IMG/VR virus record: IMGVR_UViG_3300026549_000029 | Coordinates: 64,001 to 128,000 of that record | Direction: 5' to 3' (one strand) | Source of the DNA: a virus | Taxonomy: Duplodnaviria > Caudoviricetes | Length of the DNA: 64,000 nucleotides | In this document: in pieces, positions 1-64,000 of the stretch | How the letters are laid out: each line of letters begins with the position of its first letter | How positions within the stretch are numbered: the stretch's first letter is position 1 | Notes under the pieces: model-generated | What the model saw: only the letters and a program-made list of their open reading frames with translations | What the model was told of the DNA's origin: nothing | Databases searched by the model: none | Made by a program: the position numbers and the translations under genes

Positions 1-1
1 T

Positions 2-862
2 AATTCTAATATTAAACTTATAATATTAGATGAAGCTTGGATGGTTCCAAGAAAGTTTAGAAAGTTTATTGATGATATAGGAATTAAGGTAATTGCTACT
101 GGAGATCCTGGTCAGTTACCACCTATTGCTGACGATCCTGGATATTTTGTAGATGGGGAAATTCATTATTTAACTGAGATTATGAGACAAGAGAGAGATT
201 CTGCTCTTGTACATATTGCTCATAGAGCAAGATATGGGTATCCTATAGATTATGGATTATATGGTAATGATGTATTAGTTATATTTGATACAGAATTAGA
301 TAATAATATTTTAATGAAAGCTAATATTATTTTATGTGGAAAGAACGATACTAGAGATATTTTAAATAGAAGAATAAGAAAAGATATTTTACATTTTTAC
401 AATGATACTCCTAATTATGGGGAAAGAGTAATATGCAGAAAAAATAATTGGGGAGTATTTATAGACGATATTCCTCTTGTAAATGGTTTAACAGGATTTG
501 TATTATCTCAACCTACAGTAGAGAAATATGATGGTAAAACTATAAAAATTGATTTTATGCCCGACTTATCTAATAATGCATTTATAGATTTACCTATAAA
601 TCGAAATTATATAAATGCAAGTAATAAAAAGGAAAGAGAATTTATAAAAAGAGATCCATACTTACAAGGAGAATTATTTGAATATGCTTATTCATCTACT
701 GTACATTTAGCACAAGGATCAGAATATAATTATGGTATATATTTTGAAGAGTATTTGGGACAACCTGGATGGTATCAAAATGCTTTAAATTATACAGCTA
801 TTACAAGATTTAGAAATAAACTTATTTATGTAAAACATAAACCTAAATATTGGAGTTTCTAA
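2..862 (+). CDS. RecD/Dda-like superfamily 1B helicase, 5'-truncated by the window
   Basis: The frame is open from base 2 and reads NSNIKLIILDEAWM (Walker B) before the track's ATG41. Motifs GDPGQLPP, LTEIMRQ, STVHLAQGSEY and YTAITR are present. Confidence 0.9.
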   Translation, partial: NSNIKLIILDEAWMVPRKFRKFIDDIGIKVIATGDPGQLPPIADDPGYFVDGEIHYLTEIMRQERDSALVHIAHRARYGYPIDYGLYGNDVLVIFDTELDNNILMKANIILCGKNDTRDILNRRIRKDILHFYNDTPNYGERVICRKNNWGVFIDDIPLVNGLTGFVLSQPTVEKYDGKTIKIDFMPDLSNNAFIDLPINRNYINASNKKEREFIKRDPYLQGELFEYAYSSTVHLAQGSEYNYGIYFEEYLGQPGWYQNALNYTAITRFRNKLIYVKHKPKYWSF

Positions 863-879
863 AATTTATTATTATAAGA

Positions 880-893
880 TATTATAATAATGA
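880..893 (+). promoter_or_regulatory. Putative phage early promoter TATTATA-N4-TGA (representative copy)
   Basis: Exact copies start at 880, 3540, 7914, 19077, 20138, 35775, 37000, 52496, 58945, 59704 and 61371. All are intergenic and upstream of + strand genes. Confidence 0.8.
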
Positions 894-908
894 AAGGAGA
901 GTAAAGTT

Positions 909-1307
909 ATGAAATATATTGTTGAAGTTAAGAATTTAACTACAAATGATTCATCAGGTATTCATACACAGACTAATTATATTAGAGAAATTAATGCTGG
1001 AGATTTTTACATTCATTTTAAGCATGAATTAAAACAAGTAGATGAAGATGGAAAAGAATATCCTATAACACTTTATTTATATAAAATTCTTAATATTGCA
1101 TATAATGCAAGTGATAATGTAGGAAATGTAAAATATTTTATTATTTATAAAAATATTTTATCTGGAGATACATATGCCAGAGATATAAAAGAGTTTTTAT
1201 CTCTTGTAGATAAAGAAAAATATCCTGAAATTAAATCTAAATTTAGATTTACTAAATGTGATGCTTTAGGAAATATAATTGAATGGTATAATAAAAAAGA
1301 GGAATAA
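909..1307 (+). CDS. DUF1653-like protein
   Basis: GDFYIHFK...LYKILNIA...YARDIKEFLSLVDKEKYP...RF pattern; AAGGAG RBS. Confidence 0.75.
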   Translation: MKYIVEVKNLTTNDSSGIHTQTNYIREINAGDFYIHFKHELKQVDEDGKEYPITLYLYKILNIAYNASDNVGNVKYFIIYKNILSGDTYARDIKEFLSLVDKEKYPEIKSKFRFTKCDALGNIIEWYNKKEE

Positions 1308-1310
1308 ATA

Positions 1311-1850
1311 ATGGAAGATCGAAGAAATCTACAAATATGGGATAATAATGGTAGAGTGGTTACAGATGATGATACATTAAATAATATTATTAGAAGTGTA
1401 GAAGATGAAGAAGATGCTGTACTTGGTGCAGTTATTCCTGCTGTAAGCTTTGAAGGAGAAAATCCTGACGAAAAAGTCTATTTATTATTATTATCAATAT
1501 ATGATACAAATAGTACTAGAGATGATATTATACGACATTGGGAAATTAAAGTAGGTAGACAAGCTACTTATGATACTCTTAAAGAATTAGTTAAATATGA
1601 AGCTATTGATCCTAATACTTCATTTATTATTGGTGGATCATCTATTAATGCTGATATTATTATTAATGGTAAAACAGAAGCTAGAGATAATATTAAATTT
1701 AATGATGTATCTCCTATAACAGTATTTAGATTTTTAAAAGCCATGAAAGAAAATCATAAAGTATTAGATGGTGATGATATGTTTAATATAGATGATTTTG
1801 AAAAAGAAGATGCTATTACTTTTGGAGATAAAACTATCTTTGAAATTTAA
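1311..1850 (+). CDS. hypothetical protein
   Basis: ORF with GAGGA RBS, in operon context. Confidence 0.8.
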   Translation: MEDRRNLQIWDNNGRVVTDDDTLNNIIRSVEDEEDAVLGAVIPAVSFEGENPDEKVYLLLLSIYDTNSTRDDIIRHWEIKVGRQATYDTLKELVKYEAIDPNTSFIIGGSSINADIIINGKTEARDNIKFNDVSPITVFRFLKAMKENHKVLDGDDMFNIDDFEKEDAITFGDKTIFEI

Positions 1851-1870
1851 TTAAAAAAGGAGAAAATAAA

Positions 1871-2914
1871 ATGACTGAATTTGATAACATTGAGTATGGA
1901 TTTAATTCATCTGGTGGAATTGTGGAAGAGCCTATTCCTTCACAGTTAGGAAGTCAGATTCTTATCAGACCAAAGTTTAATACTCTTATTGAGAATGGTA
2001 CAGAAGAGAATACAGATCATTCTGAGAAGAAATTTAATGGTCCTGTAACATCTAATCTTAATAAGGATACAACACCTTATGGATTTAATACTATTGTAAA
2101 TCAGCTTGATAATATTCCTAAGCCCGAAATGGCTGAAAATGTTTCTATGAATAAATTAGTAGAAAATGGAACTACTAATGAAGTAGTAAAATCTATGGGA
2201 TTAGATATGAATCCTTTAGTAAAAGATATTCCTACAGATAAAAGTGATCCTGAATTTGTAGGATTAAATTTTAATAATCTTGTCTCTGATTTTGTTCCTA
2301 ATTATGATAATAAATTTGGAGTACAAGCTATTCCATTAAATATGGATGCAAGTATGCTTCCTAAGCCTATTACTCCTGAAGATTTACATAACAATAAGGA
2401 TAATAAACCTAATAGAAGAATCAATAACTGGTTTACCAGAATTATTGATCAAAAAGGTGAAGACTATTTTACCTCTGGAAAGCTTACTATTGAAGAAGTA
2501 AGTAAGAATGCAGAACGTATTATTGATGATATGATTGCAGGAAAGGTTGACTATGATAAGTTTGGCCCTTATCTGATTCTTCCTGTAATTTTGGATACAT
2601 TAATCAATTATTGTTCTAACAAACTTGCAATTAATAGAGCTTTACAGTTCTCTTTAGGTTATATTTATAATGACTATATAGAGAGAGCAAACTTAGCAGA
2701 TGATCCTGAAAGATATAATATTCTTATTAGAATTGATGATTCTCTTATTAGAGATATCACTCAGTCTATTGCTATTGTCAATCAGGATATTGCTGTTTAT
2801 AGCATTCTCTTTAATAGACTTTCTTATGTAAATGCTACTAAGAATGCTAGTAATCTGTATAGTCTTATAAATGAATTAAATTCTTATAAGAAACAGATGA
2901 AAAAACGTTATTAA
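1871..2914 (+). CDS. hypothetical protein
   Basis: 347-aa ORF with AAGGAG RBS. Confidence 0.85.
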   Translation: MTEFDNIEYGFNSSGGIVEEPIPSQLGSQILIRPKFNTLIENGTEENTDHSEKKFNGPVTSNLNKDTTPYGFNTIVNQLDNIPKPEMAENVSMNKLVENGTTNEVVKSMGLDMNPLVKDIPTDKSDPEFVGLNFNNLVSDFVPNYDNKFGVQAIPLNMDASMLPKPITPEDLHNNKDNKPNRRINNWFTRIIDQKGEDYFTSGKLTIEEVSKNAERIIDDMIAGKVDYDKFGPYLILPVILDTLINYCSNKLAINRALQFSLGYIYNDYIERANLADDPERYNILIRIDDSLIRDITQSIAIVNQDIAVYSILFNRLSYVNATKNASNLYSLINELNSYKKQMKKRY

Positions 2915-2929
2915 AGGAGAAATCTGATT

Positions 2930-3427
2930 ATGAATAAAAGTGTAGTTTTAGCAAAACTTGAAGAATATAAAGATAGACCTATTGAATTGGGTCTTCTTGA
3001 TGTTAAAAGTATATATGGTAATATTGAAGGTCATTGGCTCTTTGATGGTGGGGATTGTCTCATTCATGTAGAGAAGAATGTTTCTAATGCTTCTTATGAG
3101 ATTCCTTCTATTACTCAGAGAGAAAAGCCTTTTGTTATGACTCATATTTATTATGATGATATTTCTTATATTAAGACTTATATTTCTCCTGGATCTGGAG
3201 AAATTGAGAATGATCTTAGATCTTTTACTCCTGTTGGTACAGAAAAGAGTAAAGATGATATTATTAAAGAACTTCAGGGAGATAGTGTACATAAAGCAGT
3301 TGGTCCTAGAAGTTTCCAGAATGTAGATAATGTAGCACCTGGTTCTTCTTATGGAACTTTTAAAGGTTCTGCTATTAGTACTACTATTGAAGGACTTCCT
3401 GAGTATTACAATAAACTTGTTGAATAA
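2930..3427 (+). CDS. hypothetical protein
   Basis: ORF with AAGGAG RBS. Confidence 0.85.
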   Translation: MNKSVVLAKLEEYKDRPIELGLLDVKSIYGNIEGHWLFDGGDCLIHVEKNVSNASYEIPSITQREKPFVMTHIYYDDISYIKTYISPGSGEIENDLRSFTPVGTEKSKDDIIKELQGDSVHKAVGPRSFQNVDNVAPGSSYGTFKGSAISTTIEGLPEYYNKLVE

Positions 3428-3630
3428 AAGTGGTATAATTTTAAATTAATTTTTAAACAGCACCTAACTAAATAATACGAAGGAATTAATAAAAATAATT
3501 CATTCGAAAAATCGAGTGTTAAAATTGATTTTGAGAATGTATTATAAATATGAATCGAAAGTTAAAATCTCACACATTAACTTAAGATTCAAAAAATATA
3601 CATATTTTAATCTCAAAGGAGGAAACAAAA

Positions 3631-4545
3631 ATGAACATGTATGGTAATGTATTTATGGGACCCGGTATGGTTCCGAATCAGTATCAGCAGAAGAAAACTC
3701 TTAACTGGCTTCCTGCTGAAGATTATGCACTTCTTCAGAAGGGACTTTCTCAGTTTAAGCTTTCTGTAACTAAAGAGGAGCTTGCAAAAGGTCAGTGTAA
3801 TCATTATGATCGTAATGGTAATCCTACACTGGTTCCTGATCCTGATGGGAGTGGTGGTTGCACCTGCACAACTTGTGGAACTCACTTCTATACTAAGGAC
3901 TTTACTTCTGAAGAAATTAAGAATGCTACTGATAATATTCTTGATATTCTGAATACCATTAAGATTATGTATCTGTCGATCGATCCTAATGCAGCTCTGG
4001 ATTATTTCCAGATTATTCCGTTTATCGAGAAGATTCCTGCTCTGTATAATATTGCTGTTCAGGATTTCAAGAGATATGAAGGTATTGATAGTTTCGTGCC
4101 TGGAGCAAATGGCTATAATGTAAATCCGTTCAATATCTATGCTATGATGACTCAGCCTGGTTGGGGAATGGTTCCTCCTCAGCAGCAGATGTATGGATAT
4201 AATTATCAGCAGCCTGGAATGATGCAGCCTAATATGGCTCCTCAGGGACAGCCTGTAGCTCCTCAGCAGCCTATGAATCCTGCTGGACAGCAGCAGATGT
4301 ATAGTTTCAATCCTAACATGAATGCTGGATTTGCTCAGCAGAATCCTCAGTTCAATCCTATCTATGGAGGTCAGGGAGCTTATCAGCCCCAGATGCAGGG
4401 ATTTAGCATGAATCCTGTTGGAGCAGCAGCTCCTCAGCAGGGGTATATGAATACTAATATGCCCAATGCTATGAATCCTACTGGACAGGCTCAGACTTCT
4501 CAGCCTGCAACTCCTGCTCAGACAGCTTCTAGTGAACAGAAGTAA
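3631..4545 (+). CDS. Putative Zn-binding protein (CxH...CxxC) with Q/P/M/N/G-rich low-complexity C-terminus
   Basis: GQCNH...CTCTTCG; the last ~130 aa are low complexity; strong AAGGAGG RBS, own promoter motif (3540) and terminator. Confidence 0.85.
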   Translation: MNMYGNVFMGPGMVPNQYQQKKTLNWLPAEDYALLQKGLSQFKLSVTKEELAKGQCNHYDRNGNPTLVPDPDGSGGCTCTTCGTHFYTKDFTSEEIKNATDNILDILNTIKIMYLSIDPNAALDYFQIIPFIEKIPALYNIAVQDFKRYEGIDSFVPGANGYNVNPFNIYAMMTQPGWGMVPPQQQMYGYNYQQPGMMQPNMAPQGQPVAPQQPMNPAGQQQMYSFNPNMNAGFAQQNPQFNPIYGGQGAYQPQMQGFSMNPVGAAAPQQGYMNTNMPNAMNPTGQAQTSQPATPAQTASSEQK

Positions 4546-4574
4546 TTAAGTAATTATTTGAGATTAGAATAAGT

Positions 4575-4602
4575 TAGGGGTGGAGGTAAATCTCCACCCC
4601 TA
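4575..4602 (+). terminator. Intrinsic terminator
   Basis: TAGGGGTGGAG-gtaaat-CTCCACCCCTA followed by a T-rich tract. Confidence 0.8.
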
Positions 4603-4783
4603 TATATTTTCATATTTTTTAATAATTACTATATTATAGGTTTTTACCTCAATATTAACCTCTAATTAATCTGAAATTAATAGACTGAGGATATTTAATT
4701 TTTAAATAAAGAAAAATTATAATTTTACTGTCTAGTAACTAATAAATGAAAGAATATTTTGTTAGAGAGGAGATTTCTATTTT

Positions 4784-5140
4784 ATGTTAGGAAATCCAAA
4801 TACTCAATTAGATGAAGAGATTATTTTATTTGGCAGTACTAATATGAGTAAAGATGATGTATTATCTATATTATAAGAAGAATGTTCTGAATTAATTCAT
4901 GCTATATCAAAATATAATAGAGCTAATGGAAAAGGAATACCTACTTGGTGTTCTAAAGAAGAAGCATATTATAATTTAATTCAAGAATTTACTGATGTTA
5001 TGATTGATTTAAATCAATTAGCAAGAATGATGAATTGGAATGAAGAAACTTTTAAACCTTATAAAATGAAAGCTCATATTGATATTATTAAAAGATATGA
5101 AGAAAGTATACTTGGAGAAAATCGTTGGAGGAAATCATAA
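4784..5140 (+). pseudogene. MazG-like nucleotide pyrophosphatase interrupted by an in-frame TAA
   Basis: GAGGAG RBS and ATG4784; reads ...VLSIL*EECSELIHAISK...NLIQEFTDVMI...RKS*. The stop at 4874-4876 lies just before the EExxE motif. Not in the ORF track. Confidence 0.7.
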
Positions 5141-5146
5141 ATAAAA

Positions 5147-6706
5147 ATGCCAAAAGATAAATCTAAAATAGCACAACATGGCTTGTCAGAAGAACAGATT
5201 AAAGTAATTGATAATTATAAAAATGAAATTAAACATATAGAAGGTACAATCAATGCAGTAAGAGCTAAGATAGGTATGTATCTTGGAGCTATGCATGATC
5301 AAGGATGGCTAAATGGATTTAGAGAGATATTTCAAAACTCTATTGATCAGGTAATTAATCCAGATTCTCCTTGTAATTTTGTATCAGTATTATATGATGA
5401 AAGAACATATAAATTTGCTGTACAAGATAATGGTATGGGAATTCCTTTTGATATGATTATTCAGATATATACAGAAGGACATACTGGACGAAATCTTACT
5501 AAAAGTAAAAAAGGAGATTATACTGCAGGAACTAATGGTATAGGTGCTAAAGTAACAAATGCAGTATCAGCATATTTTGATGTAATGTCTTATAGATATG
5601 ATGGTACATGCATGCATGTTAGATTTGAAAAAGGTAAATTAAAGAAACAAGAATTATTACCTAATAAGGAATTATTTCAAGGTACTAGAGTAGAATGTGA
5701 ACCTGATCATACTGTATTAGGAGAAACTCCATTAGATCCAGGCAGGGTGTATTTATTAGTAAGAGATACTTTATCTTTATTACCTATTGGAACTAAGATA
5801 GATTATACCAGTATTAATAAAAAAGGTAAAGTTTATCATGAATTAATGGTAAATGAAGATGGTATCATGACTAATATTATTGGTAAAAGTTCAGCTATGC
5901 TGATTGCACCAATTAATATTTATAATGATACTGGAGAAATGAAACTTGAAATGTCTTTTACATTTGATCAGCAGGATTTGGGTGGGGAAGATATTACAGC
6001 TTATGCTAATATGTGTCCTACAAGTACAGAAGCTAATAGAAATACTCATGTTGGTGGAGTATTAGATGGAATTTGTACTTGGTTCTGCAATTATATGAAT
6101 AAGACATTTCTAACAGATAAAGAAAAAGTTAAAATTAGAATAATGCCAAGTGATGTTAAAACTGGATTAAAAGTGATGATATCAGCTTGGGCATTAGAGC
6201 CTATTTTTACAGGACAAGCTAAAGAAATATTTTCTAATATAGAATATAAAGCTTATGCTAAATCTGTAGTAATGAATGCTTTAGATGAATGGGCTAAAGC
6301 TAAACCTCAAGATTTATTAAAATGCTGTAAATTTATTAAAGATATAGCAAATGTTAGAATAAAAACTGATTCTGAAAAAATTAAAGTTACAGCTAAATAT
6401 GAAACTTCTGCAACTAGTGGATTACCTGCTAAATATTTAAAACCAACTTCTAAAGATTATAAAAATACAGAATTGTTTATAGTAGAAGGAGATTCAGCAT
6501 TAGAGACTGCTAGAAATGCAAGAGATGTTAAAACCCAAGGAGTATTTCCTATTAGAGGTAAAATATTAAATGTATTTCAAGCAACTCCACAAAAAATTGC
6601 AGCTAATGTAGAAATAGCTTCTATTATACAGATCTTAGGAGCTGGATATGGTAAGAATTTTGACATAAATAAGTTAAAAGTAGGTAGAATTCTGTTATTA
6701 TCGGAT
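5147..6706 (+). CDS. gyrB: DNA gyrase/type IIA topoisomerase subunit B, exon 1
   Basis: GHKL motifs EIFQNSID, DNGMGIP, GTNGIG; TOPRIM motifs VEGDSA and PIRGKILN; ends ...RILLLSD at the intron. Confidence 0.93.
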
Positions 6707-7059
6707 GAATAAAAATGCGTCCGTAGATGCTTTTCCCAAAACCATGGGGGTTAGATATAATCTAGCTAACGGTAAGAGCTGAATAAGACTAATACATGAA
6801 GCCAAAAGAGATATGTATGTACTAACAAAAGACGAAGCAGCTCTCTAAGAAAGCCTAAGGTCCAGAAATGGATAGCTGGTAATACCGTGTGAAATTTTTA
6901 TTAATTAAATTAATAAGAAAAACATGTAACGACTATTCCTATATAGGAAGTACAGATATTATTGGTACATATCTGGAAAGAGCATCCTAGTTATTTTTAT
7001 AACTAGTAAAATATAGTCTAAGCCCTAATTAAATATCGAGAAATCGAGGGTACTAACTA
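6707..7059 (+). ncRNA. Group I intron (no ORF, 353 nt) in gyrB
   Basis: P1 CGGAU/GUCCG with U6706.G6719 wobble; P3 GAUGCUUUUCC/GGAAAGAGCAUC; P7 GACUA (6931-35)/UAGUC (7014-18). Removal restores the TOPRIM motif SD|ADSDGAHI in frame. Confidence 0.92.
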
Positions 7060-7896
7060 GCAGATTCAGATGGCGCACATATTTGCGACTTACTTTTATT
7101 AGTATTTCTTAAAATGTTCCCAGGTTTAGTTGAATCTGGTAAGGTTTATAAAGCTGTACCTCCTCTTTATGGTATTCCTTCTAAGAATAAAATGCAATAT
7201 TTTTCAGAGAGAATAGACTTTGTTAGATATATGCAGAAGGAATATTATAAGAAAAATACTGTTACTGATATTAAAGGTAAAGCTATAGACTCTAGTACAT
7301 TCTCTAGATTACTTATAGAGAATTCTGATTATATTTATGATTTTTCTATGATATCTGAAAGATATAAATTAAATCCTATGCTTCTTGAGATAGTACTTAC
7401 TTCATATATTGCAAAAGAAAGATTTGAAACTCTTAGAAAGAGGATTACATCTGAATTTAGATTTATGGAGAATAAGAATATTGAGAAGAGAGGATCTACT
7501 ATATTTATTAAAGGATTAATAAATGATAGAATAGAGACACTGTTTTATAATGATAGATTTATAAAAGATTGTGAACCTCTAATTGAACCTATAAGAAGAG
7601 CTATGTCTCAGAATCATATGCTATTTAAAGTGAATGGTAAAAAAGTAGGATTATATGAATTAGTATCTACTGCTATGGCATCATTAGGATCTATTAATAG
7701 ATATAAAGGTCTTGGTGAAATGAATGACTGGCAGTTAAGAGATTCTACTATGGATCCAAATACTAGAACTGTAATTCAATATACTATTGAAGATATTAAT
7801 GAAACTATGAAAATTATTAGACAATATGATTCTAATAAGAAAATGATTCTTCAAAAGATAGGTTCTGTAGATAGAGGAGATTTAATTGGATTATAA
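7060..7896 (+). CDS. gyrB: Gyrase subunit B, exon 2 (spliced product 798 aa)
   Basis: ADSDGAHICDLLL...PPLY...RYKGLGEMN; in frame with track ORF 7114. Confidence 0.92.
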   Translation, partial: ADSDGAHICDLLLLVFLKMFPGLVESGKVYKAVPPLYGIPSKNKMQYFSERIDFVRYMQKEYYKKNTVTDIKGKAIDSSTFSRLLIENSDYIYDFSMISERYKLNPMLLEIVLTSYIAKERFETLRKRITSEFRFMENKNIEKRGSTIFIKGLINDRIETLFYNDRFIKDCEPLIEPIRRAMSQNHMLFKVNGKKVGLYELVSTAMASLGSINRYKGLGEMNDWQLRDSTMDPNTRTVIQYTIEDINETMKIIRQYDSNKKMILQKIGSVDRGDLIGL

Positions 7897-7990
7897 AGAC
7901 TAATTAAATTAGATATTATAAACTTGATAAATATATGGGGCTTATATATTAATATAAGCCCCTCTCTAATCTAAAAGGAGAAAATGAAAA

Positions 7991-8512
7991 ATGTTGGTAG
8001 AATATAAAGTAAAAGAATTTGATAAACTTATTATCACAGATTTTAATGCTGATATTATTAGAATTGCTAAAGATGTAGTTAAAAGAAACATATTTGTTGA
8101 AGGAAATCCTCCTGAGAATTACATTATCACTATTTCTCTGAGAGATAAAGGTAAAGTTAGATATAACTTGAATTTCTTAAATAATACTGATAATACTTCA
8201 CCTCTATATTGCTTTGATTTTAATGTGAATATTATTGATGATAATAAAGAAATCTTTGGTAATATAAGAATTGATTCAAATGGAATGCTTAAAGAATATA
8301 ATGCTTCTCTTGAAGAAAATGAGGGTGAATCTAAAATAGATCCTATTATTATGGATTTAATTACTAAAAAGAAAGATGAATACTGTTTAGATATTAATAG
8401 CAAAAATCCTGTATCTGTAAATGATGGATTACTTAAGTTTTATGATAATGAAGCTAAGATCTCCGTTATTCAAGATCTTAAGAATAAGTTTAATAATAAG
8501 GAGAGTACTTAA
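7991..8512 (+). CDS. hypothetical protein
   Basis: AAGGAG RBS; follows promoter motif at 7914. Confidence 0.8.
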   Translation: MLVEYKVKEFDKLIITDFNADIIRIAKDVVKRNIFVEGNPPENYIITISLRDKGKVRYNLNFLNNTDNTSPLYCFDFNVNIIDDNKEIFGNIRIDSNGMLKEYNASLEENEGESKIDPIIMDLITKKKDEYCLDINSKNPVSVNDGLLKFYDNEAKISVIQDLKNKFNNKEST

Positions 8513-8514
8513 TA

Positions 8515-9000
8515 ATGGATGCGAATAAGATCAATTTAGATTCTGGATCTTTAAAGGTTTGTACTTATAAAAAAGAAGGTATTACTCCTGAAACTAGAGT
8601 AAGACCTGTTATTTATGATATTTATAATCATTCTGATTATGAAGGAAATATTAATCTTATTATGAAAGCTTCTATTAAAGAAGGACATAGTATTGAAGAT
8701 CTTCTTAAAGAATATATTAAAAAAGAATATGATAAAGAATCTTTAGTTATTGTAATTGCAGGAACTTTATCTGCTATTCCTGAAGCTGGATCTATACTAG
8801 AAGGGTTAGATGGTATTAGAATTGAAAAAGAACATCTTTACAAAGCTGATTTCTGGAATATTCTGTTTAATCCTATTGCTACAAAGTCTTCTAGTAATTC
8901 TGATATCTGTATTTATATTGATAATTTCTCTGATGAAAATTTTATTAAGAAAAATATTGGTACTATTGAAGAAGGAAAACTTATTAAGATTCTTAAATAA
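8515..9000 (+). CDS. hypothetical protein
   Basis: AAGGAG RBS; coupled to the previous gene. Confidence 0.8.
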   Translation: MDANKINLDSGSLKVCTYKKEGITPETRVRPVIYDIYNHSDYEGNINLIMKASIKEGHSIEDLLKEYIKKEYDKESLVIVIAGTLSAIPEAGSILEGLDGIRIEKEHLYKADFWNILFNPIATKSSSNSDICIYIDNFSDENFIKKNIGTIEEGKLIKILK

Positions 9001-9020
9001 TATAAAGGAGAAAATAAATT

Positions 9021-9389
9021 ATGGAAAATGAGAATATTAAAGTTGTAAAAGAAAATAAGAATGAAATCAATAATGAAGAACAGTCTGCTACTAGTGCTGC
9101 ACCTAATCGGGTTATTCATAATATTACTGTTGAAGTAGCTAAAGGTGGTTGGTATCATGATATCTTTGTAGCAGAAAATTTTAAGATTACTAGAGATGAT
9201 GGAGAAGTAATCGATTTTAAAGCTGATACTGTAGAAAATGGTTTAGTGATTCCTATGTTTAAACCCGATGGAACTCCTTATTATCAGCTTATTGATTTTG
9301 AAACTCTTGATTATATTATTGAACAGTTTTTCCAGACTAGAATTTTTAAGGATAGAATGATGATGGTTCCTCCTCTTCCTATTAAGTAA
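9021..9389 (+). CDS. hypothetical protein
   Basis: AAGGAG RBS. Confidence 0.8.
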   Translation: MENENIKVVKENKNEINNEEQSATSAAPNRVIHNITVEVAKGGWYHDIFVAENFKITRDDGEVIDFKADTVENGLVIPMFKPDGTPYYQLIDFETLDYIIEQFFQTRIFKDRMMMVPPLPIK

Positions 9390-9405
9390 GAGAGGTATTT
9401 CTATA

Positions 9406-11778
9406 ATGGCAGAGAAAATACTTAAACATATTGCTCATGATCAGTACATATCTGATTTAGCATTATATACTCTAGCTGTTAACTTAGTTAGAGCATTACC
9501 AGATGTAAGAGATGGTTTAAAACCTGTTACTAGAAGAATTATTTATACTTTATTAAATGATGAAAAAGCTATATATCCTAAGACTATTAAGTCTCAAAAA
9601 GTGGATGGTGATGTTATGGGTAATTATCATCCACATGGTAGTTCTTATCCATCATTTAAGACTTTAGTAAATTATTTTGAAATTAAAACTCCAATAGTAT
9701 ATGGTCAAGGTGGCTGGGGATCTGTAGCAGGTGGACCTCCATCAGCAGCAAGATATACAGAATGTGCACTTAATCAATTTGGATTAGAGTGTGTATGTGG
9801 AGCTCTTGCTAATAATAAAGAAGTAGTAGATTGGAATCCTACTTATAATAATATGGGATATGAACCTCAGTATTTACCAGTAAAAGTTCCATTATTATTG
9901 ATTAATGGTATTCTTGGTGGTATTGGTACTGGAGTAAAAGCTGATTTACCTTCTCATTGTATTAATGAAGTTATTGATGCTACTTTAAGATTAATTGATA
10001 ATCCTAAGAGTCCTGTAGTATTAATTCCAGATCATTGTTTACCTTGTGATATTATCGATACAGATTGGGTAAATATCTGTAATAAAGGTCAGGGTAATTA
10101 TAGAGCTAGAGCTACTATGGAAGTTTCTTATGATAAGAATGATTATCCATATATTACTATTACATCTCTTCCTTCTTATGGTACTTCTAATGTAGTAGCA
10201 AAGATAGAAGAAGGGATAAATAATGGTAAATTTCCTCAGATACTAGACATAAATGATGAATCTAAGAATGAATATGGAGTTAGGATTGTAATTAAGCTTA
10301 AGAAAGGTACTGATGTTAATTTTGTTAAAGAGGCTTTATTTAAATATAGTCCTTGTGAACAATCTTTTAGAGTAAATTTTGAAGTTGTATTAGGAACAGA
10401 ATTAGTAAGATTATCTTATAAAGAATATCTTAAATTATTTATTCAATTTGCTATAAATAATAAGATTAAAGAATATGCAGCAAGAAATTATGTAGTGGCG
10501 ACAAGATTGCATAGACTTGATGCATTTATTAAAATTGTAGGTTCTAAAGATATAGATAAAATTATAGATTTAATTAAGAAAAGAAAAGAATCTACAGATA
10601 ATGAATTAATTGAGTTATTAATAAAGAAATATGGATTGACCAATATTCAAGCATCTTATATTATTAATGCTCAAATTAAGCAATTATCTAAAGGATATTT
10701 ATCCAAATATAAAGAGGAATTTGATAAATTATCTAAAGAAGAAAAATGGTTAGAAGATAGATTATCAGATGATACGCTTATATTAGGTGATGTAAAAGAA
10801 GAATTAATTGCTATTAAAAAGAAATATGGTAGGAATAGAATATGCAAAGTTATTAAAGTAAGCAACTTAGGTAATATTCCAGAAGGTAATTTTAAAATAG
10901 TTATTACTGAAAATAACTATGTTAGAAAACTTATGGAAAATGATCCTGTAAATATTGTTAAAGGAGATAGACCTAAGTTTGTTATCAATGTAAGTAATTT
11001 AGAGAATCTAATCTTATTTGATAATAAGGGAAGAGTGTTTAAATTACCTATACATAAGATTCCTATCATATCTAAATCAGATCCTGGTATTGATATAAAA
11101 GGAGTATTGAAAGGTTTAACAGCAGATATTATATCTGTTATATATGAACCTCAATTAATTACTTTATCTAAGCTCAGACAGAAAATCTATATTGCTATAC
11201 TATCTAAAAATAATACTCTAAAGAAGCTTGATATACAAGATTTTCTTAATGTACCTCCAAGTGGAATTATATATTCTAAGATAAATCAAGATGATGATAT
11301 AGTAAGTGTCCAAATTATTTCTGATAATATGGATCTTATTCTATATAGTTACGATAAAGCTCTTAGAATATCTACTAAAGATATAGCATTACTGAAGAGA
11401 AATACTATTGGAACTTTAGGAATGGGAGGTAAACATGGTCCATTAGAAGGGATGAGTATTATTTATACAGATAAGAATCCTACTAAATATATTTTAGTGG
11501 TAACAGAATCTGGAAAAATAAATAAATTTCTTGCTAGTGGATTTGAGAGATCTCAAAGAAATAAAGCTGGTAGTAGAGTAATAGATCTTGGTAAGAATGA
11601 CAAGATCTATAAATTATTTGGAGTTACAGATAAAGATACTTTAGTAATTACAACTACAGCAAATAAGTTGCAATTAAAAGTAAAAGATATTACTTTAGCT
11701 TCTTCTATAAGTAAAGGAGAAAAAATAATCAATACTAAATCTGATATAATTTTAAAAGCGGAAATTATTAGTGAATAA
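9406..11778 (+). CDS. gyrA: DNA gyrase/type IIA topoisomerase subunit A
   Basis: RALPDVRDGLKPV, YHPHG, active-site AARYTE, C-terminal beta-pinwheel repeats. Confidence 0.95.
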   Translation: MAEKILKHIAHDQYISDLALYTLAVNLVRALPDVRDGLKPVTRRIIYTLLNDEKAIYPKTIKSQKVDGDVMGNYHPHGSSYPSFKTLVNYFEIKTPIVYGQGGWGSVAGGPPSAARYTECALNQFGLECVCGALANNKEVVDWNPTYNNMGYEPQYLPVKVPLLLINGILGGIGTGVKADLPSHCINEVIDATLRLIDNPKSPVVLIPDHCLPCDIIDTDWVNICNKGQGNYRARATMEVSYDKNDYPYITITSLPSYGTSNVVAKIEEGINNGKFPQILDINDESKNEYGVRIVIKLKKGTDVNFVKEALFKYSPCEQSFRVNFEVVLGTELVRLSYKEYLKLFIQFAINNKIKEYAARNYVVATRLHRLDAFIKIVGSKDIDKIIDLIKKRKESTDNELIELLIKKYGLTNIQASYIINAQIKQLSKGYLSKYKEEFDKLSKEEKWLEDRLSDDTLILGDVKEELIAIKKKYGRNRICKVIKVSNLGNIPEGNFKIVITENNYVRKLMENDPVNIVKGDRPKFVINVSNLENLILFDNKGRVFKLPIHKIPIISKSDPGIDIKGVLKGLTADIISVIYEPQLITLSKLRQKIYIAILSKNNTLKKLDIQDFLNVPPSGIIYSKINQDDDIVSVQIISDNMDLILYSYDKALRISTKDIALLKRNTIGTLGMGGKHGPLEGMSIIYTDKNPTKYILVVTESGKINKFLASGFERSQRNKAGSRVIDLGKNDKIYKLFGVTDKDTLVITTTANKLQLKVKDITLASSISKGEKIINTKSDIILKAEIISE

Positions 11779-11784
11779 AAACGG

Positions 11785-11810
11785 GGGTAAGAGGATTAAT
11801 CCTCTTACCC
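11785..11810. terminator. Terminator between convergent genes
   Basis: GGGTAAGAGGA-ttaa-TCCTCTTACCC. Confidence 0.75.
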
Positions 11811-11838
11811 TTAATTATATTTTTTTTACTCTTATTTA

Positions 11839-11973
11839 TTATGCATTCCCATTAGGAATAGACTTAAGATAATTTGCCTGAGCAGTAGTAATCCACTTTT
11901 TTGCAAGAGCTTTATCAACTTCAGCATCAGTAAGATTTCCTTTTCTACGCATTCTAAGAAGAGTATTATACAT
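11839..11973 (-). CDS. XkdX-like small tail-associated protein (44 aa, not in track)
   Basis: AAGGAGG RBS; MYNTLLRMRRKGNLTDAEVDKALAKKWITTAQANYLKSIPNGNA resembles the XkdX-type 'A..KWIT..' pattern. Confidence 0.65.
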   Translation of the reverse strand: MYNTLLRMRRKGNLTDAEVDKALAKKWITTAQANYLKSIPNGNA

Positions 11974-12032
11974 ATTAAAAATCCTCCTTATAAGATCGAT
12001 CTATATAGTATATCGGATATTAATTATGAAAA

Positions 12033-12482
12033 TTATTCAGTGGGTTCCTGGTTAGGATCAACCTCAGGTTCAGATTCATCTTCAGGGAAAAGTTTTTCAT
12101 CACCAAAGATAATAGCAAGAATATCATCAACAACCTCTTCAAGATCTGCAAGTCTTTCATCAATACTCTTCTTAATGCAGACAATTATGAATGCAGTATT
12201 GATAATTTCTTCACCAGTTTCAGGATCAATACCATTACTATACTGAGGAAGCTTAGCAACTTCTTTAATTGCAGTATAGCCATAATACTTAGCAATATAA
12301 GAAGTATCATCACCCTTACCAAGAACAACATCAAATTCATCTACACCAGAAAATGCAGATTCAATTTCTTCAAGAGTTTTATTATTGCAAATAATAGTAA
12401 AAGATATAGAGCTTTCATCACCAGTATATCCATTATCTGCAAGAGTAAACTCATAGCCATTTGATAAAACAACTTTCGACAT
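12033..12482 (-). CDS. Tail-fibre-associated (XkdW-like) protein
   Basis: AAGGAGG RBS; C-terminal coiled coil SIDERLADLEEVVDDIL, typical of genes preceding xkdX-like genes. Confidence 0.6.
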   Translation of the reverse strand: MSKVVLSNGYEFTLADNGYTGDESSISFTIICNNKTLEEIESAFSGVDEFDVVLGKGDDTSYIAKYYGYTAIKEVAKLPQYSNGIDPETGEEIINTAFIIVCIKKSIDERLADLEEVVDDILAIIFGDEKLFPEDESEPEVDPNQEPTE

Positions 12483-12505
12483 AATTATGTCCTCCTTAAA
12501 TAATT

Positions 12506-12521
12506 TAAAAACATGTTTTTA
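12506..12521. promoter_or_regulatory. Perfect 16-bp palindrome TAAAAACATGTTTTTA, forming AACA-N6-TA on both strands
   Basis: Lies between the divergent genes starting at 12482 (-) and 12552 (+). Confidence 0.6.
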
Positions 12522-12551
12522 GATTTTAGAAAGGATTTAACTTGATAAAAT

Positions 12552-13544
12552 ATGGTAAGTAATATAGAAATGATTCTAAAACTAATGGAACAAGATCTAA
12601 ATGAATACCAATTAGCTAAGCTCAAAAATGTTTTAGAAATCATTCTTAAAACTACTAGAAACTCTCTACCAAATGAAGAATTGATAGACAGATTCATACA
12701 AAATAAAAAATTAGTTGGACTTTCTCAATCTTCTATAGTTCATTATACTGGTGAAGCCCGTAGATTAGCAGCTTATTACCCTAATAGAAATCTAACAGAA
12801 CTTACTACAGCAGATATAAAAGATTATTTATCTGAATATGTTGCAGAACGTAATTTACAGGCAAGCACTACTCAAACTATGGTAAGATTTCTATCAGCAT
12901 TTTATGATTTTCTTGTAAATGAAGAGTATATAGAAAGAAATCCTTGCCATAGAATAGAAAAAATTATAGTAGAAAAGAAGATTAAAAAAGCTTTTACAGA
13001 AGAAGATATAGAAGCATTAAGAAATGCTTGTACTACTTCTAGAGATAGAGCTTTTCTAGAATTTCTTTATTCTACAGGCTGTAGAATATCAGAGACATTA
13101 AGCCTAAAAGTACAAGATATTGATTTCTCAGAAGGAGAAATTATTGTGTTTGGTAAAGGTCATAAAGAGAGAATAGTATATTTATCAAATATTTGTATGG
13201 AATGGTTAAAAATATATTTAACTCAGAGAAATGCTCAACCTGAAGAACCATTGTTTAGTCATTTAGATTCTCCTAAAAAGAAATTAACTGTAAGAGCAGC
13301 ACAACTTATTTTAAAAGATTTAGGTCTCAAAAGTGGTGTTGATAATGTACATCCTCATAGATTCAGACGTACTATGGCAACACATGCTATGGATAAAGGT
13401 ATGCCTATTGAACAGATTAAAGAACTTTTAGGTCATTCTAAATTAGATACAACAATGATTTATTGTAATGTGAATGCTGGGAAAGTTAAAGCTAGTTTTA
13501 AAAATATATTTAATGATAATGATCCTTTTAATAATAAAAATTAA
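12552..13544 (+). CDS. Tyrosine recombinase (XerC/D-like)
   Basis: Complete catalytic set: TGCRISE, GKGHKER, HPHRFRR, LGH, TTMIY. Confidence 0.95.
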   Translation: MVSNIEMILKLMEQDLNEYQLAKLKNVLEIILKTTRNSLPNEELIDRFIQNKKLVGLSQSSIVHYTGEARRLAAYYPNRNLTELTTADIKDYLSEYVAERNLQASTTQTMVRFLSAFYDFLVNEEYIERNPCHRIEKIIVEKKIKKAFTEEDIEALRNACTTSRDRAFLEFLYSTGCRISETLSLKVQDIDFSEGEIIVFGKGHKERIVYLSNICMEWLKIYLTQRNAQPEEPLFSHLDSPKKKLTVRAAQLILKDLGLKSGVDNVHPHRFRRTMATHAMDKGMPIEQIKELLGHSKLDTTMIYCNVNAGKVKASFKNIFNDNDPFNNKN

Positions 13545-13583
13545 TTTTAATAACTATATATTGTGAGATTTTGACTTTAACAG

Positions 13584-13672
13584 TTATATAAAGTACTCAT
13601 TTATGGTGCTGAGGTGGGTGCTTTGTATGGTTCAATTACTTGTTTCTTGTCCATACTCATGATTCATTTTTA
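13584..13672 (+). repeat. Imperfect ~90-bp direct repeat, copy 1 (structured RNA candidate)
   Basis: TTATATAAAGTACTCATTTATGGTGCTGAGGTGGGTGCTTTGTATG...TGTCCATAC...ATGATTCATTTTTA, homologous to 16606-16696. Confidence 0.85.
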
Positions 13673-13683
13673 TTTTCTCCAGA

Positions 13684-13707
13684 GCTAGGTTCCATATGGA
13701 ACCTAGC
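13684..13707 (+). terminator. Intrinsic terminator
   Basis: GCTAGGTTCC-atat-GGAACCTAGC followed by a T tract. Confidence 0.75.
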
Positions 13708-13779
13708 ATTTATTTTTAAAAAAATAAAAATAAATATTATAATATTAATATATGGTATTAATATTATTTAAAAGGAGAA

Positions 13780-16554
13780 ATGGAAATGAATACAGAGAAA
13801 AAGAAATTAGAACTTTATGAACATAATCTTGAAGCTTATAATGAACTTATTAATTTTATAAATAATAATAAAAATAATAAGATTTGTATTATACGTCCTA
13901 CTGGAACAGGTAAAGCTTTTATTGAACTTAAATTTATTGAAGAAAATATTGATAAAAAGTTTCTTCATATTACATCTTATACAGAAAATCTTAATCAGTT
14001 TAAAAGATATGTAGATGAATATCTTGATAATCCTAATATTGTATATTCTACATATGCTGGATTAAAAAATATCTGTAATGATTATGAAGATTATTTTGAT
14101 TATATTATAACAGATGAATTTCATCATATTGGAGCTCCTAAATGGACAGCATCTCTTAATAAATTATCCAATCAGAATCCAAATGCAACTATTATAGGAT
14201 TATCTGCTACGGAAAAAAGATATTCTGATATTACTATAAATGGTACACCTAGAGATGTATCAGAAGAGTATTTTAATAATAATATAATAGCAAATTTATC
14301 ATTAAGTGATGCTATTATGAATGGTATATTACCTGTACCAAATTATATTTATGGTATAATTAATATTGTTGAAATACTTAATAATTGTAAAAATGACAAA
14401 AATCTTTATAAAAATGCTAAGAAAAATATCGAAAAAAAGATTAATAATATTAAAAGTGTAATAAATGAAAATATTAAAAGAAAAAATGGAAAATATATAA
14501 TTTTCTGTAGAAATATAGAGCATAAAGAATCTGTAAAGTATGAAGCATTATCCGAATGGTTTATAGATTTTAATGTATCTGTATATGATATTGATTCTAC
14601 TAAATCAGTAAAAAAGAATAGAGAAAATATAGATAATTTTATAAATAATAATGATGATACTCTTAAATTATTATTTAGTGTAAATATGTTAAATGAAGGA
14701 GTTCATATAAAAGGTGTAGATGGTGTAATACTTAGTAGATATACAGAAAGTAATAATGTATATTTTCAGCAGATTGGACGGGCATTATCATCTGATTATA
14801 TAGAATATAATAATCAGAATCCTGTAATAATAGATCTTGTTAATAATATTAAAAATATTGCTAATATTGTAGATTTTTGGATTCCTTTATATAATAATTT
14901 AAAAGAAATTAATAGAATTAGTGAAAAAGAATGTGAATCATTATTTATGCTTAAATTTAATTCTTTAAATAGTAATTTATTAATTGAATTATTTAATTTT
15001 ATTAATAAAATTAAAATAAAGCCTATAGAAGAATGGTTTAAAGAATTAGATAAGTTTTATGAAAAAAATGGTAGGTATCCTAAGACTAATGAAGGAAGTA
15101 TAGGACATTGGCTTAATGACATTAAAGTAAAAGCAAGACAAGGTAAAGCATCAGATTATATTTTATCTGAACTTGAAAAAAGAGGAATTAATTTAGATTT
15201 TAAAATTAAATCTACAAAAGAACGATTTAAAGAATTAGATAAGTTTTATGAAGAAAATGGTAGGTATCCTAAAAAAAGAGATGGAAGTATAGGAGAATGG
15301 TTTATAGATATTAAAGTAAAAGCAAGACAAGGTAAAGCATCAGATTATATTTTATCTGAACTTGAAAAAAGAAATATTAATTTAAATACTATATATGCTA
15401 AAGCTAAATCTATGGAAGAATGGTTTAAAGAATTAGATAAGTTTTATGAAGAAAATGGTAGATATCCTAATACTAAAGATAAAAGTATGGGAAATTGGTT
15501 TAAAGATATTAAAGTAAAAGCAAGACAAGGTAAAGCATCAGATTATATTTTATCTGAACTTGAAAAAAGAGGAATTAATTTTAGTAGTAAGTGTAAATCC
15601 ATAGAAGAATGGTTTAAAGAATTAGATAAGTTTTATGAAGAAGATGGTAGGTATCCTAAAGAAAGAGATGGAAGTATAGGAGAATGGTTTAAAAATATTA
15701 AAGTAAAAGCAAGACAAGGTAAAGCATCAGATTATATTTTATCTGAACTTGAAAAAAGAAATATTAATTTAAATATAATACGTACTAGTATTAGAGGTAG
15801 ATCTATAGAAGAATGGTTTAAAGAATTAGATAAGTTTTATGAAGAAAATGATAGATATCCAAATACTAATGATGGAAGTATAGGAAGTTGGCTTAAAAAG
15901 ATTAAAGTAAAAGCAAGACAAGGTAAAGCATCAGATTATATTTTATCTGAACTTGAAAAAAGAAATATTAGTATAATCTCTTTAATAATAGATGATAAGC
16001 TTATAGAATTAGATAAATTCTATAAAGAAAATGGTAGATATCCTGAATGGAATGAAGGAAAAATAGGACAATGGCTTTTAAGTACTAAAACTAGAATAAA
16101 ACATGGTAAAGCATCAGATTATATTTTATCTGAACTTGAAAAAAGAGGAATAAATACTAATAATAAATATAAATCTGCAGAAGAGCAATTTATAGAATTT
16201 GATAAATTCTATAAAGAAAATTATAGATATCCTAGAGCTAAAGACGGAGAAATAGGAAGGTGGTTTTTAAATACTATTAATAGAGTAAAACAAGGTAAAG
16301 CATCAGATTATGTTTTATCTGAACTTGAAAAAAGAAATATTAGTTTAAATTCTAAAATTAGATCTGCAGAAGAGCGATTTATAGAATTGGATAAGTTTTA
16401 TGAAAAGAATGGTAGATATCCTAAGACTAATGAAGGAGGTATAGGAGGTTGGCTTAGAGATATTAGAGCAGATGTAAGACAAGGTAAAGCATCAGATTAT
16501 ATTTTATCTGAACTTGAAAAAAGAGGAATTAAATCTAATAAAAAAAGAAAATAA
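13780..16554 (+). CDS. SF2 (DExH) helicase with 8 C-terminal helicase-associated (HA)-like repeats
   Basis: PTGTGK, DEFHH, SAT, LNEGVH, QQIGRA, followed by 8 units of ELDKFY..NGRYP....IG.W...ILSELEKR. Confidence 0.9.
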   Translation: MEMNTEKKKLELYEHNLEAYNELINFINNNKNNKICIIRPTGTGKAFIELKFIEENIDKKFLHITSYTENLNQFKRYVDEYLDNPNIVYSTYAGLKNICNDYEDYFDYIITDEFHHIGAPKWTASLNKLSNQNPNATIIGLSATEKRYSDITINGTPRDVSEEYFNNNIIANLSLSDAIMNGILPVPNYIYGIINIVEILNNCKNDKNLYKNAKKNIEKKINNIKSVINENIKRKNGKYIIFCRNIEHKESVKYEALSEWFIDFNVSVYDIDSTKSVKKNRENIDNFINNNDDTLKLLFSVNMLNEGVHIKGVDGVILSRYTESNNVYFQQIGRALSSDYIEYNNQNPVIIDLVNNIKNIANIVDFWIPLYNNLKEINRISEKECESLFMLKFNSLNSNLLIELFNFINKIKIKPIEEWFKELDKFYEKNGRYPKTNEGSIGHWLNDIKVKARQGKASDYILSELEKRGINLDFKIKSTKERFKELDKFYEENGRYPKKRDGSIGEWFIDIKVKARQGKASDYILSELEKRNINLNTIYAKAKSMEEWFKELDKFYEENGRYPNTKDKSMGNWFKDIKVKARQGKASDYILSELEKRGINFSSKCKSIEEWFKELDKFYEEDGRYPKERDGSIGEWFKNIKVKARQGKASDYILSELEKRNINLNIIRTSIRGRSIEEWFKELDKFYEENDRYPNTNDGSIGSWLKKIKVKARQGKASDYILSELEKRNISIISLIIDDKLIELDKFYKENGRYPEWNEGKIGQWLLSTKTRIKHGKASDYILSELEKRGINTNNKYKSAEEQFIEFDKFYKENYRYPRAKDGEIGRWFLNTINRVKQGKASDYVLSELEKRNISLNSKIRSAEERFIELDKFYEKNGRYPKTNEGGIGGWLRDIRADVRQGKASDYILSELEKRGIKSNKKRK
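15025..16530 (+). repeat. Coding tandem array of 8 units of ~180-205 bp
   Basis: A 63-nt block ATTAAAGTAAAAGCAAGACAAGG...GAACTTGAAAAAAGA is identical at 15121, 15310, 15508, 15697 and 15901. Confidence 0.95.
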
Positions 16555-16557
16555 AAA

Positions 16558-16583
16558 ATAAAGAGGGATTTCTCCCTCTTTAT
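16558..16583 (+). terminator. Intrinsic terminator
   Basis: ATAAAGAGGGA-tttc-TCCCTCTTTAT followed by a T run. Confidence 0.75.
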
Positions 16584-16605
16584 TTTTTTTAATATTCTCT
16601 TTTCT

Positions 16606-16696
16606 TTATATAAAGTATTCATTTATAATACTGAGGTGGGTACTTTGTATGACTCAAATACTTGTTATTTGTCCATACCCTTATGATTCATTTTTA
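16606..16696 (+). repeat. Imperfect ~90-bp direct repeat, copy 2
   Basis: TTATATAAAGTATTCATTTATAATACTGAGGTGGGTACTTTGTATG...TGTCCATAC...ATGATTCATTTTTA. Confidence 0.85.
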
Positions 16697-16773
16697 TTAT
16701 TTTTTATTTAATAAAAATATATTATAATAATAAGAATATTAATATGATTAAAAAATAAAAGGGGAAAATTAAA

Positions 16774-16977
16774 ATGAATAAATTAGAATTGGTTACACCT
16801 TGTAAATATGAAGTTATAGCAGAATTAGGTCTTAATGATTGGAATCCTAAAAAAGTTATAGTTAAAGCTGAAACAATTAAAAAAGCTAAAATATTAGCTA
16901 GACAATATTTAAAAAATAAATATAATATAAAGAAAGTATTTTTTATTAAAATACGAAAAATAAAGGAAGGTGTTTGA
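16774..16977 (+). CDS. small hypothetical protein
   Basis: AAGGGG RBS; near-consensus promoter at 16720. Confidence 0.65.
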   Translation: MNKLELVTPCKYEVIAELGLNDWNPKKVIVKAETIKKAKILARQYLKNKYNIKKVFFIKIRKIKEGV

Positions 16978-16994
16978 ACCTTCCTTTATTTTTT

Positions 16995-17732
16995 CTAATA
17001 TTCTCTTTCCATTCTTTTCTTTTTTCTTTCTAAACTATGAGGATTATAATAATCTTCATCTATTAAATTACTATGAATTCCGGCTCCAATTAAATAAACA
17101 TTCATAGTATTCTTAGCAATACTATCAGTCTTTTCTGTATCAATATCTTTAAAGCTTACTTCACCTTTTACACTAATAGTACTATAAGCTTCAGTCTTTG
17201 CTTTCATAGCAGCTGCTTTAATTCTAGCATATTCTTCTACAGTTCTCTCTAATCCTAAAGCTAATGCACCTTCAAACTCTTTATTAGATTCTGTACCACC
17301 TTTATCATGTGATAATAATCTACCTGTCTTCATATCCCTATTAGCAATCTCAATAGCAGTATTATTCTTTTTAGTAAGCATTTGTTTAAGTCTTTTAATA
17401 TTCATATAGCCTACTAAACATTCTTGAGATTCTATAGGTTTACCATCTTTATTTCTTGCTAAATAAGGTAACTTAACTTTTTCTATTAAAGGTTTATTAA
17501 GTACTTTAAATGCATTAATAATGTCAGGCATTTTAGGTTCATTATTAAAAGGAGATACATGATAACGGAAAGGTAATCTTCCAGATATTAATTCAGTAAA
17601 TTGTTTATCTGTCATATTAGATAATAAAGTTTGATAATATTCTGTATTAGCTCCAGTAGGATCTATAGCATCAAAAGTTCTATAAATAAGCTCTTCGCAT
17701 TGCTTTCTTTTTTCTGGAGAAATTATAGGCAT
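16995..17732 (-). CDS. Multisubunit RNA polymerase beta C-terminal fragment (probably virion RNAP)
   Basis: LVGYMNIKRLKQMLTKK...KTG...KGG...EFEGALALG...EE...K aligns by eye with the bacterial beta C-terminus VGYMYMLKL.H...T.QP.GG...E..AL.AYG..E...K. Split beta subunits are characteristic of phiKZ/AR9-like phages. Confidence 0.7.
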   Translation of the reverse strand: MPIISPEKRKQCEELIYRTFDAIDPTGANTEYYQTLLSNMTDKQFTELISGRLPFRYHVSPFNNEPKMPDIINAFKVLNKPLIEKVKLPYLARNKDGKPIESQECLVGYMNIKRLKQMLTKKNNTAIEIANRDMKTGRLLSHDKGGTESNKEFEGALALGLERTVEEYARIKAAAMKAKTEAYSTISVKGEVSFKDIDTEKTDSIAKNTMNVYLIGAGIHSNLIDEDYYNPHSLERKKKRMEREY

Positions 17733-17786
17733 AACTAATCTCCTTTTATTATTTTTTTAAAGAAATTATTAATATAATTAATCTTA

Positions 17787-18239
17787 TTATAATTTATATG
17801 ATAAAATACAATCATTTTTTCCTTCATCAAAATCAAATTTTCCTCTTATATATTTAGCAGAATTTGTTTTAATTATATTTTTTAAAAAATGAAAAGCATC
17901 GGATGCTTTCTTTAAAAATTCTGCAAATTCTTTTTCTGATAATTCATTATTTTTATTTGTATATGTTTCGCATTTTAAAAAAGTAAATTTATTTGTATCA
18001 CAATAATCTGTAAAATCTTCATAATTATCTTTTGTTATAAAATAACCATCTGTATTTGGATATAAAATAAATGTTGTATATTTTAAATCATTTTTATATT
18101 TTTCTTTAGTTTTCTTTATAGCATCTTTAGAAATTTTTAATATAGTAGATATTTCTTTTTTACGTATAGCTGATTCATCTGAAGATTCATTAACAAGATA
18201 ATTATGTATACTAGATTCACTTAAATAAAATATAGCCAT
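17787..18239 (-). CDS. hypothetical protein, possible virion internal protein
   Basis: Best start is ATG18239 after GGAGG; N-terminus MAIFYLSE...LVNE. Confidence 0.75.
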   Translation of the reverse strand: MAIFYLSESSIHNYLVNESSDESAIRKKEISTILKISKDAIKKTKEKYKNDLKYTTFILYPNTDGYFITKDNYEDFTDYCDTNKFTFLKCETYTNKNNELSEKEFAEFLKKASDAFHFLKNIIKTNSAKYIRGKFDFDEGKNDCILSYKL

Positions 18240-18253
18240 GATTAGTTCCTCCA

Positions 18254-18748
18254 TTAATTATATTTTTCTATCCATTCCCAATTCCAGCCATATAATTCAG
18301 CACTAAATTTTGTAGGATTATTAAATGGACCATATGTAAATTTATGTCCCGGTTTACCATCATCACCAATAACTTTAATTTTTCCAATACAAATCTGATT
18401 TACTTCTTCTAATATCCATAATTCATCAGTTATACCAGAATCTGGTACTTCTTTTATACTTGGTTTATATATTTTAAAATTACTATTTGGATCTGGAATT
18501 TGAACAAAAAATTCTTCTAAAGAACAATTTCTGCTTAATGCCATTAAACATTTATCTATACTAGGAGCAAAACATACTCTTGGAGTTTTATTATCTTCAT
18601 ATCCATTTTTAACAAAATAGTTATCAGGTATTCTAGGTATAGCTATTTTATTATTTTCATTAGTATGAGTAAGCCTAAATATTTTTATCTTTTCTATATT
18701 CTTTAATTTAGTATATTCAGTTATATATTCCATATTAAATATGCCCAT
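18254..18748 (-). CDS. Conserved phage protein, possible ADP-ribosyltransferase-like fold
   Basis: FRLT...PRIP...EDNKTPRVCFAPS...VPDS.ITDELW. Confidence 0.55.
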   Translation of the reverse strand: MGIFNMEYITEYTKLKNIEKIKIFRLTHTNENNKIAIPRIPDNYFVKNGYEDNKTPRVCFAPSIDKCLMALSRNCSLEEFFVQIPDPNSNFKIYKPSIKEVPDSGITDELWILEEVNQICIGKIKVIGDDGKPGHKFTYGPFNNPTKFSAELYGWNWEWIEKYN

Positions 18749-18749
18749 A

Positions 18750-19010
18750 TTAGATACCATACCATATATTTAAAGCTTTATCTACAGTTATTTTATAATT
18801 GTTATTAATAATTTTAGAAGAAATTTTATTAATAAAATCATTAAATTTCTTTTGATCTATATTATGATTTCTTATAGCTCCTATCCAAAGAGAATTTCCA
18901 GCACTAATAGGATCTGTAAGAGATGAAGAAAAATCTAATGGAAGTTTATACTCAAGATTTAATACTTTAGCATATTCTAATATTATAGTATATTGCTTAT
19001 TATTTATCAT
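18750..19010 (-). CDS. hypothetical protein
   Basis: AGGAG RBS; first gene of a - strand operon. Confidence 0.7.
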   Translation of the reverse strand: MINNKQYTIILEYAKVLNLEYKLPLDFSSSLTDPISAGNSLWIGAIRNHNIDQKKFNDFINKISSKIINNNYKITVDKALNIWYGI

Positions 19011-19105
19011 AATGATTCTCCTATGAATTTTAGAGTCATTATATAAAAGTGAAAATAAAAAGAAAAAATAATAAGATATTATAAAAATGAAGAAAGGAGA
19101 ATAAT

Positions 19106-19621
19106 ATGGAAAAAATAAAAGTTAATAAAATAGAAGATCCATTAGATATTAAAGAGTTTATAGATAAATATAAAGAAGATATAAATAAAGGTAATATAAC
19201 ACAGGAGATAATAGATAATTCTATATCAACAATATTTGATATATATGATTGGATTTATAAAAAATATATTGATATTGTATATTTTATATATTTTGATATA
19301 CTATGTATATTATATTTTAATGATTATGGAAATTTAGATTTTTGGAAAATAATAGATATGCTTAAAAAAATATCTTATTTAGAAACAGATACTGATTTTA
19401 AAAATTATGATATAAATTATATATGTAATGAAGCATATAAATTAATATATGAACAGAATAAAGAATATATAAAAACAAATGTAAAACCAATAGAATTTCA
19501 GCCAGAAAAACTTTTTAATAAAGAATTTCATATAAATAATTTTAGAAAAGTATGTGTTCTTGGAACATATGATGATAAAATAATTAATTTTATAGATAAT
19601 GGTTATTGGAGGTATATCTGA
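19106..19621 (+). CDS. hypothetical protein, paralog of 20169-20672
   Basis: Shares N-terminus MEKIKVNKIEDPLDIK, CNEAY and a C-terminal WRY with the paralog. Confidence 0.8.
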   Translation: MEKIKVNKIEDPLDIKEFIDKYKEDINKGNITQEIIDNSISTIFDIYDWIYKKYIDIVYFIYFDILCILYFNDYGNLDFWKIIDMLKKISYLETDTDFKNYDINYICNEAYKLIYEQNKEYIKTNVKPIEFQPEKLFNKEFHINNFRKVCVLGTYDDKIINFIDNGYWRYI

Positions 19622-20055
19622 TGTTATATAATAAAAAATTAGAAATTCTTGATGAGAATACAACTAAAGACGCTGATAAATCAAAATCTTTTGCTATTAT
19701 ATTCTTTTGCCATTGTTTAAAATGGTATTATCAAAGATATAAGCAAGGTACATCTTGGATAGAAAGTATTATTACAAGTTCTAGAAATATTAAAACTATT
19801 TTATATAAAAATTATCCAAATAATAAAAATAATGCAACTTTTACTAAAGCAACAAATCTTCTACATGATGCATATTTAAAAGGTGTAGAAAATGCTATTA
19901 GAGAAACTGGAATATTAGATATTTCTAAAGATATAAATATTTGGAAAACTTTTTGTACTATTGAAAGTATATGTAATGAAGAATATATAAGAAAATGGTT
20001 AATTTTAAATGCATATTCTTCTGAAATTATTGATAAAATAAATAATAAAAAATAG
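19621..20055 (+). CDS. DUF29-like protein
   Basis: HCLKWYYQ...SWIESI...DAY...AIRETG pattern; likely start ATG19621 (TGATG overlap, GGAGG RBS). Confidence 0.7.
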   Translation: MLYNKKLEILDENTTKDADKSKSFAIIFFCHCLKWYYQRYKQGTSWIESIITSSRNIKTILYKNYPNNKNNATFTKATNLLHDAYLKGVENAIRETGILDISKDINIWKTFCTIESICNEEYIRKWLILNAYSSEIIDKINNKK

Positions 20056-20168
20056 TATTTAAAGCTAAAAGAGATAGAGATCTTCTCTATCTCTTTATTT
20101 TTATTTAATTTAAAATATAAAAGTAAAATCAAATAACTATTATAATTTTGAAAAGGAGATAATATAAT

Positions 20169-20672
20169 ATGGAAAAAATAAAAGTTAATAAAATAGAAGA
20201 TCCATTAGATATTAAAAAATTAGTTGATAAATATAAGAATGAATTAGAAAAAGGAGAAGTTAATAAAGAAATAATTGATAATTTAGTATCAACTATTCTT
20301 GATCAAGAATATTTTAATCATGATAGATATGTAAGATGTATATATGAAATTTATGATACAGTATATACAATATTAAATAATGGTGATTATACTATAATTG
20401 GATATTTAATAAGAAATATAATATATCTTAAAAATGATGATAATTTAGAAACATATAATTTGGATATATTATGTAATGAAGCATATGATTTATTAAAGAA
20501 AAATTATTCTATATATAATATATTTATTTTAGAAAAACTGCCAGATGAATTTAAAAAAGAACACATATTAGATCTTAAATATTATATGGATTTATTTAAT
20601 GAAAGATGTTTAAAAAAGAAGCCTGAACTTATTGAAATTATTAATAAAGAAATATGGAGATATTTATTATGA
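20169..20672 (+). CDS. hypothetical protein, paralog of 19106-19621
   Basis: Near-identical first ~48 nt of coding sequence; own promoter motif at 20138. Confidence 0.8.
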   Translation: MEKIKVNKIEDPLDIKKLVDKYKNELEKGEVNKEIIDNLVSTILDQEYFNHDRYVRCIYEIYDTVYTILNNGDYTIIGYLIRNIIYLKNDDNLETYNLDILCNEAYDLLKKNYSIYNIFILEKLPDEFKKEHILDLKYYMDLFNERCLKKKPELIEIINKEIWRYLL

Positions 20673-21093
20673 TTTATAATATTGATAAAGAATTTATAGG
20701 ATATATTGATTTTAGTAATGCATTAACTGAAGAAAGTATAGATAAAAAAAGATCCTGATTTTGGATTTGGCACATGTGAAGTATTTATATGGAAAAGAGA
20801 AGGAGCAAATATTCCTCATATTCATATAAAGAATAAAAATGTTGATACATGTGTCTGCATCTATAAACCTTATTATTTTTCTTCATGGTCAATCTCATAT
20901 TAATATTATGAATAATGACCAATGCAAAGAATTTAATAATTGGATGAAAATGCAAAATAAAAGATCAAGATATAAAGGGTTTACTAATTGGGAAGTTGCA
21001 TGTATATTATGGAAAAATGCATTTCCTAATCCTATAGAAGAAGTAAATGTACAACCAGATTATACAAAATTAAATAAAAATGGAGCTATATAA
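20669..21093 (+). pseudogene. Gene with two +1 homopolymer frameshifts, paralog of 21093-21506
   Basis: Removing one A from A7 (20744-50) and one T from T5 (20876-80) gives a continuous MIYNIDKEF...EGANIPHIHI...PYYFLHG...TNWE...QPDYTKL. Confidence 0.7.
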
Positions 21094-21506
21094 TGATAGA
21101 TAATAATACAGATATGTTAAAATATGGATATATTAATAAAGATGGTATATATATCCATACATCTTTTAATAAAAATATTCCTGGTATAGCTCATGCTATA
21201 TATGGAGTGAATATTACAAAACTTGGTAATTGTAATATTGGTATAATTGATACTGATAAAGATATTCCAAGATTTCATATTTTTACAGAAAATAATGATG
21301 ACATTATTATTAGATTAGATATTGCTAATTATTATTCTAAAAAATATAATCTAAATGCTGAACAGAAAAATGATATAAATAATATAATGAATATGGACTC
21401 TATATTTAAAGATTTATCTGTTTATAGTGATTTATGTAGTCTTTGGAATGATTATAATGATATAGAAATTGCATTTACACAACCAGATTATATGAAATTA
21501 GAATAA
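21093..21506 (+). CDS. hypothetical protein (IPxFH...QPDY family)
   Basis: IPRFHI and C-terminal QPDYMKL shared with the upstream disrupted gene. Confidence 0.75.
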   Translation: MIDNNTDMLKYGYINKDGIYIHTSFNKNIPGIAHAIYGVNITKLGNCNIGIIDTDKDIPRFHIFTENNDDIIIRLDIANYYSKKYNLNAEQKNDINNIMNMDSIFKDLSVYSDLCSLWNDYNDIEIAFTQPDYMKLE

Positions 21507-21563
21507 TTAAATCTGATTATTATGATATGAAAACTTTTAAAGATAAATAATAAAGGAATAAAA

Positions 21564-22377
21564 ATGAATATATTAGATCTTATAAAAAGTAAAGACATTA
21601 AAGATTTTTATAAAAAAAATAAATTTTAGATTTACTACAGCACAAAAATTATCTATTTTATATAATAATTTATCTTTATTATCAGATATTAAAAGATATA
21701 AGGAAGTATTATATGATACTCTATTAACTGATGATTTAGATGGTATTAAAATATATGATACATATTTAAATAATATTCAAAATGCAATAGATTCTTTTAA
21801 AATATTAAAAGAAAATGAACTTTTTAAATTTACTGCATATAAATGTAGAGATATTATTGATGAAGAAAAGTATTCTAGTTCATATGATGAATTATATAAA
21901 TATGGATTATCATTATCATATGAAACAAAATTCTATATAGAAAAAATAAGTACTATTTTATATAGAAAAAGTGGTTATTATGATGACTATTATATAGCTT
22001 TTAATGAATATGGAGATATTGATATAAAGTCATCTTTCTTAATTTATGATACTCCAAAAGAATTAATGAAAGAATATAAGTATTATATCATACCATTTTC
22101 TAATGGAGATATTGTAAAAGTTATAAATACTAATGAAATTGGAATTATAAATACAGATATTGATAAATTTTATAGTGAAGATAATAATGATTTTGTTCTT
22201 TTAATAGAATTTTATGATAAAAAGAATAAGACTTTTTATCATGATCATATATCTCCATTTAATATTGAATTTTATCATGGAGAAATTTCAGAATTATATA
22301 AATATATGCAAGTTATTATTAAAGAGAATGAAAGAATTAATTTTAGTTCATTATCATATTTTATGAATAATGCATAA
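21564..22377 (+). pseudogene. Gene with a +1 frameshift in an A8 run
   Basis: AAGGA RBS and ATG21564. Deleting one A at 21612-21619 opens a ~270-codon frame that runs into track ORF 22066-22377. Confidence 0.75.
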
Positions 22378-22418
22378 CAAATTAAAAAGAGACAGAGATT
22401 TCTCTGTCTCTTTATTTT

Positions 22419-23612
22419 TTATTTATTAGCTCTATTTATAGTAATAGCAATATAACTTAATAATCCTTTATAATAATTATTCTTAGTAGCTTGTGTCTTA
22501 ATACTTCTATATCTAGCACTATTATTTAACCAAGTTAAGATAATATTCTTTAATTGTAAAATATCTTTATCTTTAGTATTAGGCTTCATACTAATACTAT
22601 GTGCAATAAATTTAGCTCCAGTAATTTCTTTTTCTTCTGGATATCTTCTAATAAAGTCTGCTAATAAAATAATAATTACAGTTCTTAAATCACTTATAGA
22701 ATCATTATCATTGAGAATATTTTCAAATATAGCTTTTAATTCATAAGGATCTACACCACTACCAGCACAACTATAACAAATAGAAATATTTATCTGCGTT
22801 GTAGTAAAATAGATCATAGTATTTTCAGCAATATTGCTAATTATAGTAGAATTATTATGAGCTATTCTATATTTATCTTCTTCATAATTATCACTTTCAG
22901 CATTTAAATATAATTTCTTCTCATAAGCTTCATAATATAATTTAGCAATATTTCTTAAGAAAGCATATATTCTATTATGTAATTGATGAATTAAATAAAC
23001 AACTCTTTCATCAGTAATTTCAGAGCATAATTCTTCACTATAGCTATTAATCCATGTAACAGTTAATTCTTTTACAGCTCCCCAAACTGATCCTGTTCTT
23101 GCTAAATCAAATTTTTGAGAGAGCATATAGTTTACTACATAATCCATTACTTCTCTTTTAGGAGTATAATGCCTAAACCAAGTAGCATGACAAGATGCAT
23201 AAAATTTACCAGAGAAAGATAAATACATATAAACTAATTCAGTTATAGATTTATCATTTTGTTTATTTTTTAATAAATATCTTAATAGCATTATACAAGT
23301 TAAAGAAAATTCATCTTTACAAGCCTGTAATTCTTCTTTATTATAATAATAAAGATTTTTCATTATATTAGTAATATCATTCTGCTTTACATCTATAGCT
23401 TTAAAGAAGTCATTTACATCTTGTTTTCTAAAATAAATTCTATCTATAGGAGCATAATCATATAATTCTTTGTGCCTAGTCTGAATAAATTTTTGAATAC
23501 AAGATTTCACATTATTTATTTTTCCGGCTTTTGCTTGTTTTTCTATAATAGGATAGATTTCATCTATCATAATTGAATCTTGAATTATATATTTCTTAGG
23601 TGTTTTTGGCAT
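22419..23612 (-). CDS. hypothetical protein (late class)
   Basis: 397-aa ORF, AAGGAG RBS, AACT-N6-TA upstream on the - strand. Confidence 0.85.
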   Translation of the reverse strand: MPKTPKKYIIQDSIMIDEIYPIIEKQAKAGKINNVKSCIQKFIQTRHKELYDYAPIDRIYFRKQDVNDFFKAIDVKQNDITNIMKNLYYYNKEELQACKDEFSLTCIMLLRYLLKNKQNDKSITELVYMYLSFSGKFYASCHATWFRHYTPKREVMDYVVNYMLSQKFDLARTGSVWGAVKELTVTWINSYSEELCSEITDERVVYLIHQLHNRIYAFLRNIAKLYYEAYEKKLYLNAESDNYEEDKYRIAHNNSTIISNIAENTMIYFTTTQINISICYSCAGSGVDPYELKAIFENILNDNDSISDLRTVIIILLADFIRRYPEEKEITGAKFIAHSISMKPNTKDKDILQLKNIILTWLNNSARYRSIKTQATKNNYYKGLLSYIAITINRANK

Positions 23613-23668
23613 ACTTGGATAAACTCCTTATATATTATAAATAAGTTTTTCTTAAAACATTTGAATAA

Positions 23669-23838
23669 AGGTCAAGGAGAAATTCTATTTCGGGGAATTA
23701 TGTGACCTCTTGTTTATATAATCAAATTACTAACATAAACCTCCAAATATAAGATATTTATGATTCAGATACCTTCTTACACTTTCTTGACTTCTTTGAC
23801 ACGGTGGATAATAATAGATTTAGATTTCTCCTTGACTT
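23669..23838 (+). ncRNA. Candidate ~170-nt structured RNA or leader
   Basis: The 5' end GGUCAAGGAGAAAU..UCUAUU pairs with the 3' end AAUAGA..AUUUCUCCUUGACU; begins right after AACA-N6-TA (23656-67). Confidence 0.5.
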
Positions 23839-23879
23839 GAAAAGAAGGTATTTATTATTAGAAAATATAAGGTATTAAT

Positions 23880-24296
23880 ATGAATATTTATTATAAAGAT
23901 AAAGTTGAAGAATATAATAATGAAGATTGTTTTTTATTATATTTTCCTAAGGGAGGAATGTTTATAAATACTCCTAAGGAAACTATAAAAATCTTTGAAA
24001 ATAATTTTTATGATAATTCTATTGATAAAATAGAAATTGATACTTATGCTAGAACCAGAGAATTTGAAACAGTTGTTAAATTTAGGAGACCAAAACACTT
24101 GTTTAATGATAGAATAATTGAATGGTTTAATGATTTTGATAAAAATGAAAAGATGATTAATAAATTGAAAAATCGTTTAAATAATGCAGCATTATCTATA
24201 TATAAAACAGGAGTATTACATATTCCCCAAGATATAGCTAGTAGGTCTATAGTACAAGAAATATTTGGTTTTATATCAAAAATTAATAGAGAATAG
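23880..24296 (+). CDS. hypothetical protein
   Basis: AAGG RBS; followed by terminator 24298-24329. Confidence 0.7.
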   Translation: MNIYYKDKVEEYNNEDCFLLYFPKGGMFINTPKETIKIFENNFYDNSIDKIEIDTYARTREFETVVKFRRPKHLFNDRIIEWFNDFDKNEKMINKLKNRLNNAALSIYKTGVLHIPQDIASRSIVQEIFGFISKINRE

Positions 24297-24334
24297 AATC
24301 CCAAGAGAGTTTATTACTCTCTTGGGAATTTTTA

Positions 24335-25357
24335 TTATTTGTTATCTTCCATAGAATTCTTATATTCAATGATAGCTCCAGTATTATCAGTCTGAATAAG
24401 AAAAGTTCCTACAAACATATATCCACTGGAATCAAAGAAATATCTTTTTCCACCAATATTAACAATCTTATCTACATAGTACTTATATCCTTCAAGTAAG
24501 TACCACCATCTATTATTAGACTTCTCAAGAATCCACCCAGTAAAGTAGGATGCAGAAGCCCAGCCTTTCTTCTCTTCAATATAATACCAAGCTTTTCCAT
24601 CTACAAAAGTCTTCTTACTAGGAGTAACTTTCTCACCTTTCTTAATAGAATCAATAACAGCACCAGTAGAAGGATAATCTCTTACATTGAGCACTTCAGT
24701 AGTACAAGTGATCTTATTAGTATCGGTACCAATATCAGAAGACTGGATTGTAGGACCATTTGCTCCACCAGTAGTAATTCCATTACCTTCATAATCAGGT
24801 CTACCAAATGCTACTTTTCTTTGACCAAGGGTATAATGTTTATAGCAAGTAGCTCCACCATTTCTAATAACAACATCATTACCAGAAGATGTATTAGCTT
24901 CCCAAGTAGTATAGCCTTTACCATTACTATCAACTGCTGTTACAATACCAGTGTGAGAATATCTTCCCATACTATCACTATAGAAAAATACAACATCAAA
25001 AGGTTTAGGAGTGGTATAAATTCTACCTTTACTCTTAAACTGAGAATAGCCAGTAGGACAATATACATAGAGATCTCCACAAAGAAGTTTCTTAGCTTTT
25101 GCAAGACCAAAAGCATTAACAAACATTGTAGAAACTCCACATGCACAATATGCACTACCCTGCATATTTCCATAACCAAGTTCTTTATACCACTGCCAAT
25201 AAACAGTATAATTTGCACTACCTGCATTAACTACTTTACCGGCTGCAGTAAAATCACCTAAATTAGATCCATTGGCTTTCTCAAGATAACCATCTGCTGT
25301 TTTAAGAAAAGCAGCAAATTCTTTTAAAGTAGTATAATTGTACTGAGGCCTAATCAT
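24335..25357 (-). CDS. Endolysin/cell-wall hydrolase: CHAP + SH3b + cell-wall-binding repeat
   Basis: AYCACGVS (Cys), SHTGIV (His), EANTS; LNVRDYPS...GW; RWWY...RYFFDSSGYM. Confidence 0.85.
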   Translation of the reverse strand: MIRPQYNYTTLKEFAAFLKTADGYLEKANGSNLGDFTAAGKVVNAGSANYTVYWQWYKELGYGNMQGSAYCACGVSTMFVNAFGLAKAKKLLCGDLYVYCPTGYSQFKSKGRIYTTPKPFDVVFFYSDSMGRYSHTGIVTAVDSNGKGYTTWEANTSSGNDVVIRNGGATCYKHYTLGQRKVAFGRPDYEGNGITTGGANGPTIQSSDIGTDTNKITCTTEVLNVRDYPSTGAVIDSIKKGEKVTPSKKTFVDGKAWYYIEEKKGWASASYFTGWILEKSNNRWWYLLEGYKYYVDKIVNIGGKRYFFDSSGYMFVGTFLIQTDNTGAIIEYKNSMEDNK

Positions 25358-25380
25358 AATTTATTTCCTCCTATAAAAAA

Positions 25381-26748
25381 TTATTCTCCTTCTTCCTCTT
25401 CAGGATCATTATCTACATCATGACTATCACCAAATTGTCTTGCAGCAAATAATTCAGTAATAGTGATCTTACCACTAGAAATTCCACTAATGGTAAAACT
25501 ATGAGCATTAGTACCTGATTCAAGAAAAGCTCTAATAGTTACATTACCAAAGGTATAAGTATAATCAAGCGTATCAATATTATCCCAATCTATCATTATA
25601 ATAGTATCAAGATCCATTGTATTATTAATCTGATCAATAAGATCAGTAAATACAATATGATATACATCTAAAGAAGCATTATCATGCCAGTTATCTACAT
25701 TAAGATGAACAGTATAAGAATTATTAGTAACAGGCATTTCATAATTAGAAAGTAAATTATCTTGGCTATCTGTAACAGGAGCATTTACTCTCTTATAGTT
25801 GAGTGCATTAATACCAGTTACAATAATATCTCCGGTCATATATTTACCAGTAGTATGAATAGTCTGAGGAGAAAATGCTGAAGCTACTGTTTGAGTTCCT
25901 AAAGTTTCTATATTCTGTGTTACAACTCCATTACCAGAGTGATAGCCCTTAGGAATAGTATATGATCCATTAACAGGAAGAATTTCTGTAGAAGAAGTAA
26001 TCTTAGTGATATTACCAGTAATCTTAGTACCATTTACCCAAGCAGTCTTACCATCTACTATATCTGCAGCTGTAGCTGTACCAGAAGTTTGAGATGATAA
26101 TGTATTGGCAGTTACAACTCCAGTACCATCATGATATCCTGCAGGAATAGTATAGGCTCCACCTGCCTGAAGAACTTGTGATACAGACCCAATATTAGGC
26201 ATAGTACCAGTAATAGAAGATCCATTTACCCAAGCAATCTTACCAATTAAAATTTCTCCTGTGGTTGCATCTCCAGGAGTTTGATCAGATAAAGATCTAG
26301 CAGTTATAACTCCAGTACCATCATGATATCCAGCAGATATAGTATGAGTTTCTCCACAGTTAAGGGTAGTAGATTCTGTACCTATGTTAGGCATAGTACC
26401 GGTAATTTTAGTACCATTTACCCAAGCAACTTTATTTTTTAAAATTTCTTCTGCAGTTGCATCTCCAGGAGTTTGTCCAGATAATCCTGCTGCACTTACA
26501 GTATATCCTTCTGGAATTTTTCCATAAGGAACAGCATGAGATTCTCCACAAAGTAATGTAATATCACTTGTATATTCAGCAACAGGCATTATTCCTGTCT
26601 CTAATTGAGAAGTAGTTCCAATAAAAACTTTCCCAGATACAACATCAATAGGAGATGCTGTAATTAAATTTTTATCTGATATAACAACATCAACTATTTT
26701 AATAGAATCTGTAAATGGCATAATATTCCTCCTATAGAATAGCCACAA
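25381..26748 (-). CDS. Tail-fibre-like repeat protein
   Basis: ~65-aa repeats GDATA..IL..K.AWVNG..ITGTMPN...YTIPAGYHDG; probable start ATG26721 after AGGAGG. Confidence 0.75.
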   Translation of the reverse strand: MWLFYRRNIMPFTDSIKIVDVVISDKNLITASPIDVVSGKVFIGTTSQLETGIMPVAEYTSDITLLCGESHAVPYGKIPEGYTVSAAGLSGQTPGDATAEEILKNKVAWVNGTKITGTMPNIGTESTTLNCGETHTISAGYHDGTGVITARSLSDQTPGDATTGEILIGKIAWVNGSSITGTMPNIGSVSQVLQAGGAYTIPAGYHDGTGVVTANTLSSQTSGTATAADIVDGKTAWVNGTKITGNITKITSSTEILPVNGSYTIPKGYHSGNGVVTQNIETLGTQTVASAFSPQTIHTTGKYMTGDIIVTGINALNYKRVNAPVTDSQDNLLSNYEMPVTNNSYTVHLNVDNWHDNASLDVYHIVFTDLIDQINNTMDLDTIIMIDWDNIDTLDYTYTFGNVTIRAFLESGTNAHSFTISGISSGKITITELFAARQFGDSHDVDNDPEEEEGE

Positions 26749-26823
26749 TATTACTATGGAGTTGAATCTTGCCTCTTGAGCACATTATATTAATATTTTG
26801 CTTTAAAAAGGAGCTAATCCCAT

Positions 26824-29800
26824 ATGGCCAAAGAGATTTTATCCTATGAAAATGACATAGCAAATAGATCTACTGAGGTTGATAGAAATAGTTCTATTGC
26901 TACGGAATATAATGTATTATCGGGTCATATATTTCAGGATGCTATAACTAGAGAACCATTGGTTGGTACTATGCCTGATAATGGTTATATACATGAAACA
27001 CTAGAACCTAGTACAAATGAAGAATTATCTTATTATGTAATTCCAGAAGGTTATCATAATGGTTCTGGAATGATAATAGCACCAAAAATATCAGATTATA
27101 CTTTTGGTACTGCTACTGAAGAAGATATTGCTTATGGTAAAACTGCTTGGGTTAATGGTGAAAAAATAGTTGGTACTTTAGATGTAAGATCTAATGCTCA
27201 AGAAGGTAATGCTACTAGTGAAGATTTGTTATCAAGCAAAGTAGCATGGGTTAATGGAGAAAGAATTGTAGGTAATATTCCTTATCTATATAGAGTAGAT
27301 AAGACTTTATTACCTGGAGAATCTTATATTATTCCATATGGTTTTTCTTCTGGTGATTCTATAGTAACAGCTGCTGATTTATCTACACAAACTACTGGTG
27401 ATGCTACTGCAGAAGATATTGCTTATGGTAAAACTGTATGGGTTAATGGAGAAAAAATAGTTGGTACTTATAGAACAGATGAAGCTATAAGAGAATGGTT
27501 ATCTGAAGCTACTGTAGAAAGAGAAAATGTATTAGAAGGAGCTAAATTCTATTCTACTTTATATAATTCTGTAGTAGAAGGTACTATGATTGATCATTCC
27601 GGTGAGGAATCTAGAGTATTATCAAACGGTGAAGTATTTTATATTCCTGCTGGATATTATAATGGCTTAACTTCTATTGAGGTTGTAAAAATAGGCAATG
27701 TAACTGTAGCTAATATGGAAGCAGATGATTTGATTGCTGGTAAAACAGCTTGGGCCAATGGTGTTAAAGTTACTGGTACTATGCCTAAAATTGAAAATAT
27801 AAATGCTATAGTGGCATGTGATGAAGTATATACTATTCCTATGGGTTTTCACTCTGGAGAAGGTAAAGTTACTGGTAAAAATCTTGCATCTCAAACTCAA
27901 GGTACTGCTATTGATAGCGATATTTATAGTGGTAAAACTGCTTGGATTAATGGTGTTAAAGTTACTGGTACTATGACTGTAAATCCACATATTGAAAAGA
28001 AACTTGAACCTGGTGAACAGTATATGATTCCTATGGGATTCCATACAGGAACAGATTTTATTTATACAGATAGCATAGCAGATCAGACTCAAGGAACTGC
28101 TACTGCTACTAGTATGCTTGAAGGTACTACTGCATGGGTTAATGGAATAGAGATAGTAGGTACTATTCCTGTAATCTCTAATCAAGATATTAGTCTTGAT
28201 GGCGGTGAATCTTACACTATTCCTGCTGGTTATTATGATGGAACATCTATAATTACTGCTACTACAGTATCAGATCAAACTCCTGGTACAGCTACAGCTG
28301 AAGATATAGTAAGTGGTAAGACTGCTTGGGTTAATGGAGTTAAAATTACCGGTAATATTGAATTGACTGGTGATGCAATCTCTGTGCAAGTATTAAAAGG
28401 AAAAACTTTTTATAATACAAATGTACACCAACAGATTACTGGTGAATTAGAATTAACTGGTAATGCTACTGCTGATAAAGTATTAAAAGGACTTAAGTTC
28501 TATTCTGATGATCCATTTACTCAATTAGAAGGTACATTAGAATTAACTGGTGATGCAAGAACTGCTCATGTTTTAGCAGGAGAGACTTTCTATACTACCC
28601 ATTATGATTTTAAAGAAACCGGTACTATGATAAACAGAGGAGCTATTGTAAAAGGTTTAACCTCTGGAGAAGTATATACTATTCCTGCTGGATATCATAA
28701 TGGTAATGGTAAAGTTACAGCCCCTTCTATTGAATCTGTAACAGAAGGTACTGCAGTTGCTAGTGATATTATTAAAACTAAAACTGCTTGGGTTGATGGA
28801 CAAAAACTTACTGGTACATTAGAATTAACTGGTAATGCAGCTGCAGAAAATGTATTAATAGGAAAAACTTTCTATTCTACTAATCCTAAAACTAAACTTA
28901 CTGGTACTATGCCAAATATTACAGATACTGATACTGAACTTCAAGCTGCTGGGACTTATGTTATTGAAGTTGGTTATCATAATACTCAAGTTACTATATC
29001 TGCTGCAGATCTTACAGATCAAACTTCTGGCACTGCTACCGCAGCTGATATGCTTGAAGGCACTACTGCATGGGTTAATGGTCAAGAGGTTATAGGTACT
29101 ATTCCTGTAATAGAATCTTTTAGACCTACTATTAGTGCAGGAGATTCTTATACTATTCCTGTTGGATATCATGATGGAAATAGTATAGTATATTCAGAAT
29201 CATTATCTTCACAAACTCATGGAACTGCTATTGATAGTGATATTTTAATTAATAGAACAGCTTGGGTTAATGGTGAACAAGTTACCGGTACTATGCCCGA
29301 TAGAGGAACAGAATCTGTAACTCTTAACTGTGGAGAAACTTATAATATTCTTCAAGGATATCATAGTGGTTCTGGAATTATTTCTGCTAATACATTAGAT
29401 ATACAAACTCCTGGTACTGCTACTGCTGCTAATATATTTGAAAATGAGACTGCTTGGGTTAATGGTGTACAGATTATAGGTACAGTTCCTGTATCTAGTG
29501 AGAATGGAACTACTCTTTATGCCGGAGAAAGTGTATCATATTCTGCTGCATATTATGAGAATGGATTATCTATAATAGCTGTAGATCTTGCTACACAAAC
29601 TCCTGGTAATGCAACAGCTTCTCATATTCTTAGTACTAAGACTGCTTGGGTTAATGGCCAAGAAGTTAATGGTTCTATGACTAATATAGGATCAGAATCT
29701 GATACTCTTAACTGTGGTGGAACTCATATTATTTCTGCTGGATATCATGATGGTACTGGAGTAATTACTGCAGCTAGTTTATCTTCACAGACACAAGCTA

Positions 29801-30666
29801 CTGCTGTAGCAGGAGAAATTCTTAATACAAAGACAGCTTGGGTTAATGGTGTTAAGATTACTGGTGATATGCCCAATAGAGGAGCTATAGTTGAGACTAT
29901 AAATGCTGGTAGTACATATACTATTCCTGCTGGTTATCATAATGGTTCTGGAACTATTACAGCTTCTGATTTGTCTGGACAGACTTCTGGTACTGCTATA
30001 GCAGATGATATTTTATATAATAAAACTGCTTGGGTTAATGGTACTAAATTAACAGGTTCTATGCCTAATATTGGGACTGAATCTGATACTCTTAACTGTG
30101 GTGCTACTCATACTATTTCTGCTGGTTATCATGATGGTTCGGGTGTTATTACAGCAGCATCTCTTGCTTCTCAGACTTCTGCTAATGCTGTAGCTGCTAA
30201 TATATTATCTACTAAGACTGCTTGGGTTAATGGTACTAAATTAACAGGTTCTATGCCTAACGTGGGTACAATAACTAGAACTCTTAATGCTGGTGAATCT
30301 TATACTATAGATGAAGGATATCATACTGGTACTGGTGTAATATCTGCACAGACCTTGGCAGAGCAGACTGTTGGTACTGCTACAGCTGATGATATGTTAT
30401 CTAATAAGACAGCTTGGGTTAATGGAGTACAAGTTACTGGTAATATTCCTGTAAGATCTGGAGCTGATACTACTATTAATGCTGGTGGTACTGTAACAGT
30501 ACCTGCTGGATATTATCCAAATGGATTTATTATTAGAGCTGCATCTCTTGCTTCTCAGACTGATGGTACTGCTACTGCTGGTGATATTGTTATTGATGAA
30601 ACTGCATGGGTCAAAGGTGAGAAGATCACTGGTATTATCGCTAGCGGTGATGATGTTTCTTACTAA
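26824..30666 (+). CDS. Long tail-fibre-like repeat protein
   Basis: About 17 (T/V)AWVNG-type units plus several shorter LELTG.A...G.TFY units. Confidence 0.8.
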   Translation: MAKEILSYENDIANRSTEVDRNSSIATEYNVLSGHIFQDAITREPLVGTMPDNGYIHETLEPSTNEELSYYVIPEGYHNGSGMIIAPKISDYTFGTATEEDIAYGKTAWVNGEKIVGTLDVRSNAQEGNATSEDLLSSKVAWVNGERIVGNIPYLYRVDKTLLPGESYIIPYGFSSGDSIVTAADLSTQTTGDATAEDIAYGKTVWVNGEKIVGTYRTDEAIREWLSEATVERENVLEGAKFYSTLYNSVVEGTMIDHSGEESRVLSNGEVFYIPAGYYNGLTSIEVVKIGNVTVANMEADDLIAGKTAWANGVKVTGTMPKIENINAIVACDEVYTIPMGFHSGEGKVTGKNLASQTQGTAIDSDIYSGKTAWINGVKVTGTMTVNPHIEKKLEPGEQYMIPMGFHTGTDFIYTDSIADQTQGTATATSMLEGTTAWVNGIEIVGTIPVISNQDISLDGGESYTIPAGYYDGTSIITATTVSDQTPGTATAEDIVSGKTAWVNGVKITGNIELTGDAISVQVLKGKTFYNTNVHQQITGELELTGNATADKVLKGLKFYSDDPFTQLEGTLELTGDARTAHVLAGETFYTTHYDFKETGTMINRGAIVKGLTSGEVYTIPAGYHNGNGKVTAPSIESVTEGTAVASDIIKTKTAWVDGQKLTGTLELTGNAAAENVLIGKTFYSTNPKTKLTGTMPNITDTDTELQAAGTYVIEVGYHNTQVTISAADLTDQTSGTATAADMLEGTTAWVNGQEVIGTIPVIESFRPTISAGDSYTIPVGYHDGNSIVYSESLSSQTHGTAIDSDILINRTAWVNGEQVTGTMPDRGTESVTLNCGETYNILQGYHSGSGIISANTLDIQTPGTATAANIFENETAWVNGVQIIGTVPVSSENGTTLYAGESVSYSAAYYENGLSIIAVDLATQTPGNATASHILSTKTAWVNGQEVNGSMTNIGSESDTLNCGGTHIISAGYHDGTGVITAASLSSQTQATAVAGEILNTKTAWVNGVKITGDMPNRGAIVETINAGSTYTIPAGYHNGSGTITASDLSGQTSGTAIADDILYNKTAWVNGTKLTGSMPNIGTESDTLNCGATHTISAGYHDGSGVITAASLASQTSANAVAANILSTKTAWVNGTKLTGSMPNVGTITRTLNAGESYTIDEGYHTGTGVISAQTLAEQTVGTATADDMLSNKTAWVNGVQVTGNIPVRSGADTTINAGGTVTVPAGYYPNGFIIRAASLASQTDGTATAGDIVIDETAWVKGEKITGIIASGDDVSY

Positions 30667-30687
30667 TATTTAGGGAGATAAATAATT

Positions 30688-31260
30688 ATGGGAAATATTG
30701 AAAGAAGAAATATTAGAATTGAAGACTGGGAAGGTAATATTTACTATCCTGAGACGCAATCTGGCTCGTCTTTAGCTGGAAGAATTATAGATTCAGAAGA
30801 TGCTACTACTGATCTTACCAGTGGCTCTGTTACTATTACTGAAGGAACAGTTACTACTGATATTACTGCTAATAATAGTATCGCTATCATGATAGCATCT
30901 CCTGCTGCAGATAAGTTATTATTCCAGACTGCTGTCTCTGGTATTCCTTTTGGAAAAGTAGCAGTAGATATTAGAATCAAATCTAATGTAGTAAGTTCTG
31001 CTAATATTTTTAAAGTAGAATGTTATTATTATGATACTATTGAAGAATCTGAAGGAACTCTTTTAGAGACTAAAACTTTTAAAGGTACTGATATTAGTAC
31101 TGCTAATACTTATAAAAATATAAACTTTATTACAGATTTCTATGGTAATTATAAAAGCTCTGTAACTTTTAAGATTAAAGTAATTGCTATTGGTGGAAAT
31201 GCAGCTACATTATACTTTGATCAGATTGCTATTGCTAAAGCAATGCCTACTATCTCTTAA
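30688..31260 (+). CDS. hypothetical protein, probable tail/fibre-associated beta-rich protein
   Basis: GGGAG RBS; co-transcribed with the fibre gene; terminator 31272-31299. Confidence 0.75.
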   Translation: MGNIERRNIRIEDWEGNIYYPETQSGSSLAGRIIDSEDATTDLTSGSVTITEGTVTTDITANNSIAIMIASPAADKLLFQTAVSGIPFGKVAVDIRIKSNVVSSANIFKVECYYYDTIEESEGTLLETKTFKGTDISTANTYKNINFITDFYGNYKSSVTFKIKVIAIGGNAATLYFDQIAIAKAMPTIS

Positions 31261-31317
31261 GTAATCAAAATGCCACTACTGGTGTTTTCCAGTAGTGGCT
31301 ATTTATAGGTAAAGAAA

Positions 31318-31329
31318 AACATTAATATA
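31318..31329 (+). promoter_or_regulatory. Putative late promoter AACA-N6-TA (representative copy)
   Basis: Same motif at 12510, 23656, 44840, 49744 and 52545; AACT/CACA variants precede other structural genes. Confidence 0.6.
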
Positions 31330-31359
31330 ATATTCTGATTCTGTGGAGGATTCATTAAA

Positions 31360-32331
31360 ATGAAAATTCTTTCTGATTCCTGCTTTTATGATAAATCAAA
31401 TTATGAGAAGCCACTATTTGATTATCTATTGGCTGCTCATAGAGTAAATAAAAAAGATGAAAGTTTTAATGATATAGTATATGATGTAAAAAGACAATCT
31501 ATTGCTCCAGTATTAGTAAAGGTTTTATTAAGTAATAAAATAGAATTACTTATTGATCCTAAAGGAGTATCTAGAGCTTTTAAAGTTATATATTCTAGTG
31601 ATCCTAAAGAAAGAAATGGTGGAAAAAAGAAAGTATTTATTGATTGTACTGGAGTTATAGAATATAATAATGGTATTTATACAATTAAGAAAATTAGTTA
31701 TCTAGTTTCTTATTTAGTAACAGCTATGACATATATTATTTACTATAATCTTCCTAAAGCTATCCTTTCAAATAGCTCTTTAATGAAATCCTCTACTGAA
31801 GCTTTTGTTGATCTCATGCTTTATGTATTAGGATATTTAAAAGTACCGATTACATACTCAGATAATAAAGAAAGAATGAGCTTTGCATTAGCCGAATATT
31901 ATCAGATCTGTGTTGCTGGTAGAGATAATGGTGAAAATGTCTATAATCTAGCTAAGAATATATCTGGTATTAAAGAAAAGAGAATATGTGATAATATTCA
32001 TATTATATTTGATTCTTGTATTAGTAAAGAAACTACTTTTGATAAATTCTTAGTTAAGTTTGCTGAAGTTTTCTTAGGTCAAGAATCTGGACAAATGACT
32101 CCTAAACATAGAGCAAGATTAACTACAGAAGCTTTTGTTCAAAGATGGATGTACTCTTATGGACCAAGTACTTTCTTTGCTCTTGATTGTTTTGTTCCTT
32201 TTGCTCAGATGCTTACAGATACATATGTAGGAGCATATCTTAACCAGCAAAATACTATTGAAAAAGTAGTAGGGAAGAACTATACAACATTTACAAATGA
32301 ATTACTGAGAGTAGGGAGTGAAAATGCATGA
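31360..32331 (+). CDS. hypothetical protein, probable virion protein
   Basis: GGAGG RBS; late motif upstream; ATGA-coupled to the next gene. Confidence 0.8.
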   Translation: MKILSDSCFYDKSNYEKPLFDYLLAAHRVNKKDESFNDIVYDVKRQSIAPVLVKVLLSNKIELLIDPKGVSRAFKVIYSSDPKERNGGKKKVFIDCTGVIEYNNGIYTIKKISYLVSYLVTAMTYIIYYNLPKAILSNSSLMKSSTEAFVDLMLYVLGYLKVPITYSDNKERMSFALAEYYQICVAGRDNGENVYNLAKNISGIKEKRICDNIHIIFDSCISKETTFDKFLVKFAEVFLGQESGQMTPKHRARLTTEAFVQRWMYSYGPSTFFALDCFVPFAQMLTDTYVGAYLNQQNTIEKVVGKNYTTFTNELLRVGSENA

Positions 32332-34865
32332 TGAACCAGAAGTTCATAGATAGGATTGAAACTTTAAGACATCATACTTACTCTAGAATTCAAGAGTTAC
32401 AGAAAAATTTATGCCCAATGATTAAGAAAGATATTTATATGCATTATCAATTTGATTATTGGTATGATGGATATAAATATAATCTTTGGGAAGATGATAC
32501 TCATATTTATGCTGTAAAAGAAATTCCATACTGTTATGATAATAATATTAGAAATACAGTATTTCAAGGAAATCTTAAAGATCTAGTAGATGAAGATAAA
32601 GTTTGGCCATTCTTATTATTTATTAATGGTGAAGTAATACCTTGGTCTGATATTACTATTATCCATGACTATGATTATTCTTATATGAGAATTGATAATT
32701 ATGGTCCAGATTATTCTTTTTATACTGATATAATAGTATTCCCTATTGGATCTAAACAGATTAGATATGGTGAAGATAATGATATTCTTGCTGGAGTAAG
32801 TGATAGAAAAGGTTTTTATTTTGGTACAGATAGAACAAGACTTACTAATATTGACTTTGTAGATATTATAGTAAGATTAGAAATATTAGATGATAATATC
32901 TATTATAAAGAATTACAGCTTACTGATTCTTATACCGGTAATATTACTTTTGATGATTTACCAGTAGGATTTATTCCTTCATTAGATAATATTATTCTAT
33001 TTGATAATGAAGGTAAATTTGTGCATACTAATATTACGGAATATTTTTCTGATCAATTTAATGGAGTTCTTGGTAAATTTAAAATTATTACTACTGAAGG
33101 ATTAGGAACTGCCATTTTATTATATAATACTAGTCATACTAAATCTAAATCTTCTATTTATGATAGAATAGAAGATTTAGATATTAATACACTTAATAAT
33201 CTTTTAGATAGTGTAGAATATGATAGCGAAGAATGGAATACAGTAGTATATAAATTAATAGAAAAATTTGATTTTGATCATTCATTTGGAGTAGATTATG
33301 AATCAAATATAAATAATGCTGCTGATTATATTAGTAAATATGACTATAGATTATGGAGAGAAGCTTTCTTAAATGATGAACCAATTATAATAAAAACTTA
33401 TACTGGTTCTGATTATAAAAATCTCTCTGATGATAGAGGATATATTCATTTATCTAGAAGACATGCTGATCCTATTCAAGATGTGGTAATGGTATTTGTA
33501 AATAGTAAATTATATGAATATTCTATTGATATAAGTTATACTAATAATACCATTAATGTACCTATCTTTGGTATTATGGATGATGATCATATAGAATTGG
33601 TCATATTTACAAAATGTAATAATCTAGTACTTGATATGAAAGTAAATTCTGCTGATGAAGATGTATATATTCACCCAGAATATAATTTAGATGATTGTTA
33701 TATTATGTCTGAAGAATGTCCTGATGCTGTATATACTGTTCCTGATAGTGTAGAACATAGAAAACAGTATATTCCTGACTATACATATACATCGATAGAA
33801 GAAGAAGGACATTATAATATTAGTTTTGAAAATGCTTATTATTATGGAAAGAATCTTAAGATTGTTCCTAAAAGACAATTTAGACACTATAGATTTAAAC
33901 AGAAAGATGGGCAATTTAAGATTATACTTCCTACACAGTTTAATTATTGTCATGATCCTAATAGATATTTGATTTTTATCAATGGTAAAAAAATTGATAG
34001 AACTGAATATACTATTACTATCATGAATAAAGATAGACCTTTTGATAAATTAATTCTCTATCTCTCTACTATCTTAGATGAAGGCGATTATGTAGATATC
34101 TTCTATATTCCTATGATTCTTAAAGAGAGTTATAGGTTAGATATTATTGATAGAGATGGTTTACTTAGATTATCAAGTACTAGTAAGTATCCTACTAAAT
34201 ATCCATTATCTAAATATACTACTATGGTATTTATTAATGGATATAAAGTAAATCCTTTAGAAATTAAAGATGTAAGCATTAATCAAATGCTTATTAATGT
34301 AGATAAATATATAAGAGATTCTGATGGAAATAAAATTAATAATTATGGATATTGGGAAACTGTTCCTTATACTATTCCTAGCATTAATAATATAACTGTT
34401 ATGGAATATATAGAAGGAGATGAAGATATTTCTAATTATCTTGATGAAGGTAATTATGATTCTTGGAGAACTTATATAGAAACTCTTCAAAATAGTGAAT
34501 ATGAATTAAAGTCTATCTATGGTAAGTATTATGAAATCGAAAATCAAGATATTGAACCTGATTATAAGACTTACTTTGGTGGACTTAGAAGTATTCTCTA
34601 TGATATTGTCATTGACTATTATCTTGTTAGAAATGAAGCTGCTACAGGTGAAGCATTTGTCTATGATTTTGAAAGAGCTGAATGGGAGCCCTATAGTAGA
34701 TATTCTGGTGAACAAGATCTTGATAGTAAAGATAATGTTAAACTTATTACAGTTTTTGAAATACATGATAAATTACTTGATTATATTCCTACAACAGAAA
34801 ATATTGCAGATCCTAGTAATGTTCTTAATGGAATGCAATTTTATCCTGTTAATACTGGAAATTAA
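32328..34865 (+). CDS. Probable virion structural (baseplate-type) protein
   Basis: Repeated (L/M)xF(I/V)NGxx(I/V) beta modules: LLFINGEV, MVFVNSKL, LIFINGKK, MVFINGYK. Confidence 0.65.
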   Translation: MMNQKFIDRIETLRHHTYSRIQELQKNLCPMIKKDIYMHYQFDYWYDGYKYNLWEDDTHIYAVKEIPYCYDNNIRNTVFQGNLKDLVDEDKVWPFLLFINGEVIPWSDITIIHDYDYSYMRIDNYGPDYSFYTDIIVFPIGSKQIRYGEDNDILAGVSDRKGFYFGTDRTRLTNIDFVDIIVRLEILDDNIYYKELQLTDSYTGNITFDDLPVGFIPSLDNIILFDNEGKFVHTNITEYFSDQFNGVLGKFKIITTEGLGTAILLYNTSHTKSKSSIYDRIEDLDINTLNNLLDSVEYDSEEWNTVVYKLIEKFDFDHSFGVDYESNINNAADYISKYDYRLWREAFLNDEPIIIKTYTGSDYKNLSDDRGYIHLSRRHADPIQDVVMVFVNSKLYEYSIDISYTNNTINVPIFGIMDDDHIELVIFTKCNNLVLDMKVNSADEDVYIHPEYNLDDCYIMSEECPDAVYTVPDSVEHRKQYIPDYTYTSIEEEGHYNISFENAYYYGKNLKIVPKRQFRHYRFKQKDGQFKIILPTQFNYCHDPNRYLIFINGKKIDRTEYTITIMNKDRPFDKLILYLSTILDEGDYVDIFYIPMILKESYRLDIIDRDGLLRLSSTSKYPTKYPLSKYTTMVFINGYKVNPLEIKDVSINQMLINVDKYIRDSDGNKINNYGYWETVPYTIPSINNITVMEYIEGDEDISNYLDEGNYDSWRTYIETLQNSEYELKSIYGKYYEIENQDIEPDYKTYFGGLRSILYDIVIDYYLVRNEAATGEAFVYDFERAEWEPYSRYSGEQDLDSKDNVKLITVFEIHDKLLDYIPTTENIADPSNVLNGMQFYPVNTGN

Positions 34866-34904
34866 TATAAAAATGTATAGAGAAGAGCAATTTGCTCTTC
34901 TCTT

Positions 34905-35770
34905 TTATTTAATATAAAAGTAATATTTATAAATATTAAATAATATATTTAAAAAATATTATAAAAATACCGTTCTCAGATATACTAAAATAACTATCTG
35001 AGAACAAGTGGAAAAAAAGTGTTAAAAAATGGCCTATTAAAATTTTTTTCAATTGAAAATAATAAAGATGATTATTATTGAATTTGCTACTAAGGGGCCC
35101 CAGTGAATAGAAGCCTGCCCCCAAGGGCTAAGGCTTCGTAATTCACTGGGGTGATATATACGATATTACTACAATAATAGTACATATCCATTACGTTATA
35201 TCATCTTTATTATCTTAATATTAATGGAGGAATTTTTAAAGGACACAAACCTCAAAAATCATACTAAAATTTAATTTTCTAATATTTTTTTTTCAATAAT
35301 ATAATAAATATAAAAATTGTATATGTTTATAGATGAATATAGATTTCCTATATCATAAGATAAAATAAATAAATAAAATTATAGCTAAAAAGAAATAATT
35401 AATATTATTTTTTTATTTTTTGTAAAAAAACCTCAATTTTAGGGATAGTAAAATAAAAAATAGTTAGTTATTATATCCTTGATATAATTATAATAATCAT
35501 AATAAAAAAATATATATTATGATTATTAGTTGAATATAATATCTATTCAACGTTAATAAGATTAACGTTGATTTAGACCCTCAAGGTCTAAAAATCAACG
35601 TTAAGATTATTAACGTGTATGATATAGATGCTAATGGTAAAGTAGATTAACCGAATATCATACTGAATATAATAACCTTAGGGAGTATTTTTATTTTTCT
35701 ACGAAAAATAAAACTGGAAATATAATTTTTATTTAAAAATAAAAATTATATTTCCAATAAAATATTCAAT
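34905..35770. other. Large AT-rich non-coding region with two complex palindromes; candidate replication origin
   Basis: No credible ORF; GC-rich hairpin at 35098-35151; nested inverted repeats at 35547-35616. Confidence 0.5.
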
Positions 35771-35821
35771 AAGATATTATAATTATGAATCATTATCAAA
35801 ACATAAAAAAGGAGAAAATAT

Positions 35822-36682
35822 ATGAATATTAAACCTGTAATATTTAATACAAATAATCCTAACTTCAAAAAAGAATTAGCAGATAAAGCATCAAACTGGT
35901 TTAATAAAATGGAAACAGAATATTTAGATATTATTACAAATTCTTTCAATAATACTAAAAAATATAATCCTGATTTTTTAGGTAAATTATCATATGATAA
36001 TAATAATAATAATAAATCTACTATTCAAAATATTCAATTATTAGATATGGATTCTGTATCAGCAGCATATTTAATAAATTTTGCAACAAAAAATGAAGAT
36101 AAACCTATTGGATTATTAAATTTTGCATCTTTTAAGTTTCCAGGTGGATTGTTTTTGCAGGGAAGTAGGATGCAAGAAGAATCATTATGTCATGAATCAA
36201 TTCTTTATAATGTACTTAGAAGATTTAATTTAGATTTTTATGGAGAAAATAGATTATTATGTAAAAGATATAAAGATGTAAATAGTACATATATAAATAG
36301 AGGTTTATATTCTCCAGATATATTATTTATCCATAATAATGAAAAATTCTACTGTAATGTAATTACAGTAGCAGCTCCTAATAATAGAAAACATGATATA
36401 TCAAATGATGTTAATTATAGAGCTTTATATGCAAGAATAAAATTTGTATTAGACATTGCTAAAGATAATAATATAAAAACTATTATTCTTGGAGCATTTG
36501 GTTGTGGAGTATTCAAACAAAATCCTGAAGAAGTAGCAAATATATTTAAAGAATTATTAATATTTGGAGAATATAATTTTAATAATGTATATTTTGCTAT
36601 TCCTTATGGAAATAATTATAAAGTATTTGCCAGAGTACTTAAAGCTTGTCTTTCTGGTATTATTATTGATAATGAAACTTAA
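35822..36682 (+). CDS. Bacterial-type PARG / macrodomain (TIGR02452, DUF2263-like)
   Basis: LNFAS..PGG.F..G...QEESLC, TVAAP, ILGAFGCGVF. Confidence 0.9.
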   Translation: MNIKPVIFNTNNPNFKKELADKASNWFNKMETEYLDIITNSFNNTKKYNPDFLGKLSYDNNNNNKSTIQNIQLLDMDSVSAAYLINFATKNEDKPIGLLNFASFKFPGGLFLQGSRMQEESLCHESILYNVLRRFNLDFYGENRLLCKRYKDVNSTYINRGLYSPDILFIHNNEKFYCNVITVAAPNNRKHDISNDVNYRALYARIKFVLDIAKDNNIKTIILGAFGCGVFKQNPEEVANIFKELLIFGEYNFNNVYFAIPYGNNYKVFARVLKACLSGIIIDNET

Positions 36683-36699
36683 ATAATAGGAGGATAGTT

Positions 36700-36939
36700 A
36701 TGACTTCATTTAAAACGAAACAAAATTTAATTGATGCTTTAAAAGAATTATGCTTAGGATGTGAAGTAGATTATCATCCTTTAGGTGGAGATATTATCTA
36801 TTGTACACAAGAATATTTTCATGCTAAAAATAATAATATTCCTATTGCAGGAATTAGAATTGTTGATATTTTAAGTGGAAAAATATGTGGATTTATCTAT
36901 GAAAATAAACCTACTGAAGTAGAATGGTATGATGCATAA
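36700..36939 (+). CDS. hypothetical protein
   Basis: AGGAGG RBS. Confidence 0.75.
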   Translation: MTSFKTKQNLIDALKELCLGCEVDYHPLGGDIIYCTQEYFHAKNNNIPIAGIRIVDILSGKICGFIYENKPTEVEWYDA

Positions 36940-37109
36940 TAAAAGAAGAGGAGAGCTAATATTAGCTCTCCTCATATTCTAAATTATTTTTTATAAATAT
37001 ATTATAATTTTGAGAAAGGAGATTATATAGTATCAAAATTAACTATTTACAAAACTTTATATTATAAGGTGAAAACTATTTTAAGAGAGAATAATAAGGA
37101 GAAATAAAA

Positions 37110-39224
37110 ATGATATCTAACTTTGAAAATTATGGTCCATTTATAAAATTAGTACAAGATGGATATATGGATTTATATACAAAAGATATAAATACTAAAA
37201 ATTATAATTCTTATTTTGATGGAATTCTTAATATCATGAGAGATGGTATTGAAGATCCAGAAGTACAAGCATTAAAAATTGGAGTTCATTTAGATGATGG
37301 AAATTTTGTTAAATTAACTGTACCTGATTTATATTTTCAATTAATTTTCTTTACATTTCCTATTTATATTGGAACTCCTATTACAGTAATTCATCTTGTA
37401 GATACAAGACAAATTACAAAACGTACTATTAGAGAATACTTTAATATGCTAATTAAGCAACATTCTAAAGATGTTGATTTTATTACTCTAAATAACTTAA
37501 TTGATGAGACTATTTACAAATTTAAATATATAGATGAATTTGCAATGTATTTATCCAATACAGTTAATTTTAAAGATACATTAGATTTAATGATAAAATA
37601 TCCTGAATTTAATGAATCTATTCATGCAGATTTATCTGGAGTTCCTATTGAAGATGTAAAAGATGTAGGAATGAAGTATACTCAAACTCAGATTAACTAT
37701 ATTAAGAATAATGATCATTGTTTAAGAGATTCTTTTATTGCACAAGAAGCTATATCTCCTAAACAATTTAAAGAAGTATCTGTAAATATTGGTACTAAAC
37801 CTGATGGACATGGAGGGATATTCCCCTATATTATTAATAATTCTTTTATGAATGGTGGAGTATCCAATCCTGAATCTTATGTTATAGATTCTTCTGTAGG
37901 AAGAACAGCACAAATATTACAGAAAATGAATGTTGGTACATCAGGAGCATTTGCAAGATTATTGGAGACTAATAATCTTGATACTTTCTTTAATCCGGAT
38001 CAAGATTATTCTTGTGATACAAAGAATTTTATTCAAGTATTTATTAAAGATTCTAACTGGTTATCTAAATATGATAAAAGATATTATAGATTTAATCCAG
38101 ATGGAATTGATTATGTATTAGATAAAGATAAAGATATTCATTTAATTGGGCAAACTCTATTATTTAGATCACCTATTACATGTGCATCTTATGCCCATGG
38201 ATACGGAATTTGTAGAAAATGTTATGGGGATCTTTATTATATTAATAGAGATATAAATCCTGGAAAAATGGCAGCAGAATTATTATCATCTAAATATACG
38301 CAGATGCTTTTATCTGCTAAACATTTGTTGGAATCTTCTGTCATAGAGATGAAATGGAATCAAGAATTCTTTGATATTTTTGAATTAAATCTTAATATGA
38401 TATCTATTCAAGAAGATATTGAATTGGAAGGATATTATATGATTCTTGATTCTAATAAATTTATATCTGATGAAGATGATGATTCTGAAGATGCTGGAAT
38501 TCAATATGAAGAATATATTCCATCTTTCGATATTAAATATTCTAATGGAAATATTATTACATTCCATACATCAGAAGAAGATAATATTTATCTTACAGAA
38601 GATCTTAATAGATTATTAAAATCTAAAAAAGTAAAAGAGAATGAAGATGGTCTTTATATAATATCTCTTGAGTTATTAAGTTCTATTCCTGTAGTATTTA
38701 CTGTAAAGATTCAAAATAAAGAATTACAGAGAACTTTGGAAAGATCTAAAAATATTATTAATAGAGATAAGGATACAAGTAGTTTTACTAAAGATGAAAT
38801 TGTTAAAGAATTTATAACTGCTAATATGGAAGGTGGAATCGATATATCTGCTATCCATTTGGAGACCATATTATCAAATCAGATGAGAGATCCTGATGAT
38901 ATTTTATCTATGCCTAATTGGTCTATAAGAAATGCACCATATAAGATTCTTACTTTAGGTTCAGCATTAAATAACAGTCCTTCAATTACAGTAACCCTAG
39001 AATATCAAAAAATTGGTAAGACTTTAATTAGTCCATTATCTGCTAAAAAGAGAAAACCTTCTGTATTTGATTTATATTTTATGGAGAAACCTCAAGATTA
39101 TGTAGAGAATAATGAAATGGTTTCTGATAAATATAAAATGAAAGAAGATAATGATCCTAATGTATTGAAAGATGTTATTTATTTTATTAATAATGAAGAA
39201 CCTAGTGACTTATGTGATGATTAA
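37110..39224 (+). CDS. Multisubunit RNA polymerase beta' C-terminal subunit (non-virion type)
   Basis: Bridge helix SGAFARLL, Zn site RSPITC...GICRKCYG, trigger loop TQMLLSAKH. No DxDGD motif, so beta' is split. Early promoter motif upstream. Confidence 0.88.
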   Translation: MISNFENYGPFIKLVQDGYMDLYTKDINTKNYNSYFDGILNIMRDGIEDPEVQALKIGVHLDDGNFVKLTVPDLYFQLIFFTFPIYIGTPITVIHLVDTRQITKRTIREYFNMLIKQHSKDVDFITLNNLIDETIYKFKYIDEFAMYLSNTVNFKDTLDLMIKYPEFNESIHADLSGVPIEDVKDVGMKYTQTQINYIKNNDHCLRDSFIAQEAISPKQFKEVSVNIGTKPDGHGGIFPYIINNSFMNGGVSNPESYVIDSSVGRTAQILQKMNVGTSGAFARLLETNNLDTFFNPDQDYSCDTKNFIQVFIKDSNWLSKYDKRYYRFNPDGIDYVLDKDKDIHLIGQTLLFRSPITCASYAHGYGICRKCYGDLYYINRDINPGKMAAELLSSKYTQMLLSAKHLLESSVIEMKWNQEFFDIFELNLNMISIQEDIELEGYYMILDSNKFISDEDDDSEDAGIQYEEYIPSFDIKYSNGNIITFHTSEEDNIYLTEDLNRLLKSKKVKENEDGLYIISLELLSSIPVVFTVKIQNKELQRTLERSKNIINRDKDTSSFTKDEIVKEFITANMEGGIDISAIHLETILSNQMRDPDDILSMPNWSIRNAPYKILTLGSALNNSPSITVTLEYQKIGKTLISPLSAKKRKPSVFDLYFMEKPQDYVENNEMVSDKYKMKEDNDPNVLKDVIYFINNEEPSDLCDD

Positions 39225-39279
39225 TTTTAATATAAGGGAAGAATAATAATCTTCCCTTATATTTTTTAAAGGAAATAAT

Positions 39280-40914
39280 ATGAAAACTATAGATGACTAT
39301 AAAATGATATTACATAATTCTGCAATAGTTATAAATAATTGTAATTGGGAAGATTATCCTACATTAACTAATAAATTCTCTAACTGGGATCCATTAAGAT
39401 TTAAAAAAGAATATATTGGAATTTATTATGATAAACAGACTAGAAGATTATTTCTTCCCAGAGGAATAGATGTAGATTATGTAAAAAGAAAAATTTCTTC
39501 TAATATAAATATAGAAGATTTTACTTCTACAGTAATACATAATCACGATTTTGCTTATAATAAAAAACCTATTAAATTAAAAGTACCACCTAGAGATGAT
39601 ATACAAATAGAAGCATTAAATTTTGTATTATGTAAAGATAAATATTTAAAAAATTCTGGTAGATCACAATTTGCATTAAATCTATTTACTGGTAAAGGAA
39701 AAACATTTGTAATATCTGCAGCAATAAGTTACTTAGGAATTAGAACTATAGTAATTACTGCTCAGACTGGTATACTTGATCAATGGATAGAAAGAGTAAA
39801 AGAATATACTACTATAGATGATTCTGATATTGTAAAAATAGAGGGTGGTCCAATGATTACAAGAATACTGGAAAATAAAAGTACAGTATTAGACAAATCA
39901 TTGTATTTATGTACACATTCTACTTTACAAAGTTACGCTTCTACTCATGGATGGGATTCTATTGGTAAATTGTTTAAAACTTTAAAAATTGGTATTAAAG
40001 TATTTGATGAAGCTCATCAAAATTTTCTTAATATGAGCTTAATAGATTTTGCTGCTAGAGATGTATGGAGAACTTATTATGTTACAGCAACTCCATCTAG
40101 ATCAGATAGTACAGAAAATAAGATTTATAAATTATATATGAAAAATGTACCATCTATAGATTTATTTAATCCTGATGTAGATGCACATACTAAATATATT
40201 TCTATAAAGTATAATTCTTATCCTAAACCATCTGATATTACTAAATGTAAAACTTCAGTGTATGGAATAAGTAATCCTTTATATATTGATTATTTAATGA
40301 GAAATGAAAGATTCTGGATAATGTTTGATTATATATTTTCATTAATATATAAATCTGGAGGAAGAGCATTATTTTATATAGGAACAAATTCTGCAATATT
40401 AAAAGTAAAACAGAGAATATTATTTAATTATCCAGAATTGGAATATGATATAGGGATATATACATCTATAAGTGAAAATAAACAAGAAGAAAAGAATAAA
40501 AAATATATCCTTACTACAACTAAATCAGCAGGCGCTGGTGAAGATATTCCTCATTTAAAATATTCTGTAGTATTAGCAGAACCTTTTAAATCAGAAGTAT
40601 TAGCTAGACAGACTTTAGGAAGAACTAGAGATGATAATACTATATATATAGAACTTGTAGATGTAGGATTTAAACAATTAATATCCTATTATAATTCTAA
40701 AAAATCTGTATTTAATAAGTATGCATCTGAATGTAAAAATATGAATATTGATAATTTGACTTTATATAACTTACAAGAGGAGACTAAAATACATATTAAA
40801 AATAGATTTAAAGAAGTAATAGAAATAAATGCAGTAGGTCCTAGAGAAGCTATAATATTTACTAAAGAAAAATTAATGCCTGTTGTTATATTTAGTACAC
40901 AAATGAATGATTAA
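39280..40914 (+). CDS. SF2 DEAH helicase
   Basis: TGKGKT, DEAH, TAT, GAGEDIP, QTLGRTR. Position after beta'C matches the gene order in phiKZ-like phages. Confidence 0.9.
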   Translation: MKTIDDYKMILHNSAIVINNCNWEDYPTLTNKFSNWDPLRFKKEYIGIYYDKQTRRLFLPRGIDVDYVKRKISSNINIEDFTSTVIHNHDFAYNKKPIKLKVPPRDDIQIEALNFVLCKDKYLKNSGRSQFALNLFTGKGKTFVISAAISYLGIRTIVITAQTGILDQWIERVKEYTTIDDSDIVKIEGGPMITRILENKSTVLDKSLYLCTHSTLQSYASTHGWDSIGKLFKTLKIGIKVFDEAHQNFLNMSLIDFAARDVWRTYYVTATPSRSDSTENKIYKLYMKNVPSIDLFNPDVDAHTKYISIKYNSYPKPSDITKCKTSVYGISNPLYIDYLMRNERFWIMFDYIFSLIYKSGGRALFYIGTNSAILKVKQRILFNYPELEYDIGIYTSISENKQEEKNKKYILTTTKSAGAGEDIPHLKYSVVLAEPFKSEVLARQTLGRTRDDNTIYIELVDVGFKQLISYYNSKKSVFNKYASECKNMNIDNLTLYNLQEETKIHIKNRFKEVIEINAVGPREAIIFTKEKLMPVVIFSTQMND

Positions 40915-41050
40915 TAAGTTAGAAGGGTTAAATCCCTTCTGACTTATTTTTTTATTTTTATAATGAGATATTATTATTATGAGTAAGCAAAAGAAAGGAC
41001 TGTTTACTTATATAAATTGTATTTTTAAAAAAGGAGGAATAGTAATAAAA

Positions 41051-42814
41051 ATGAAAATCAAATTTGTAAAAGCAATTAAAGGTACCGGTAATAAGGTACA
41101 TAACCTTGAGAAAATAATTAATGGAAATTCTTCAGGAGAAATAAATTCTTCTAATGAATTTCCAAAGTATGCTGATGGACTTATTATAAGATTTGGTTAT
41201 AGAGATCCTAATGTGGTAAGTGAATATTATAATAAACTTATTTCTGGAGAATTTAAAGATGATAAATATTTTACCAAGGATGATGGTAGAGTATATTATC
41301 TTGTAAAGAAATTATTTAAAGGGAAGACAGATAAAGCTACTCTTCTCAATATATCTAGTTTCTTCAATATAACAAATAAACAGATTTATGGTGATGTAGA
41401 TGGATTTATAGATAAAGCAAAATCAAAATCTATTAAAACTGCTTATAACAAAGGATCAAAAGTAGGAAAAAAGAATCCTTTAAAAGAAGCAGCCTGGATT
41501 GTTGTTCATTCTTATCTCATTGATAAATTCATGTCTGAAAATTATCAGAATAGAATAATTCCAAAGAAACCCGAATTAGTTCCTCTTTGGAATCATTATA
41601 TTGAGATGATGAATGATGTACCCGAACTTGTTAAGAAATATTATTATCTTAATGAGAAATGTGAATCTATATTTACAACTCATTTTAAAGATAATGATAT
41701 TGAATCTAAGACAACAGGTAAAGCTGAAGAATTTGATGTTGATGCTGTATTTGAAGAAGATAATAAAGGACTTATCATTGATGATCATCCTATGGATGAT
41801 AATGAACCTGGAGCAGTTCCATCTTCTGATGAAGTTCCATTTGAAAAAGCTGTAGTAGATACTGCAAATACTATCATAGATAAAGTAGTAGATGCAGCAA
41901 AAGAGTTAAAAGAAGCTATTAATAATACATCAGATGATAAAAAAGATAATAATATCATTGATACAAAATTTGAACTGATCAATATTCCTGAAAAGAAAGA
42001 TAAAAAGGAAATTAATGAAAAGAAAGATTCTTCTAATGAGAAGAAAGAAGAATATCCTAAAATAACTGTTAAAAGACCAGATGAACCTGATCAGAATATC
42101 AGAATAAATAATGAATCAAGTGAAGCAAATGTCAGAAACTTATATAAGTTTACTGATTTTTGTAGAAAACTGGGATATTCTGTTATTTATTCAAATAATC
42201 AGTATTATCCTATGTTAGTACAGGCTTTTGTCTTTAATAGGAGTAACTCTGATAAAGATCGTCGATATATAATGATTGATCCATGTGTAGTGTATGGAGA
42301 TACATTAAGAATTATCCATATATCTGACAATCATTCTGGTATCAGAAATGGTTGTTTTGTGGCCATTTCACAGAAACAGTTAGTGGAAAAAATCATTAAA
42401 GGAACTTTCACAAAGGAGGACAGAAAAGCAAATAATGATCAGCTTCCTAAAGTTCTAAGCGACTATAAAGATAAGTACTATTTTATAGATCGCATTGATT
42501 TAAGGAATCTACAGTCAATAACTTATAACAAAGAAACCAAAAGGTCTATTAGCTTCAGAGACTGGAAAGGTTTCATAGTAAATGTGTCAAATATCTTTAA
42601 AAATCCAGATATTCCTGTTTGTAGATTTAGAATAACTAATTTTAAGGATATTGCACATTTCAAACTTATCTGTGATGATAAGGTTCAGATCTATTATAGA
42701 TCCAACCTTCCTAATGAGGAATCACAGATCAAAGCTATGGCTTCTAAGTTCTGGATATCTTATGATGCAGATAACCAAGATTTCCAGTATATATACGGAG
42801 TCATGTCTGAATAA
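41051..42814 (+). CDS. hypothetical protein
   Basis: Better start ATG41051 after AAGGAGG; near-consensus early motif at 40969. Confidence 0.85.
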   Translation: MKIKFVKAIKGTGNKVHNLEKIINGNSSGEINSSNEFPKYADGLIIRFGYRDPNVVSEYYNKLISGEFKDDKYFTKDDGRVYYLVKKLFKGKTDKATLLNISSFFNITNKQIYGDVDGFIDKAKSKSIKTAYNKGSKVGKKNPLKEAAWIVVHSYLIDKFMSENYQNRIIPKKPELVPLWNHYIEMMNDVPELVKKYYYLNEKCESIFTTHFKDNDIESKTTGKAEEFDVDAVFEEDNKGLIIDDHPMDDNEPGAVPSSDEVPFEKAVVDTANTIIDKVVDAAKELKEAINNTSDDKKDNNIIDTKFELINIPEKKDKKEINEKKDSSNEKKEEYPKITVKRPDEPDQNIRINNESSEANVRNLYKFTDFCRKLGYSVIYSNNQYYPMLVQAFVFNRSNSDKDRRYIMIDPCVVYGDTLRIIHISDNHSGIRNGCFVAISQKQLVEKIIKGTFTKEDRKANNDQLPKVLSDYKDKYYFIDRIDLRNLQSITYNKETKRSISFRDWKGFIVNVSNIFKNPDIPVCRFRITNFKDIAHFKLICDDKVQIYYRSNLPNEESQIKAMASKFWISYDADNQDFQYIYGVMSE

Positions 42815-42932
42815 TACTGTTATAAAAATAAGAGAGGTTAACTTAACCTCTCTTATTTTTTTGATTTTTATATTCTTTAATACCTTTCATTAATATTATA
42901 TTTTATTTTTATATAGGGAGAATTTGATAAAA

Positions 42933-43724
42933 ATGAGTGAAGCTAGAGCAGCTATATTATTTCAATATGAAAGATTAATTGATACTATTATAGATTTTTA
43001 CAATGGAGTAACTTTGAAATTAGTAGTAGACTTAGGATTTAAAGATAAAGATAATAATAAAAAAAGAATATATGAAGAGTTTAGATATAACTCTAGTAAA
43101 TATAAAAATGAATCTTCTCTTATAACAGCTAAAAGAAATTTCACATATTATCTTAGAATAGATTACCCTTCTAATAGTTCCCTTGGATATAAATTAGAAA
43201 ATATAATTATACCTGTATATGCAATATTAGGTTTAAGAGATAAAGTAAAAGAATTTGATAATATTTTATTTAATCCTTATTATTTAAAGCCTGATAATAC
43301 TCTACAAATTGTCTCTAATGAAATAATTACAGTTACATCTAGACCAATGAAGAATTCTACTATAGAATTTAGTCATTCTTTATATGAAGGAAAAGATAAA
43401 GATGATTTAGATTATGGTGTAAATATTGGACTAAATGAAGAATTTTATTTTACAATAAGATCCATTACAAAATGGAAAGAATTTGTATATATAATCCAAA
43501 CTTGTGATTTATATTTATGGGCCTCTCAATTAGTAGCTCCATATATTACTCAATTAGTAGGAAATTCTATATCTGATACTGGTAGTTATTCTTCTAATAA
43601 AAGATATACTATAGAAACTACTTATGAACCCGAAGATTATATGTATGATAATGATTCTTCAAAAATAATAAAGACTAAACCTCTTGATCAAGAGTCTAAA
43701 ATAAAGAGCTTCTTTGATGATTAA
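42933..43724 (+). CDS. hypothetical protein
   Basis: GGGAG RBS; TTG42924 or ATG42933 start. Confidence 0.8.
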   Translation: MSEARAAILFQYERLIDTIIDFYNGVTLKLVVDLGFKDKDNNKKRIYEEFRYNSSKYKNESSLITAKRNFTYYLRIDYPSNSSLGYKLENIIIPVYAILGLRDKVKEFDNILFNPYYLKPDNTLQIVSNEIITVTSRPMKNSTIEFSHSLYEGKDKDDLDYGVNIGLNEEFYFTIRSITKWKEFVYIIQTCDLYLWASQLVAPYITQLVGNSISDTGSYSSNKRYTIETTYEPEDYMYDNDSSKIIKTKPLDQESKIKSFFDD

Positions 43725-43808
43725 GGGACTTATAAATAATAGACTTTGGGTTTAGCATTTTATTTTTTAAAGATTTTTATTAAGGAGGAGTTTAGAACTT
43801 GTAAAATT

Positions 43809-44318
43809 ATGAAATCAACAGATTTAATTTGTTTAGAAACTTGTATGAAATCATATAAATCACGATTAAGAAATAATAATATTGATCTACATATGGTACT
43901 TTATTCTTGTAATCATTGTTTTGAATATAACCCTAACACAAAAGAAATTAGACCTTTTAATTCTTTATTTTGGTATAATTTAGATAAAGGTCCTAATGAA
44001 AATAAATATTCCAATATATTAGAATATTTGAAAAAGAAACATGAAGAAATAAGAAATAGTTATCCATATTATAATGAAATAAATTATCCAATTGGTATTG
44101 TATTAGAAAATACTTTAGCTGTAGATATGGATAAATTAGTAGAAGATATTATTCCTAAAGAAAATATTAAAAATTCTAAGGATATTATAGATGAATGTAA
44201 TAATATGATTACATTTTTAAAAGAAATGTATCAAAATTGGAAAGATATAATGTTATTTGTATTAAATAACTATAAGGATATTGATAAAGTTATTATAAAT
44301 AAATTTTGGGGAGAATAA
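43809..44318 (+). CDS. hypothetical protein
   Basis: AAGGAGGAG upstream; start uncertain. Confidence 0.7.
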   Translation: MKSTDLICLETCMKSYKSRLRNNNIDLHMVLYSCNHCFEYNPNTKEIRPFNSLFWYNLDKGPNENKYSNILEYLKKKHEEIRNSYPYYNEINYPIGIVLENTLAVDMDKLVEDIIPKENIKNSKDIIDECNNMITFLKEMYQNWKDIMLFVLNNYKDIDKVIINKFWGE

Positions 44319-44320
44319 AG

Positions 44321-44827
44321 ATGAATATTCAATTAAAGAATATCCAAAAATCTATAGATGATTTTAAAGAAAAAAATCCTAATGAATCTGTAGGTGAACT
44401 TAATGATACTTATCATTCATTCAATGACTTATATAAACATAGAACAATTCTATCTGCATTATTATTTTTAAATCTTCCATATTCTTGGAAAGCTAAAGTA
44501 CATGAAGATGGAACAATGTTTGATGGTATGTTTATTACAGGATTTCCTACTCCTACGGGAATGATTTCTTATCATTATGATTTAGAATATTGGGATATGT
44601 TTAAAATTCCTGAATTGCCAAAAGCACCACATTTTGATGGATATACTGATCAAGATGTTTTAACAAGACTTGCAAATATTATTAGACACTCTTCTACTAA
44701 ATTATTTAATATTGATGATATTAATAAAATTGAAGAAATAGTAAAAACACAAATATTACCTACATTTGGAGATGATATTATAAGCCAAGCTGCTTATATA
44801 TCATTTTTTGATAGGAATAAGAGTTAA
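44321..44827 (+). CDS. WDGH-domain-like phage protein
   Basis: HSFNDLYKHR...SWKAKVHEDG...ISYH...WD.F...AP.FDGYT..DVL.RL. Confidence 0.7.
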   Translation: MNIQLKNIQKSIDDFKEKNPNESVGELNDTYHSFNDLYKHRTILSALLFLNLPYSWKAKVHEDGTMFDGMFITGFPTPTGMISYHYDLEYWDMFKIPELPKAPHFDGYTDQDVLTRLANIIRHSSTKLFNIDDINKIEEIVKTQILPTFGDDIISQAAYISFFDRNKS

Positions 44828-44876
44828 TAAGACCTCCAAAACATCATTATAATTTAATAAAGTGGAGGTCCTTATA

Positions 44877-46169
44877 GTGGGCTTAATTAATACTACACAT
44901 AAGACTATGACCCAGTCTGTAATAGATCTTCAAAAAGATCTATTAAAAAACCCATTTTATTTATTTAATGATAAAAAAGGAACACCTGTAGATTATTATA
45001 ATATAAATACTACAAGAACAACATTAGACCCATCTTTAAAAATGACATATGCTGAACATGGTCCAGAGTCTTCTTTAAGATTTAATCTTATACATAATTT
45101 TTATTTATATGGTATTGACAGAATTGCTACTACATTAGAGAATGGTGATTATGGCTTAGCAGCTTCTGAAATTACTGGAGATGCTGTTATATTACCTGAT
45201 ACTATTCATCCTTATGTTGGAGATAATTTTGTTATAAATATGATTAATCAAAGATATCAGTTTAAAGTAACTTCTGTTACTACTGATACTTTTGAAAACG
45301 GTGGAAATTATTTTAGAATAGAATATAGACTTGATCATTTAAGTGATCATGAATTATATGAATTAGTGGTTGAAGAATTTGAATTCATCTCTGGTAATAT
45401 TGGGACTAATTATGCTTCAGTATTACATAAAACAAAATATAATCTTGGTAAGCAGTTAGATGATGCTGCTGTGAATATGAAAAAATTATTCAAGGGATTA
45501 TATTATAATAATAAAGTTCAGACATATACTTTTGTATATTTATATAAGGTATGTCAATGGAATATGAACTCTGATTATTTCTATGATCCCTATATGATGG
45601 AATTTATAATTAAGCATAAACTATTAGAAAACAGTAGTGCTAATTATGATTTTGTTGATCATAAAACAGTATTAAGACCAGAGTTTGATATTAAATATAA
45701 TAGATCTATTTGGAAAGTATTTGAAACTAGAGAAAAATATGAATTAACTTCATGTAAACATTCTTCATCTGCTGTATATATAGATGATCCAGGTACGATA
45801 TTTGGTACAAGATATGAAGATTATTTTGAATTAAATTATAATGATCCAGATCCTGTATCAGAAATGTTTGCTCCTGCTATTGATATTCTTGATCCTCAAG
45901 TTATTGGGCATATATTAGAAAATCAGTTATTCGATCAAGATACAAAATATACAAAATACAATATGATTATTAAATACTTTAATCATACTGATCTTGGTGT
46001 AGAAGATATTATTCCTATTGAGAGAATAACTGAAACTGAAAATAATACAGAAAATTATTTTCTTATTCCTATGCTTATATTTGTTCTTGAATTTTATATT
46101 AAAGATTTAATGAGCAGAATAGAAGTTAAAGAGGAACTTCATAATAATATTCCTAGGAGGATCGTATAA
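44877..46169 (+). CDS. Probable virion structural protein
   Basis: GTG44877 after GGAGG; late motif at 44840; heads a structural-looking operon. Confidence 0.75.
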   Translation: MGLINTTHKTMTQSVIDLQKDLLKNPFYLFNDKKGTPVDYYNINTTRTTLDPSLKMTYAEHGPESSLRFNLIHNFYLYGIDRIATTLENGDYGLAASEITGDAVILPDTIHPYVGDNFVINMINQRYQFKVTSVTTDTFENGGNYFRIEYRLDHLSDHELYELVVEEFEFISGNIGTNYASVLHKTKYNLGKQLDDAAVNMKKLFKGLYYNNKVQTYTFVYLYKVCQWNMNSDYFYDPYMMEFIIKHKLLENSSANYDFVDHKTVLRPEFDIKYNRSIWKVFETREKYELTSCKHSSSAVYIDDPGTIFGTRYEDYFELNYNDPDPVSEMFAPAIDILDPQVIGHILENQLFDQDTKYTKYNMIIKYFNHTDLGVEDIIPIERITETENNTENYFLIPMLIFVLEFYIKDLMSRIEVKEELHNNIPRRIV

Positions 46170-46170
46170 T

Positions 46171-46464
46171 ATGAAGAGTTTAGATACTCTTTTTGAAGAA
46201 GATATCGAAATGCAGGATGCCATAGAAGATATGGATAGTCTTGTAAGTGATGATGAAGACATTCTTATTGGTGTAATCGAAGATAGATTTAAAACAGAAT
46301 CTACTGAAGTTCATTTATTTACTAATGAAGATTATAACTCGCTTAAAGAAGAGATGCAATTAGCTGAAGATGTAGAAGAACTACTTGATGATAAGTATGA
46401 TGAAGTACATCTTAGTGATGAAGATTTAGATGATCTCTTTGATGATGATTTAGAAGATATTTAA
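46171..46464 (+). CDS. Highly acidic small protein
   Basis: D/E-dominated 97 aa; AGGAGG RBS. Confidence 0.85.
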   Translation: MKSLDTLFEEDIEMQDAIEDMDSLVSDDEDILIGVIEDRFKTESTEVHLFTNEDYNSLKEEMQLAEDVEELLDDKYDEVHLSDEDLDDLFDDDLEDI

Positions 46465-46481
46465 AAGGAGGAATAGAGAGA

Positions 46482-46808
46482 ATGTATAAGACTATTCCTG
46501 AATATGATATTGATGTATCTACTATCTTTGAAGATGCTATTGATATTGCTTTAGCTTCAGATGATTCTATTGATGATATTGAAGTTGAAGAGAATGAATC
46601 TGAAGATGATATTGTAGATACCGATATTAGTTATGAAGATGATGATATTGATAATTCTCTTGAAGGGGTTGATGCAGATGATATTATAGCTGCTGAAAGA
46701 GATATTGCATTTAATCCTTTTGAAGATGATGAAGTCATTGATGCTGCTATTGGAGATGATAAAGATATTGACTTTGATGTAGATGTCAATGAACTTGTTG
46801 ATGATTAA
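46482..46808 (+). CDS. Highly acidic small protein
   Basis: D/E-dominated 108 aa; AAGGAGG RBS. Confidence 0.85.
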   Translation: MYKTIPEYDIDVSTIFEDAIDIALASDDSIDDIEVEENESEDDIVDTDISYEDDDIDNSLEGVDADDIIAAERDIAFNPFEDDEVIDAAIGDDKDIDFDVDVNELVDD

Positions 46809-46855
46809 AATATTTAAATTTAAGATTTTAAATATAAAAAAGGAGTTTAATTATC

Positions 46856-47509
46856 ATGGCTGAAAAGATTTATATTGCAGTTAAGCCGAAGTATCCTACT
46901 AGAAAGGCTGTTGATAGGGTTCTTACTAAGAATGCTGATAATTTTGTAGATATTGCTGAAGCTAATGTTGCAAGACAGGTTATTGCTATTCTTGATACTG
47001 CATTTGTTGCTATTGTTAAGGAAGATAAGTATTATCCTGTTGATGAAACTAATGTTTATGAGCAGTATGATCTTATCGCTGCTGGCGAAGAGCCTACTGT
47101 TGAAGCTGATATTAACTTTGGTGTTAAGAAGCTTGAGTATTTCTTCTCTATTCCTGAAGAGGAAGATGCTGAGAACCTTGATAAGGTTCAGGATAAGGTT
47201 CAGATTTATAATGCTATTCTTTCCGGTAAACTGGTGAAGATTGAAGATTATGCTTCTCTTGGTATTGATGCTATTGATAAGAATGGCTATTGGTTTGCTA
47301 TTAAATTTGATAAGTCTGGAGCAACTAATGAGGGCTATACTGAAGTTAAGATGTATGGTGAAGAAGAAGAACTTATTGATGGGGTGAATTATATTTACAT
47401 GGGCAAGTCTCAGGAAGATGTTGCTTCTAAGGTTCTCTCTGTCTCTGCAGAATATACTCCCACTAATGCAGAAGAAGAGAATACTACTGATGAAGGTAAT
47501 AATGGTTAA
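46856..47509 (+). CDS. hypothetical protein (probable virion protein)
   Basis: AAGGAG RBS; AAG/CAG/GCT-rich codon usage. Confidence 0.85.
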   Translation: MAEKIYIAVKPKYPTRKAVDRVLTKNADNFVDIAEANVARQVIAILDTAFVAIVKEDKYYPVDETNVYEQYDLIAAGEEPTVEADINFGVKKLEYFFSIPEEEDAENLDKVQDKVQIYNAILSGKLVKIEDYASLGIDAIDKNGYWFAIKFDKSGATNEGYTEVKMYGEEEELIDGVNYIYMGKSQEDVASKVLSVSAEYTPTNAEEENTTDEGNNG

Positions 47510-47549
47510 TAAAAAATAATATAGATCCTAAAAAAGGAGACCTACTATT

Positions 47550-48632
47550 ATGAATGTAAGTTTTATGTTTGATAACCGTCTTGGAATTAAAGAAGATATT
47601 CTTGTTGGTCAGGAGGATAAAGCTGCTCTTGATCCAATTACTATAGATGGTATTGCTGTTGATTCTTTTGAAGATGCTTTTAAGAGAGTTCAGGATGGTA
47701 GTACTATTACTATTAATAAGAATACTGTAATGAGTAATTATATTCAGACTTATAAACATGATAATGTTACTATTCATCTGAATAATGCTAGCCTTACCTG
47801 TAATCAGCCTATTTATTGCTGGAATAAGACACTTAATATTACTGGTGAAGGTACTATCAAAGCATCTGATATGGATAATGGATATGTTTTCATTATGAGT
47901 AATATTTATGATGATTGGAATCCTATCCTTAATATTGATGGTAAGATTAGAATTATTGGTAATGCTAGTATTTTTACTAATAGCAATACTAAAAATGCTA
48001 CTGTTAATATTGGCAAAGATGTAGTTCTTGATGGATTCTGGTATGGATTTGCTAGTAATGGTACTTCTACTGGAACTAAGTTAAACTTTAATGGTACTGC
48101 AATTACTAGAGCAGATAATGCAGATGAACCTAATGGCATTTATCTTGCTGGTGATGGAGAATATTTCCTTGGTGGAAATACTAAGGTTGAATCTTTCCTT
48201 TCTGTTGAAATTCGTGCTGGTAAACTTACCATTGAAGGTGGAGAATATGTTTCTACTGGTGAAGGAGAAGCTACTCAGAAGAAGAATGGTAATGGTTCTA
48301 CTGGTCAGAACATTTGTATTTCTGTAGCAGAACATAGTACCAAGCTTCCTATTGAAGTTAAGATTCTCGATGGTAAATTCAAAGCTAATGGTGCTGCCTT
48401 CATGGAAGGTGATCCTAATGAAACTGGAGTTGCTACTGAAAATACTACTATTGGTATTTATGGTGGTACTTTCTCTGCTAAGGAAGCTGTTAAGACTCTT
48501 ACCCCTGATACTGATTGCAAGAACTTTATCTATGGTGGTAAATTTAATAATCTTGAGAATGAAGATTATATTGCTAAGGGCTATAAGGCTGAAAAGACTT
48601 ATAATGGCACTGTAGAAGTCGTTGCAGAATAA
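47550..48632 (+). CDS. Beta-helix (pectin-lyase-fold-like) protein
   Basis: G/N/T-rich repeats L.I.GG.(F/Y), VEIRAGKLTIEGGEY, IYGGTF, IYGGKF. Confidence 0.65.
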   Translation: MNVSFMFDNRLGIKEDILVGQEDKAALDPITIDGIAVDSFEDAFKRVQDGSTITINKNTVMSNYIQTYKHDNVTIHLNNASLTCNQPIYCWNKTLNITGEGTIKASDMDNGYVFIMSNIYDDWNPILNIDGKIRIIGNASIFTNSNTKNATVNIGKDVVLDGFWYGFASNGTSTGTKLNFNGTAITRADNADEPNGIYLAGDGEYFLGGNTKVESFLSVEIRAGKLTIEGGEYVSTGEGEATQKKNGNGSTGQNICISVAEHSTKLPIEVKILDGKFKANGAAFMEGDPNETGVATENTTIGIYGGTFSAKEAVKTLTPDTDCKNFIYGGKFNNLENEDYIAKGYKAEKTYNGTVEVVAE

Positions 48633-48756
48633 TCTGTAATTAATAATATATTGAGCTGACTTCATTTTCTCCCATAGAGGGGCTCGACCTCTATGGGAGA
48701 ATTTATCTTAATAACCTTAAGATAAGAATATTATATAAAAAAGAAAGGTATTCAAA

Positions 48757-49404
48757 ATGAGTATTTTTATGAATAGAAAAAATGTTAGAACTAATAAAAG
48801 TAATCTTATGAGATTAATTTCTAGTGGTTCTATTGATAAGAGATCTGTAATAAGAGAAGGTGCTTATATTTTATTTCATGCTGTACCTTATGCTTTTGCT
48901 AAAAGAATTCTTTCTAAATGTGATATTGAAGTAGAGAATAATAATAAGTGGAATTTTATTAGAAATATGGATTATGCTAAATTAGACGAACTCTATAAAG
49001 ATGAGAAAAAAGAAAGCGATCTTATTATTAATAGAGAAGGTAGTATTAGCATAGTATTAAATGATGAAGTTAAAATAGAACCTGAAGTAATTGAAGTTGA
49101 AAAAGTTAAAGAAGAAGCTATTGAAGAAGTAGAACCTGAACATATTGTTGAAGAAGAACCTATTTTTGAACCTGAAGAAGAAGTAATTGAAGAAACTGTT
49201 ATTACAGAATCAAATGCTATTGATATTCCTGAAGAGCCAATTTTAAAAACTTCAGATGAAGAAGAAATTAAATTAGAAGAAATTGAAGAAGAAGAAACTA
49301 TTTCTACAGAAGAAGAGCATAATTCTTCTTATCCAAAAGATATTAATAATTTTACTCTTAATAAACCTCATTTTAAGAAAAAGAAAAAGAAATCTCAGCA
49401 GTAA
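48757..49404 (+). CDS. hypothetical protein with E-rich linker and basic tail
   Basis: 215-aa ORF. Confidence 0.8.
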   Translation: MSIFMNRKNVRTNKSNLMRLISSGSIDKRSVIREGAYILFHAVPYAFAKRILSKCDIEVENNNKWNFIRNMDYAKLDELYKDEKKESDLIINREGSISIVLNDEVKIEPEVIEVEKVKEEAIEEVEPEHIVEEEPIFEPEEEVIEETVITESNAIDIPEEPILKTSDEEEIKLEEIEEEETISTEEEHNSSYPKDINNFTLNKPHFKKKKKKSQQ

Positions 49405-49420
49405 AAATAAATGGTATATA

Positions 49421-49454
49421 ATATTGGGGATAGTAATATTACTATCCCCAATAT
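49421..49454. terminator. Perfect 34-bp palindrome, likely bidirectional terminator
   Basis: ATATTGGGGATAGTAATATTACTATCCCCAATAT between convergent ORFs. Confidence 0.7.
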
Positions 49455-49485
49455 ATTTGTCAATGTGCAATAAATCTTTTAAATC

Positions 49486-49659
49486 TTAATAATCGTCTTC
49501 ATCATCAAGATCATCATCTTCAAGAGTGAATCTTGATTCTATACCACCTCCTCTATCATTAGGCTCTAGACTTTCTCGAAAAAGATCTCTATCATATGTC
49601 TGACCATATGTAGTAGTATCCTCTCCATGATAACAAGAGAAAAATCTAAAGCTGCACAT
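49486..49659 (-). CDS. small hypothetical protein with acidic tail
   Basis: AAGGGG upstream of MCSFRFF. Confidence 0.5.
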   Translation of the reverse strand: MCSFRFFSCYHGEDTTTYGQTYDRDLFRESLEPNDRGGGIESRFTLEDDDLDDEDDY

Positions 49660-49779
49660 AACAAAAATACCCCTTCTATAATATGGTGGAGCAACACTGT
49701 CTCCCATTATTATAATATCTCTTTATAAAAACCGTAATTCCAAAACATCTTTATAATCTTATATAAAAGGAATTTATAT

Positions 49780-50775
49780 ATGACTAATACAGAATCTATT
49801 TATTTACAAATGATTAAACCTACTATCATGAGTAGTTGTAATAAATATAGAATTTGTCCCTCAGTAATAGCAATGATTTCTATATTAAAATCTTCATTTA
49901 CTACTACTAGAGAAGCAGCATTTGCAAGAAATTTATTTAATTTGGTTATAGACAATTCATGGTTTGGAAAATGCTATTCTAAGACTTCTGGAAAAATATA
50001 TAATTCTAGAAGTGAATGTAAAGAAGTAGGGGCTATATTGTATAGAGCTTATAATAACTATAATCAATCTATAGAAGATTATGTAGAATATATAGCTACT
50101 AAAAAGAGATTTAAAGATGGTCCTATTAAATATCAAGCTATAATTAATGATTTTAATTATAAATCTTGCATTGATAAATTAGTTAGAGCAGGATTTATAC
50201 AAGATCAATTTAAATTAAATGATAATCCTATATTTATACAAGATAAATTGATTAATACTATAGAAAAATATGAATTATATACTTGGGATAATGAAATAGA
50301 ACCAGAAAAAATAATCGAAATTCAAAAAGAAAAAGAAGAGAATATTATTATGAATCCTATAAATATTTATAGAGTAAGATTAGATTGGGAAAAACCAGAT
50401 ACTCAGATTTGTGCTTCCATTAATTATGAAGATGCTTTAAAAGAAGCTATGCATCATCAAGGATATAAAGTATATATTAATGATGATGGTGAACTCTTCT
50501 TTGATCCATGGGATAATTCTGAGATTGTAGAACCTAGTGTTGATCCTATAGCAGTACCAGATATTATTCCTAAAGCTGGATTAGAAATTTATTTAGAAAA
50601 AAGAGCAGTATATAAAGATGCTAAAGCTGCTAAACCTGATAAGTATGTAACTGGTACTTTTTATTTTTATGATAATACTGCTTTTAATAAAAGAGCTAAG
50701 ATTACTAAAGTAAAAGGTATTAAATATATGAAACCAGATCCTGCTATGATATATGGATATATTAATATTGGATAA
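49780..50775 (+). CDS. Degenerate GH73 glucosaminidase-like protein with cell-wall-binding-type C-terminus
   Basis: PSVI...ILKSS, NLFNL, YRAY...SIEDY, KLI.TIEKYELYTWD; YRVRLDW...Q...GYKVY domain. Confidence 0.7.
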   Translation: MTNTESIYLQMIKPTIMSSCNKYRICPSVIAMISILKSSFTTTREAAFARNLFNLVIDNSWFGKCYSKTSGKIYNSRSECKEVGAILYRAYNNYNQSIEDYVEYIATKKRFKDGPIKYQAIINDFNYKSCIDKLVRAGFIQDQFKLNDNPIFIQDKLINTIEKYELYTWDNEIEPEKIIEIQKEKEENIIMNPINIYRVRLDWEKPDTQICASINYEDALKEAMHHQGYKVYINDDGELFFDPWDNSEIVEPSVDPIAVPDIIPKAGLEIYLEKRAVYKDAKAAKPDKYVTGTFYFYDNTAFNKRAKITKVKGIKYMKPDPAMIYGYINIG

Positions 50776-50787
50776 GGAGGTATTATT

Positions 50788-51414
50788 GTGGGCAAGATTT
50801 ATATGTTTGATAATAATACTGGAAGAGAATTACCTGATAAAGTAGATACCAGAAAAGTAGAAGTATTATTAGGATCTATTATTTCTGATATTCATAAACT
50901 TATTGAAAATAAATCTACTATGTTTTGTGTATTTACACGTATGAATGATTGTGATTTTGCTGTTCCTACAATAGCAGAAGCTCAGAAATTAAAAGAGATT
51001 TTAGGATTTGGCAATTATAATTATAAAGTTATTAATGCCCCTAATTCTGTATGGTATACAAATAAAGTAGATAAAAATATTATTATTTCTGATAAAGTAG
51101 ATCTTGATAAAGATAAACTTTCTTATCTATTGGCAATATATCTTAATATTATTGATAAAAATGGAAAGACTATTCCTAAACCTTCTGAAATGTATATTGT
51201 AAAAAATACAAGAAATTCTAATATCATCGAGAAGACTCCAGATTATAATGCTGCTGTACTTGCTTGTGATAGAAGCCCTTGTACAATAATTATTAAGAGA
51301 TCTACTAATGAAGTAATTTATAAATCTAAATATGGAAAAGTTGCAGTTCCATATACTCAGAAGAATGCTGGAACTAGATTTAAAAATAGAATTGGTATTA
51401 ATATTGGAGTATAA
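50788..51414 (+). CDS. hypothetical protein
   Basis: AAGGAGG RBS, GTG start. Confidence 0.8.
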   Translation: MGKIYMFDNNTGRELPDKVDTRKVEVLLGSIISDIHKLIENKSTMFCVFTRMNDCDFAVPTIAEAQKLKEILGFGNYNYKVINAPNSVWYTNKVDKNIIISDKVDLDKDKLSYLLAIYLNIIDKNGKTIPKPSEMYIVKNTRNSNIIEKTPDYNAAVLACDRSPCTIIIKRSTNEVIYKSKYGKVAVPYTQKNAGTRFKNRIGINIGV

Positions 51415-51456
51415 TATAAATTCCAAGAAGGATTTTATTCCTTCTTGGAATTATTT

Positions 51457-51900
51457 TTAATTTATTATAGTAGCAGAATTAATAACAAAGTATATAGTAT
51501 TGTATTCTCTATCTTCAATTTTAGGATAAATATACATACTCTCATCTAATACAAGAGTATATCTTTCTAAAGGTTCTCTATATTGAGCATATGTATATCT
51601 AGATTCTCTTAATTTAACAGTAGTACCAGATACTGTACCTTCCTCTAATGCTAGATTTCTTTCTGTTACAGGAGAAGGATGATTAGTATTATCATATCTA
51701 ACAAAATTGGTATTCTGCATTCTAGCTCTTAATATTCTTTGATAAATATCTTGAGCCATAGATACTTTTTCACCAGTATTTCTATTTACATAATATAATT
51801 CATAATTTGTATAGTCAAGAAGTAATTCTCCAAGTCTGGGATTACTTATATCATGATCTCTTAATGTTAAAGGATATGATCCTAATTCAGGTAGATGCAT
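51457..51900 (-). CDS. hypothetical protein (late class)
   Basis: AGGAG RBS; AACT-N6-TA upstream on the - strand. Confidence 0.8.
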   Translation of the reverse strand: MHLPELGSYPLTLRDHDISNPRLGELLLDYTNYELYYVNRNTGEKVSMAQDIYQRILRARMQNTNFVRYDNTNHPSPVTERNLALEEGTVSGTTVKLRESRYTYAQYREPLERYTLVLDESMYIYPKIEDREYNTIYFVINSATIIN

Positions 51901-51979
51901 TTTAAATCTCCTAAACTAATAATATTATATTGAAGTTAAAAATCCTAATAGGCTATAAAACCTATTAGGATTTAAAATT

Positions 51980-52444
51980 TTAACGATTCTTATCTTTTGT
52001 AATAGCATCAGAGATAGAGGAATTAACATTATTAGAAATATTAACACCTCTCATAGCCTTGACATAAGCTTTCTGTCCTTTAATAGCTGCCTTACTAGCT
52101 TTTGCACCATACTTATCAACAATCTTCTGTCTAGTCTGTTTACGAAGAAGCTGATACTTGACAAGCTTGGCATAAATAGGATCTTTCTTAGCTTTTGCCA
52201 TCATAATAGCTGCAATAACCATACGTCTCTTAGCATCAGCAGCCTTATCAAGACGAATTGCAGTTCTTTTATTAGAAAGAACCTTTGCTTCAAGAAGAGC
52301 ATCAGCAATACCACCAGGAGCACAGAACTCATGGATAGCATCTTCTCCATAATTATGAGTAAGATCATCAATCAGAAAAGCTTCAATAAGAGCATTCTCA
52401 TCAAGACCAAAGTACTCATCTTCATTATTAGAATAAAGTCCCAT
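51980..52444 (-). CDS. Probable virion protein (acidic N-terminus, basic helical C-terminus)
   Basis: AAGGA RBS; ...LLE|AKVL...MAKAKKDPIYAKL...KYG. Confidence 0.75.
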   Translation of the reverse strand: MGLYSNNEDEYFGLDENALIEAFLIDDLTHNYGEDAIHEFCAPGGIADALLEAKVLSNKRTAIRLDKAADAKRRMVIAAIMMAKAKKDPIYAKLVKYQLLRKQTRQKIVDKYGAKASKAAIKGQKAYVKAMRGVNISNNVNSSISDAITKDKNR

Positions 52445-52665
52445 AATTATTTTTTCCTTTCTACATGTAGAATGTTAAATCTAATTAGGATTAAATATTA
52501 TAATATTGATAATGAAATAACTGAGCTCGTTTATTATTTCACTTAACATAATACTAATTCTAATTATTATAGAAAAGTTGTAAATTAAAAATAATTATTG
52601 TATCTACTACTTATTACAAAACTTTTTAAATTTATATGGGCAAAACCCAAGAAAGGAAATTTGAT

Positions 52666-53328
52666 ATGAGTTACAATGGTAACAACAGAAGAAACTTTAA
52701 TAACAATAGAAACAATAATAACAGAAATTTTAATAATCGTAATAATAATAGAAATAATAATCAACAGAATGCTAAAAAGCAGGAAATTATTGCAAAACAG
52801 AAAAAGAATCTTGATATGATTGAAGCTGTTGCAGAGTATCTTAACAATATTGTTGCTGCTTCTGAAGTTGCAGCAGATAATACTGCTCCTGCACAGAAGA
52901 TTACTATGAAAGAGATTCTTGATTACCTTGTTAATAATAAGGGTTTTGCTCAGGATGATACTAAAGCTGTTTCTCAGTTTAATTATATTATGATGGATCT
53001 TGCTAATGCCCAGAAGAGCGGATTCATTAATGGAAATAGAATTAATATCCGTATTCTTTATATTCAGGAAAGATTGAAGACTTCCTTTAAGAAGGAACTT
53101 CATCCTACTATTGATAAGATTATGGAAGATTATTCTAATCTTTTTCTTTGGAATGAAGATAATAAGTCTGAAGATTCTCCTATCGAAGTAGTTCCTACTG
53201 ATGAAGGTGCTCCTCTTGCTCCTACTGCAGGAGAAACTATTTCTACTGAAGAAGTTGTAGAAGAGAAAGTTAGTGAGGAACCTACTACTGAAGTAGTAGA
53301 AGAGGTTAAGGAAACTGTAGAAGCATAA
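52666..53328 (+). CDS. hypothetical protein with N/R-rich N-terminus and acidic tail
   Basis: Likely start ATG52666 after AAGGA; both promoter motifs upstream (52496, 52545). Confidence 0.8.
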   Translation: MSYNGNNRRNFNNNRNNNNRNFNNRNNNRNNNQQNAKKQEIIAKQKKNLDMIEAVAEYLNNIVAASEVAADNTAPAQKITMKEILDYLVNNKGFAQDDTKAVSQFNYIMMDLANAQKSGFINGNRINIRILYIQERLKTSFKKELHPTIDKIMEDYSNLFLWNEDNKSEDSPIEVVPTDEGAPLAPTAGETISTEEVVEEKVSEEPTTEVVEEVKETVEA

Positions 53329-53348
53329 GAAAAGAGAGGTAAATATAT

Positions 53349-53846
53349 ATGGCTAAAGTTAATCTTTCTTCCCCTTGGTCTAATTATTATAAAGAGATTA
53401 ATGCTCTTTTTGGATTAGATCCTGATATTAATGTTGTATTTGATGAAGAGAATTATATTGTTAAACTTTATGTAGATGGAGAAGTTAAGGCTAATGCTAT
53501 TGAGCAGATTCTTCCTCAGGAAAAAGAGTTTGGTAATGTAACAGTTACTATTCAGGTTATTCCTGCAAATAAGACTAGCAAAACTCGTGCAGATTTGTTT
53601 GAAGCCGCTTTTAGAGGAAATCCTGCATTCTCTTATATCCAGACTATTGAAGGACCTTTTACTAATCCAATTAGTTATGTAGTATTTAAGAATGCTGTTG
53701 TTCAGTATTTTACAGATAATCTTGGTGATATTCATGGACTTAGATCCACTTTATATCAGGAGATTGCTAGAGAAATTATTGGCGTAGATGAAGAAGGGAT
53801 TTATTTCTGTACTGATGTAGCAGAGGAAGATACTGATAAGGAATAA
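53349..53846 (+). CDS. conserved hypothetical phage protein
   Basis: GAGG RBS; LSSPW...ALF..DP. Confidence 0.8.
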   Translation: MAKVNLSSPWSNYYKEINALFGLDPDINVVFDEENYIVKLYVDGEVKANAIEQILPQEKEFGNVTVTIQVIPANKTSKTRADLFEAAFRGNPAFSYIQTIEGPFTNPISYVVFKNAVVQYFTDNLGDIHGLRSTLYQEIAREIIGVDEEGIYFCTDVAEEDTDKE

Positions 53847-53852
53847 AAAATT

Positions 53853-54338
53853 ATGCCTGCAAATAAATATATTGAAAAAGATACTCAAGGTGAATTTTTT
53901 AATCCCGTTTCATCAACAGTAAAAGTAAATCCTGATTGTAATTGTGATTGTAATAATAGATCTTCTTCATCTGGAGATGAGAATTATGAAAGATGGAGAT
54001 GGTTAATTGATAATTGGGATAAAATGAGTTTTAAAGAAAGATTAGCTTTATTTTATCCTTATATGCATTATGTAAATACAAGAGATAACTACAAGAAAGA
54101 TTTTGATGAAAGATTTCAGTTTGAAATGATTGAAACTGGATATAAAACTTGTAGAATGTTTGATAAATTGAAATTCGATCCCGATGGTCAAGGAATTCCT
54201 AATATGATTATGGTTTTTAAGCCTATTATTATTGAACAGATTCCTGATGTTGAAATTAGGAATAAAGTAATAACTTGGGCTAATAATATGAAACTTATTA
54301 ACTGTGTATCATGCATGACAAACAAAAATAATAATTAA
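53853..54338 (+). CDS. hypothetical protein
   Basis: AAGGA RBS; terminator 54345-54373. Confidence 0.8.
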   Translation: MPANKYIEKDTQGEFFNPVSSTVKVNPDCNCDCNNRSSSSGDENYERWRWLIDNWDKMSFKERLALFYPYMHYVNTRDNYKKDFDERFQFEMIETGYKTCRMFDKLKFDPDGQGIPNMIMVFKPIIIEQIPDVEIRNKVITWANNMKLINCVSCMTNKNNN

Positions 54339-54411
54339 AAAATTGCCCTAAGTGTAAAAATACACTTAGGGCTTAATATTATATTAAAAATAAATAGGAG
54401 GATATATTTTA

Positions 54412-54735
54412 GTGAAAATAAAGCAAAAATTTAATAAAATAAATTTTCTAAATATAATAGCTTTTCTATATGAATATTCTGGTTTAATTGTATTAATAGG
54501 TATAATAATATTTATTATAGTTAATTTAATAATTCATAATTTTATTGGTAATCAATCTATTATAGATACTAAATATCATTTTCATACAGCTATAATAAAA
54601 TTACCTAATGATGAAATAGTAGAAGGTGAAATTAAAAATTGGAAAGATTATAGTAATTCTGATCAGATACAGATTACATTTGAAGATGGTACTACTTATT
54701 TGGTTCATTCAAATAATGCAGCACTGATATATTGA
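54412..54735 (+). CDS. Small membrane-anchored phage protein
   Basis: One TM segment, then IIKLPN.EIVEG...W.DY..SDQIQ...G.TYLVH. Confidence 0.75.
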   Translation: MKIKQKFNKINFLNIIAFLYEYSGLIVLIGIIIFIIVNLIIHNFIGNQSIIDTKYHFHTAIIKLPNDEIVEGEIKNWKDYSNSDQIQITFEDGTTYLVHSNNAALIY

Positions 54736-54760
54736 TAAGAATGAAAAGAGGAAATTATTA

Positions 54761-55186
54761 ATGAATAAAATAAATGTAAAAGATCATCCTATATTAGTAC
54801 AATATAGAGATACAATGACTAGAATATTAAATTCTAAATATCCTTTAATGAATAAAAATGATATAGAAAAAGCAGTAGAATTTTCTATACAGAAAAGATT
54901 TAAAGATTTTAATCTCAGTATACAAAATAAGTATATTGGAAAAACTGTCGATATGACAGCATTAGCCATGCTAGATTATATAAGGAATAGAGAGCCTATT
55001 ATAACTAGCTATGGTACAATGTTTAGAAAACACGATACTGTACCTAATCCAATGGGTAAAGTTATTCAAAGTTTTCTTGATTTAAGAAAAGCTCAAAAGA
55101 AAGAAATGTTCAAATATCCTAAAGGAAGTGAGATGTTTGAACGATGGAATTTATTACAAAACTTATCTAAAATTGATACAAATGGT
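54761..55186 (+). CDS. Family-B DNA polymerase (phiKZ/AR9-like polymerase subunit), exon 1
   Basis: LDLRKAQKKEM...Q...KIDTNG is the first half of motif B. Confidence 0.88.
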
Positions 55187-55552
55187 TAATAATATAGCCC
55201 ACTTATTAGGAAACTAATAGGTTGAATACCAAGAAATTGCTGGAAAATCCTAAAGCTCTCTTGCCTATATGGAGTGAAAACAGAAATAAGTAGAGAGATG
55301 AACTATGGTGAAATAAAAGCTCTTAATATAATAAGAGTCCTAAGGTTTATTAATAATGGATGATCAGCAGCCAAGCTCTATATTATTATATAGAGAAGGT
55401 TCAACGACTAATTGTAAGGCTCAAGTGAGTCTGAAAACTTGGTACACCTAACCTAGAAATAGTATGGTGAAGATATAGTCTGTCCTTTAAGGAAATCTTA
55501 AAGAAGTTCATAAGAGAACTACATAGATTAACGACCTATGTGAACATAAGAG
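55187..55552 (+). ncRNA. Group I intron 1 of the DNA polymerase gene (366 nt, no ORF)
   Basis: P1 GGU/GCC with U.G; P3 UACCAAG/CUUGGUA; P4 UUGCUG/CAGCAG; P7 GACUA (55406-10)/UAGUC (55476-80); terminal G55552. Confidence 0.92.
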
Positions 55553-55562
55553 ATTTACGGTT
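55553..55562 (+). CDS. DNA polymerase 10-nt micro-exon (ATTTACGGTT = I-Y-G + first base of L)
   Basis: Supplies the invariant YG of motif B and restores the reading frame between exons 1 and 3. Confidence 0.88.
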
Positions 55563-55877
55563 TAACATATTAGACCTCTTATATAGAAATATATAAGTAA
55601 AAACAGGGTTAAAATTGGAAGAAGGTTAGATTGGCCATCTAATATTCAATCAATTACGAACACTACTTTTAGTAGGGACGTTTAACGACTATCCTCTTAA
55701 GAGGAGTAGGGCTCAAGCGAGCGTGGCATTCTTGTAAATGTAAGTCCACTTAATTCGAAAATCCTGCACCTAAACCTAATTATTTGGCATGGTGATTATA
55801 TAGTCTCAGCATTCAGGTAACACTTGAAGAAGTTCATAAGAGAACTGCACAGATTAGCGACCTGTGTGAAGATACTG
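55563..55877 (+). ncRNA. Group I intron 2 of the DNA polymerase gene (315 nt, no ORF)
   Basis: P1 GGUU/GACC with U55562.G55573; P3 CAGGGUU/AAUCCUG; P7 GACUA (55687-91)/UAGUC (55801-05); terminal G55877. Confidence 0.9.
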
Positions 55878-57688
55878 TGATTGGCCTTTATGTTTCTATC
55901 CTTTTTGATCTTAATATAGCACCAGCAGTTACTTCTACTGGTAGATCCCTTATATCTTCTGCTATATTATGTTTTGAAGGATTTCTTGGAAATAATGTAA
56001 AATTTTCATCTTTAAATGATATTCTTATTTTTATAGATAATGTAAGATTAGAATATTCATCTTGGCAGTATAATGATTATGAGGTTCTTCCTACAGAAGG
56101 ATTTGTATCTTTAGAAGAAGCTTTTACTAAACTTATCTTAAATTGTGGATATAAGTATACACCTTCTTATGAAGATATGGATACTGTATATCGTATATTA
56201 CAGTCCTGCAATCAAATAGAGTTAAATAGATTATTTTATAAGAATAATTTATACTGCTTTATGGATCTTCCTATAGCAAGAAATCTTATGATATCTATTA
56301 TAACTAATATGCAGACTCCTTATATAGAACCTGCAAAACCACCTAAAGAAATTGTTCCTCAATTAAATGAGTTAAGAGATCTATTAGTAGAATATGTATT
56401 CTATAATCATCAATGGATGGATAGAATGGATAGAAATAAGAATATGATTAAGAATGTTTCTATTGTATCTGATACTGATTCATCTTTTGTATCTTTAGAT
56501 GCATGGTATCATTATAATATGACATATCTTAAAGATTATGATTCTCCTATTTTACATCAGAAGATAGACCTCTTTATGAAATTAGAGAAAGAGAAGAAAT
56601 CTGATTATTGGAAAGATAAAGAAATTCCAGAATGGTATAATGCTATTAATAAAACAGAAGTAGTAGAGTTTTTAGATACTGATGAATTTGGAGATCTTAA
56701 AGATCTATCTAGATTAAATGGAATAGAATTTCTTGATAATGAAAAAGACTATGATTTTTATAATCAAGAGATTATAGAAAAGAAAAGATTAATAAATGCT
56801 TTAGAGATTATACCACAAGATAATTTAAAGTTTGCTTTAATAAATATTATGTGTTATATTTTATCTACTATTATTAATCTCTATATGATTGATTTTACTA
56901 AACAGTCTGGATCTTATAGATCAGACGAATTATGTAGAATCAATATGAAAAACGAGTTTATGATGTCCAGGATCATGTTATGTACAACGAAAAAAAATTA
57001 TGCATCCTTACAAATTTTGCAAGAAGGAAATTATCTTGGTGGAGTACTTGATGTAAAAGGAATTCCTTGTTTAACAAAATCTGTTATATCTAAAGATACA
57101 CAGAAAGCTTTAAGAAAGATTTTATTAGAAGATATTCTTACAGGAAAAGTAGATCAATTAAAATTAATAAAAGATATAGCTATACTTGAAAGAGAAATTT
57201 ATAATGATCTTAAAAGTGGTAGCAAAAAATATTTTAAACCTGCAATAATTAGAGATATTGATAATTATGAAACTCCACTTAGAATACAAGGGATTAAAGC
57301 AGCTATTGCATGGAACTATGTTAGAACAGGACTTCCTGGATTTGATTTAACTAATAGAAATTCTTTAGATATAGTAAAAATTAAAATAGATAAAAATTCT
57401 GTAATTAAAATAAGAGATCAATATCCTGCACAATATGAAAAATTTTGTGATATATTAGAATCTAAAAATAATATACAATTAGAAGGATTTAATTTACATG
57501 AAATATTTGGAGGAAAATTAGAGAATATTGCTATTCCTAAAGACCTTCCAGTTCCAGAATGGTTAATTCCTTTTATTGATTATGAATCTATTATTAATGA
57601 TAATTTAGCTACATTTCCTGTAGAATCTATAGGTTTAGGCAGTTTTGGTAATAAAAAACCTAACTATAATAATGTGGTAAAATTATAA
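55878..57688 (+). CDS. Family-B DNA polymerase, exon 3 (spliced product 748 aa)
   Basis: LIG...IAPAVTSTGR, motif C SDTDS, KKNY...DVKG. Confidence 0.9.
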
Positions 57689-57749
57689 ATATTAAATTTA
57701 ATAGGTAGGAATAAATTTATTCCTACCTATTAAATAAAAGGATAAAAAT

Positions 57750-58928
57750 ATGATTATAGATAAAAATGGAAATAAACATGTAGAAATAGGTGATAAATAT
57801 GGTAAACTTACTGTGATAGAAAAATCTAATAATGATTATATAACTTCATTCGGATATCATATTCCAAAATATATATGTAAATGTGAATGTGGTAATTATA
57901 CAGAAATATTAGAATATAGTTTAACAAATAATCGTACAAAATCATGTGGCCATTGTAGTAATATTCATATTGGAGATAAATTTGGAAAATTAACAGTATT
58001 AGAAAAAGATAAAAATGATTGTATATTACCATCAGGAAGGCATATTCCAAAATATATATGTAAATGTGAATGTGGCAATATAATATCTGTATTAAAATAT
58101 ACTTTACTTAGAAATCAAAAATTATCATGTGGTAATTGTAATTCAATTCATATTGGAGATAAATTTGGAAAATTAACAGTAATATCTAAAGCCAGTGATT
58201 ATATAAATCCTAATTCTGGAAATTGTATTAAAAGATGGCTTTGCAAATGTGAGTGCGGTAATACTACAATAGTAAGAGATAATGATTTAAAACGTGGTAT
58301 AACTAAATCATGTGGATGCTTGATTATTGAACAATTAAAAAAGAGAAATAGTACTCATTTATTATCTAATACACTATTATATAGAGAATATAGTAGTATG
58401 ATACAAAGATGCTATAACCCAAACAATATTAGATATCCAGAATATGGTCAAAGAGGAATACAAGTTTGTAGAGAATGGTATAATTCAGATTATAAAAAAG
58501 GATTTGATCCAGAATGTATTAATATATTTTATAATTGGGCAATAAATAATGGGTATAAAGAAGGTTTAACTATTGATCGAATCAATGTTAATGGTAATTA
58601 TGAACCTAGTAATTGTAGATGGATACCAAAAGAATATCAAGCACATAATAGAAGAAATAGTATAAAAATAAATCTTAATGGAGAAATATATGATATAGGA
58701 CAAATTTCTAGTATATTAGGTATAGATTATATGTTTTTATATCATCGATTAAAGAAGAATAATTATAATTTATCTTCTTTATTTACTTATATTACAGATC
58801 AATATGGTAATACTAGACCTTATATATTAGATAAATATAATAATCCTATACCTATTAATATTATATACTTTATAGATGAATATGGATTTCCTATATCACA
58901 AGATAAGATAAATGAATCTAATATCTAA
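57750..58928 (+). CDS. Free-standing HNH endonuclease with three Cys-rich N-terminal repeats
   Basis: 3 x IGDK(F/Y)GKLTV...CKCECGN...SCG; MIQRC, YGQRGI.VC.EW, LTIDRINVNGNYEPSNCRW. Confidence 0.9.
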   Translation: MIIDKNGNKHVEIGDKYGKLTVIEKSNNDYITSFGYHIPKYICKCECGNYTEILEYSLTNNRTKSCGHCSNIHIGDKFGKLTVLEKDKNDCILPSGRHIPKYICKCECGNIISVLKYTLLRNQKLSCGNCNSIHIGDKFGKLTVISKASDYINPNSGNCIKRWLCKCECGNTTIVRDNDLKRGITKSCGCLIIEQLKKRNSTHLLSNTLLYREYSSMIQRCYNPNNIRYPEYGQRGIQVCREWYNSDYKKGFDPECINIFYNWAINNGYKEGLTIDRINVNGNYEPSNCRWIPKEYQAHNRRNSIKINLNGEIYDIGQISSILGIDYMFLYHRLKKNNYNLSSLFTYITDQYGNTRPYILDKYNNPIPINIIYFIDEYGFPISQDKINESNI

Positions 58929-59096
58929 ATTATAATAAAGAAAATATTATAATAGTGAATGAAATTAACTTATTCACTATTATAATTATATAAGGATAAA
59001 ATAAAATGACAAATTATATTATGGAAATAACCGAAGAAGAGAAAAATATTTTTAAAGAGATTATTAAATATAAATATTTTGAAGAGGGATAAAAAT

Positions 59097-59465
59097 ATGA
59101 AATTTTGGATTATTCATGAAGATTATTATGAAGATTTAAAACTTTATGATCCTATAGAAAATAGTGATATTATTTATGTCGCTAAAAGTGAAGAAGAAGC
59201 AAATAATTATATAGATAATCTTTATAATAAAAATTTAGATCTTATTATTGAATCAAATGAAAAATCTAAAACGTTTAGAAGTACAATATCTGATCTAATG
59301 GCTGAAAAGAAAAGAAGAAAAAATAATATAGTATCTACTATTAAATATTATTCTATTGCTTGCCATAAACTTTGTAAAGATAAAGAAGGCAATGAATATA
59401 TGAAACTTACTAGTGTAAATAATTATGTTTATAATATTATTGAAATTGAAATAAAAGAAGGTTAA
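59097..59465 (+). CDS. hypothetical protein
   Basis: Likely start ATG59097 after GAGGG; preceded by a 28-codon ORF at 59006-59092. Confidence 0.7.
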   Translation: MKFWIIHEDYYEDLKLYDPIENSDIIYVAKSEEEANNYIDNLYNKNLDLIIESNEKSKTFRSTISDLMAEKKRRKNNIVSTIKYYSIACHKLCKDKEGNEYMKLTSVNNYVYNIIEIEIKEG

Positions 59466-59510
59466 TCCTTCTTTTATTTTTAATATTTTCAATAATATAT
59501 AATAAATATG

Positions 59511-59643
59511 AATAAATTGGATGGCCCTGAGAGTAATCGAGGTGAGCGATTATGGAGAAATTCTCCCTGGGTTAGAGTACACGACCCGGAGATATTGGCT
59601 ACGGTCAAATATGTGTACTACCTCTCCATACATCCAATTTATT
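59511..59643 (+). ncRNA. Candidate ~130-nt pseudoknotted ncRNA
   Basis: GC-rich island; 13-bp closing stem, internal stems, cUACGg tetraloop, 7-bp loop pseudoknot; promoter motif before and T run after. Confidence 0.7.
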
Positions 59644-59744
59644 TTTTTTATTAAATATATTTTTTTATTAAATAAATGATTTCTAATATTTTCTATAAAA
59701 AGATATTATAATATTGAAACAAAATATGAAAGGAGAATGTTACT

Positions 59745-60104
59745 ATGTATGATTTTAAATTGTATCAAAAAGTATCACAAAAGTTACAGAAGAAAATGGA
59801 AGATGAATATAATTGGAAAATTGATTCTTATGGGATACTTGATAAGGATGATGGAATATCATTTATAAGATATATAAATACAAAGAATCCATCATCTACA
59901 TTAAATATATATGAAGATGGAGATTGCTATTTAGATGATAAAATTTATTATCCTTCAGCACAAGAAATGGAATTAATTAAAAAGATTATTAGATTAGAAC
60001 TTTCAGATGATAATACTGTGATAAATGAACTTAAGAGGTATGCAAATAATAATAAGGAGAATGAATATGAAAACTATTTTTCTTGTTTTAGAGATATCCA
60101 CTAA
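59745..60104 (+). CDS. hypothetical protein
   Basis: AAGGAG RBS; promoter motif at 59704. Confidence 0.75.
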   Translation: MYDFKLYQKVSQKLQKKMEDEYNWKIDSYGILDKDDGISFIRYINTKNPSSTLNIYEDGDCYLDDKIYYPSAQEMELIKKIIRLELSDDNTVINELKRYANNNKENEYENYFSCFRDIH

Positions 60105-60324
60105 TAATGATGGTAGTAAGAAAAGAAGAGCATTATCTTTCTCTGAAAAGTATAAAGCAATAAATTTTATTACAGAATATGTAAATCATAAATATGATGA
60201 AAAATATATATGTAAACTTAATGATGATGAAAAATATAAAAATAATAATTTATATAAAAGAATTATTACAGAAACTTCTACAATAGAATATTATATAGAG
60301 GAGATTGATTATATAGATGAATAA
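60061..60324 (+). CDS. hypothetical protein
   Basis: AAGGAG just upstream of ATG60061/60067. Confidence 0.7.
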   Translation: MNMKTIFLVLEISTNNDGSKKRRALSFSEKYKAINFITEYVNHKYDEKYICKLNDDEKYKNNNLYKRIITETSTIEYYIEEIDYIDE

Positions 60325-60727
60325 TGAAGTTAGAATTATAATTGCTGGTGGTAGAGAGTTTAATAATTTTGATAGACTTTGTAAATTCTGTGATACAGTA
60401 ATTAGTGGATATAAAACCAAAGATACTATAATAACTATAATATCAGGAAATGCAATTGGAACTGATAGAATGGGAGAAAGATATGCTCAGCTTAGAGGAT
60501 ATAATTTAAAAATTATTCCTGCTGATTGGTTTAAATTAGGAAGATCTGCTGGAATAATTAGAAATAAACAAATGGCAGAATATGCTATTAGCGATAATGC
60601 AAATGGTGTATTAATAGCTTTTTGGAATGGTGCATCTAGAGGTACTGGTAATATGATACAAATAGCAGAATCTTATAAAATGGATGTATTTATAGATACA
60701 TGTGATTATAAAAAGGGAGAAAAATAA
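60317..60727 (+). CDS. SLOG-family (DUF2493/YspA-like) protein
   Basis: IIAGGR.F, SG.A.GTD, PADW...G..AG..RN..M, AFW.G.SRGT. Confidence 0.85.
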   Translation: MNNEVRIIIAGGREFNNFDRLCKFCDTVISGYKTKDTIITIISGNAIGTDRMGERYAQLRGYNLKIIPADWFKLGRSAGIIRNKQMAEYAISDNANGVLIAFWNGASRGTGNMIQIAESYKMDVFIDTCDYKKGEK

Positions 60728-60729
60728 TA

Positions 60730-61344
60730 ATGTTTTTTATTATGAAAAATAATCCTAAATATACATTTACTACTGGATTTTCTGATCAAGGAATTGATCA
60801 TGAAACAACATGTTTTGAAGTAGATGAACTTATTGCTCCTATTATATCAATACTTAATCAAAAAGGATATAAAACAATATATTCTTGTAGTGGTCATTAC
60901 TATAGATATGATATAGATGAAATTGAATTTTATGAAAATAATGATAATGACTTAGAAAAAACTAAAGTAACATTTTTTGATACAGATGATATATATGAAG
61001 ATGAATCTTGGGGAATACCATATATTATGTTTAATCAATGTATTAAATCTATTCCAAATATAGATACTATTCCAGAAGGTTGGTCTGTAAAATATATACC
61101 TACAGATATTAATATACAATTACAATTAAGAGAAAAATATGGTGATATATTTTCTCTTACAAAACCAAATAGATATGAATATAAAATTAGTTTATATTAT
61201 GAAAAAATAAATTCTATAATTAAAAAATGTAGAATGGTAAATAATGAAATTAATATTTATAAATTTTATTCAGAAATTGTAAAAGTAATGAGTAAAATGT
61301 ATAATTGGTGTAATAGTTTAGATGATTATAAAGAAGAGAATTAA
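60730..61344 (+). CDS. Conserved phage protein (LNxKGYxTxxSCSGH motif)
   Basis: EVDELIA.II..LNQKGYKTIYSCSGH. Confidence 0.7.
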   Translation: MFFIMKNNPKYTFTTGFSDQGIDHETTCFEVDELIAPIISILNQKGYKTIYSCSGHYYRYDIDEIEFYENNDNDLEKTKVTFFDTDDIYEDESWGIPYIMFNQCIKSIPNIDTIPEGWSVKYIPTDINIQLQLREKYGDIFSLTKPNRYEYKISLYYEKINSIIKKCRMVNNEINIYKFYSEIVKVMSKMYNWCNSLDDYKEEN

Positions 61345-61418
61345 TTCTCTTCTTTATTTTTTGGATAAGATATTATAATAATGAAGATATTAATAAATTC
61401 TTAAATAGGAGATATATT

Positions 61419-62507
61419 ATGAATAATACTTTTAATTTTGATATTGTGTATAAATCTATTATGAACTATGGTGCTTGTAATAATTGTGAACATTTTAAAG
61501 ATGCATATCAGTCTATGTGTAAAATGGGTGGTATTCCTGGAGAATACTGCATTATAAATGGTGATGAATTTACTAAGAATTTTAATCTTGGTAAATTCAT
61601 CATTTGTGAAGCCAGAGATACGACTGGTAGACTGTATATAAGAACTTTAGATATAGTCAGAGATTATATTCGTAAAGATGGATGGTGGAATATGTTTACA
61701 CTATCTACAAATATAATTGACAAAGAAGGTCTGTGGCTTTGTCAAATAAAAAGATTTACTGTTGACAAAAAAGGATATCCAATGAATATTGTATGTCCTA
61801 TAAAATATATAGGAACAGAAACATTCATAAGAAATAATATGAATGCAATGTTTCTGTTATCAAAAAGTAGGGAATTCGCTTCTTCAAAAGAATTCTCTTG
61901 TATTAATAAGGAGAATGATTATTATACTAATTATGATCCTTATAGAGCTGGTGCTTATGATATTCTTTATGATGGATATCATGAAGAATTATATTGGCTT
62001 AATGAAATAAGACTTGCAAAATATGTATTAAAAGAATATATTGCAGGAAATGTTTCATTACCAGAAATTAATTCAGCTGTCACTGCTAAGTCTATGAAAT
62101 TTTATTGGACTGTAGAGGAGTTCAACAAAAGAATCAATAGATTCTTACACGAAATAGGATATCGAGATGTATATCCTCTTGTATACAAAAAGCTTCAATC
62201 TGGTACATATAAATATGTATCAGATTTCATTAATCATATGATGTATACTTATGATACTTTACTTGATGAAGGTAAAGTAAATGATATAGATTTGTATGAT
62301 TTTACTGATAATCATATGGATCTATTAGATATGATTAATGAGGTTTGCATGTATTATCAAGAGTTATATGCTGGTAAAAAAGAAAAAGAAAAAGCCGAAA
62401 GAAAAAGAAAACGGCTTGAAAGGAGGCAATTAGAAAAAGAAAGAAAACAAAAAGAAAAGGATTACTCCTTTTCTTTTTTATTTTTAAAAGTTAATATTTT
62501 CAATTAG
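61419..62507 (+). CDS. hypothetical protein
   Basis: AGGAG RBS; promoter motif at 61371; N-terminal CxxCxxF; the ORF reads through its apparent terminator. Confidence 0.8.
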   Translation: MNNTFNFDIVYKSIMNYGACNNCEHFKDAYQSMCKMGGIPGEYCIINGDEFTKNFNLGKFIICEARDTTGRLYIRTLDIVRDYIRKDGWWNMFTLSTNIIDKEGLWLCQIKRFTVDKKGYPMNIVCPIKYIGTETFIRNNMNAMFLLSKSREFASSKEFSCINKENDYYTNYDPYRAGAYDILYDGYHEELYWLNEIRLAKYVLKEYIAGNVSLPEINSAVTAKSMKFYWTVEEFNKRINRFLHEIGYRDVYPLVYKKLQSGTYKYVSDFINHMMYTYDTLLDEGKVNDIDLYDFTDNHMDLLDMINEVCMYYQELYAGKKEKEKAERKRKRLERRQLEKERKQKEKDYSFSFLFLKVNIFN

Positions 62508-62524
62508 ATGATATAAAAGTGAAA

Positions 62525-62624
62525 CATAAGTAAGATAGTATAGTTCACATTAGCCTCCAATGTTCTGTTGGTATTTAATTGTTTGAGGATAGATGGAGAA
62601 ACCCCAACAGATATCTTGCTTATG
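62525..62624 (+). ncRNA. Candidate ~100-nt structured RNA or leader
   Basis: CAUAAGUAAGAUA/UAUCUUGCUUAUG closing stem, UCUGUUGG/CCAACAGA inner stem, CUCCA/UGGAG pseudoknot. Confidence 0.5.
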
Positions 62625-62670
62625 ATATTATATATTAACTAATAATTTTTGCTTAGAAAGGTGGAAAAGA

Positions 62671-62880
62671 ATGAGAAAAAAAGTTATGAGGTGTTTCCCT
62701 GATTGGTTTGAAGAACTGTGTTGCAACATTGGGTACGCATGTATCTGCGGATACCTGATTGGAGCTGGAGCAGCTCTTATGGATGTAATTATCCATAGAA
62801 AGTACTGGTTTGACAACAAAGAAAAACAGACTGAAAAGATCGATACATCTGATCCTAACTGCTTCAAAGAAGTAGTTTGA
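62671..62880 (+). CDS. small putative membrane protein
   Basis: AAGGTGG RBS; one hydrophobic segment; terminator 62889-62910. Confidence 0.55.
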   Translation: MRKKVMRCFPDWFEELCCNIGYACICGYLIGAGAALMDVIIHRKYWFDNKEKQTEKIDTSDPNCFKEVV

Positions 62881-62971
62881 TTAGTATGCAGGGGCCTTAT
62901 GGTCCCTGCAAATTTATTTTTTATTTTTTTATTCACTTTATTTTAATAATCATATATTTTGGAGGTATATT

Positions 62972-63985
62972 ATGTCTTATGCAGATACAGTTTTTAAAAA
63001 TACATGTAGGGATATTCTTGAAAATGGTACTGATACACAAGGAGAACTTGTAAGACCAGTATGGCAAGATACAGGAGAAAAAGCTTATACAATAAAGAAA
63101 TTTTCTGTAATTCATAGATATAATCTTTCTAAAGAATTTCCTGCTATTACATTAAGACCAGTTCCTATTAAATCTGCTACAGAAGAACTTCTTTGGATTT
63201 ATCAAAAGAAATCAAATAATATTAATGATTTTAAACTCCATATTTGGGATTCTTGGGCAGATTCTAATGGTTCCATTGGTAAAGCCTATGGATATCAGAT
63301 TAAACAGAAATATGCTCATCATAAAATAGCATCATCTGATGAATTAAAATTTGGAAAAGATGATGTTAAATTTTATAATTATATTCATGATTATTTTTCA
63401 AATATTGATATAAAAACTTATCCTTCTTCAGAAATTTATTATGAACAAAAAATAAATGATGATAATAAACGTTCAATTGTAGCATATCTTATGCTTGATC
63501 AGATTGATGCAGTGATCTGGGATCTGAAAAATAATCCATATTCTAGAAGAATTATGACCAATACTTATAATTTTAAAGATCTTCATGAAATGAATCTTTA
63601 TCCTTGTGCATATGAAATGAAATATAATGTTACTAAAGATAAAGAAACTGGAAAACTTGTTCTTAATGGAATTCTTATTCAGAGATCTCAGGATGTATTA
63701 GCAGCATTAGCATGGAATGAAGTTCAGTATGCTGTACTTCTTCATATAATTGCTCAGTGTTGTGATATGATTCCTGGTGAATTTGTTCATGAGATTACAG
63801 ATTGTCATATTTATGATAGGCATGTTCCTATTATTAAAGAACTTATTGAAAGAGAAGAATATCCTGCACCTAAGTTTTGGTTAAATCCTGATATTCATAA
63901 TTTCTATGATTTTACTAAAAATGATGTAAAATTAATTGATTATAAACATGGACCGCAGATTGAATATATTCCTATTGCAGTATAA
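62972..63985 (+). CDS. thyA: Thymidylate synthase
   Basis: EELLW, IWDSWAD, G.AYGYQ, SRR, LYPC, QRSQD, HIYDRH, terminal IPIAV. Confidence 0.95.
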   Translation: MSYADTVFKNTCRDILENGTDTQGELVRPVWQDTGEKAYTIKKFSVIHRYNLSKEFPAITLRPVPIKSATEELLWIYQKKSNNINDFKLHIWDSWADSNGSIGKAYGYQIKQKYAHHKIASSDELKFGKDDVKFYNYIHDYFSNIDIKTYPSSEIYYEQKINDDNKRSIVAYLMLDQIDAVIWDLKNNPYSRRIMTNTYNFKDLHEMNLYPCAYEMKYNVTKDKETGKLVLNGILIQRSQDVLAALAWNEVQYAVLLHIIAQCCDMIPGEFVHEITDCHIYDRHVPIIKELIEREEYPAPKFWLNPDIHNFYDFTKNDVKLIDYKHGPQIEYIPIAV

Positions 63986-64000
63986 TAATAATAGGAGGAT

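Follow-up and report, generated by a model that had tools for sequence, protein, structure and literature searches.

Excised group IA introns of phages give shortened circles. Raghavan et al. reportedly presented Cbu.L1917 in the 23S rRNA of Coxiella burnetii in 2007 as a group I intron capable of self-splicing and without the terminal guanosine (omega-G), and this intron is said to end in A, to use G for the first step and to splice more slowly in vitro. The preliminary description of the present locus had called such omega-A introns rare, with one known in Coxiella; the Coxiella case stands, however, it is not the sole example, since ND5-717 of hexacoral mitochondria is also a natural omega-A group I intron (PMC8146996, PMC6545197). 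More than 70% of the ND5-717 precursor was found unspliced and intron circles were not found, which the authors tied to the missing G (PMC6545197), and it has been proposed that omega-A prevents hydrolysis and circularisation and thereby protects exon ligation (PMC8146996). In group I circularisation the last intron base acts as the nucleophile, and truncated intron circles have been described (both PMC3679873). The terminal G is regarded as near-universal and built into annotation rules (10.1101/2020.01.27.920355), hence, omega-A introns are mis-mapped or called errors.

The intron described here interrupts the gyrB gene of a phage. The analysed window, a stretch of 64,000 nucleotides, lies within a complete virus record of 287,868 bases with 27.7% GC, which was matched in bovine gut samples. 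Among cultured phages no close relative was found, the best GyrB matches showing about 30% identity. The gyrA gene is situated 3' of gyrB, and genes resembling those of multi-subunit RNA polymerases occur elsewhere in the genome. The gene 5' of gyrB (window 4784-5140, 118 codons) carries a TAA at codon 31 (4874) where strain L061 has CAA (Gln), which may be either a strain-specific change or read through. At positions 12549-16554 a tyrosine-recombinase-like gene precedes a helicase that contains an extended array of near-identical repeats. At the gyrB locus the following features were assigned:

5147 to 6706, plus strand: gyrB exon 1, encoding the ATPase, the transducer and the first part of TOPRIM, from the ATG at 5147 to the end LLSD (Pfam HATPase_c, DNA_gyraseB, Toprim)
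6707 to 7059, plus strand: ORF-less group I intron of 353 nt with an IA-type core including P7.1/P7.2 and A7059 as its most probable last base (omega-A), assigned from the RNA joint, covariation and homologues
7060 to 7896, plus strand: gyrB exon 2, ADSDGAH through the stop codon (Pfam DNA_gyraseB_C; intron-less homologues)
6710 to 7059, plus strand: circular intron RNA of 350 nt, closed between A7059 and U6710 (closure between U7058 and A6709 would give the same sequence)

The span 6701-7065 given earlier thus contained the intron together with flanking bases, the intron proper being 6707-7059. Exon 1 ends in TCG GAT (Ser-Asp, with U6706 as the final base), and its continuation into the intron reads GAA TAA, i.e. 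a stop. At the other end, bases 7050-7062 read GTACTAACTA GCA, with A7059 just 5' of the in-frame GCA GAT TCA GAT GGC (ADSDG). Because intron-less GyrB relatives have TDADSDG or TDGDFDG at the corresponding site, the insertion point directly follows the first Asp in the DxDxD motif of TOPRIM, which agrees with its earlier placement within the DxD motif. When nearby junctions were enumerated, LSDADSDG was restored by just two of them, 6706/7060 (U, last base A) and 6707/7061 (G, G), both of which lead to an identical mRNA, and no U/G pair restored the motif. The earlier claim that an in-frame ADSDG demands an exon 2 beginning at G7060, with the two canonical sites together out of frame, was therefore correct. 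The spliced reading frame encodes 798 amino acids.

A secondary structure comprising P1, P3, P3.1, P3.2, P4, P5 with extensions, P6, P7, P7.1, P7.2 and P8 was drawn by hand and scored on 13 homologues. Its main elements, and the 3' elements beside it, are:

6702 to 6723, plus strand: P1, exon CGGAU (C6702-U6706) with the guide GUCCG (G6719-G6723), the wobble pair U6706.G6719 at the 5' splice site and the extension G6707-C6718
6716 to 6718, plus strand: P10 guide segment UGC, pairing with GCA of exon 2 (7060-7062), 3 pairs here
6726 to 6986, plus strand: P3 (6726-6734/6977-6986) and the enclosed helices P3.1, P3.2, P4 (6769-73/6884-88), P5 with extensions, P6, P7.1 and P7.2
6929 to 7019, plus strand: P7 guanosine-binding helix, 6929-6935 with 7014-7019, canonical, with G6931-C7018 as the guanosine-binding pair
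7020 to 7058, plus strand: P9.0 (A7020-U7058) and, from folding, a P9 hairpin with GAAA cap

Across the 13 homologues 97.5% of the cells were paired, and two-sided changes occurred in 26 pairs compared with a shuffle mean of 10.5 (0 of 500 shuffles as high). Pairing dropped to 33-50% in controls with slid partners; the structure had been drawn from one of the 13 sequences, which gives it an edge over these controls, while the two-sided changes are independent of that. The U.G wobble, correctly located at U6706 by the preliminary description, is kept in 13/13 aligned homologues, and the pair at +1 covaries from G-C to A-U. P10 has 3-4 pairs in every homologue and covaries with the first codon of exon 2. 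In P7, A6929, the bulged C6930 and GACUA up to 6935 face UAGUCU (7014-7019), and the G-C pair of the guanosine site is invariant (22/22 introns), so that the G-binding site is as normal as had been stated; the J6/7-P7 segment is the same in omega-A and in most omega-G introns. Free folding (z -3.6) did not yield the pseudoknot. A search with Rfam gave no group I match at the gathering score or at E values up to 10, which is weak evidence against a group I assignment because the seed of that model contained no sequences from bacteria (10.1101/2020.01.27.920355).

With regard to class, the RNA has the P1 U.G, a pseudoknotted P3-P7 core with P4-P6 and P8, the P7 G-C pair with its bulge, and P10/P9.0. 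It is also excised with exact exon ligation, as seen from the circle and the joint 6706>7060 in contigs, where the joint alone might come from an intron-less strain. The terminal guanosine of canonical introns is replaced by A7059, next to an unmodified P7 site and an exact ligation. Hence, the intron, which functions in the manner of a phage group IA intron, is filed as an omega-A variant and not as a canonical group I intron, from which it departs structurally in the terminal G alone. P7.1 and P7.2 between P7 and the 3' strand of P3, together with IA-type J6/7-P7 and J8/7 motifs, suggest subgroup IA2, a provisional label.

Compared with the systems introduced above, the phage intron shares with ND5-717 the natural omega-A, the interruption of an essential protein gene and exact exon ligation in vivo. 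However, ND5-717 is an obligatory intron with vertical inheritance and with genes in its P8, whereas the phage intron is small and optional and belongs to a family that alternates between G and A. For ND5-717 no circles were found, whereas a circle is the main form in which the phage intron is seen. Cbu.L1917 has an rRNA host and is conserved in one species, while the phage intron sits in a protein gene and has near-identical omega-G sisters as natural controls. With phage group IA introns of the T4 td type it shares the core motifs AACGACUA and AUAUAGUCU, P7.1/P7.2, insertion at a conserved catalytic motif, an optional homing endonuclease in relatives and the formation of shortened circles after excision; it differs from them by the terminal A, the additional P3.1/P3.2, the extended P5 and its gyrB host. 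Bacillus phage G and Enterococcus phage EF1 gave the nearest database matches, which are introns of DNA polymerase III genes and cover only 35-41% of the gyrB intron.

RNA evidence was obtained from assembled contigs of bovine gut metatranscriptomes, i.e. runs X3 (study P3), X5 (study P4) and X17, with X2 as DNA run for comparison, to the exclusion of DNA runs that hold 0.3-0.46 of the sequence words; both RNA studies possibly belong to a single campaign. In contigs, other than in reads, rare forms are lost, and the intron's 5' end, the strand and true abundances are not given. The in-frame joint 6706>7060, which skips 353 nt, was found in RNA contigs of X3 and X5 with more than 230 bases on each side, and was not seen in the DNA run X2. 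An uninterrupted GyrB of 798 amino acids is on record (P0124, ENA, 32-kb contig) that is identical to the spliced product at 796 of 797 positions and may represent either an allele of this phage that lacks the intron or an assembly made from RNA. Because such a near-identical gyrB exists, the exon-joined contig could derive from a strain without the intron that shares the animal. No unspliced contig was listed in X3, although contigs cannot measure splicing efficiency.

The excised intron itself is more informative. In each of X3, X5 and X17 a 380-base contig represents the 350-nt circle, with the back-joint 7058>6709 and its one-base ambiguity; this back-joint was not seen in the DNA run X2. 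The junction reads CUA/UAAA and lacks G7060, and an enumeration of junctions showed that the circle sequence fits only 7059>6710 or 7058>6709 and is incompatible with any end at G7060. If the intron ended in G7060, this G would be part of the circle joint, because the last base is the nucleophile of circularisation. Since an intron-less strain cannot give a circle, the 3' end is defined by it whatever the source of the exon joint. Moreover, the site is the one predicted from re-pairing with the guide in the register exoG-C, G-C, A-U, A.G (exoG being the added guanosine), with a duplex energy of -3.6 kcal/mol compared with +0.6 for cleavage after G6707, and A6709 would face G6719, as U6706 does during splicing. 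This junction without G7060, at a site matching guide re-pairing, is the main argument for omega-A. The circle contigs had depths of 54.4 (X3), 24.2 (X5) and 14.1 (X17), while the exon-joined contig reached 11.5 and 9.4, which we read as an abundant circle and nothing beyond, because contig depth poorly reflects expression. The circle being the deepest contig, the ND5-717 pattern of reduced splicing without circles was not found, as far as contigs, which cannot measure efficiency, can tell. The circle-junction check proposed earlier is hereby answered: it favours the U6706.G6719 site with omega-A7059 over a junction shifted by one base.

The family of introns at the same site was represented by 23 distinct complete introns, several of them near-copies. 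Just before exon 2, 16 of them have G and 7 have A, and none has C or U. At +1, G is found in all omega-A introns and in 11/15 omega-G introns, a link that is not significant (Fisher p 0.28). In the other four omega-G members the first base is A and faces a U of the guide, which indicates that the +1 pair extends P1 in the usual way. P9.0 is formed in 5/6 omega-A introns (A-U, or G.U in L022/L032) and in 8/15 omega-G introns. In a tree calculated without P9 and the terminal region, the omega-A groups lie among omega-G relatives; at least three changes between G and A are forced by well-supported branches, and a single omega-A clade is rejected (p-AU 1.8e-5). Gains and reversions of A are indistinguishable because the tree is unrooted. 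The omega-A intron L002 and the omega-G intron L040 are 97.5% identical, and no core column tracks or compensates omega-A, the lone hit in the gapped P1 loop being an alignment effect. A gene for a GIY-YIG endonuclease occupies the P6 region of the same-site introns L047, L053 and L057 and, judged by its length, of L018. In the window intron this place is taken by an AT-rich hairpin, and no GIY-YIG gene was found in this phage genome. Omega-A introns may still be mobile, because the two omega-A members L018 and L053 have a length of about 1.1 kb and the latter has the GIY-YIG gene.

Further introns were located in the genome and its clade:

Genome positions 6280-6580, 6597-6986, 119187-119552, 119563-119877, 155518-155881 and 262606-262946: six other group I introns without ORF, located in genes that resemble those of RNA and DNA polymerases

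All six have U at the 5' site and a terminal G and their removal restores open frames, hence omega-A is not a genome-wide rule. Two pairs among them are parted by exons of merely 16 and 10 bases. In related phages the same intron family occupies three further gyrB positions (PGM/Y, EGD/S and DxDxD/G; L041, L027, L021, L026), all apparently G-ended. Introns with a common P4-P5 core but a different 5' region and 3' end occur in a polA-like gene at NAS/ (L011, L012, L030, L033, L038). In the literature searched, the coverage of which was incomplete, no precedent for a gyrB intron was found, phages included. The statement of the preliminary description that a gyrase gene is an unusual intron host nevertheless needs correcting, since gyrB is a hot spot for introns in the clade, with four or more sites.

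The terminal A would be only apparent if guanosine attacked after G6707, within a G-C pair, and G7060 served as omega-G, an alternative raised from the beginning. The mRNA would be the same, the exon joint is ambiguous by one base, and all omega-A members have a G at +1 paired to a guide C. However, the circle lacks G7060, P9.0 would pair in 0/6 omega-A introns in this register, and the base before the exon G should vary freely, yet no base other than A or G occurs there in 23 introns. Furthermore, U.G is invariant, and the four omega-G relatives with A at +1 cannot use such a register, which we consider quite improbable. The terminal A might also result from a G lost during assembly, or the intron might be dead, with the gene expressed in two pieces or via a ribosomal hop like that of T4 gene 60. 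The stop at the end of exon 1 fits a dead intron, and T4-like topoisomerases are split near this gyrB site. Against it stand the excised circle and a promoter scan without excess over shuffles, i.e. without support for separate expression of exon 2, and the sole matching hop (GAU 6704 to GAU 7063) would remove Ala-Asp from DxDxD. With regard to a dropped G, reads with ACTAGGCAGAT had been named beforehand as the finding that would speak for it; no inserted base at 7059-7060 was present in contigs of any run. The DNA contig of X2, possibly the source sample, covers 6835-7723 with 0 differences, the independent strain L061 (96% identical) differs two bases upstream and retains AAACTA/GCAGAT, the RNA circle contigs from other studies are without G at the joint, and A occurs in three separate lineages. 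An assembly error as source of the terminal A is thereby ruled out, and the whole account of a dead or mis-assembled intron is close to negligible.

It is also conceivable that omega-A splicing is real and that the circle does not arise by the ribozyme via A7059, either because a protein ligase joined U7058 to A6709 after trimming or because of an artefact of reverse transcription. In that case splicing might proceed slowly or depend on a helper protein, which has been reported for other omega-A introns. The one-base ambiguity of the back-joint, the library selection recorded as RT-PCR, and the poor splicing of ND5-717 without circles (PMC6545197) are in line with this idea. However, one exact joint recurs in three runs at the place where guide re-pairing predicts it, end-to-end template switching would retain the 5' bases, and the U7058 register pairs less well, and we give this explanation a very small chance. 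Hence, with the joint 6706>7060, the circle without G7060 and the family comparison, the terminal-A gyrB intron of the preliminary description is borne out, and the locus very probably holds a functional group I intron that combines the canonical 5' splice site U6706.G6719 with a terminal adenosine, A7059.

How such an intron would work can be outlined. Given the chemistry of group I introns and an intact G6931-C7018 pair, free guanosine would attack after U6706 at the U.G wobble. A7059 might then occupy the guanosine site in the omega position, held there by P9.0 (A7020-U7058) and P10 (UGC/GCA), and the 3'-OH of U6706 would attack the A7059/G7060 bond, giving the observed GAU-GCA joint and the 798-amino-acid GyrB with an intact DxDxD. 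For cyclisation, exoG-G6707-A6708-A6709 would re-pair with the guide (G-C, G-C, A-U) and place A6709 opposite G6719, so that the 3'-OH of A7059 could attack the 6709/6710 bond, which would release the 350-nt circle that is seen. Omega-A would accordingly be a tolerated point change that recurs in the family without compensation in the core, and the choice of the 3' site would come from P9.0 and P10.

The omega-A trait itself has been published before; new is the in vivo evidence of abundant circularisation by an omega-A intron. For most omega-A candidates, DNA or spliced mRNA cannot separate a terminal A from a shifted junction, and here the deciding evidence is the circle junction. The result goes against the proposal that omega-A blocks circularisation (PMC8146996), at least for shortened circles; the proposal chiefly concerns full-length circles, but the shortened circle likewise needs the terminal base as nucleophile. 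In annotation, GyrB is miscalled as two genes across the whole clade of gut jumbo phages. Taken together, it is reasonably probable that an unmodified guanosine site accepts a terminal A in two roles, the leaving group of exon ligation and the nucleophile of circularisation, and does so well enough in vivo for the circle to be the main form of the intron, and that the terminal base has switched repeatedly between G and A without compensation. A 353-nt, ORF-less ribozyme with G and A sisters would be a handy model for the second splicing step, with a possible use for circular RNA. If the reading holds true, the 97.5% identical sister ribozymes would be a natural means of measuring the contribution of omega-G.

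Follow-up and report, generated by a model that had tools for sequence, protein, structure and literature searches.

Phage genes that carry several group I introns, small internal exons and the skipping of exons have all been documented already, and the locus described here, a jumbo phage DNA polymerase gene in which two group I introns flank an exon of 10 nt, is an instance of this known phenomenon. Three group I introns interrupt orf142 of the Staphylococcus phage Twort, where exon skipping occurs (Landthaler & Shub 1999, as cited in passages of PMC11878797 and PMC3073962). As in Twort orf142, several related introns lacking an open reading frame (ORF) reside here in one phage gene, and, as those passages have it for Twort, adjacent related introns raise the possibility of exon skipping. 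Unlike the Twort gene, which is described there as a tail tube protein gene, the present gene has its 10-nt internal exon within a catalytic motif. The small internal exon of phiNIT1 was found only through cDNA reads, according to the passage of PMC11878797 that mentions it. The phages treated in that part of PMC11878797 also resemble ours in having replication genes with several group I introns, many of them with HNH endonucleases; the Herelleviridae polymerase discussed there is of family A, whereas ours, from a jumbo phage, is a split enzyme of divergent family B type. In phages SPO1 and Bastille, the DNA polymerase gene is known to contain group I introns encoding HNH proteins (cited in a passage of PMC11878797). 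Homologues of our introns in two related contigs (L015 and L017, see below) resemble this type, being mobile group I introns with an HNH gene in a polymerase gene; the introns of the gene studied here are unlike it in being ORF-less, and polymerase family and insertion site differ as well.

The closest parallels to the exon itself come from mitochondria, in which mini-exons between group I introns have been described (MFannot paper, PMC10352661), down to a single base pair in placozoan cox1 (PMC5436844). These share with the present exon a length below about four codons, two independent flanking group I introns and their being missed by gene callers, and there as here the exon was revealed by a missing conserved residue. 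The mitochondrial cases concern organellar genes, often with protein-aided splicing, whereas ours concerns a virulent-type phage genome and a presence/absence polymorphism among near relatives. A literature search on micro-exons at phage group I introns returned nothing relevant.

Intron-rich jumbo phages are also documented (PMC12880540). In AR9/PBS1-like and phiKZ-like jumbo phages, group I introns occur in RNA polymerase and other genes, and AR9_g145 is annotated as three joined pieces. The present locus comes from a phage of the same broad group and is like these in having ORF-less introns in catalytic motifs, at hotspots that relatives fill differently. It differs from the AR9 polymerase gene g152, which has no intron at this site, in that motif B of a DNA polymerase is hit and splicing is seen in RNA. 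The knowledge of group I introns itself is unchanged by this case. Its distinctive features are the evidence from RNA and the series of alleles. It is a clean and checkable example of how selfish introns accumulate in those codons of essential phage genes that are most conserved.

A polymerase gene in three exons

The window (the whole stretch of DNA analysed, 64,000 nt) comprises positions 64001-128000 of a virus record of 287,868 bp, 27.7% GC, that is rated complete. Nearly all sequencing runs that contain the stretch are bovine or sheep gut metagenomes, and the phage, a rumen jumbo phage with a genome of 288 kb, is a distant relative of AR9/PBS1. The gene for its polymerase catalytic subunit, of which the genome has one copy, is laid out as follows.

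54761..55186, + strand: exon 1 (426 nt, 142 codons), ending in KIDTNG, with a tblastn match to AR9 g152
55187..55552, + strand: group I intron 1 (366 nt), P1 formed by 55184-55188 with 55195-55199, terminal G55552
55553..55562, + strand: micro-exon ATTTACGGTT (10 nt), retained in an RNA contig and contiguous in the intronless allele L012
55563..55877, + strand: group I intron 2 (315 nt), P1 formed by 55559-55565 with 55570-55576, terminal G55877
55878..57688, + strand: exon 3 (1811 nt), starting with TG, which finishes a Leu codon, and ending with the stop codon

The first-pass annotation of this DNA had placed the introns and the 10-nt exon in a gap of 690 nt between two polymerase ORFs; this layout stands, with the length corrected to 691 nt (366+10+315). 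The ORFs on either side of the intron stretch are parts of one polymerase catalytic subunit gene. Exon 1 matched positions 17-160 of the DNA polymerase profile phrog_2927, and exon 3 matched the same profile with an E value of 3.5e-48, extending as far as position 686 of 710. A second match of exon 3 is to Pfam PF20286 (divDNApol, divergent family B DNA polymerase) at 81.5 bits, the curated cutoff being 25.7. The closest named relatives, at about 26-30% identity, are the DNA polymerase catalytic subunits of Bacillus phages AR9/PBS1, of Staphylococcus jumbo phages and of Yersinia phage phiR1-37. AVTSTGR and motif C (SDTDS; DTDS) both lie inside exon 3. Motif A (DxxSLYPS) is absent from the catalytic subunit gene; it sits in a separate partner polymerase gene at about 155.5 kb of the genome, where an intron interrupts it (DFD^YSSLYPS; ^ marks a splice site). 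Its location in a separate gene fits what would be expected of the split polymerase of AR9-like phages.

Exon 1 ends in AAT GGT, followed in the unspliced DNA by TAA. The micro-exon supplies the codons for I, Y and G plus the initial base of the Leu codon, all within motif B. When the 426, 10 and 1811 nt are joined, a single open frame of 748 aa results that reads KIDTNG-IYG-LIGLYVSILFDLNIAPAVTSTGR, and motif B (KxxxNxxYG), here KIDTNGIYG, is present only once both introns have been spliced out. The spliced protein aligned with AR9 g152 (KLLANSFYGATV...), the polymerase of Staphylococcus phage SA1 and phiR1-37 g167 without a gap across both junctions, the IYG of the micro-exon being aligned with FYG/YYG in these three polymerases. 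The joined frame with its family B motif B, as first proposed, is thus borne out by comparison with intronless polymerases. Skipping of the micro-exon does break the frame, as had been predicted, and stops it at once (GGT^TGA); removal of intron 1 alone leads to a stop seven codons on, and removal of intron 2 alone leaves the TAA after exon 1 in place. Every outcome except precise double splicing therefore stops within 7 codons of residue 142. The exon is too short for any gene caller, and consequently the polymerase is annotated as two fragments from which motif B seems to be missing.

Structure of the introns and evidence from RNA

Both introns give a match to the Rfam group I model RF00028 when the 851 nt of 55100-55950 are searched. 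Intron 1 matched at 55178-55503 (model positions 1-253, 67.8 bits, E 6e-17; gathering score 50), and intron 2 at 55553-55829 (model positions 1-253, 37.1 bits, E 1e-7), the latter under the gathering score of 50. Further support for intron 2 comes from the compensatory pairs among its homologues and from its excision in RNA, both given below. Each match begins a few bases inside the upstream exon, like the P1 of the model itself, and the two complete group I cores of the first-pass annotation are thereby supported by a covariance model. Over the whole 64-kb window, RF00028 gave no match at the gathering score and none at E<=0.001; since both introns match in the shorter segment, this null result is a filter effect. 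Cases of this kind are probably under-counted in metagenomic phage genomes, because Rfam searches of long stretches miss both introns. A core-motif pattern (GATATAGTC, one mismatch allowed) found 19 matches against 30 expected and is uninformative in such AT-rich DNA.

The P1 of intron 1 pairs GGU^UA with UAGCC (G55184-C55199, G55185-C55198, U55186.G55197, U55187-A55196, A55188-U55195), and U55186, the last base of exon 1, is the U of its U.G pair. In intron 2, GGUU^UAA pairs with UUAGACC (G55559-C55576, G55560-C55575, U55561-A55574, U55562.G55573, U55563-A55572, A55564-U55571, A55565-U55570), so that the last 4 nt of the micro-exon (GGUU) form the exon half of this helix. When the segments are folded in isolation, each hairpin is the minimum-energy structure; the z score for P1 of intron 2 is -3.3. 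The P1 register given by cmscan for intron 1 is off by one base, and the frame is not restored with that register. The terminal G55552 and G55877 agree with the RNA junctions described below, and the U.G 5' splice sites and terminal G residues thus lie where they had originally been placed.

In a consensus fold of three homologues of intron 2 (from the window, L017 and L010), 23 of 91 pairs have compensatory changes on both sides, and these changes reach P1 (U-A / G-C / A-U). P1 of intron 2 also covaries with the exon across L017, L015 and L010, being GGUU/GACC in the window and GGGU/GCCC in L017 and L015. At the DNA level, the introns share 70-85% identity with intron cores of Staphylococcus, Vibrio and Bacillus jumbo phages. 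No ORF of at least 40 aa was found on either strand within 55187-55877, and hence there is no homing endonuclease in the introns of the window. The two introns end in closely similar domains.

55503..55552, + strand: 3' domain of intron 1, with hairpins P9.1/P9.2; in a pairwise alignment it shares about 90% identity with the 3' terminus of intron 2
55829..55877, + strand: 3' domain of intron 2, direct-repeat partner of 55503-55552

An exact 17-mer common to both domains occurs only at 55503 and 55829, and a hairpin differs between them by a compensatory change (CATAG/CTATG as against CACAG/CTGTG).

Contigs of three bovine-gut metatranscriptome runs (X3, X4 and X6) and of one DNA run (X2) were compared over 54700-57750. 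One RNA contig of X6 (712 nt, depth 6, no mismatch) covers 54950-55186, then exactly the 10-nt exon, then 55878-56342. This single contig contains both of the junctions predicted at the outset, 55186^55553 and 55562^55878, with the 10 nt kept, and hence displays the precise excision and exon ligation in RNA expected of group I introns. The joint of 55186 to 55878 is missing from X2, which covers the gene at about 128x depth and is not the same sample as X6; the DNA contigs of X2 run unbroken over 55186/55187 and 55877/55878. A further joint in X6, seen in RNA only, leads from 55552 back to 55188 (a step of 365, depth 66.8). It is the joint that circularised intron 1 minus its first base would give, and points to circularisation through the terminal G for this intron; the same RNA contigs contain no circle junction of intron 2. 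RNA contigs of X3, X4 and X6 start or stop exactly at 55186, 55552 and 55878, a weak hint, with starts exactly at 55878 in all three runs. Half-spliced or exon-skipped joints are not listed among the assembled contigs, which drop rare forms. The RNA depth of intron 1 relative to the exons is confounded by paralogues and other organisms and was left out of the evidence. The RNA support, a single contig from a single run, is good, though not exhaustive. That the intron pair is not a chance resemblance follows from the cmscan E values, the compensatory pairs, the intronless alleles and the RNA contig with the predicted junctions taken together. As an observation, the presence of tandem group I introns around a 10-nt exon encoding the IYG of motif B is confirmed.

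Alleles in related phages and the origin of the micro-exon

The site was compared in a small survey of about 7 distinct contigs. Intronless alleles occur in three related rumen phage contigs, L009 (from the same 274-kb genome as L014), L012 and L013, which in their exons share about 75-85% DNA identity with the window. L009/L014, L012 and L013 read contiguously KID(V)NG-IYG-LIG. At the site, L009 has AAT GGC ATA TAT GGG TTG ATC, and L012 has AAT GGT, the identical ten bases ATTTACGGTT, then TG ATC. The predicted spliced mRNA of the window hence corresponds to the coding sequence of these alleles, base for base in length. Other relatives have introns in differing combinations. In L017 (about 70% protein identity), sites 1 and 2 are filled in the same tandem layout as in the window, around a 10-nt exon ATTTACGGGT, and intron 1 is 1052 nt long with an ORF for a 227-aa HNH endonuclease. 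L015 has site 2 alone filled, by an intron of 1193 nt with a 282-aa HNH ORF (Pfam HNH_3); the intron-encoded HNH proteins of L017 and L015 at these homologous sites belong to phrog_59. L010 has site 2 empty and sites 0 and 1 filled, with a homologue of intron 1 (51.2 bits with RF00028) and, at site 0, an intron-2-like element 18 nt upstream, which creates an 18-nt exon coding for KIDVNG; this upstream element was not matched when RF00028 was run on L010 at E<=0.001. Spliced in silico, L010, L015 and L017 all yield open frames in which the same motif is present. Three insertion sites near the motif B codons thus fall within 28 nt and are filled in differing combinations, and the presence/absence polymorphism at one site among close relatives that is typical of homing introns is found here. 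These natural alleles (0, 1 or 2 introns, three sites in 28 nt, with or without HNH), joined by the in vivo evidence from RNA, are suited to the study of intron competition, co-conversion and exon skipping.

We consider it very likely, at a probability of roughly 0.92, that two independent mobile introns, 10 nt apart in motif B, have lost their endonuclease ORFs and that the micro-exon arose incidentally from the distance between their homing sites. According to this account, two mobile group I introns would have homed into sites 10 nt apart within the motif B codons, and both would later have lost their endonuclease ORFs; this order of independent homing and subsequent ORF loss is our inference. 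Each intron would fold separately, with the guide UAGCC on GGU of exon 1 and the guide UUAGACC on GGUU of the micro-exon, and presumably follows the standard two-step, guanosine-initiated pathway, probably autocatalytically and protein-free. Precise removal of both, with the 10 nt kept, would be the one route to the full 748-aa frame. The varied filling of sites among relatives and the HNH genes in two homologues indicate that the micro-exon most likely arose as a side effect of homing by two introns independently and is not a regulatory device or adaptation.

A contrasting view holds that the tandem arrangement is functional, in that polymerase output, and with it replication, is gated either by exon skipping or by an order or coupling of splicing that the shared 10 nt impose. 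It draws on the premature stop of all incomplete or skipped products, which comes no more than 7 codons past residue 142, and on the partner polymerase gene, which likewise needs a splice, so that an active polymerase would take three splicing events. The near-identical 3' domains of the two introns could moreover permit swapping of 3' splice sites, and exon skipping is known for Twort orf142 and phage SIOphi (as reported in a passage of PMC11878797). Nevertheless, we judge such gating unlikely. Close relatives have no intron (L009, L012 and L013) or other combinations (L010 and L015), which means that the tandem arrangement is not conserved. The first-pass annotation had two ribozymes using the same 10 nt, and this does not hold: P1 of intron 2 takes the last 4 nt of the micro-exon and a possible P10 of intron 1, weak and of 2-3 bp at best, at most the first 2-3 nt. 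As these parts do not overlap, nothing forces an order or a coupling. No skipped or half-spliced joint appears among the RNA contigs, which cannot show rare forms. The related proposal that two splicing events gate replication fares no better as a conserved gate, given the close relatives that are intronless; because these lack any intron, the alleles show the introns to be dispensable mobile elements. A more limited version, which we regard as improbable too, is that the neighbouring ribozymes interact via their near-identical 3' domains and similar GGU^UA contexts, so that skipping or an obligatory order would tune the amount of full-length polymerase. If they did so, the pair would spread only as a unit by co-conversion, since either insertion disrupts the target site of the other.

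Two further readings question the data themselves. The joined RNA contig might stem from an intronless allele with identical exons, either transcribed or present as DNA in the RNA library; intronless alleles do occur in rumen samples (L009, L012 and L013), and DNA can be present in RNA libraries. However, the exon DNA of the known intronless alleles reaches an identity of only about 75-85%, whereas the contig has 0 mismatches over 702 nt, and these alleles are therefore too divergent to be its source. In the DNA run X2 the intron-bearing form is found at about 128x and the joint is absent; X6 also has the circle junction of intron 1, and contigs of three RNA runs break exactly at 55186 and 55878. 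We hold this origin of the contig to be highly improbable. It is scarcely conceivable that the 10 nt are no true exon and that all 691 nt form a single composite element, be it a twintron or one intron with different boundaries, even though adjacent and related cores can look like an intron that has been nested or duplicated. The RNA contig retains the 10 nt, which the intronless alleles have as plain coding sequence, and these two observations rule out a twintron; the sites are also filled singly elsewhere (in L015 an intron at site 2 alone, in L010 one at site 1 while site 2 is empty), and a P1 and a terminal G are present in each of the two introns.

Other mobile elements of the genome

Downstream of the polymerase gene lies a further endonuclease gene.

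57750..58928, + strand: free-standing HNH endonuclease gene (phrog_374, E 2.8e-83), within an insertion of about 2.6 kb (57695-60322)

The insertion with this gene is missing from the intronless L009 and the two-intron L010 alike, and no link between the gene and the presence of introns was found. The free-standing HNH protein has no significant similarity to the intron-encoded HNH proteins of L015 and L017, and a role for it in moving the polymerase introns is only a guess.

Elsewhere in the genome, an intron proposed in gyrB (window positions 6600-7150) had no Rfam match at E<=0.01. RF00028, run on L005, L006 and L008 together, matched only two introns, both in RNA polymerase, and not the paralogues at 155.5 kb and 262.6 kb of the genome. 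These two form a second tandem pair, in the gene for the beta-prime subunit of RNA polymerase (61.1 and 73.2 bits with RF00028), which encloses an exon of 16 nt and gives the spliced reading NRNP^TISYG^SILCMF...AADFDGD.

Group I introns in other polymerase genes

Two further group I intron loci, one of them a tandem pair, and an intron-1-like element lie elsewhere in the phage genome.

Intron features outside the window
Genome 6280-6986 (positions 1183-1889 of stretch L006): second pair of tandem group I introns, scoring 61.1 and 73.2 bits against the Rfam group I intron model RF00028
Genome 155518-155881 (positions 1453-1816 of stretch L005), about 27.5 kb past the window end: group I intron in the partner polymerase gene
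Genome 262610-262909 (stretch L008): further element resembling intron 1, directly upstream of codons reading DYDGD

The second tandem pair splits an RNA polymerase beta-prime gene and leaves a 16-nt exon between its introns (L006 1484-1499); spliced in silico, the gene reads NRNP-TISYG-SILCMF...AADFDGD, with hyphens at the exon junctions. The P9 region is nearly absent from the first intron of this pair. The gene carrying the intron-1-like element is probably another RNA polymerase subunit gene.

In the partner polymerase gene, the sequence places the intron within motif A (DFD-YSSLYPS, interrupted at the hyphen). By nhmmer, this intron is similar to intron 1 in its 5′ half and to intron 2 in its 3′ half, and it probably explains the joint from window position 55410 to 55798 seen in the DNA run.

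Probable intron copies in the samples and a gyrB candidate

Contigs of bovine-gut RNA run X3 have loose ends at window positions 55873 and 55552, where they pass into unrelated sequence at each intron's 3′ end, and therefore close copies of introns 1 and 2 are probably present in other genes or other phages of the same samples.

At a candidate group I intron in gyrB (window 6701-7065), the core-like words AACGACTA and ATATAGTCTAAG are present; an Rfam search of window 6600-7150 gave no match at E<=0.01.

The polymerase protein, its phiR1-37 homologue and an HNH insertion

When aligned with the polymerases of AR9, SA1 and phiR1-37, which lack it, the spliced product carries an insertion of about 80 aa (LFMKLEKEKK...) after motif C (window ~56570-56810). 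The annotation of Yersinia phage phiR1-37 divides the polymerase catalytic subunit between two genes, g167 and g164, separated by about 330 nt (L003 3783-4116); this gap, which holds two tiny ORFs, may be an unannotated intron.

Downstream of the polymerase, one further feature is present relative to the related rumen phage contigs L009 and L010:

Window 57695-60322: insertion of about 2.6 kb

It encodes a free-standing HNH endonuclease of 392 aa with repeated, Cys-rich N-terminal modules, and two paralogues of it are encoded at other genome positions, near 132.0 kb and 279.7 kb.

Follow-up and report, generated by a model that had tools for sequence, protein, structure and literature searches.

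Phage T4 carries two stable RNAs, species 1 and 2 (rnaC/rnaD), which lie in a tRNA cluster and are processed from a precursor. The T4-type phages also have PeSL cassettes, which Arbiol, Comeau and Krisch reportedly described in 2010; in these cassettes an early promoter and a stem-loop are said to border the shuffled genes of hyperplastic regions. From jumbo phages with RNA polymerases of their own, we know of few non-coding RNAs.

We analysed 64,000 nucleotides of DNA (the window) from a virus record of 287,868 bp and 27.7% G+C that comes from the cattle gut (rumen). Because its portal protein is about 25% identical to the portals of Bacillus phages AR9/PBS1, of Staphylococcus jumbo phages and of Listeria and Fusobacterium phages, we place this phage, by sequence, as a distant member of the AR9-like (AR9/PBS1) jumbo phages. 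An earlier note on the window had pointed to a non-coding structured RNA on the + strand with its own promoter and a U run, and the sequence features that we found support this description. The element lies at 59511-59643 (+). One other lineage carries it, represented by a 24.5-kb rumen contig (L002) and by eight ENA/Logan contigs found by way of a neighbouring protein. With two lineages and three haplotypes, we regard the element as a candidate new RNA family that is framed by a known kind of promoter.

Like species 1 and 2 of T4, the element would be a phage-encoded, structured RNA of about 120-140 nt. Unlike them, it has a putative promoter of its own, it has no tRNA neighbours and it shows no sequence likeness to them; ARAGORN found no tRNA or tmRNA in the window. 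With the PeSL cassettes it shares an early promoter, a stem and a T run, a place in variable islands, and non-syntenic exchange between related phages. However, the stem here encloses a conserved core of 107 nt (48% G+C) with compensatory evolution, and the cargo is the RNA itself and not a protein gene. The SAM-I/SAM-IV and THF aptamers are similar in having a P1, a multi-helix junction, a loop that pairs near the 3' side and a length of about 100-130 nt, whereas the element has no sequence or CM match to them, has no expression platform, stands alone and is followed by different genes in its two settings. A long stem of the 5' and 3' ends that closes a structured module is also found in Y RNA (YrlA, bound by Ro/Rsr). 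A Y RNA was nevertheless rejected: no TROVE (Ro) domain is encoded in the 288-kb source genome, in which the positive controls were detected, the element has no tRNA-like module, and no Y RNA model of Rfam matches.

Promoter motif and predicted ends of the putative transcription unit

The early promoter of AR9 was mapped experimentally as AAATATATATTAT-N6-G(+1), and it is used by the injected virion RNA polymerase (PMC5312081). The motif ATATTAT-N6-G, which recurs in our source genome (35 copies on the + strand, 9 on the - strand), is the 3' part of this consensus and mostly lies 15-35 nt upstream of a ribosome site. In its fuller form the conserved motif reads (A/T)AG-ATATTATAAT-WWTG-A and equals the core of the AR9 early promoter; examples in the window are at 879, 19076, 35774, 36999, 58944, 59703 and 61370.

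The one-mismatch early promoter that the earlier note had read before the element is present, and its predicted start, G59510, lies 1 nt before the closing stem (Table 1). In L002 a perfect ATATTAT-N6-G stands at the same distance from the element. Thus, as far as motifs can tell, the consensus and the conserved +1 G of an AR9-type early transcription unit are both found here. The likeness to AR9 early units lies in this promoter core before the RNA and in the predicted start at the conserved G; the difference is that a short non-coding RNA would be made here, whereas AR9 makes mRNA. The word 'noncoding' is absent from the AR9 transcription paper (PMC5312081). Because the AR9 virion RNA polymerase is reported to be sensitive to single deviations from the promoter motif (PMC5312081), it is not certain that the one-mismatch promoter of the element is used.

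The T run that had been noticed at the end of the element is also present, directly after the closing stem, and a T run follows this stem in L002 too. Given the promoter at 59510 and the U run, the product would be an RNA of about 139 nt that consists almost entirely of the folded element. We infer that the element is its own transcription unit. A terminator of the preceding ORF is predicted to insulate the unit on its upstream side. The next early-promoter motif lies about 55 nt beyond the U run, and because this perfect promoter serves the downstream 119-aa gene, that gene would be independent of read-through. We also considered the conserved stretch of about 30 nt upstream of the element as part of a mobile unit. 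This was rejected, as the similarity is the general promoter context of the phage group and relatives carry the same stretch in front of ordinary genes.

Table 1. Features of the element and of its immediate surroundings, with positions in the window
Feature	Position	Strand	Reading
Terminator hairpin of the preceding 128-aa ORF	59448..59480	+	Only terminator-like site in 58900-60200, against 0.1 expected
Early-promoter motif ATATAAT-AAATAT-G	59497..59510	+	One mismatch from ATATTAT-N6-G; G59510 is the predicted +1
Predicted RNA gene, about 139 nt	59510..59649	+	From +1 G to U run; predicted from promoter and U run
Closing stem Pa, 5' arm	59511..59523	+	13 of 13 Watson-Crick pairs with 59631-59643
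Junction GCCCUGAGAGUA	59524..59535	+	Unpaired in the model; invariant apart from U27>C
Hairpin Pb, AUCG-AGGUGAG-CGAU	59536..59550	+	Predicted; invariant
Long-range helix Pc, 5' arm TATGGAGA	59551..59558	+	8 bp with 59623-59630; three compensatory pairs
Hairpin Pd, CUGGGU-loop-ACCCGG	59567..59589	+	Predicted; invariant; stem arms 59567-72/59584-89
Pseudoknot PK1, 5' strand AGUACAC in the Pd loop	59576..59582	+	7 of 7 complementary to GUGUACU at 59613-19
Hairpin Pe, UUGGC-UACG-GUCAA	59595..59608	+	Predicted in every fold; invariant
PK1 and PK2, 3' strands	59613..59622	+	PK1 at 59613-19; PK2 ACC at 59620-22 with GGU at 59541-43; complementarity only
Pc, 3' arm TCTCCATA	59623..59630	+	Partner of 59551-59558
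Pa, 3' arm	59631..59643	+	Partner of 59511-59523
U run directly after the closing stem	59644..59649	+	Read in the sequence; likely termination point
Next early-promoter motif	59703..59716	+	Perfect ATATTAT-N6-G, then AAGGAG and ATG; serves the 119-aa ORF at 59745-60104

Fold of the element and comparison of its copies

The element has a G+C content of 43% (48% in the core) and lies between flanks of 15-25%; 'GC-rich', as it had been called, is true in this relative sense only. Its + strand has an MFE of -43.7 kcal/mol, compared with -29.8 +/- 3.5 in shuffles (z -4.0), and the L002 homologue folds with a z of -3.5. Three perfect stems of at least 7 bp occurred in 0.8% of dinucleotide shuffles.

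In our model, Pa, Pb and Pc are predicted to form a three-way junction, and two more hairpins, Pd and Pe, would lie inside Pc. PK1 probably forms between the Pd loop and the 3' tail, with a duplex of -7.5 kcal/mol and with loops of 3 nt and 1 nt that, by inspection, fit an ordinary H-type knot. Both strands of PK1 include the palindrome GUAC. PK2 is weak, as it has just three free pairs and -0.9 kcal/mol. If both knots form, the 3' 31 nt would pair continuously with four upstream segments, giving a 'spine' of PK1, PK2, Pc and Pa. Other pairings can be drawn as well: RNAalifold offers alternative local pairs for the junction, and Pd has an alternative, longer register with an extension at 59562-66/59588-92 (UCUCC..GGGU/ACCC-GGAGA).

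Many of these pairings had been read in the earlier note. Its closing stem and its long-range helix are both present and both carry compensatory change (see below), and its UUGGC-UACG-GUCAA hairpin appears in every fold. The CUGGGU/ACCCGG stem is present as well, with the longer register as its alternative. For GUAAUCG/CGAUUAU, the 4-bp AUCG/CGAU part stands; the stem as first read overlaps Pc, and its outer two pairs are broken in L002. The complementarity of AGUACAC and GUGUACU is perfect, and the pseudoknot that it would make is a prediction with invariant columns. In the proposed GAGGU/ACCUC pairing, GGU and ACC are free to pair and the other 2 nt overlap Pc.

The structure model was fixed before any homologue was known, and the comparison covers two lineages and three haplotypes. 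The copies of the window and of L002 show 11 differences. Eight of these make up four compensatory pairs, of which Pa has one (A-U to U-A) and Pc three; the remaining three differences fall at unpaired positions, and every helix pair is kept. In the third haplotype (L188, L192), a pair of Pa is changed from A-U to G.U. When 11 substitutions were placed at random 200,000 times, at least four compensatory pairs arose once (P ~5e-6), and placements without a broken pair arose 25 times (P ~1e-4). Because the changes are compensatory and none of them breaks a helix, Pa and Pc are supported by the sequences, and the best explanation is that the helices have been kept intact by selection. In contrast, the columns of Pb, Pd, Pe, PK1 and PK2 are all invariant and give no covariation. 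Thus, these hairpins and both pseudoknots stay predictions. There is a 52-nt invariant block inside the element, and the high identity between the copies could be partly due to recent transfer instead of constraint. The earlier note had proposed a search for homologues and had held that a lack of both expression and covariation would speak against its reading; the L002 lineage was found, with compensatory change in two helices.

We assign the RNA to the + strand because of its G.U and U.G pairs (in Pa of the third haplotype and in Pd and Pe) and because the CM R1 scores 177 bits on the + strand versus 20 bits on the - strand. The U.G pair of Pd and the G.U pair of Pe each work on the + strand only. 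The MFE fold of the single sequence contains a local GGAGA/UCUCC hairpin that competes with Pc. This hairpin is weakened in L002, and the comparison argues for Pc and not for the hairpin. Two further readings were rejected. The words GGAGA/UCUCC give Pc the look of a Shine-Dalgarno/anti-Shine-Dalgarno pair, and this reading was dropped because they are not kept in L002, which reads GGGAA/UUCCC. A sarcin-ricin-like reading of AGUA/GAA was also abandoned, as the U is a C in L002.

Occurrence and genomic setting

A Logan contig of the window's own lineage carries an identical element. Between the window and L002, the element is 92% identical over 133 nt, whereas orthologous genes of the two phages have DNA identities of 59% (portal) and 65% (PolB-N) and protein identities of 32-50%. 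By CM and BLAST, the element is absent from 33 other related phage records, the closest relative included; seven of these records are at least 94% complete, and one has a 93%-identical portal protein. We scanned IMG/VR with an exact 17-mer, 20-mer and 15-mer and with two gapped or degenerate patterns, the JGI metagenomes with an exact 19-mer, and the GTDB genomes with an exact 17-mer. L002 was the sole true match in these scans, and the rest were chance matches when checked with BLAST and CM. No match to the element was obtained with blastn against phage and plasmid collections. The CM gave none over 151 Bacillota genomes either; this is a small sample and counts for little as evidence. No paralogue turned up when the window was searched with the CM and the complete genome of the phage with BLAST, and each genome has a single copy.

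The element is not syntenic between the two lineages. In the window it is part of a 2.6-kb island that follows PolB-C and replaces 526 bp of the closest relative; the gene order of this island is HNH endonuclease gene, 128-aa ORF, RNA, 119-aa ORF and 99-aa ORF. In L002 the element lies between the portal gene and a 188-aa gene that follows PolB-N, where the window's phage has four other genes. Because the distribution is patchy and non-syntenic, and because the identity of the element exceeds the 59-65% of orthologous genes, horizontal exchange appears far more parsimonious than vertical descent with many losses. Exchange between two phage lineages, to which the sequences point, was absent from the initial reading. 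The best explanation of the distribution is that the element is a rare accessory cassette, traded horizontally and found in two phage lineages only.

Several other features of the source genome were observed. The free-standing HNH endonuclease gene (window 57750-58928), directly after PolB-C, is absent from the closest relative, and its 5' half contains three 183-nt tandem repeat units (57786-58334). PolB-C itself is interrupted for about 690 bp at window 55189-55877 and is a contiguous gene in the closest relative; the interruption contains a G+C island and an 83%-identical direct repeat of 63 nt (55486-55548, 55812-55874). PolB-N, which lies outside the window, is split into ORFs of 518 and 114 aa. 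The gap between them (L121:2010-2333 = G000:C1:155509-155832) matches the group I intron model of Rfam (54 bits, E 6.5e-13), and the gene is uninterrupted (650 aa) in the L002 lineage. A 362-aa ORF at window 61419-62507 is without any family match and has no tblastn match in the syntenic 16 kb of the closest relative, where a shorter stretch of about 950 bp is found instead. At window 26000-30700, coding repeats of 192 nt (64 aa) that share the conserved words GTA..AWVNGE..GT form long arrays, which are probably a repeat-rich tail fibre or surface protein.

The window also holds a second closing-stem element, at 62519-62624, with a 13-bp stem (one G.U), an 8-bp inner stem and two hairpins (MFE z -2.55). 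It comes directly after an early-promoter variant (from about 62480) and lies in the 5' leader of a G+C-rich 69-aa ORF (62671-62880). The same promoter (92% identity) and a similar small ORF occur in the closest relative, whose leader is however short and different, and the body of this second element had no match in the 18 related phage records searched. A genome-wide scan for units of an early promoter and a long closing stem was too noisy, the DNA being AT-rich.

Known families, rival explanations and a possible role of the RNA

None of the 4227 models of Rfam 15, which include riboswitches, ribozymes, 6S, SRP, Y RNA, group I/II introns and cow-rumen motifs, reached its gathering score anywhere in the window. 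When hits with E up to 10 were admitted, the region 59400-59750 yielded only noise and a miRNA model on the AU-rich closing stem (14.9 versus 100 bits). As a control, the same tool detected the group I intron elsewhere in the genome at 54 bits. The novelty that had been claimed for the RNA thus withstood this Infernal-type check at both thresholds.

Individual families were also considered and rejected. The core of the hammerhead ribozyme consists of CUGANGA, stem II, GAAA, stem III and a UH cleavage site. The element reads CUGAGAG, with positions 8/9 swapped, its GAAA is placed 4 nt past the stem, within the covariation-supported Pc, and the hammerhead models of Rfam do not match. HDV-like ribozymes form a nested double pseudoknot in the order P1-P2-P3-P1'-P4-P2'. 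The order of the element is Pc[Pd(loop)-Pe-loop']Pc', an H-type knot nested in a helix, and there is no Rfam match to this family either. A retron msr/msd RNA was discarded, as no reverse transcriptase (RVT_1) is encoded in the 288-kb source genome. ToxI-like RNAs are tandem repeats of a 34-45-nt pseudoknot unit beside a toxin gene; a type III antitoxin of this sort was discarded too, as the element contains no internal or tandem repeat and adjoins no toxin gene.

We give about an even chance to the proposal that the element encodes a stand-alone, compactly folded early ncRNA that is exchanged horizontally and acts in trans through its shape. In this model, the early (virion) RNA polymerase of the phage would start at G59510, and the transcript of about 139 nt would end in the U run that directly follows the 13-bp closing stem. 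Early in infection, the RNA would then bind a small ligand or a protein of the host or the phage, and it may serve as a decoy or sponge for take-over or counter-defence. It would neither be coding nor act by long antisense pairing. We favour a trans-acting, shape-based RNA because the predicted transcript is short, early and self-contained, the fold is dense, the 52-nt block is invariant, and the islands that carry it are accessory and exchanged. In addition, no coding potential was found in the element, and it has no common cis partner gene and no convincing antisense target in the phage, in whose genome no complementarity stands out. We infer transcription, the RNA ends, the pseudoknots, the trans action and its target; for trans action as a binder or decoy we reason by exclusion and from the accessory-island context. 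For the 'novel phage ncRNA' of the earlier note, the nature of the RNA is supported and its function is not.

A related proposal, which we regard as possible but doubtful, is that the element represents a new class of compact, doubly pseudoknotted RNA, either a ribozyme or a high-affinity binder, that is fired early and traded as a promoter-RNA-terminator cassette. If it is a binder, its target under this proposal may be a host defence or take-over factor or a signalling nucleotide, and the virion-polymerase promoter would place its action in the first minutes of infection.

Other explanations differ in what they make of the ends and the surroundings of the element. It is rather unlikely, in our view, that the element is a selfish, non-autonomous mobile element whose folded RNA or ssDNA promotes its own spread without benefit to the phage; a homing or recombination enzyme whose gene lies at another place could, for example, act on it. 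The patchy, non-syntenic distribution with 92% identity between distant phages and the 13-bp terminal inverted repeat would suit such an element. So would its position, 0.6 kb downstream of the free-standing HNH gene of the window, itself beside an intron-bearing polymerase gene, and shortly downstream of a DNA polymerase gene piece in both lineages. However, each genome has a single copy, its ends show no target-site duplication, and the genome is without a reverse transcriptase. There is also no protein similarity around the RNA between the window and L002, and thus no endonuclease gene travels with the element. A transcribed functional RNA better accounts for the promoter, the U run and the compensatory changes within an internal helix. 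A cis-acting attenuator is unlikely as well. Here, the core would stabilise the closing stem as a terminator, and refolding upon binding of a ligand or protein would set read-through, as in a riboswitch. The U run comes immediately after the closing stem in both copies, the topology (P1, a junction, and a loop that pairs with a junction strand) recalls junction-plus-pseudoknot aptamers, and the second closing-stem element (62519-62624) does sit in a 5' leader. Against this, the downstream genes are unrelated (the 119-aa ORF versus the portal gene), the gene downstream in the window has its own early promoter, no riboswitch family matches, and the element offers neither an anti-terminator pairing nor an alternative pairing with a separate terminator. 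For these reasons, a cis-regulatory riboswitch was rejected.

The fold itself raises the question of catalysis, and phage genomes commonly carry small ribozymes, in a patchy distribution. A new class of catalytic RNA, self-cleaving or otherwise, would agree with the compact, multiply pseudoknotted predicted fold and its 52-nt invariant block, yet we consider it highly doubtful: none of the models for hammerhead, twister, twister-sister, hatchet, pistol, HDV-like and glmS RNAs gave a match at E up to 10, the hammerhead-like words are altered or misplaced and the helix order is unlike the nested double knot of HDV, and a stand-alone transcript has no obvious need for cleavage. Scarcely probable, finally, is a small protein gene or a signal at the level of DNA (a cruciform, an origin or a recombination site). 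A 52-aa ORF (59521-59679) is the sole frame that is open in both copies, and inverted repeats can form in DNA too. This frame, however, has 7 non-synonymous versus 2 synonymous changes, no ribosome site (Shine-Dalgarno) and no homologue among 5.8 billion protein clusters, on which grounds a small protein gene was ruled out. As for a DNA signal, the G.U pairs in Pd, Pe and Pa would turn into mismatches if the opposite strand, or hairpins derived from the duplex, were the form that folds, and the promoter and the U run frame the element exactly.

If the proposal of an early, trans-acting RNA is true, the element would count as a compact accessory 'RNA gene' and would share its evolutionary niche with anti-defence proteins. 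Should the RNA prove catalytic, or bind a host factor or signalling molecule, it would be an RNA-based tool for phage take-over or counter-defence, and it would also offer a small and tractable new fold for structural work. Even if it is only a selfish cassette, the element would still document the movement of promoter-bounded modules in the AR9-like phage group.
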